This document shows, in pieces, positions 1 through 20,000 of a DNA stretch of 20,000 nucleotides (within the stretch, counting starts at the first letter, position 1; each line of letters begins with the position of its first letter). The notes under the pieces were generated by a model that saw only the letters and a program-made list of their open reading frames with translations, did no database searches and was not told the origin of the DNA. The translations under genes and the position numbers were made by a program. Source of the stretch: an uncultured virus (IMG/VR IMGVR_UViG_3300037483_000643) (taxonomy: Duplodnaviria; Heunggongvirae; Uroviricota; Caudoviricetes). The stretch is taken from the IMG/VR virus record IMGVR_UViG_3300037483_000643; one strand, given 5' to 3'.

Positions 1-43
1 GTCCGCTACCGTTGTCTGAGAGTCGATACGTGTCGACGCGCAA
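1..43 (-). CDS. Partial CDS running off the window edge (MRVDTYRLSDNGSG...), hypothetical
   Basis: TTG start at 43 preceded by GAGGGG and downstream of tandem promoter candidates; frame stays open to position 1. Very short, so uncertain. Confidence 0.35.
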   Translation of the reverse strand, partial: MRVDTYRLSDNGSG

Positions 44-97
44 CGGCCGCCCCTCGGTCGGCCAGTCTGGTGTGCAGCACGTCGCCTCGCAGAGCTG

Positions 98-159
98 ATG
101 CTAGTAGAGGTGGAGGGGCGCCGTCAAGAAGAAGGTAGACACGGTGGGAGAGGTGTCAA
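98..159 (-). promoter_or_regulatory. Tandem sigma70-type leftward promoters
   Basis: TTGACA(159-154)-N16-TACCTT(137-132) and TTGACG(127-122)-N18-TAGCAT(103-98) in an intergenic gap. Confidence 0.55.
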
Positions 160-178
160 CTGCGGCGGCGCCGGCAGG

Positions 179-334
179 TTACAGCTTGCACACTACGCTG
201 CAGCCGCCGTCACCTTCGATCATCGCGCCGCGCCAGCCACGCCCCTTAGCGTTGCCGATCGCATAACCGGCGTACGTCCAGATCATGACGTTGATGATGA
301 AGAGCGTTGCAACCTTGATCGATTGACGCGTCAT
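179..334 (-). CDS. Small membrane protein, 51 aa (MTRQSIKVATLFIINVMIWTYAGYAIGNAKGRGWRGAMIEGDGGCSVVCKL)
   Basis: Translated by hand (below the ORF track cutoff); GAGGGG RBS; one hydrophobic segment; starts 3 nt after the upstream stop. Confidence 0.7.
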   Translation of the reverse strand: MTRQSIKVATLFIINVMIWTYAGYAIGNAKGRGWRGAMIEGDGGCSVVCKL

Positions 335-337
335 GGT

Positions 338-658
338 TTATCCCCTCTTGCGTGGTCCGAAGTAACCACGTTGATGTGTCGGGAGGCGCGACGGCGCCCC
401 AGGCCCGTAGCGTGTTGAGACCTCGTTTTGGAGGCTGAGATGTCGATCGGCGATCGACAAGCGTTCGACAGCAAGCGGATCGCCAGCTTTCGCCAGCTCG
501 ATAGACTCAGTGAATTTCTCGTATCCGCGTCCAGCCGCGATCATCTCGGCGCCATTTGCAGAAGACGCCGCGTCGAGCTTATCCAACTCCGCGTTGATCT
601 GCGAAGCGGTCAACGCCCCTGGATCCTTGCTGGAGATCTTGACAGATCGACGCGCCAT
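338..658 (-). CDS. Hypothetical phage protein (106 aa)
   Basis: GAGGAG RBS before ATG 658; packed against the 661..918 gene; helical, protein-like composition. Confidence 0.8.
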   Translation of the reverse strand: MARRSVKISSKDPGALTASQINAELDKLDAASSANGAEMIAAGRGYEKFTESIELAKAGDPLAVERLSIADRHLSLQNEVSTRYGPGAPSRLPTHQRGYFGPRKRG

Positions 659-660
659 GT

Positions 661-918
661 TCACTCCTCGACACGTGCTTCGGCATCAACCTTGTACTCT
701 TGACCACATGCGCAACGCAAGATCTTCGAGTTTGGCAAGTATTCACACTTCTGCTCTGACAGCGCAATGCCACAACCCGTGCACTGATCGTCTTGCCACC
801 ATTCGGTAATCTTGCCAGTCTTGGCGTTGGCGACGAAGACACAAGCGCCCGCCAGCTCAAACTGCCCGATGATCTCTTTCGGCTTCTGTTGGGACGTCTT
901 CCGCCGACGTGCTACCAT
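661..918 (-). CDS. Zn-ribbon protein (CTGC...CAC)
   Basis: GAGGGG RBS; two Cys pairs; coupled to the next gene. Confidence 0.75.
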   Translation of the reverse strand: MVARRRKTSQQKPKEIIGQFELAGACVFVANAKTGKITEWWQDDQCTGCGIALSEQKCEYLPNSKILRCACGQEYKVDAEARVEE

Positions 919-937
919 CGGAATCCCCTCTGGCGCA

Positions 938-996
938 GCAAAAAAACACCGCCGGTCTAGGCGAGGGAGGGAAGGACCTCGAACCTAGACCGGCGG
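938..996 (-). terminator. Rho-independent terminator
   Basis: Perfect 13-bp inverted repeat CCGCCGGTCTAGG (949-961 / 984-996) followed on the minus strand by TGTTTTTTT. Confidence 0.8.
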
Positions 997-1024
997 CCAG
1001 CACCCTGCATCGCGCACATCCCGT
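938..1024 (-). ncRNA. Candidate ~85-nt small RNA (or attenuated leader) with a C/U-rich loop
   Basis: Lies between promoter TTGACG-N17-TATACA and an intrinsic terminator. Folds as a 13-bp stem, then a CGAGG/CCUCG stem, then loop UCCUUCCCUC. Confidence 0.55.
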
Positions 1025-1030
1025 ACTCCA

Positions 1031-1059
1031 TGTATAGGACAGGTCGGGGCGCGCGTCAA
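1031..1059 (-). promoter_or_regulatory. sigma70-type promoter
   Basis: TTGACG(1059-1054)-N17-TATACA(1036-1031). Confidence 0.6.
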
Positions 1060-1062
1060 GAG

Positions 1063-1097
1063 GTGGGGGGTGACTGCAGAAAGCTGTCACCCCCCAC
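1063..1097. terminator. Strong hairpin at the end of the long leftward operon (terminator, stabiliser or operator)
   Basis: Perfect 12-bp inverted repeat GTGGGGGGTGAC/GTCACCCCCCAC with an 11-nt loop; weak U-tract. Confidence 0.5.
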
Positions 1098-1142
1098 GTA
1101 TCTTGAAGATCGGATCCCGCGCTCGGCGGCGTTTCAATGGCA

Positions 1143-1358
1143 TCACCCCCCATCATCGGGTGACTGTTTCTTGGCGTTGTGTGGCGCCGAAGGGAACTTT
1201 GCGATTGCATCGCGTGCGATCAACCACGCTTCTTTCACAAGCCATGCACGGCTGCGGTCCTGTCGCCTTGCTTCTTGATTCAACTCTTTCAACATTGCAT
1301 CAGGAAAGTAAAAGCTCGTCTTGTGGCCCGTACCTGCATAACGCTTCGGTCGTGCCAT
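1143..1358 (-). CDS. Ribbon-helix-helix-like small protein, TIGR04563 (MXAN_4361/MXAN_4362) family-like
   Basis: KTSFYFPDAMLKELNQEARRQDRSRAWLVKEAWLIAR matches the remembered myxobacterial pattern KQSLYFPxxMLxEIxxEAxRQDRSLSWxVQxAWKIAR; GAGGTG RBS before ATG 1358. Confidence 0.75.
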   Translation of the reverse strand: MARPKRYAGTGHKTSFYFPDAMLKELNQEARRQDRSRAWLVKEAWLIARDAIAKFPSAPHNAKKQSPDDGG

Positions 1359-1373
1359 GCAGCACCTCTGCAA

Positions 1374-1583
1374 CTAGCGCCAGCGATCGGCGCCTGGAAA
1401 CTGTGGCGAGACTAGCGACGGCACGCGGTGCATAAGTGCAATGTTGGCAACTATGATCGTACCGCGCGGATCCTTCGAGCTGTTTCCGCATTCCTTGCAG
1501 CACACCGTCAGGTCGCGATCGGCAACGTTGCGCTGCAATTCTACGTGATGGCCCCGATCGCACTCGTACTCGTAGATCGGCAT
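1374..1583 (-). CDS. FmdB-family zinc-ribbon regulatory protein
   Basis: Diagnostic start MPIYEYECxxGH, followed by CKECG; ATG lies 1 nt after the upstream stop. Confidence 0.85.
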   Translation of the reverse strand: MPIYEYECDRGHHVELQRNVADRDLTVCCKECGNSSKDPRGTIIVANIALMHRVPSLVSPQFPGADRWR

Positions 1584-1584
1584 C

Positions 1585-3219
1585 TTACGGCCTCGCTTCC
1601 TCTTCCTCTTCTTCGTCTTCTTCTTCCTCTTCTCCATCCGCCGCAGCTTCATCCTGTTGCACAGGAGGAGGAGGGGCTGCGTTGAATCCTTCCCTCTGCG
1701 CAGCTGCGCGGATCTTGTGTTGCTTCTGCAGCTCCATGATCAACGCGCGGATGTACGCCGCGTTGTCACCCGACGCCTGTATCCATGCAAGGAGATGAGG
1801 CTGGAAGGCGACGATCGGATCACCACCCGACTTCGCCAGCTCGGCAGCGATCGAAGGCTCCTTCACGTTGTCGAGGAAGTAGGCGGCGACGTCGGCGGGG
1901 GGCGCCTTCTCCTTGATCGCCTGAACGATTGCCAAGAACACCGTAGGCGGCTGCGCAGGGGCGCCGTCCAGTCGAGACGTCTGCTGTGTCTGATGAGGCG
2001 CCGCCTGCGGCGGCGCCCCAGCGGTCACCTGTTGCGGCTGCACGGCAGGCTGCGGCTGCACCGTCACCGTCTGTGCGGCAGCGGGCGCATTCTGCGCCTT
2101 GGCCGCTTCCATGGCCAAAAAGGCGTTGAGTACCTTCATCCACGCGGGGTCTTCGGCTTGCGGCGGTGACTCCAGCTCCTTGATCGAGTGCAGCGCACCC
2201 ACCGTCATGCTGACTACGCTGCCCATCGCTTCTGCCATCTGTGTAACGACCTTCAGGGTACCTGCCGATCCTTCGGCGCCTTGAATCAACAGCTTCTCGA
2301 CTACCGGATCGATCGCCGGTTTCGAGTTGGAGGCCTTCATCACCTCCATCATCAACGCCTGGAAGCGCTCGCCGGAAGCGCGCATCTCGGTTGCCATGCG
2401 ATCAGACGATGCCTGACTCGACTTCATCATCTCCACAATCAGTCCAGCGATGCCGGCAGTAGGATCGGCCTGGGGCTTTGCGCTAGCGCTTGCTGCAGTT
2501 GTGATTCTCGCTTCGAGCTGTTCCAACGCCAAGCGTGATTCACGGCGCGAGTTTTCCAGCTCGGCCTTGTGGCGTTCTTCGGCGATCTGCCGTTCGCGCT
2601 CGCGCAGCCGTTCTCTGTCTTCCGTGAGCTGTCGCTGTGCAGTCGTCAACTCGTTACGCACGCGCGCCAGCTCAGCGGCAACAGGATCAAATCCGGACCT
2701 CCCCACACCGCTGGCGGTTTGCGAGGCGCCGTGCATGGAGAAGTCCGGGGAGGGCACCATGCCCCCCAATCTGAGTGGTTGGGTGTCTTCGAGTCCGACC
2801 GTGTTGGTCTGCATGTTGGATGGGCGAGGCGGGTATTCCAGCGTCTTCGGCCCCTGCCAGTCGCGCGCAGCCACGATCTTGTAGATCTCACCTGCCGGCA
2901 ACGACAATTTCTGGCCGCTGACGTTCACGATCACGGGGGCGCCGATGGCGCGCGCACGATCGTTGCGGTGGTACACCATCATCTGATAGATACCGCCACC
3001 GCCAAGGCGCGTGAGCCAACCTTCAGGGTGCGCGATGTGATCGGCAGTGGCGTCGGTGAAGCACACAATCACGTCGCCTTGCGTCTGTCCAGGCGCGCGG
3101 TGAACGATTCGCACCGTGAACTCGTCACACTGCGTTTCCGCAACTCTGCCGAGCGCGTTGGCCACCGTCTGATCAGACGGTGACAGGTTGTCAGCGATCT
3201 GCGTCGCGATGTTGGCCAT
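1585..3219 (-). CDS. Large hypothetical protein: globular N-domain, coiled coil, Pro/Gln/Ala linker, helical C-domain, acidic tail
   Basis: Long ORF; AAGGGG RBS before ATG 3219; heptad-like E/R-rich segment; EEEEEDEEEEEE tail. Confidence 0.85.
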   Translation of the reverse strand: MANIATQIADNLSPSDQTVANALGRVAETQCDEFTVRIVHRAPGQTQGDVIVCFTDATADHIAHPEGWLTRLGGGGIYQMMVYHRNDRARAIGAPVIVNVSGQKLSLPAGEIYKIVAARDWQGPKTLEYPPRPSNMQTNTVGLEDTQPLRLGGMVPSPDFSMHGASQTASGVGRSGFDPVAAELARVRNELTTAQRQLTEDRERLRERERQIAEERHKAELENSRRESRLALEQLEARITTAASASAKPQADPTAGIAGLIVEMMKSSQASSDRMATEMRASGERFQALMMEVMKASNSKPAIDPVVEKLLIQGAEGSAGTLKVVTQMAEAMGSVVSMTVGALHSIKELESPPQAEDPAWMKVLNAFLAMEAAKAQNAPAAAQTVTVQPQPAVQPQQVTAGAPPQAAPHQTQQTSRLDGAPAQPPTVFLAIVQAIKEKAPPADVAAYFLDNVKEPSIAAELAKSGGDPIVAFQPHLLAWIQASGDNAAYIRALIMELQKQHKIRAAAQREGFNAAPPPPVQQDEAAADGEEEEEDEEEEEEARP

Positions 3220-3242
3220 AAGTGCATTCCCCTTGTATATGT

Positions 3243-3446
3243 TCATTGGACGGCGCTGGTATGCTGGACGGTGCGAGGTGTGCTTTCAGGATCAGGCGGT
3301 GCTTTCGGCGGGTAGCGCCCACCAAAATAGCACTCACTGCACATATCACCAGGCCAGTCTGGTTTTTCACCACTGAACACCTGGCGACCACACTTGCTAC
3401 AGGCTGTTTCTGCGCATTGCGGACAACTACAATTCTGGCAGGGCAT
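3243..3446 (-). CDS. Cys-rich small protein (multiple CxxC)
   Basis: MPCQNCSCPQC...CSKC...CSEC; fills the gap between neighbours. Confidence 0.65.
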   Translation of the reverse strand: MPCQNCSCPQCAETACSKCGRQVFSGEKPDWPGDMCSECYFGGRYPPKAPPDPESTPRTVQHTSAVQ

Positions 3447-3454
3447 CGTTTCTC

Positions 3455-3706
3455 TCAACTGTTGCAATCGTTGGAATGGCGGCCGTCATGCCCTTCGGGG
3501 CGCCAGCATCCTACTGCAGTGCATATCCGCGATGGATCTTCTTTCCACTCACCGCAACGACGTGGGGTGCCGATGTCCATGTGTTGTGGATAGCGCACAC
3601 ACAGCTCGAAAGCATAATCAGCGTTGCGGTAATCGCTGTGGCGCACGCCACTCTCGAAGAAGTAGCAGTTATCGCAACACTCGATCTTTACGAAGGCATC
3701 GGCCAT
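3455..3706 (-). CDS. Cys-rich hypothetical protein (CDNC...CxRYP...CGEW; C-x4-C...GHDGRH)
   Basis: Phage-type metal-binding motifs; tight packing. Confidence 0.75.
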   Translation of the reverse strand: MADAFVKIECCDNCYFFESGVRHSDYRNADYAFELCVRYPQHMDIGTPRRCGEWKEDPSRICTAVGCWRPEGHDGRHSNDCNS

Positions 3707-3709
3707 TTG

Positions 3710-3868
3710 TCACCAACCCCGTGCGCGCCGCTCGTCTCGAATCGTCTCGGCAATGATGCGCCGCGCCCTAGCTCGGATTGCGCGCTGCTCTTGTGTATAC
3801 AGCACGTAAAGTCCCGTGAATATCACAAACAACAGCACAGACGCCACTGCACCGAAGTAGTATAGCAT
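3710..3868 (-). CDS. Small single-TM protein, 52 aa (MLYYFGAVASVLLFVIFTGLYVLYTQEQRAIRARARRIIAETIRDERRARGW)
   Basis: Hand-translated; AGGAGG RBS; N-terminal TM helix plus basic tail. Confidence 0.75.
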   Translation of the reverse strand: MLYYFGAVASVLLFVIFTGLYVLYTQEQRAIRARARRIIAETIRDERRARGW

Positions 3869-3886
3869 GGGCGCCCCTCCTATCCT

Positions 3887-4195
3887 CTACGCGTCACCAC
3901 TCGACGTCGCCTGGCCGCGCTCCAACACGTTCATCACAGCATTGGTAAGGATGCTTATGGCGCGCGCTTCGTGCCTGTAGGAACAGTCACCCATGTTGGG
4001 GTTGGCGCCAGGCTCAAACATCCACAAATGGCACGCCGGCCCGACGCAGGATGCATAGTCGATCTTGCGTGCACCTTCGTCTTTGATGCCAGGCGGAAGA
4101 TCGATTGTTGGCGGCGGACGCGGCGTCATCGTGAAGGGGCAGATCCCACGGGGCGTAGGCACTTCGGGCGTCGTCATGTCGATGATCTCTGTCAC
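3887..4195 (-). CDS. Hypothetical protein with CPF...CxGxxCxxW...GxC motif
   Basis: AGGAG RBS before GTG 4195; four spaced Cys typical of phage metal-binding hypotheticals. Confidence 0.75.
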   Translation of the reverse strand: MTEIIDMTTPEVPTPRGICPFTMTPRPPPTIDLPPGIKDEGARKIDYASCVGPACHLWMFEPGANPNMGDCSYRHEARAISILTNAVMNVLERGQATSSGDA

Positions 4196-4205
4196 GTGTG
4201 TTCTC

Positions 4206-4535
4206 CTAGTCATTAGTCACGAGTCCAGTCAACAGGCCAAGTGTAATGCCGACGCTGCAGGTGTAAAGCGCGGCGGCATACCAAGTCGGGAATAGATGCA
4301 CAATTCCACTGACGTGTGCGATCCATCCAATGTGGAAGCCGAGACAGCCGGGGCATTCCATGAGCAACAGAATTGTGACGACAGCTGGACGGAAGTAGCG
4401 CATCTGTCCAAACTCGTCTTCTGCTGCGTCATCCAACATCTCACGTATCGGCAGCGTCAGCTTGCTGTGGCCGATGATCCACGCGAGTCCGAAGGATGCC
4501 ATGCTATAGATGAAGAGATGCGTTACGTAGAGCAC
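4206..4535 (-). CDS. DUF1360-like membrane protein
   Basis: TM segments, LPIRE motif and LLMECPGCLGFHIG (family pattern LLxCPxCxGxWxG); GGAGG RBS. Confidence 0.65.
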   Translation of the reverse strand: MLYVTHLFIYSMASFGLAWIIGHSKLTLPIREMLDDAAEDEFGQMRYFRPAVVTILLLMECPGCLGFHIGWIAHVSGIVHLFPTWYAAALYTCSVGITLGLLTGLVTND

Positions 4536-4541
4536 CAGAGT

Positions 4542-4793
4542 TTACCTCCGACGGAAGAACGACTTGATCGTGTCGGCGAGTGATCCCTCAATGTGCACTC
4601 GCAACAGGTCGTTGACGTCGATGCCGAAGACTGCTGCACGCGCAGTAAGGATGCGCCACGCCGTGCCAGCGAACGCCCCGAGAAACGTGGCAGCATCGAC
4701 AATGCCGTCTTTCTCGATTGCGTCCGCAGCCAAGCGCAGATCACCACACAACGCGTCTTTCTCGGCTTGCGTGAAGCTGATGAATCCTATCAT
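4542..4793 (-). CDS. Hypothetical protein
   Basis: ATGA overlap with the upstream gene; helical composition. Confidence 0.7.
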   Translation of the reverse strand: MIGFISFTQAEKDALCGDLRLAADAIEKDGIVDAATFLGAFAGTAWRILTARAAVFGIDVNDLLRVHIEGSLADTIKSFFRRR

Positions 4794-4978
4794 GGCTTCA
4801 CACCACAATATGAATCGAGTAGTGCATCTAGGCGTCGGCGCATCTTACAGCGTGGACACATCCACCTATTTCCTGGCCCAATTCGATGAAGAATCAAATT
4901 GCCAGCGTTTACGTCAAAGCTGTGTTTCATGCCGATCCAGCCGGCAGTTAACTGACTCACTTCGGTTGAAGTTGTCAC
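4790..4978 (-). CDS. Small protein with CPRC motif
   Basis: GTGA and ATGA overlaps with both neighbours. Confidence 0.65.
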   Translation of the reverse strand: MTTSTEVSQLTAGWIGMKHSFDVNAGNLILHRIGPGNRWMCPRCKMRRRLDALLDSYCGVKP

Positions 4979-5274
4979 TTTGTCTCTCCCTCACGAAGCC
5001 ACTTTGTCAGTTGTTTGTAGGTCATTGCGCCGACGTACTCTTGCAACACTTCATTGCCTTGCACGAGCGCGTAGGAGGGTGTTGCCTTGGGCCGCCAGCC
5101 TAACACGTCGATGTCATGTCGATCTAGATGCAGCAAGATGATTAGCAGGTCGAGCGTGTGTTCTGAACGCAGCTTGTCGATCGCAGGCTTCGCGGCTGCA
5201 CATGCATCACAGCCTTCGGCGATTGCTACGTAGAGGCGAGGCGCAGGCTCTATCACGTACTGGGACATTGGCAT
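4975..5274 (-). CDS. Thioredoxin-fold protein (CDAC active site)
   Basis: EGCDACAAAKP, cis-Pro loop ATPS and C-terminal VGAMTYKQL; start at 5274 (TAATG overlap) or 5268. Confidence 0.8.
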   Translation of the reverse strand: MPMSQYVIEPAPRLYVAIAEGCDACAAAKPAIDKLRSEHTLDLLIILLHLDRHDIDVLGWRPKATPSYALVQGNEVLQEYVGAMTYKQLTKWLREGETK

Positions 5275-5453
5275 TACTCCAACACCGGACATGCTTGCTT
5301 CACATGCCCTTGATAGATCGCTACCGTCTTCCAATATGTGAGCCGGCGCCGAAGAATCGGCGCGCATCTTACAACTGTGCCATTCTCCACAACAAAACCC
5401 GCTGACAAGTAACTCGTCTCTACCCACCACAAACCATCACGCCAAGGGCTCAC
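5274..5453 (-). CDS. Hypothetical phage protein, 59 aa (MSPWRDGLWWVETSYLSAGFVVENGTVVRCAPILRRRLTYWKTVAIYQGHVKQACPVLE)
   Basis: Hand-translated; GTGA overlap upstream and TAATG overlap downstream; AGFVVENGxVVxCAPIL resembles a recurrent phage small-protein motif. Confidence 0.7.
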   Translation of the reverse strand: MSPWRDGLWWVETSYLSAGFVVENGTVVRCAPILRRRLTYWKTVAIYQGHVKQACPVLE

Positions 5454-5767
5454 AGTGCCCCCTCGTCACGCACCGCATCTAGTGGTTGATTCGTCATACA
5501 CGACACCAGTCGACACTTGCCATTCCAATTCATGTTGTTGACGTGATCACGTGCATGCACAACATCCGTGAACACAGCCTCAATCGTGTACAACTTGAGT
5601 CCGTGCAGCACGATCAGCGGTGGCGGTGTCTGCGTACCCTCGTTGTCAGGTCGCCGAGCCAACACCGAGATGTCGACTTCTTTCAATAACACATGCGAGA
5701 TGGCAGGCGGTAGGCGGCCAGAGTCGAGTGCTTTGTTGATCATGCGTATGATAGATGCCCAACCCAC
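5450..5767 (-). CDS. Hypothetical protein
   Basis: AGGAG RBS before GTG; packed in the operon. Confidence 0.7.
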   Translation of the reverse strand: MGWASIIRMINKALDSGRLPPAISHVLLKEVDISVLARRPDNEGTQTPPPLIVLHGLKLYTIEAVFTDVVHARDHVNNMNWNGKCRLVSCMTNQPLDAVRDEGAL

Positions 5768-5799
5768 GCGGTATCTCCTACCCCTTCAACTACTGTGGT

Positions 5800-6339
5800 T
5801 TAAAGAGCAAGAATCCAATCACGCTGCATCGGCGTCAGCTGGATGATACCAGTGCCGTGCTTCTCCGCGTCTTCGAGTGCATTCTGTGGCGTCCAGCCAA
5901 AGCACTTCACGAGAATCAACGCGGCAACGCAGCCGGTGCGACCGATGCCCGCTTCGCAGCCAAAAGCCAAGGCTTCGCCTTGCGTGGTCAAGATGTACCA
6001 GGCAAACGCAACGATTCCTTCCGCTTGTGCCCTGTCGGGCGGATGTCCGTCTTGAATTGGGCACCGCAGCGACATCATGCCGGCGGCGTGCACAGCGTCA
6101 GCGTCGCTGCGCTCAGAACACAGATTCAAGACGAACGTGCAATGCCGGCCGGTCAGCCGCTTCAACACCTGTTCAGATCGCCACGAACACCGTGTAAACT
6201 TCATTCGTGCATCGCCGAGAGGAACCCGCTCGGCGTATTCGTTCCAACCGACACACGGGAGAGGGCCGCCGATCGCGTCTTCGACGGCTGCCACCACATC
6301 GGCACCTGTGTTGATCACGTTGTCTAGCAGTTTCGACAT
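5800..6339 (-). CDS. Protein tyrosine / dual-specificity phosphatase (CX5R)
   Basis: P-loop GCEAGIGRTG, acid loop PIQDGHPP, VLNLC strand and C-terminal TPMQ Q-loop. Confidence 0.88.
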   Translation of the reverse strand: MSKLLDNVINTGADVVAAVEDAIGGPLPCVGWNEYAERVPLGDARMKFTRCSWRSEQVLKRLTGRHCTFVLNLCSERSDADAVHAAGMMSLRCPIQDGHPPDRAQAEGIVAFAWYILTTQGEALAFGCEAGIGRTGCVAALILVKCFGWTPQNALEDAEKHGTGIIQLTPMQRDWILAL

Positions 6340-6357
6340 ATCGGCGGCCCTCTTCGA

Positions 6358-6777
6358 TCAGTAGGTGACGCCGAAGTTGGCTCCGGCGTAGTTGGCTGCG
6401 TTCTTGTGTGAAACAGTGATGCCTGCGAACGCGTTGCCGATTCGCGGCGACAGAGACACCTGCCAGTTGCCGCCGGTCAGGACGCCACCAACAGCGTTCA
6501 CGCCAACGTCATGGCCGTAGAACGCCTTGGGCAGGATGATGGCGTAGCCAGCACCGAGCGCCACGCCGCGTTCGATGTTGCCGGACTTGAGGTCGACCAC
6601 AGTAGCAACCATCACCGTGGGCTGAACGCAGACGCCCTTACCCTTGATCTTCGCGCAGCCGCCGAGGGCCGGCAGTGGCCCACTAGGCTGCACTGGGGGA
6701 GTGTCCTGGGCAAGAGCTGAGTTGGTGAGGACGAGGGAGAGCACAGCAGCAGCGAGAATCGAAGCATGAAATTTCAC
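6358..6777 (-). CDS. Secreted / putative outer-membrane beta-strand protein
   Basis: Sec signal peptide (...NSALA/QD), Gly-rich amphipathic strands, C-terminal NFGVTY; GAGGAGG RBS. Confidence 0.7.
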   Translation of the reverse strand: MKFHASILAAAVLSLVLTNSALAQDTPPVQPSGPLPALGGCAKIKGKGVCVQPTVMVATVVDLKSGNIERGVALGAGYAIILPKAFYGHDVGVNAVGGVLTGGNWQVSLSPRIGNAFAGITVSHKNAANYAGANFGVTY

Positions 6778-6845
6778 GTTTAAACCTCCTCTTCGGTTGG
6801 GTGCTGTACAACGTGCACCGCTAGTTGCACTTCACATCTTCACTG

Positions 6846-7103
6846 TTAGGCAGCTGGAGGCGTCTTCGGAGGCTCGGTCTGAATGCTCGGCGGCTGCGGC
6901 TGCGGATCCTTCGGAGTAAGCGCAGCACGCGGCCTCAACCCGTTGACGATGAAGTTGCACACAGCGTGCAACTTCGAGCCTTCGCGCGTGAAGCCACGGA
7001 CAACGAGCGCGATGCCGTAGATCGCCACGGCAACCGCGGCGAAAGCGGCCTTTTGCTGTGGCGTTCCTGGCAGAACGTTGATGATGTCATCGATCGACGG
7101 CAT
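6846..7103 (-). CDS. Small membrane protein with Pro-rich tail (holin-like architecture, unproven)
   Basis: One TM segment (AAFAAVAVAIYGIALVV); GAGGAG RBS. Confidence 0.7.
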   Translation of the reverse strand: MPSIDDIINVLPGTPQQKAAFAAVAVAIYGIALVVRGFTREGSKLHAVCNFIVNGLRPRAALTPKDPQPQPPSIQTEPPKTPPAA

Positions 7104-7479
7104 GTGTATCTCCTCTTCGTGGCCACAACTCTGTGAACTCTATTCCTTCCAGCTGTCCGAAAGCTACGATCTCCTCAAACGTAGGCGGACCTATGGACGA
7201 TGAAAACTTTGCGAAGCCTTCCAGCGTCACAGGCGCTTGATCAGCTGATGTAGTTACGAATGTCAACTCGTCCAACGCATCGATAACGCCGACGTTCGAT
7301 GCTATCTCTACGAGTGTGCCGCGCCCCACTTTTACGCGCATCGGATCAGAACACTTCTGCACAAATGCATCAAATCCGAGTTGTGTCGTGTTGACCGGCT
7401 TCCACTTGTCAGAACACAGCTTGAACTTGACGAGATTCGCCACCATCGATGGATCGATCGCAGTTGGATCAGTTGACAT
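7087..7479 (-). CDS. Hypothetical protein
   Basis: GGAG RBS; ATG 1 nt after the upstream stop. Confidence 0.75.
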   Translation of the reverse strand: MSTDPTAIDPSMVANLVKFKLCSDKWKPVNTTQLGFDAFVQKCSDPMRVKVGRGTLVEIASNVGVIDALDELTFVTTSADQAPVTLEGFAKFSSSIGPPTFEEIVAFGQLEGIEFTELWPRRGDTHAVDR

Positions 7480-7480
7480 G

Positions 7481-8104
7481 TTACTTCTCCGGCATCTTGC
7501 CCTGGGCCATCCCCATCACACTATCGTACACCTTTGCCGCTGCGCGGTCGGCGGCGCTGTCCTTGGGCTGGAAGGGGGCCGACTGGGGCTGCCCGAGGGG
7601 ATCGACAGCGGGACAGCCGGCGAGAGGATGGATCAAGACGGGGAACGTCTTGTTGAAGCGGCGCGACCACTCTTCGGTCAACGCCATGCACAGGCCCATA
7701 TTGTCCATGGCAGCCTCGATATCGAAGTCGCCTTGCGAGTCGGTGTACTTTTCGCGTTGATCGGCAGGCATCACCTGTTCGATCTGCAGTCGAATCTCGT
7801 TGACCCATCGCCGCTTGTCCATGTCGCCAGACCACTCGCACTCACGACGGTACGCACGCCAGCGCTTCACGTCGAAGTGCTTGCAGGCGGCGCACTTGTA
7901 GCGGAGGCCCACCGCCAGCTCGCCGGCAGTGGTCTCGTACGTGAAGCTGCCTGGAATCTGCCCAGCGGTGCCGCCGCCAGAGAGCTGCAGCGGTGCTGAC
8001 ACGCTGATCGTGCGCGCAGCCGGCGCACACTCAGGATCCAACTTGTGTCCATCAGGATCGTGCGTTGCCGGCACGACAGTGATGGTGTCACCCTTGATTT
8101 CCAT
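7481..8104 (-). CDS. Hypothetical protein with CAACKHF...GLC...C metal-binding motif
   Basis: AGGAG RBS; long ORF in the operon direction. Confidence 0.8.
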   Translation of the reverse strand: MEIKGDTITVVPATHDPDGHKLDPECAPAARTISVSAPLQLSGGGTAGQIPGSFTYETTAGELAVGLRYKCAACKHFDVKRWRAYRRECEWSGDMDKRRWVNEIRLQIEQVMPADQREKYTDSQGDFDIEAAMDNMGLCMALTEEWSRRFNKTFPVLIHPLAGCPAVDPLGQPQSAPFQPKDSAADRAAAKVYDSVMGMAQGKMPEK

Positions 8105-8116
8105 TTGCTGTTACTC

Positions 8117-8452
8117 CTACGACGTTGGTGTGATCACGCGTGCAGTGCACCGGCCGACGAGCGCGACGGCGCCACAGTCGATGCAGTCGAGTCGTCCAGC
8201 AGTCGGCGCAGTGGCGAGGGCGCCACCACAGAAAGGGCAGATCTTGGCGTTGGCGCGCTCTACGATCATCACGTCGATTACACTTTCGATGTTGTGCAGC
8301 TTGGCACGCAAGTGCAGCTTGGCACGCAACGCTAGTCGCTGGCGGCATTCTTCATCAGTGTCGGGTTGTGTGTTGTTTTCGATACTACGCAGCATCTTGG
8401 CAACTTCGGCGGCCTCGGTGCGCAACGCATCGATTTGTACAAGAGACGTCAT
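8117..8452 (-). CDS. Coiled-coil plus C-terminal Zn-ribbon protein (CPFC...CIDC)
   Basis: TGATG overlap, AAGGTG RBS, two CxxC pairs. Confidence 0.75.
   Translation of the reverse strand: MTSLVQIDALRTEAAEVAKMLRSIENNTQPDTDEECRQRLALRAKLHLRAKLHNIESVIDVMIVERANAKICPFCGGALATAPTAGRLDCIDCGAVALVGRCTARVITPTS
8294..8329. repeat. Perfect 18-bp tandem duplication (encodes LRAKLH x2)
   Basis: GTGCAGCTTGGCACGCAA at 8294-8311 and 8312-8329. Confidence 0.95.
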
Positions 8453-8703
8453 CACTTCACCTTTGCGCGCCTGACACGTCGAAGGGTCCGATCTGCGGTG
8501 AATAGTGCCTCTGAGAAGCGGCACAACTCGTTGAAATCTGCCAAGTTGCGCATGGCGCGAAGCGCATCCTTTTCTGCCCTCTTCACAGCTGCGATGGCGC
8601 TGATCTCAGCTCGTGAGAAGTGATGACATCTGCCACCATTGCAGTAGGGGATACACACACGACGCTTTCGACCACCATGATATGGCCATGCGTTACGCGT
8701 CAT
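8452..8703 (-). CDS. Basic hypothetical protein
   Basis: Stop/start overlaps with both neighbours. Confidence 0.7.
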   Translation of the reverse strand: MTRNAWPYHGGRKRRVCIPYCNGGRCHHFSRAEISAIAAVKRAEKDALRAMRNLADFNELCRFSEALFTADRTLRRVRRAKVK

Positions 8704-9104
8704 CGCTGCCCCCCACTCTCACCGCGCCACGGTTCAGCGCCGCCACGTTGCTCGATCTTGGCGTTCGCTTCCATGGCAGCGATCTTCGCTTGCGACATCA
8801 TGTCAGCTTCAAGCTGGCGCGCTTGCGCGTCACACTCGGCTGCAAAGTCTTTCATAAAGATCGCAAGTCGCTGAAACATCAACATGCGCGTTCGTGCAAC
8901 AGCTAGCACACGCAACGCAGCGGTGATCCCCGATTCGTGCGCAAGCGACAGTCCTGTACGGATCAGCTCGCGCGCAGTTTCAACAGGGGGACGATCAGGA
9001 TCGATCGCGTTGTGGTATGTCGTGAACATCTCCTTCAGTTCACGATCCATGCACAACGTGATGCACTCAGCACGTCGTTTCGCATTCTTCGACTGTTGGG
9101 GCAC
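8700..9104 (-). CDS. Putative ribbon-helix-helix DNA-binding regulator with coiled-coil C-terminus
   Basis: ITLCMDRELKEM...PVETARELIRTGL fits a strand-helix-helix pattern; first gene of the operon. Confidence 0.6.
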   Translation of the reverse strand: MPQQSKNAKRRAECITLCMDRELKEMFTTYHNAIDPDRPPVETARELIRTGLSLAHESGITAALRVLAVARTRMLMFQRLAIFMKDFAAECDAQARQLEADMMSQAKIAAMEANAKIEQRGGAEPWRGESGGQR

Positions 9105-9110
9105 ACTCTG

Positions 9111-9138
9111 AATGTAGTAGCACGAGACGTGCCGTCAA
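9111..9138 (-). promoter_or_regulatory. Leaderless promoter with palindromic operator
   Basis: TTGACG-N16-TACATT ends 6 nt before GTG 9104; palindrome GCACG-AGA-CGTGC (9120-9132) lies in the spacer. Confidence 0.55.
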
Positions 9139-9169
9139 ACGTGTTGGAGGAGCACAGACCAACTTTGGC

Positions 9170-9470
9170 GCAGTGCATTAAACCCGATTGGGTTTTTCTT
9201 GGTGGAGAGCGCCGGTACGCGGTTCACTGCAAAAAATAGGACGGGGAGTTTCAAACTAAACCAACCGTCCTATTTTTCTATTTACGAATGGTGCGCGAGC
9301 GTGGTCGTGTTCGGAGCGTGTTTGAAACACGAACACGCCCCCAGCGTGTTCAGCGTGTCTCTCCCCTATGGGGAGACACGCTGACGAACACGCTGACCAC
9401 GGGAAGGGGGGGAGGTAGAGGCGTGTCCAGGCGCGGTTCAGCTGGAGAGGGGGGGAAGAATAAATCGTCC
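9170..9470. other. Putative replication origin
   Basis: AT-rich tract (~9170-9290) next to nine CGTGT/ACACG boxes in both orientations and an imperfect palindrome centred on TCCCC-TAT-GGGGA (~9342-9395); immediately downstream of the helicase. Confidence 0.55.
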
Positions 9471-9481
9471 CGACCTTGGGC

Positions 9482-10585
9482 TCACTCCAGCTCGGCGGCT
9501 TCACTATCCTGCAAAACGTAACAGGGCTGTTGTCTACTGCCTGCCTTGATCACGCGTCCTTCATCTTCCAACACAGCAAGTGCGTCTTCGAGACGCATCC
9601 TGTTGCAGCCTACAGTTTTCGCAAACGCATTCACACCGCCAACAAACGTGCCGTTGCACTTCTCCAACAGCGCAATGATCTTCTTTTCCAGCTTGGAGGT
9701 TGGGCGTTCGTCTACAGCCTCATCAACGCTCATTGTATCGCAAACTTCGACAGCAAGACCGCCCTTAGGATCGTTGCCGATCTTCACGTCAGAGATCGAC
9801 AAGCTGCAAATAACACCGGCTGGTGTACCTTCAATGCGCTCTTTTGGCCGCGCTACCACGATTTGACCATCACGCGGCTCAAGCGTAAACATCGTGTTGC
9901 ACGCGTCTACAAACGCTGTAGATCCACGCGAGCGGTTGCGCAGGTCATTACCACGCTCACGTGATGGTTTACCCATGTGGTGTACAACGATACATACAGT
10001 TCCAAACTGTTCAGACAAGTGCAATAGCCTATCAAGCGGCTTTCGTGCCTCGCTAGAGTTTTCGTCTGTGTTGGGGCAAGCGCCCCGAAACGCGTCAATG
10101 ATGAGAAGATCGACACCTTCACACCATCGCGCAAAATCGTCGGTGTTGCGGTTGTCGAGATACGTTGTTGGTAATGTCTCTAGATTCAGGTTATCACCGA
10201 GATCACCTGCCAAAATGCCACGTGCGCGCGCCATTCGACGATAACGCGTGTATGTGAGATGTTTTCCTTGTTCGTAATCGAGGTGCAGCACGCGCCCACG
10301 TCGAACAGGAAAACGGCCCCATAACGCTTGGCCTGATGCAACAGCCAACGCGAGATCTTGTAGAATAAGCGTCTTGCCTGAAAACGACTCACCTACAAAC
10401 AAAACAGGTGCGCCGCGTCCGATCTTCAGATCGGGGCACAAATAGTCAACTGGATCAAGTGGTGATTCGAGAATTTCAGCCGCGCCGACGATGCGCGGCG
10501 AGAGTGCCCCTTCGACTTCCTCTACGGAGGGGACGACAGTCAGTTGCGGACGGCTGGGGGGCGTGCTAGAGTCGTTGTCATCCAT
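9482..10585 (-). CDS. RepA/AAA_25-type (RecA-fold) replicative helicase with probable C-terminal winged helix
   Basis: Walker A GESFSGKT, LDYEQ, Walker B LLIIDAF, VVHHMGK and RSRGSTAF; C-terminal wHTH-like KIIALL...LEDEGRV. Confidence 0.9.
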   Translation of the reverse strand: MDDNDSSTPPSRPQLTVVPSVEEVEGALSPRIVGAAEILESPLDPVDYLCPDLKIGRGAPVLFVGESFSGKTLILQDLALAVASGQALWGRFPVRRGRVLHLDYEQGKHLTYTRYRRMARARGILAGDLGDNLNLETLPTTYLDNRNTDDFARWCEGVDLLIIDAFRGACPNTDENSSEARKPLDRLLHLSEQFGTVCIVVHHMGKPSRERGNDLRNRSRGSTAFVDACNTMFTLEPRDGQIVVARPKERIEGTPAGVICSLSISDVKIGNDPKGGLAVEVCDTMSVDEAVDERPTSKLEKKIIALLEKCNGTFVGGVNAFAKTVGCNRMRLEDALAVLEDEGRVIKAGSRQQPCYVLQDSEAAELE

Positions 10586-10637
10586 GGTTGTTGCCTGTGG
10601 TTAGTGGTTGGCCACGGGTGGGTCTCCGAGAAGTGCA

Positions 10638-10666
10638 AAGCCCCCGACCTCGCCAGCCGGGGGCTT
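10638..10666 (-). terminator. Hairpin (possible attenuating terminator) between the Zn-finger gene and the helicase
   Basis: AAGCCCCCG/CGGGGGCTT 9-bp stem; short U-run. Confidence 0.5.
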
Positions 10667-10673
10667 CGCGTTT

Positions 10674-11048
10674 CTAGTGAAGCTTGCTCGGGTCACGGCC
10701 AAAGATCTCATCTGCGCCGTAGATCCCTTGCTCAGCGTCTTCCTGCTTCTTGATCTCCTCTGGTGATGGTGGGGGACGCTCGGCACGTGCAGCGCGTTGT
10801 GCTTCATACAGCGCCTCTTGCGCCATCTGCCGACGTGCTTCGTGCTCTAGTGACAGCAGACGTGGATCCGCGCCTTCTCCATCCCAAGGAATCCACGCAG
10901 CGCGCGCAAACTCGTCTGCTGGGATCAGGCGCCCGACGCACGGTTCAAGATCAAGCCTGCAGTCGTTGCACTTCTCGCCGTCGCGTCGCAAGCTTTCGCC
11001 CCACACGGTGAGGCATACGGGACAGCGAAATCCGGGGTGCTGTTTCAC
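10674..11048 (-). CDS. Zn-finger protein (CPVC...CNDC...C), first leftward gene
   Basis: AGGGGG RBS before GTG; Cys motifs. Confidence 0.75.
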   Translation of the reverse strand: MKQHPGFRCPVCLTVWGESLRRDGEKCNDCRLDLEPCVGRLIPADEFARAAWIPWDGEGADPRLLSLEHEARRQMAQEALYEAQRAARAERPPPSPEEIKKQEDAEQGIYGADEIFGRDPSKLH

Positions 11049-11068
11049 CTGGAGTTACCCCCTAGGTT

Positions 11069-11115
11069 CTTCCCTCGGGCCCTTCCCTCGGGCGCGTAGA
11101 CTGCCCACTATACCA
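11069..11115 (-). promoter_or_regulatory. Extended -10 leftward promoter plus leader with GCCCGAGGGAAG direct repeat
   Basis: TGgTATAGT (11115-11107); 12-bp repeat at 11093-11082 and 11080-11069. Confidence 0.6.
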
Positions 11116-11247
11116 CCGTGACGGCTCTGTGGCGGCCCCAGGCGCCTCCAGGCGCTTCCTGCCGCCCTTCGGCGCCCCGAGACGAGGGGTGCCCGCGTAC
11201 CCGCGTACCGCGCCCCACGATGCAGCGCACCCAACGCTTGCGCGTCA

Positions 11248-11296
11248 TTTCCATCGCAGGCGGCGCGCGCTACACTCCTTCACAGCGTTGTGAAGC
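11248..11296 (+). promoter_or_regulatory. Rightward promoter with palindrome at +1
   Basis: TTTCCA-N17-TACACT (11248-11276) followed by CTTCACA-N5-TGTGAAG (11278-11296). Confidence 0.5.
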
Positions 11297-11360
11297 GGTG
11301 AAACGGAAGTACGGGAATCGTGGGACAGCGGAAGAAGCAAGAAGATGAAAGGGTGCAGCC

Positions 11361-11600
11361 GTGATCGTTCTATGCGCGTGGTGCCGTCAGATGTGGCGTC
11401 GTGATGCAGCAGATCCAGCCGCAGCGTGGATGGCAGTAGGCACCTCGCCGATCCCCGATGACGGGGCGCTGTCGCACGGCATGTGCCCACGATGCTTCAA
11501 GAGAATGGAAGAGGAGGAGATCGAGCCAAGGCGCCAGCAGCGTGCGGCAGAGGTGGGGGGATCAAAGGTAGGAGAATGTCAAGCGAACCATCATCAGTGA
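11361..11600 (+). CDS. Zn-binding small protein (CAWC...SHGMCPRC)
   Basis: Motif resembles the CxxC...W...SHGxCPxC module found C-terminally in bacterial signalling proteins. Confidence 0.75.
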   Translation: MIVLCAWCRQMWRRDAADPAAAWMAVGTSPIPDDGALSHGMCPRCFKRMEEEEIEPRRQQRAAEVGGSKVGECQANHHQ

Positions 11601-11791
11601 GACAACATGCGATGAGAACCTGCATACCTACATGCCCCCGTTGCGACTCGACAGACTGCGATGTGCTGCCAGCTCCGATCGTTGATCGGTACGCATCCGA
11701 TGACAAGATCATCTTCACGCATCAATGCAGAAATGAGAAGTGCGGCAAGACGCTGTTCCGCCACGTTCCGCCGGAAACGGTACAGCCGTGA
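11576..11791 (+). CDS. Zn-ribbon protein (CPRC...CRNEKC)
   Basis: AGGAG upstream; start may instead be 11612; GTGA overlap with the next gene. Confidence 0.65.
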   Translation: MSSEPSSVRQHAMRTCIPTCPRCDSTDCDVLPAPIVDRYASDDKIIFTHQCRNEKCGKTLFRHVPPETVQP

Positions 11792-11994
11792 CGACATTCG
11801 CTGACGTCGTTGCGATCCTCGTGCTCGTGCTCGGTTGTGGTTACATCCTGACGAAGATCGGCGCGCTACTGTACGGTTTTGTTCGGTATTTCGTCATGCG
11901 CGCCCTGTGGCGACGGCGTGCAGCACGTGCGCTGCAGCGACGCGTACGCGAGCACATCCGTAGGCAGCGCGCGTTGCGCGTTGTGGGAAAGTAG
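11788..11994 (+). CDS. Small membrane protein with Arg-rich tail
   Basis: Hydrophobic N-half; overlapping GTG start. Confidence 0.7.
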   Translation: MTTFADVVAILVLVLGCGYILTKIGALLYGFVRYFVMRALWRRRAARALQRRVREHIRRQRALRVVGK

Positions 11995-12022
11995 TTGACA
12001 GCTTCTTCGAGTTGAGTAGTAT
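11995..12022 (+). promoter_or_regulatory. sigma70-type promoter
   Basis: TTGACA-N16-TAGTAT in an intergenic gap. Confidence 0.6.
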
Positions 12023-12069
12023 TCACGAACAGACGCTTGCTTCACACAACGACAGAGGGAGAGCACACG

Positions 12070-12267
12070 ATGCCAGAGAAGAGGATGTCGGCAGCTGAGA
12101 AGAAGGCGGCGATCGATGCAGCGTGGGCAGAGTACCGTGCCGCGTCCATCGCGATCCCGCTGCAGACACCGTACAGCGGCAACAGGCGCGGTGACGGCTT
12201 CTTGGAGATTGACGAGCGGCTGTGGAAGTGCTACCTCGCCGCCGAAGCGCGGATCCTTAAGTCGTAA
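12070..12267 (+). CDS. Hypothetical protein
   Basis: GAGGGAG RBS before ATG 12070. Confidence 0.75.
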   Translation: MPEKRMSAAEKKAAIDAAWAEYRAASIAIPLQTPYSGNRRGDGFLEIDERLWKCYLAAEARILKS

Positions 12268-12278
12268 GGGGGCTGCTC

Positions 12279-12494
12279 GTGCGCGGATTCCTGCCGTGGC
12301 TGCGCGAGTTGTTCTTAGGGCCACCAAAACCGCAATGTGACGTAGCGGGGTGCCACAACGGCCCAACGCCGGCATGCGGCGCCGGACTCTGCGCATTTCA
12401 TCACAGCTTGCACTGTTGTTACCACGAACCGTCAGGGCCTCGCTGCGCCTCGAAAGTTCGTGTGCTTCACATCCACGAAGGCGGACAACAGTAA
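12279..12494 (+). CDS. Cys/His-rich small protein
   Basis: AAGGGGG RBS; CxxxGC...C...LCxxH motif. Confidence 0.7.
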   Translation: MRGFLPWLRELFLGPPKPQCDVAGCHNGPTPACGAGLCAFHHSLHCCYHEPSGPRCASKVRVLHIHEGGQQ

Positions 12495-12503
12495 GGAGAC
12501 AAG

Positions 12504-12710
12504 ATGCACAGCAACGTCATGGCTGGCCCAATGTCGCGTGAGAAGATGAAGTCGATCCAGGCGATCAACCCCCGTCCGATCATCGCCGTGCACTCGTGCA
12601 TCTGCGGCCAGCGTGGGCCGCGTGCAGACATGCGCACGTGGCCACTCGTCAACATCGGCACGCGTGAGGCGCCGCAGTACCAGTGCACGCGGTGCAACCG
12701 GATCTGCTAG
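12504..12710 (+). CDS. Small Zn-finger protein (CIC...CTRC)
   Basis: TAAGGAG RBS. Confidence 0.75.
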   Translation: MHSNVMAGPMSREKMKSIQAINPRPIIAVHSCICGQRGPRADMRTWPLVNIGTREAPQYQCTRCNRIC

Positions 12711-12740
12711 CAACGAGTAGGAAGAAAGGAAAGGTCAGCG

Positions 12741-13076
12741 ATGGCCGCTCACGTTCACGAGAAGACGGAAGCGCAGCGCAAGAGGCACCGTAACAAGCCT
12801 AGCCGCAAGGCGCGGCTGGATCGTCGCCGGAAGGAGCGCGAAGACATCTTCGACGCTGCCATGACGGCGCGCGACACCGCCATAACGTTGGAGATCGATG
12901 CCAAGTCGAAGATCACGGCGAACGCGCCGCCCGATGACGTCAGCGCGGCAGTGGTGAAGGCGCGCGATGCCGAACACGCGGCGGTGGCTGCCGAGTCGAA
13001 GGCGGCCGAGCTGCGCAAGCGCCTCGACAGCTACCAGATCAACCCTGGATGTGTGGCGACGTGGAGTCTGCTGTAG
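12741..13076 (+). CDS. Basic coiled-coil hypothetical protein
   Basis: Purine-rich RBS (AAGGAAAGG); helical composition. Confidence 0.75.
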   Translation: MAAHVHEKTEAQRKRHRNKPSRKARLDRRRKEREDIFDAAMTARDTAITLEIDAKSKITANAPPDDVSAAVVKARDAEHAAVAAESKAAELRKRLDSYQINPGCVATWSLL

Positions 13077-13102
13077 ACGATTCGACTGCGGCCCAGTAGA
13101 CT
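13074..13102 (+). promoter_or_regulatory. Promoter for the SNF2 helicase operon
   Basis: TAGACG-N17-TAGACT followed by TCACAGC. Confidence 0.5.
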
Positions 13103-13142
13103 TCACAGCCTTTGCGCACGCCGTAGGGGAGGGAAGCCCCGA

Positions 13143-14903
13143 GTGGCCCAACCGCTTTACCGCTTCGCGCTCGCGCGCGATCTGACTCCGTTGGAGCTTG
13201 AACAGCTCCAACGAGAGGTGCCAGGCGTCGGGGTTGCTCGGGGCTCCCTCTCCACCTTGACCGCACAGCTGAACTGTGCGTGGCTACTCGAAGATCACCT
13301 CCAGTCTAGAGCCTTCCAGTTCAAAGTCCACCCCCCACGTACCGTCGATCGTATCAAGTGGTCACAGATAGTAGAGGCTGTCCGACCTGAGATGCGCCCC
13401 ACGGTGATGGACTTCGACAAGCCCTTCCCCGACTATCTGGCGCATTTCCAGGCTGTAGGAATCACGTTAGCTTTAAACGCTCCTGCCGAGTCGGAGGCGT
13501 TTCACTGGCCGTGTGGGAGTGGAAAATCGGTTGCGGCCATCAACTGGGGTCTCTTCCGGTCCGGTACGATCGTCTTCGGCACCAAGGCCGGCGCGCGGCA
13601 CACGATCTACCAGGAGTTCAAGAAGTACACGACTGTCACACCCGTCGTCCTGGTACCAAAGTCGGAGCGGCGGAAGAAGGATCCCGATCCGGCAGCTGAG
13701 ATCGAGCGCATCCGCGTTGAGACTGGCGAGTACCCGCGTGTGATCATCGTTGCGTGGGAGAGCCTCCCCGAGTGGATGGATCTGCTCCTCACGATTCCGA
13801 TCACCAGTCTTGTGCTGGACGAGATCCACATGCTGTCGTCACACCAGCGATGGATCCGGCTGCCCAGCAACCCCGATGCGAAAGCATCGTACGAACGCCG
13901 TAACAACAGAGCCGCAGCTGTGCAACGACTTTGCGCAAATGCCAAGCGTCGTCTTGGCATGACGGCCACGCCAGTCAAGGATCGTGTACGCGATCTGTGG
14001 GCACAGCTCGATCTCGTACATCCAAAAGCGTGGGGGCGGTTCTGGGACTTCTGCGAGCGGTACTGCAACGTCACCACTACTGCACAGGGCTACAAGGACA
14101 ATCGCGGATCTTCCAACCTCGTAGAGCTGGACAAGCGCCTGGCGTTCGTCCGCCATCACGTCGACTACAGCGTGACGCACCGCGATCTGCCGCCGAAGCG
14201 CCGCCAGGTCTTGTACATCGGAAAGGCGCAGCAAGCACGCATCGCTACTGCGGCGTTCGCTAAGGAGCTAGAGCGCGCCAAGAAGATCTCGACAAAAGCA
14301 GTGGTGGAGGTGGGCCTAGCTGCGGCTGCAGCGCGCAAGCTGCCTGTACTCTTAGATCATGTGCGGGACAGCGTGGCGAACGGTGGCAAGGTCGTGGTCT
14401 TGACCGGACGCCACAACGACTGCGATCGATGGATCGCCGCCATCCGCAAGGAGCTGCCCAACGTCTCGGCATGGATGGCGCATGGCTCCCACGGCACATC
14501 TTTCCGAGATCAGGTGCGCATCGAATTCATGGCCCACCCCGGCCCGTGTGTCTTGGTCGGGGGTGGCGAGGCGTGGGGGGAATCGGTCTCGTTGAACACC
14601 GCCGATCTGGCCATCAATGCGCAGCTGCCGATCACGCCCAAGCAACTCTGGCAGCGTGAAGGTCGGTTCATGCGCAAGGACTCGAAGAAAGGCGTGCTCA
14701 TCCTCTACCCGGTAGCAGAAGGTACCGTTGACGAGCGGCTGTCACAGATCTTGCTGTCAAAGCTGCCAGCCGTCGCTGATCTGCAGCACGATAGCGAGTT
14801 CGCACGTGCCGAGGCCGATCTGGCGTCGGGGGGCATGGACGAAGACACGATCATCAACTCGTTGCTGCAGAAGATCATCAGCGGCGGTGATTCGGAAGAC
14901 TGA
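13143..14903 (+). CDS. SNF2-family (SF2) helicase/ATPase
   Basis: Walker A WPCGSGKS, LVLDEIH, motif III TATP, DLWAQL, LPPK linker and motif VI QREGRFMR, plus TVDE. Confidence 0.92.
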   Translation: MAQPLYRFALARDLTPLELEQLQREVPGVGVARGSLSTLTAQLNCAWLLEDHLQSRAFQFKVHPPRTVDRIKWSQIVEAVRPEMRPTVMDFDKPFPDYLAHFQAVGITLALNAPAESEAFHWPCGSGKSVAAINWGLFRSGTIVFGTKAGARHTIYQEFKKYTTVTPVVLVPKSERRKKDPDPAAEIERIRVETGEYPRVIIVAWESLPEWMDLLLTIPITSLVLDEIHMLSSHQRWIRLPSNPDAKASYERRNNRAAAVQRLCANAKRRLGMTATPVKDRVRDLWAQLDLVHPKAWGRFWDFCERYCNVTTTAQGYKDNRGSSNLVELDKRLAFVRHHVDYSVTHRDLPPKRRQVLYIGKAQQARIATAAFAKELERAKKISTKAVVEVGLAAAAARKLPVLLDHVRDSVANGGKVVVLTGRHNDCDRWIAAIRKELPNVSAWMAHGSHGTSFRDQVRIEFMAHPGPCVLVGGGEAWGESVSLNTADLAINAQLPITPKQLWQREGRFMRKDSKKGVLILYPVAEGTVDERLSQILLSKLPAVADLQHDSEFARAEADLASGGMDEDTIINSLLQKIISGGDSED

Positions 14904-14907
14904 AGAC

Positions 14908-15156
14908 ATGAAACGAGCTTGCGATTTCGGGATTCAAGAAGCGCGAAGGTGGATCGTGTCGGATGGAGAACGGTGTTCCCACTGCGGCGCGCGAATGCCG
15001 AAGGGTGGAACAGCGCATGGCGAAGGGCACTACTGCCGCGTGTGTTACCGGACGCACGTCTCAAAGAGTCGCAGACTGGTGTTAGTGTGGAATTACAACA
15101 AGGGGTGTATGCACTGCCGTTCTGCTGGGTTGATGCCTGGGTTTGACGGAATATAA
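14908..15156 (+). CDS. Zn-finger protein (CSHC, CRVC, CMHC)
   Basis: Three CxxC pairs; starts 4 nt after the helicase stop. Confidence 0.65.
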   Translation: MKRACDFGIQEARRWIVSDGERCSHCGARMPKGGTAHGEGHYCRVCYRTHVSKSRRLVLVWNYNKGCMHCRSAGLMPGFDGI

Positions 15157-15175
15157 CATCAGACGAGGTGATGAC

Positions 15176-15604
15176 GTGACAACAGTAGAAGACATCCGGC
15201 GACTAGTCGATGCCGCCAAGCGCGAAGCGCTAGACGACGTGGAGATGTTGCTACGCGCGTACCTGCAGCGGATGTCAGCTGAAACGTTCGTGCCCACCGA
15301 CAAGGAGTTGGTAGCGGCAGGGTTCACGTTGTCGGTAGGAACCGGCTTCGTTGGCACCAACATACAACGAATCATTGACGTCCTGGGCCGTTCGATGAAG
15401 AGTGCTGCGATCACCGAGATCGGCATTTGCATACAGGTTGTGCAAACCGTTCGTGAGAAGCTGCCGCAGAGGCCGAAGCCGGTACCGCCGCCGCTGCCCA
15501 AGTCGGCGCCGTACGGCGCAGCCACCAACAAGTACCAGTGTGCATGTGGTGCGGTTGGCCCACCATTCAAGCATCACACCAACTGCCAAGGAAGGCACAA
15601 ATGA
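15176..15604 (+). CDS. Hypothetical protein with C-terminal CxC...H..C
   Basis: GAGGTG RBS before GTG 15176; ATGA overlap with the next gene. Confidence 0.75.
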   Translation: MTTVEDIRRLVDAAKREALDDVEMLLRAYLQRMSAETFVPTDKELVAAGFTLSVGTGFVGTNIQRIIDVLGRSMKSAAITEIGICIQVVQTVREKLPQRPKPVPPPLPKSAPYGAATNKYQCACGAVGPPFKHHTNCQGRHK

Positions 15605-15873
15605 CAATGCTCGAATCTGCCAAGAACAGCAACGAGTGTGCTGCCCCGTATCCAAGTCGTGCTGTGGCGACGTTGATCGAATGGGCCAAAGAGCATGAGC
15701 GGATGCACGCGGGCGGCGCAACACCTCCTGCAGACGTCGAGATCCTTGGCGCAGCGTTCGAAGAGCGCGCCACGAAGGCCGAAGCCGCTGCGCAGAAGAT
15801 GGCCGCCAAGCTCGTACTGATTCGAGCGCGCGTGCGAACATTTCCTACGACTGCAGGGCGTGTGTTACGCTAG
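15601..15873 (+). CDS. Hypothetical helical protein
   Basis: ATGA overlap start; Ala-rich coiled segment. Confidence 0.7.
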   Translation: MTMLESAKNSNECAAPYPSRAVATLIEWAKEHERMHAGGATPPADVEILGAAFEERATKAEAAAQKMAAKLVLIRARVRTFPTTAGRVLR

Positions 15874-15919
15874 CCCGGGAAATTCGAGTTATTCTCAACA
15901 CGTGACAAGAAGGCCAACG

Positions 15920-16762
15920 ATGCCACCTGCTACTGACAAGATCTTGATCAACAGTGGCCCTTCGCAACGAGGGTGGCACCGATGCGAGCTGTTTCTCATC
16001 TGCCCGCAATTGTACGCCTGGCGCTACCACACCAACCTGTTGGACAAGAAGTCGCAGTACCTCGTGCGAGGCGCCATCGGGCATACCGGACTTGCGCACC
16101 ACTACGCAAGGATGCAACAGCGGCAGCAAAAGCAAGATCCCGACCTCTTCTACACGCCGGCTGAAGGCATGGCGTTGACAGCTTCCACCTTCGGCGCGCT
16201 CGGTGCAGAGATGTTGCCGATCACGCGCCGCACTGTCGAGGAATACATCACAGAGCATGCGTGTGAAGAGTGGCGCGTGCTGCACGTCGAAAAGGAGTTC
16301 ACCACCGAGCTGTCCGATTCGAGTGGGCGCAAGACGCTCTTCACGATGCGCCCTGATCTGATCGTGGAGGCTCTTGGCGGCGGCATGAGAACAAAGTGGA
16401 TCCTCGATCACAAGTTCGTCAGTACCGTATCCAAGGCATCCACGCGCTACACGAACAGTGGCCAATTCCTTGCACTGCAGCATCTTGGCCGCGCGCTGTA
16501 TGGCAAGGACTTCGGCGGTGTGATCGTCAACGGCCTCCAGGTCGCGCCACACTGCAAGTTTCGCCGGATCCCTGTCGACCCTTCTCCTTACCGTCTGCGG
16601 CGCTTCCCGTCCGATGTCTTGGATGCCGAGGAACAGATCGTCAGGTTGGAGGCCAGTGGCCGAGCTGCCGACGAGTGGCCAGCGGCGCCATCTGAGCACA
16701 CGTGCGTCGGCCCGTACGGTGCGTGCGATGCGTATCAGTTGTGCCGTTGGGGGATCGAATGA
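15920..16762 (+). CDS. Cas4/RecB-like PD-(D/E)xK exonuclease, probable Fe-S cluster
   Basis: N-terminal CP, G...H, RPDL, LDHK and Q motif, with three C-terminal Cys (C-x6-C-x5-C). Confidence 0.85.
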   Translation: MPPATDKILINSGPSQRGWHRCELFLICPQLYAWRYHTNLLDKKSQYLVRGAIGHTGLAHHYARMQQRQQKQDPDLFYTPAEGMALTASTFGALGAEMLPITRRTVEEYITEHACEEWRVLHVEKEFTTELSDSSGRKTLFTMRPDLIVEALGGGMRTKWILDHKFVSTVSKASTRYTNSGQFLALQHLGRALYGKDFGGVIVNGLQVAPHCKFRRIPVDPSPYRLRRFPSDVLDAEEQIVRLEASGRAADEWPAAPSEHTCVGPYGACDAYQLCRWGIE

Positions 16763-16932
16763 TGAAAGACAGAAGAATGACGAAAAATAAGGAGTGGCGC
16801 GCTACGTGGTCATGTACACTCTGCGGAAAGACGCTTCGAGTTTCTGATCGCACGTGTAAGAAGTGCGGTCGTCTGTTGAAGGAATTTGGACGTCTGTTGG
16901 TAGAAATGCACAAGACGAAAGTTGGCGCATAA
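16759..16932 (+). CDS. Zn-ribbon small protein (WxCxxC...CxxC)
   Basis: ATGA overlap; RanBP2-like Cys spacing. Confidence 0.65.
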   Translation: MMKDRRMTKNKEWRATWSCTLCGKTLRVSDRTCKKCGRLLKEFGRLLVEMHKTKVGA

Positions 16933-16934
16933 AC

Positions 16935-18617
16935 ATGCCAAGTGTAGCGGCACAGCAGGTTAGCGCGTCCAACGCCGATCAGGCGCGTTGGGCCAAGATC
17001 TGCAAGCGGTATCCCGCACTGTCACGTGACGAAGAACGGTCTTTGATCGTGCGCGCACAAGCCGGCGACAGCGCAGCACGACAGAAGCTACTGAATCACA
17101 ATCTGTCGTGGTGCGTCATGTGTGCCCGCAAGCTGGCGACGGGCGGGGCGCCGTTCGATGACGTTGTGCAAGAGGGCGTAGAGGGGCTGATCCGCGCGCT
17201 CGAAACGTTCGATGTCAAGCGTGAGCTGCGCTTCTCCACTTATGCAATGTGGTGGATACGTGTTCGCCAGATAACCTTTTTGCGGTCAGCGCGATCGGTC
17301 GTACGGCCAAGACGTGAAACCAATGCAGTGGCGGACTTTTCACTAGACACACCGATTGGTGATGACGATAACGACGCTACTCGGCTTGATCTGTTGGAAG
17401 ATGACGCCGCCAGTCCAGAAGAACAGTTCGTCAGCAGCGACCACGATCGGCACGTGCGCCAAGCACTTGGGCGGCTGCGAAAGCGAATCGGCAACATCGG
17501 CTGGGACATCATTCACAGTAGACTTGTGAAGAGTGCTGGAGAAGAAGATACACTAGAGATCGTCGGCAACCGGCACGGTGTCTCACGCGAACGCATCCGG
17601 CAAGTCGAGATGAAGACGATCGCACTACTGCGTCGGGTGCTGCCGGAGATGTTGACAGCGCGCGAAGGTGCATATCAGGCGCGGTTGGAGAGGGAGATTT
17701 CAATGGTGACACTAACACCCGTCGAGCGCGCTCGTCGCAAGTTAATTCTTTCCAACAGTCCTACTGCGCAGAGAATCGCTGCAGAAGCCGAGGCCGCTTC
17801 CAAGGTCGCTGAGACTGAAGAAGAAGTAGAGGGGGAGACGGCTGGACTGCTGACGTATCCCGCTGGGCCGCGTGATCCGCTCGTCGCTGAGCCATGCCCG
17901 CCAGAGTTGATCGTCGCGCATGTTCATCGAGTGTTTCCTAACTTACCTGGCGCAATAGAAGAGGCAGCGGTAGATGTGGCGCAAGGTTTAGGGCTGAAAG
18001 ACAGCGCAGCGAAGCGTGGTGTTGCACTAAGCACAGCGCATTCACGTAGAAAGCGCATGTTTGAAGCTACAGGCGCGCACTACTGTGATGAAGTGACATC
18101 AGCACTGCTCGCCGCCGCTCTTCAACAGCTGGCTAGCAGTACGTCGCCTACTGTCGAACGGTGCGAGAATGGTGGGACTCGTGACAAACTCGTACCTGAT
18201 CCGCGATTTCGTTTGTCGCCTGAAGTCGCAGCGCTTGTAGCATCCGTAGTGAAGATGGCGGATGCCGAAGATGGCGAGGTGCCTGGGGTGATGCACGTAC
18301 CGGCACCGAACGACGGCTTCGACTTCGCCGATTTGATGCCTACAGGTGTCCAGCCGTCGAAGATCATCACCGTGCCAGATCTGATCGATCAGAAGATCAT
18401 CGCGCGAGCTGCCCACCTCCTACCTACACCAGATGATGACATCACGGCGCGTCTGCAGGCGCTTCGAGATGTTGTCCATACGCGTCTTGACACTGCCAGG
18501 AGAACACTAGAAGACACGCAAGGTGCTGCAGCCGAAGCGCAGGCGCGTGTCGACAAGCTCACGCGGCAGCTAGAGCAGATCGACGCGGCGATCGGCCCAA
18601 CTCAGGTGGCGCCGTGA
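16935..18617 (+). CDS. sigma-70 family factor (regions 1.2, 2 and 4; region 3 largely absent) fused to a LuxR-like HTH and coiled coil
   Basis: LSRDEE...AGDSAARQKLLNHNL; DVVQEG...RFSTYAMWWIR; TLEIVG...GVSRERIRQVE. The C-half contains VAQGLGLKDSAAKRGVALSTAHSRRKRMFEATG. Confidence 0.88.
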   Translation: MPSVAAQQVSASNADQARWAKICKRYPALSRDEERSLIVRAQAGDSAARQKLLNHNLSWCVMCARKLATGGAPFDDVVQEGVEGLIRALETFDVKRELRFSTYAMWWIRVRQITFLRSARSVVRPRRETNAVADFSLDTPIGDDDNDATRLDLLEDDAASPEEQFVSSDHDRHVRQALGRLRKRIGNIGWDIIHSRLVKSAGEEDTLEIVGNRHGVSRERIRQVEMKTIALLRRVLPEMLTAREGAYQARLEREISMVTLTPVERARRKLILSNSPTAQRIAAEAEAASKVAETEEEVEGETAGLLTYPAGPRDPLVAEPCPPELIVAHVHRVFPNLPGAIEEAAVDVAQGLGLKDSAAKRGVALSTAHSRRKRMFEATGAHYCDEVTSALLAAALQQLASSTSPTVERCENGGTRDKLVPDPRFRLSPEVAALVASVVKMADAEDGEVPGVMHVPAPNDGFDFADLMPTGVQPSKIITVPDLIDQKIIARAAHLLPTPDDDITARLQALRDVVHTRLDTARRTLEDTQGAAAEAQARVDKLTRQLEQIDAAIGPTQVAP

Positions 18618-19342
18618 AGAGCTGCGTAGCGTGGCGGGGGCCTTCGATGTTGACCGGCGAGCCGATCGAGATCGTTCTGACGGGCTTGGAGCTGGACAGC
18701 AAGAACGAGAAGACCGGCGCCATGGTTCAGGCGTGGATCCTCCGACAGGATGGCAACCCGTCGATGGATCTTGGTGACGAGCGCGAGCGCGCAGTGTGTG
18801 GCGACTGCCCTCTACGGGGCCGAGGTGCACAACGGATCTGCTATGTCACGTACGGTGTGTGGGTGATCTCGAAGTTCCGTGATCGCTTACCGCTCGTCAG
18901 TGTCGAAGACGCGTCGTGCGCGTTGCGTGGGAAGCCCGTCCGCCTTGGTGCCTACGGCGATCCGGCTGCAGTTCCGTACAGTGTGTGGGAAACGCTGCTT
19001 CTAGGCGTGCAGCAGTGGACTGGCTACACGCACCAATGGCGCACGTGCGCCCCACAGTTCAAGCGCCTGTGCATGGCCTCGGTCGAGACAGAACGTGATG
19101 CGGACGAAGCGTCGGCGCTTGGCTGGCGCACGTTTCGCATCAGGCCAGAAAGTGGCCGATTGCAGAAGAACGAGATTCTTTGCGTGAACGAGTCGCGTGG
19201 TGTACAATGCAAGGACTGCCGGTTGTGTAAAGGTGTCAGCAGCACTGCAGGTGCTTCCATCGTCATCACGGTGCATGGCAACGGTGTGAACGAATTTCAT
19301 CGCCGAATTGACAGCGCACAACTACCCTTGGTGATTCCATGA
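18614..19342 (+). CDS. Phage gp88-like / DUF7227-like Cys-rich (radical-SAM-like) protein
   Basis: NxKTG, CGDCP...CY, VRLGAYGDP, WTGYTHQW, CMASVE, GWRTFR and CxDCxLC...HG motif string. Confidence 0.7.
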   Translation: MKSCVAWRGPSMLTGEPIEIVLTGLELDSKNEKTGAMVQAWILRQDGNPSMDLGDERERAVCGDCPLRGRGAQRICYVTYGVWVISKFRDRLPLVSVEDASCALRGKPVRLGAYGDPAAVPYSVWETLLLGVQQWTGYTHQWRTCAPQFKRLCMASVETERDADEASALGWRTFRIRPESGRLQKNEILCVNESRGVQCKDCRLCKGVSSTAGASIVITVHGNGVNEFHRRIDSAQLPLVIP

Positions 19343-19521
19343 TGCACGGTACCCGACGAAGTGTGTGCGGCAAGCACCGCATAGTTCCGGTGTGGTCGGC
19401 TGTAAACGGGCGGTGGGAATGCAGGACGTGCCGTGCCCCTGTGAAGATGATCAAGGGCGCGTGCCCTCACTGCGGAAAGTTGCTGGCCCATGGTGCCCCT
19501 CTAACCTGCCCGCACACATGA
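19339..19521 (+). CDS. Cys-rich Zn-finger small protein
   Basis: ATGA overlaps on both sides; CRTC and CPHC. Confidence 0.7.
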   Translation: MMHGTRRSVCGKHRIVPVWSAVNGRWECRTCRAPVKMIKGACPHCGKLLAHGAPLTCPHT

Positions 19522-19895
19522 GAAACAAGAAGTGGAAGACGTACGATGGCAAGAGATATGCGTCTGTCGAGAAGACGCGGTGCCAGCGGCGCTTTCGACA
19601 TCACGCGCGAACACCACACAACCCAGATGGCCGGATCCGGCGCGAGCCTTGCTTTCAACATCCGTACTGGTCAGAGGGTGAAGCGCATCATCCTGACTAC
19701 TCCAAGCCGTTCGCGGTGATCTGGTGTTGTCCATCGTGCCACCGCAAGCTGGAGAACGGGACGCTTCGTTTCAGGCCACAGCGCGACGTCTGGGACTATT
19801 CGTCGCTGGTAGAGCAGCACGTCGGGAGGCACAAAGAGACGGTCGGCCACACGCCTAGAGATGACGATTCCGATGTCTCTACCGTCCCGTTCTAG
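19518..19895 (+). CDS. HNH-like protein
   Basis: EAHHPDYSKP...WCCPSCH, a common phage HNH-type motif. Confidence 0.75.
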   Translation: MRNKKWKTYDGKRYASVEKTRCQRRFRHHARTPHNPDGRIRREPCFQHPYWSEGEAHHPDYSKPFAVIWCCPSCHRKLENGTLRFRPQRDVWDYSSLVEQHVGRHKETVGHTPRDDDSDVSTVPF

Positions 19896-19920
19896 CGGTG
19901 CCGTTGTGGTGTCCTGGTAG

Positions 19921-19990
19921 TTGACGATCTACATCCAGTCGAGTACAACATTCACAGCGGCTTCGCACACCGCTTTCGTCCCGAGGGAAG
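19921..19990 (+). promoter_or_regulatory. Promoter and RBS for a gene starting at GTG 19998
   Basis: TTGACG-N17-TACAAC (19921-19949), then TTCACAGC, then CCCGAGGGAAG (19980-19990) 7 nt before GTG. Confidence 0.55.
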
Positions 19991-20000
19991 ACATCCAGTG

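Follow-up and report, generated by a model that had tools for sequence, protein, structure and literature searches.

The locus at 938 to 1059 of the window, by which we mean the whole 20,000-nt stretch of viral DNA analyzed here, raises the question of whether a short promoter-to-terminator unit on the minus strand encodes an RNA that acts elsewhere in the genome. The window is part of a ~69-kb virus-like contig found in sediment metagenomes and encodes an AAA_25 helicase, an SNF2 helicase, a PD-(D/E)XK nuclease, and a sigma-70-like factor. A preliminary description had proposed that the locus specifies a discrete RNA and that the loop of this RNA pairs in trans with the leaders of replication genes; our comparative sequence tests support this core claim. 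Units with the same position, promoter, hairpin, and tail, on unrelated stems, were found in the window and in two relatives, G001 and G009. We consider it probable that the unit specifies a chaperone-independent, trans-acting antisense RNA that would block translation of replication and recombination genes. The features on which this reading draws are collected in Table 1.

Table 1. Features of the predicted RNA unit, its putative targets, and neighboring genes (positions in the window)
Feature	Position	Strand	Remark
-35 box TTGACG	1054..1059	-	sigma-70-like; TTGACG/TTGACT-N17-TA at equivalent place in G001 and G009
-10 box TATACA	1031..1036	-	counterparts TAAGGT (G001) and TAAGTA (G009)
predicted small RNA, ~86 nt	939..1024	-	~83 nt in G001, ~62 nt in G009; sequence-based prediction
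terminator hairpin (13-bp stem, inner helix, loop)	949..996	-	by folding
U7 tract	940..946	-	
seed CUUCCCUC in terminator loop	967..974	-	identical in G001; CCUCCCAC in G009
5' motif UGUGCGCG	1011..1018	-	present in G001, absent in G009
20-codon ORF, stop within 3' arm	957..1019	-	not kept in G001 or G009
lineage-specific 85-aa ORF just past terminator	661..918	-	absent from X3 relative, G001, and G009
ribbon-helix-helix (RHH) gene, TIGR04563 family	1143..1358	-	69.2 versus cutoff of 65 bits; upstream of unit
fifth GAGGGAAG copy, inside 553-codon marker gene	1689..1696	-	not kept in G001
target 1: two GAGGGAAG copies and GAACCUAG	11062..11089	-	leader of operon 10674-11048 / AAA_25 helicase 9482-10585
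extended -10-like element TG-N-TATAGT of target 1	11107..11115	-	sequence only
promoter-like TAGACG-N17-TAGACT of SNF2 helicase gene	13074..13102	+	
target 2: GAGGGAAG overlapping Shine-Dalgarno of SNF2 helicase (13143-14903)	13129..13136	+	kept in G001
promoter-like TTGACG-N17-TACAAC of gene starting at 19998	19921..19949	+	matching G001 gene: TTGACG-N17-TAGGTT
5-bp leader hairpin, loop CUUCGCACA	19956..19974	+	G001: loop CUCGCAC, stem with two double changes
target 3: GAGGGAAG ahead of GTG 19998	19983..19990	+	very probably Sak4-like gene

All parts of the unit (TTGACG-N17-TATACA, 13-bp stem, U7) are present at the positions previously given. The promoter boxes (1059-1054 and 1036-1031) are separated by 17 nt, and the RNA start near 1024 is placed from promoter spacing only. 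A strict promoter scan of the window did not list this promoter, and window-wide counts exceeded expectation neither for promoters (5 versus 6.1) nor for terminators (17 versus 16.7). Since the strict scan omits the promoter and shows no excess, the promoter call rests on conservation in the relatives. In the hairpin stem, 996-984 pairs with 961-949 at 13 of 13 positions, all Watson-Crick, and only 1 of 200 shuffles folded as well as the unit (z, -3.19). The 10-nt loop reported earlier, UCCUUCCCUC at 976-967, is that of the centroid structure; the minimum-energy fold of the RNA adopts a second register in which the seed is half-buried. The probability that all 8 nt of the seed are unpaired is 0.56 for the window RNA, and 0.83 and 1.00 for the other two RNAs. 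The preliminary description had pointed to the C4 and Pxr models of Rfam, and the unit matches no family in Rfam 15: searches at the window unit (E ≤ 5), at the G001 locus L203 (E ≤ 1), and at the G009 unit (E ≤ 5) gave no match.

The 5' motif UGUGCGCG is possibly a second pairing site or a protein site. As a second pairing site, 5' GUGCG with leader CGCAC, it was not supported: cognate pairs gave p values of 0.08 to 0.82 versus shuffles, and the targets ranked 1, 3, and 18 of 43 starts in the window, where the pairing had been noticed, but 21 and 68 of 113 in G001. Immediately upstream of the -35 box is a strong 12-bp hairpin (1062-1099), and the motifs TGGGGGGTGA and CAGTCACCC are repeated at 1141-1165, at the end of the RHH gene; hairpin and repeats may possibly be an operon terminator or an RHH operator.

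We then searched the window for the purine octamer complementary to the seed. GAGGGAAG occurs six times, its own complement in the unit included, versus 0.46 expected, and none of 200 shuffles reached six. The four leader copies named earlier (11089-11082 and 11076-11069 on the minus strand, 13129-13136 and 19983-19990 on the plus strand) were recovered, as were the 12-bp, 11-bp, and GAACCUAG pairings exactly as quoted; the earlier list had overlooked a fifth sense copy at 1696-1689, which is the sole perfect 10-of-10 match to the loop UCCUUCCCUC. These exact complements lie 0.7 kb (within coding sequence) and 10 to 19 kb from the unit. In the 11062-11089 leader, a further 8-bp helix could lengthen the pairing to 20 bp (P = 0.0135 for a helix chosen post hoc). 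Outside the window, the same contig encodes a Sak4-like single-stranded DNA (ssDNA)-annealing protein of 326 aa that starts with GTG and is 53% identical to that of G001, and the leader at 19921-20000 aligns with the G001 Sak4 leader. Because of this protein and the leader alignment, the gene at 19998 is very probably the orthologue of the G001 Sak4-like gene. A CGCAC loop is common to both Sak4 leaders, on a stem that differs by two double changes.

G001 is a complete virus of 75,450 bp that shares 34 to 38% identity with the window in the marker protein and 52 to 55% in SNF2; by blastn, intergenic DNA had no alignable sequence. No homologue of the RHH gene or of ORF 661-918 was found in G001. 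Its unit follows the marker and FmdB-type genes, ahead of the promoter of the late structural operon, and comprises TTGACG-N17-TAAGGT, then UGUGCGCG as 5' motif, and a terminator of 11 bp whose sequence is different (z, -3.38) and whose loop UAACUUCCCUC includes the 8-nt seed CUUCCCUC. The octamer GAGGGAAG has five copies in this genome: the unit's complement, two coding copies, the SNF2 start, and the Sak4-like start. The two starts, of 114, that carry it are thus orthologues of two window targets. In their start regions, both target pairs share 9 nt between the window and G001, whereas all 10 other orthologous pairs share 4 or 5, and at least 9 nt are shared by 0.8% of the 4,859 window-by-G001 start pairs. 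Loop conservation, a test named in the preliminary description, is seen in G001 on a wholly different stem, with the site retained at orthologous targets and not at other start regions. The primase modules differ (AAA_25 in the window, DUF3987 in G001), and the G001 primase start offers the loop only 6 Watson-Crick pairs and one G-U pair. The G001 SNF2 leader (L010:6573-6612) has a CUUCCUC of its own that could fold over the GAGGGAAG site in cis.

The third virus, G009 (G009:C9; 75,342 bp; marker ~26% identical), alters loop and target jointly, which is the covariation that had been suggested as a check. Its unit follows the stop of the marker gene, ahead of the late promoter-like element, and has TTGACT-N17-TAAGTA and a 13-bp hairpin (z, -3.36) whose loop is CCUCCCAC and whose U-rich tail is weak; homology to the other units is judged from position and shape, the sequence not being alignable. 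The exact complement of CCUCCCAC, GTGGGAGG, is found at 1 of 107 called G009 starts, that of an 855-aa primase-helicase. The start codon of this gene is fixed by an in-frame stop just upstream, with a PHROG match from residue 8; the gene has its own TTGACG promoter-like site, and its GTGGGAGG site sits in a small hairpin resembling that of the window. Loop and target both differ from those of the window at the same two positions, making two compensating changes in one virus and at one gene. By chance, such a match is offered by 4 of 255 GGAGG-containing octamers at the G009 primase start; when any of four Shine-Dalgarno cores is allowed and five replication genes are considered, the figure is 10 of 863 octamers. 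The excess of the octamer, proposed earlier as a further check, holds in the window and not genome-wide in the relatives (5 versus 4.4 in G001; 9 versus 5.7 in G009), where most copies fall in coding sequence. Across the three viruses, the sequences establish a conserved architecture, a loop kept on altered stems, sites kept at orthologues, and joint change of loop and target.

A purine octamer conserved in this way might instead be a protein-binding motif, recognized by a CsrA-like protein in GGA loops or by a phage binder of RNA or ssDNA hairpins, with the unit as an opposite-strand decoy or priming hairpin. Small hairpins with a GGA-containing loop are possible at the targets (GCCC-GAGGGAA-GGGC and GCCC-GUGGGA-GGGU), the Sak4 leaders have a second loop motif in common, and CsrA scored above its cutoff in 14 of the 61 genomes searched from the suspected host phylum. 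The GGGG-AGGGAAG-CCCC hairpin put forward earlier forms in a short SNF2 fragment and is absent from the minimum-energy fold of the entire predicted leader. In all three viruses, however, it is the C/U-rich strand that bears promoter and U tract, the opposite strand of the unit yielded no promoter-like site, and the transcribed strand presents a C/U loop rather than the several GGA loops of a CsrA decoy. The window and G001 have different primase modules yet an identical octamer, and a host protein would not demand two matched changes in one virus. On this evidence, a protein motif is an improbable explanation.

To rank the sites, gene starts were taken from a custom script, and the window list combined 29 called with 14 hand-added starts, two of which (11528 and 14896) are not on start codons; in G001, the SNF2 start was set by hand from a protein alignment, and the FmdB start was added by hand. 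The ranking covered the 43 starts of the 20,000-nt stretch for the window and was genome-wide in the relatives only. By longest perfect complement, the named targets ranked first in the window (9, 8, and 8, next 6), in G001 (8 and 8, next 7, among 113 starts), and in G009 (8, next 7, among 107). Non-matching pairs of loop and genome reached 8 at 6 of 664 starts, none of them primase, SNF2, or Sak4; among control hairpin loops, 7 of 16, mostly longer loops, had at least 8 complementary bases at some start. The G009 loop gave -17.1 kcal/mol on its own target versus -6.9 to -13.4 on others, and swapped loop-target pairs were 2 to 10 kcal/mol weaker at the exactly matching replication-gene sites.

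The energy ranking of leaders suggested in the preliminary description came out differently: accessibility-corrected energies do not set the targets apart, with ranks of 1, 3, and 9 of 43 in the window and 9 and 11 of 113 in G001, and with values within ~2 kcal/mol of common GAGGGAG/GAGGGGA sites. In these energies the loop acts as a broad anti-Shine-Dalgarno sequence, and the targets lead solely by length of perfect complement. This lack of separation from common ribosome sites would suit a general anti-Shine-Dalgarno RNA directed mainly against host mRNAs or many phage genes, the three sites being merely the best of many, and C-rich loops can bind many mRNAs chaperone-free, as 6C RNA does (PMC6486639). 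Such an RNA gives no reason for orthologous phage starts to keep the full octamer or to vary it with the loop, and we consider it very unlikely to account for the unit.

Four of the six relatives examined (G002, G003, G010, and G109) had no such unit at the equivalent place; these are incomplete records, and G109, which has another gene order, was read in part. Elsewhere in its genome (L030:2978-3110), G003 has a distinct promoter-to-terminator unit, ~125 nt long and with C-rich segments, and no match was found between it and the G003 replication starts. The 553-codon marker gene, located upstream of the unit, is the hallmark of a large family that comprises 351 clusters at 50% identity. Searches of viral contigs with SNF2, RHH, and marker queries gave no further relative, one search returning G001 only; GenBank phages yielded chance or distant helicase matches only, and an exact stem pattern had 0 matches. 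A marker-motif pattern found 3 true family members among 14 viral loci and at least 2 among the 120 genome loci listed. A promoter-seed-T-run pattern found 51 viral loci, mostly chance; two from unrelated GC-rich viruses (L187:3001-3112 and L192:3001-3119) have a promoter and a terminator loop with CUUCCCUC, which may be chance as well.

The placement of the unit invites another explanation, that the promoter-terminator pair governs read-through to downstream genes, in the manner of lambda PR'-tR' or of a leader-peptide attenuator, and that the short RNA is a by-product. The unit directly precedes the late operon in G001 and G009, genes 661-918 and 338-664 have no promoter of their own in the scan, and pairing in cis between the loop and the ribosome site of the following gene would be possible in the window, in a close relative (run X3, ~88% identical), and in G001; StxS is a precedent for such by-products (PMC7547250). 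In an attenuator variant for the window lineage, ribosomes on the 20-codon ORF, which exists as described earlier (1019-957, minus strand), would halt within the 3' arm, opening the terminator to transcription of 661-918 and onward. The ORF has an upstream GGAG, and its stop falls in the 3' arm; this GGAG (1029-1026) lies upstream of the predicted RNA start.

Read-through nevertheless does not account for why the loop matches distant start regions and varies along with them. A promoter-like element of its own precedes the late operon, and this is so in relatives lacking the unit as well; a leader ORF with a ribosome site was found in the window only and in neither G001 nor G009; and there is no competing antiterminator, no alternative fold being found within the 24 kcal/mol that opening the 3' arm costs. 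In the X3 relative, 652 is joined to 939 by 33 other letters, and the sequence is kept from the terminator tail (939) onward, the unit's own letters falling outside the comparison. The idea of a dedicated attenuator for 661-918, raised in the preliminary description, is disfavored because X3, G001, and G009 are without that ORF: X3 keeps 939 on all the same, and G001 and G009 have no leader peptide with a ribosome-binding site. Overall, we judge read-through control unlikely as the explanation, although a read-through role and an antisense role can coexist. In the window lineage, we speculate, the 20-codon ORF may let upstream transcripts through the terminator.

The identity of the host bears on how an antisense RNA would act. 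TIGR04563, the family of the RHH gene, is one that we take to be typical of myxobacteria. A myxobacterial host is only suspected, because a capsid-candidate profile around a Myxococcaceae genome found nothing in those genomes (0 of 401, 0 of 20, and 0 of 301). A search of 61 genomes from the suspected host phylum found Hfq in none, and so pairing would be chaperone-free if the host is a myxobacterium. A contig from run X2 matches the window at 4030-4064 and has the same ~28-nt palindromic repeat on both flanks, as in a CRISPR spacer; the repeat resembles type I-E CRISPR repeats, and the match could identify the host.

Several observations concern the virus group and other parts of the window. 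A 233-aa protein of G001 (L010:18878-19579), 46 to 54% identical among four relatives, has as its nearest named clusters the PM2 P2 and PRD1 P3 capsid proteins (0.77 to 0.78), and its weak fold matches include many jelly-roll capsids; the structure model of this capsid candidate had a pLDDT of 47 and no Foldseek match at E ≤ 0.001. None of 108 G001 proteins matched HK97, portal, or terminase families in Pfam. That G001-type viruses form a large tailless group is a lead suggested by these sequences. In the window, an AT-rich intergenic stretch (9233-9273) holds a perfect 12-bp inverted repeat with T runs on either side, a candidate bidirectional terminator or origin. At 98-127, TTGACG-N18-TAGCAT resembles the promoter-like element before the late structural operon of G001, G003, and G009. 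The ORF at 16863-18617 has sigma-70 regions in its first 260 codons and GAGGGAG-ATG at 17690-17705; it could represent a pair of genes or else a sigma factor that has an internal start.

For the trans-acting antisense RNA that we favor, the proposed mechanism is as follows. In a temperate virus, host sigma-70 polymerase would transcribe an RNA of 60 to 90 nt ending at the intrinsic terminator. Because its promoter is of the same type as the targets' promoters, the RNA would be made early and in the prophage. The terminator loop would expose the 8-nt C/U-rich seed, which would nucleate on the purine octamer overlapping or adjoining the ribosome-binding site, probably without Hfq. Hiding this site would lower translation of the primase-helicase operon, the SNF2 helicase, and the Sak4-like annealing protein, the predicted targets being promoter-proximal genes of replication and recombination. 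We infer the steps of transcription, pairing in vivo, and repression.

The purpose of such control can be guessed at: most likely, replication genes would be kept silent in a prophage as well as in a superinfecting relative, or damped as the RNA accumulates. Prophage silencing or superinfection immunity is the leading purpose because both G001 and G009 encode an integrase; a lytic rheostat fits equally. Among 108 of the 114 called G001 proteins, none matched a CI/Cro-type (HTH_3) family in Pfam. A bolder proposal, which we hold tentatively and think doubtful as yet, is an RNA-only immunity or incompatibility code in undescribed large temperate, possibly tailless viruses: a terminator-loop RNA of the prophage would silence translation of primase, helicase, and recombinase, replacing or working beside a CI-type repressor, and matched loop and octamer changes would define immunity groups.

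If immunity is the purpose, loop and octamer would make up a compact, predictable code for phage exclusion, and would do so in a host group that yielded no Hfq. The natural covariation of loop and target amounts to a ready-made set of compensatory mutants, and matching the terminator loop against a genome's own ribosome-binding sites offers a simple screen for a layer of control that uncultured viruses may commonly have. A literature search, with most subscription journals outside its scope, brought up no evident description of the RNA or of the virus group. A supplementary table to PMC12197685 lists 38 uncharacterized phage small RNAs and could bear on novelty. Phage antisense RNAs in the literature surveyed mostly have one antirepressor or regulator target or are encoded opposite their target, whereas the window RNA appears to address several replication-gene start sites from afar through its terminator loop.

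Among known systems, the c4 RNA of P1 and P7 blocks translation by loop pairing around a ribosome-binding site and underlies P1/P7 heteroimmunity (PMC12197685), and it targets the antirepressor mRNA within the c4-icd-ant operon (PMC8198154). The window RNA likewise has a loop predicted to be complementary to ribosome-binding-site regions. Unlike c4, it would be a separate gene 10 to 19 kb from three replication-gene leaders and would pair through its terminator loop, and no Rfam C4-clan match was found at the window, G001, or G009 unit. The surroundings also differ from c4-icd-ant, with RHH, FmdB-type, and unknown genes as neighbors and helicase, primase, and Sak4-like starts as putative targets. 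The covariation of loop and target would be compatible with heteroimmunity of the c4 type. In the lysogen, P4 CI RNA holds the replication genes of its own phage shut off (PMC4825925); the RNA proposed here would serve a like purpose, with replication genes as predicted targets and integrases encoded in G001 and G009. P4 CI RNA is processed from the transcript that it controls and acts by termination through flanking seqA and seqC, whereas the window sites are distant ribosome-binding-site leaders.

In Gram-positive bacteria with a high GC content, the C-rich loops of 6C RNA bind several mRNAs, including that of the helicase gene dnaB, without Hfq or ProQ (PMC6486639). The window RNA would similarly expose a C-rich loop complementary to ribosome-binding sites; 6C is chromosomal, has another shape, and gave no Rfam match here, and the window RNA has a single seed loop, set in its terminator. 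StxS, the short RNA of a promoter-terminator pair of the lambda PR'-tR' type, lies ahead of late genes, is made in lysogens, and has gained regulatory targets (PMC7547250). The window system differs from the Hfq-dependent, processed StxS in having a second promoter-like element before the late operon, and no Q-like antiterminator was identified for the unit studied. In plasmid countertranscripts such as CopA and RNAI, loop pairing limits a replication function, and loop changes are matched by target changes. CopA and RNAI are fully complementary to their target and encoded opposite it, whereas the window RNA is predicted to pair over 8 to 12 nt (at most 20, in one leader), in trans, and with several targets.
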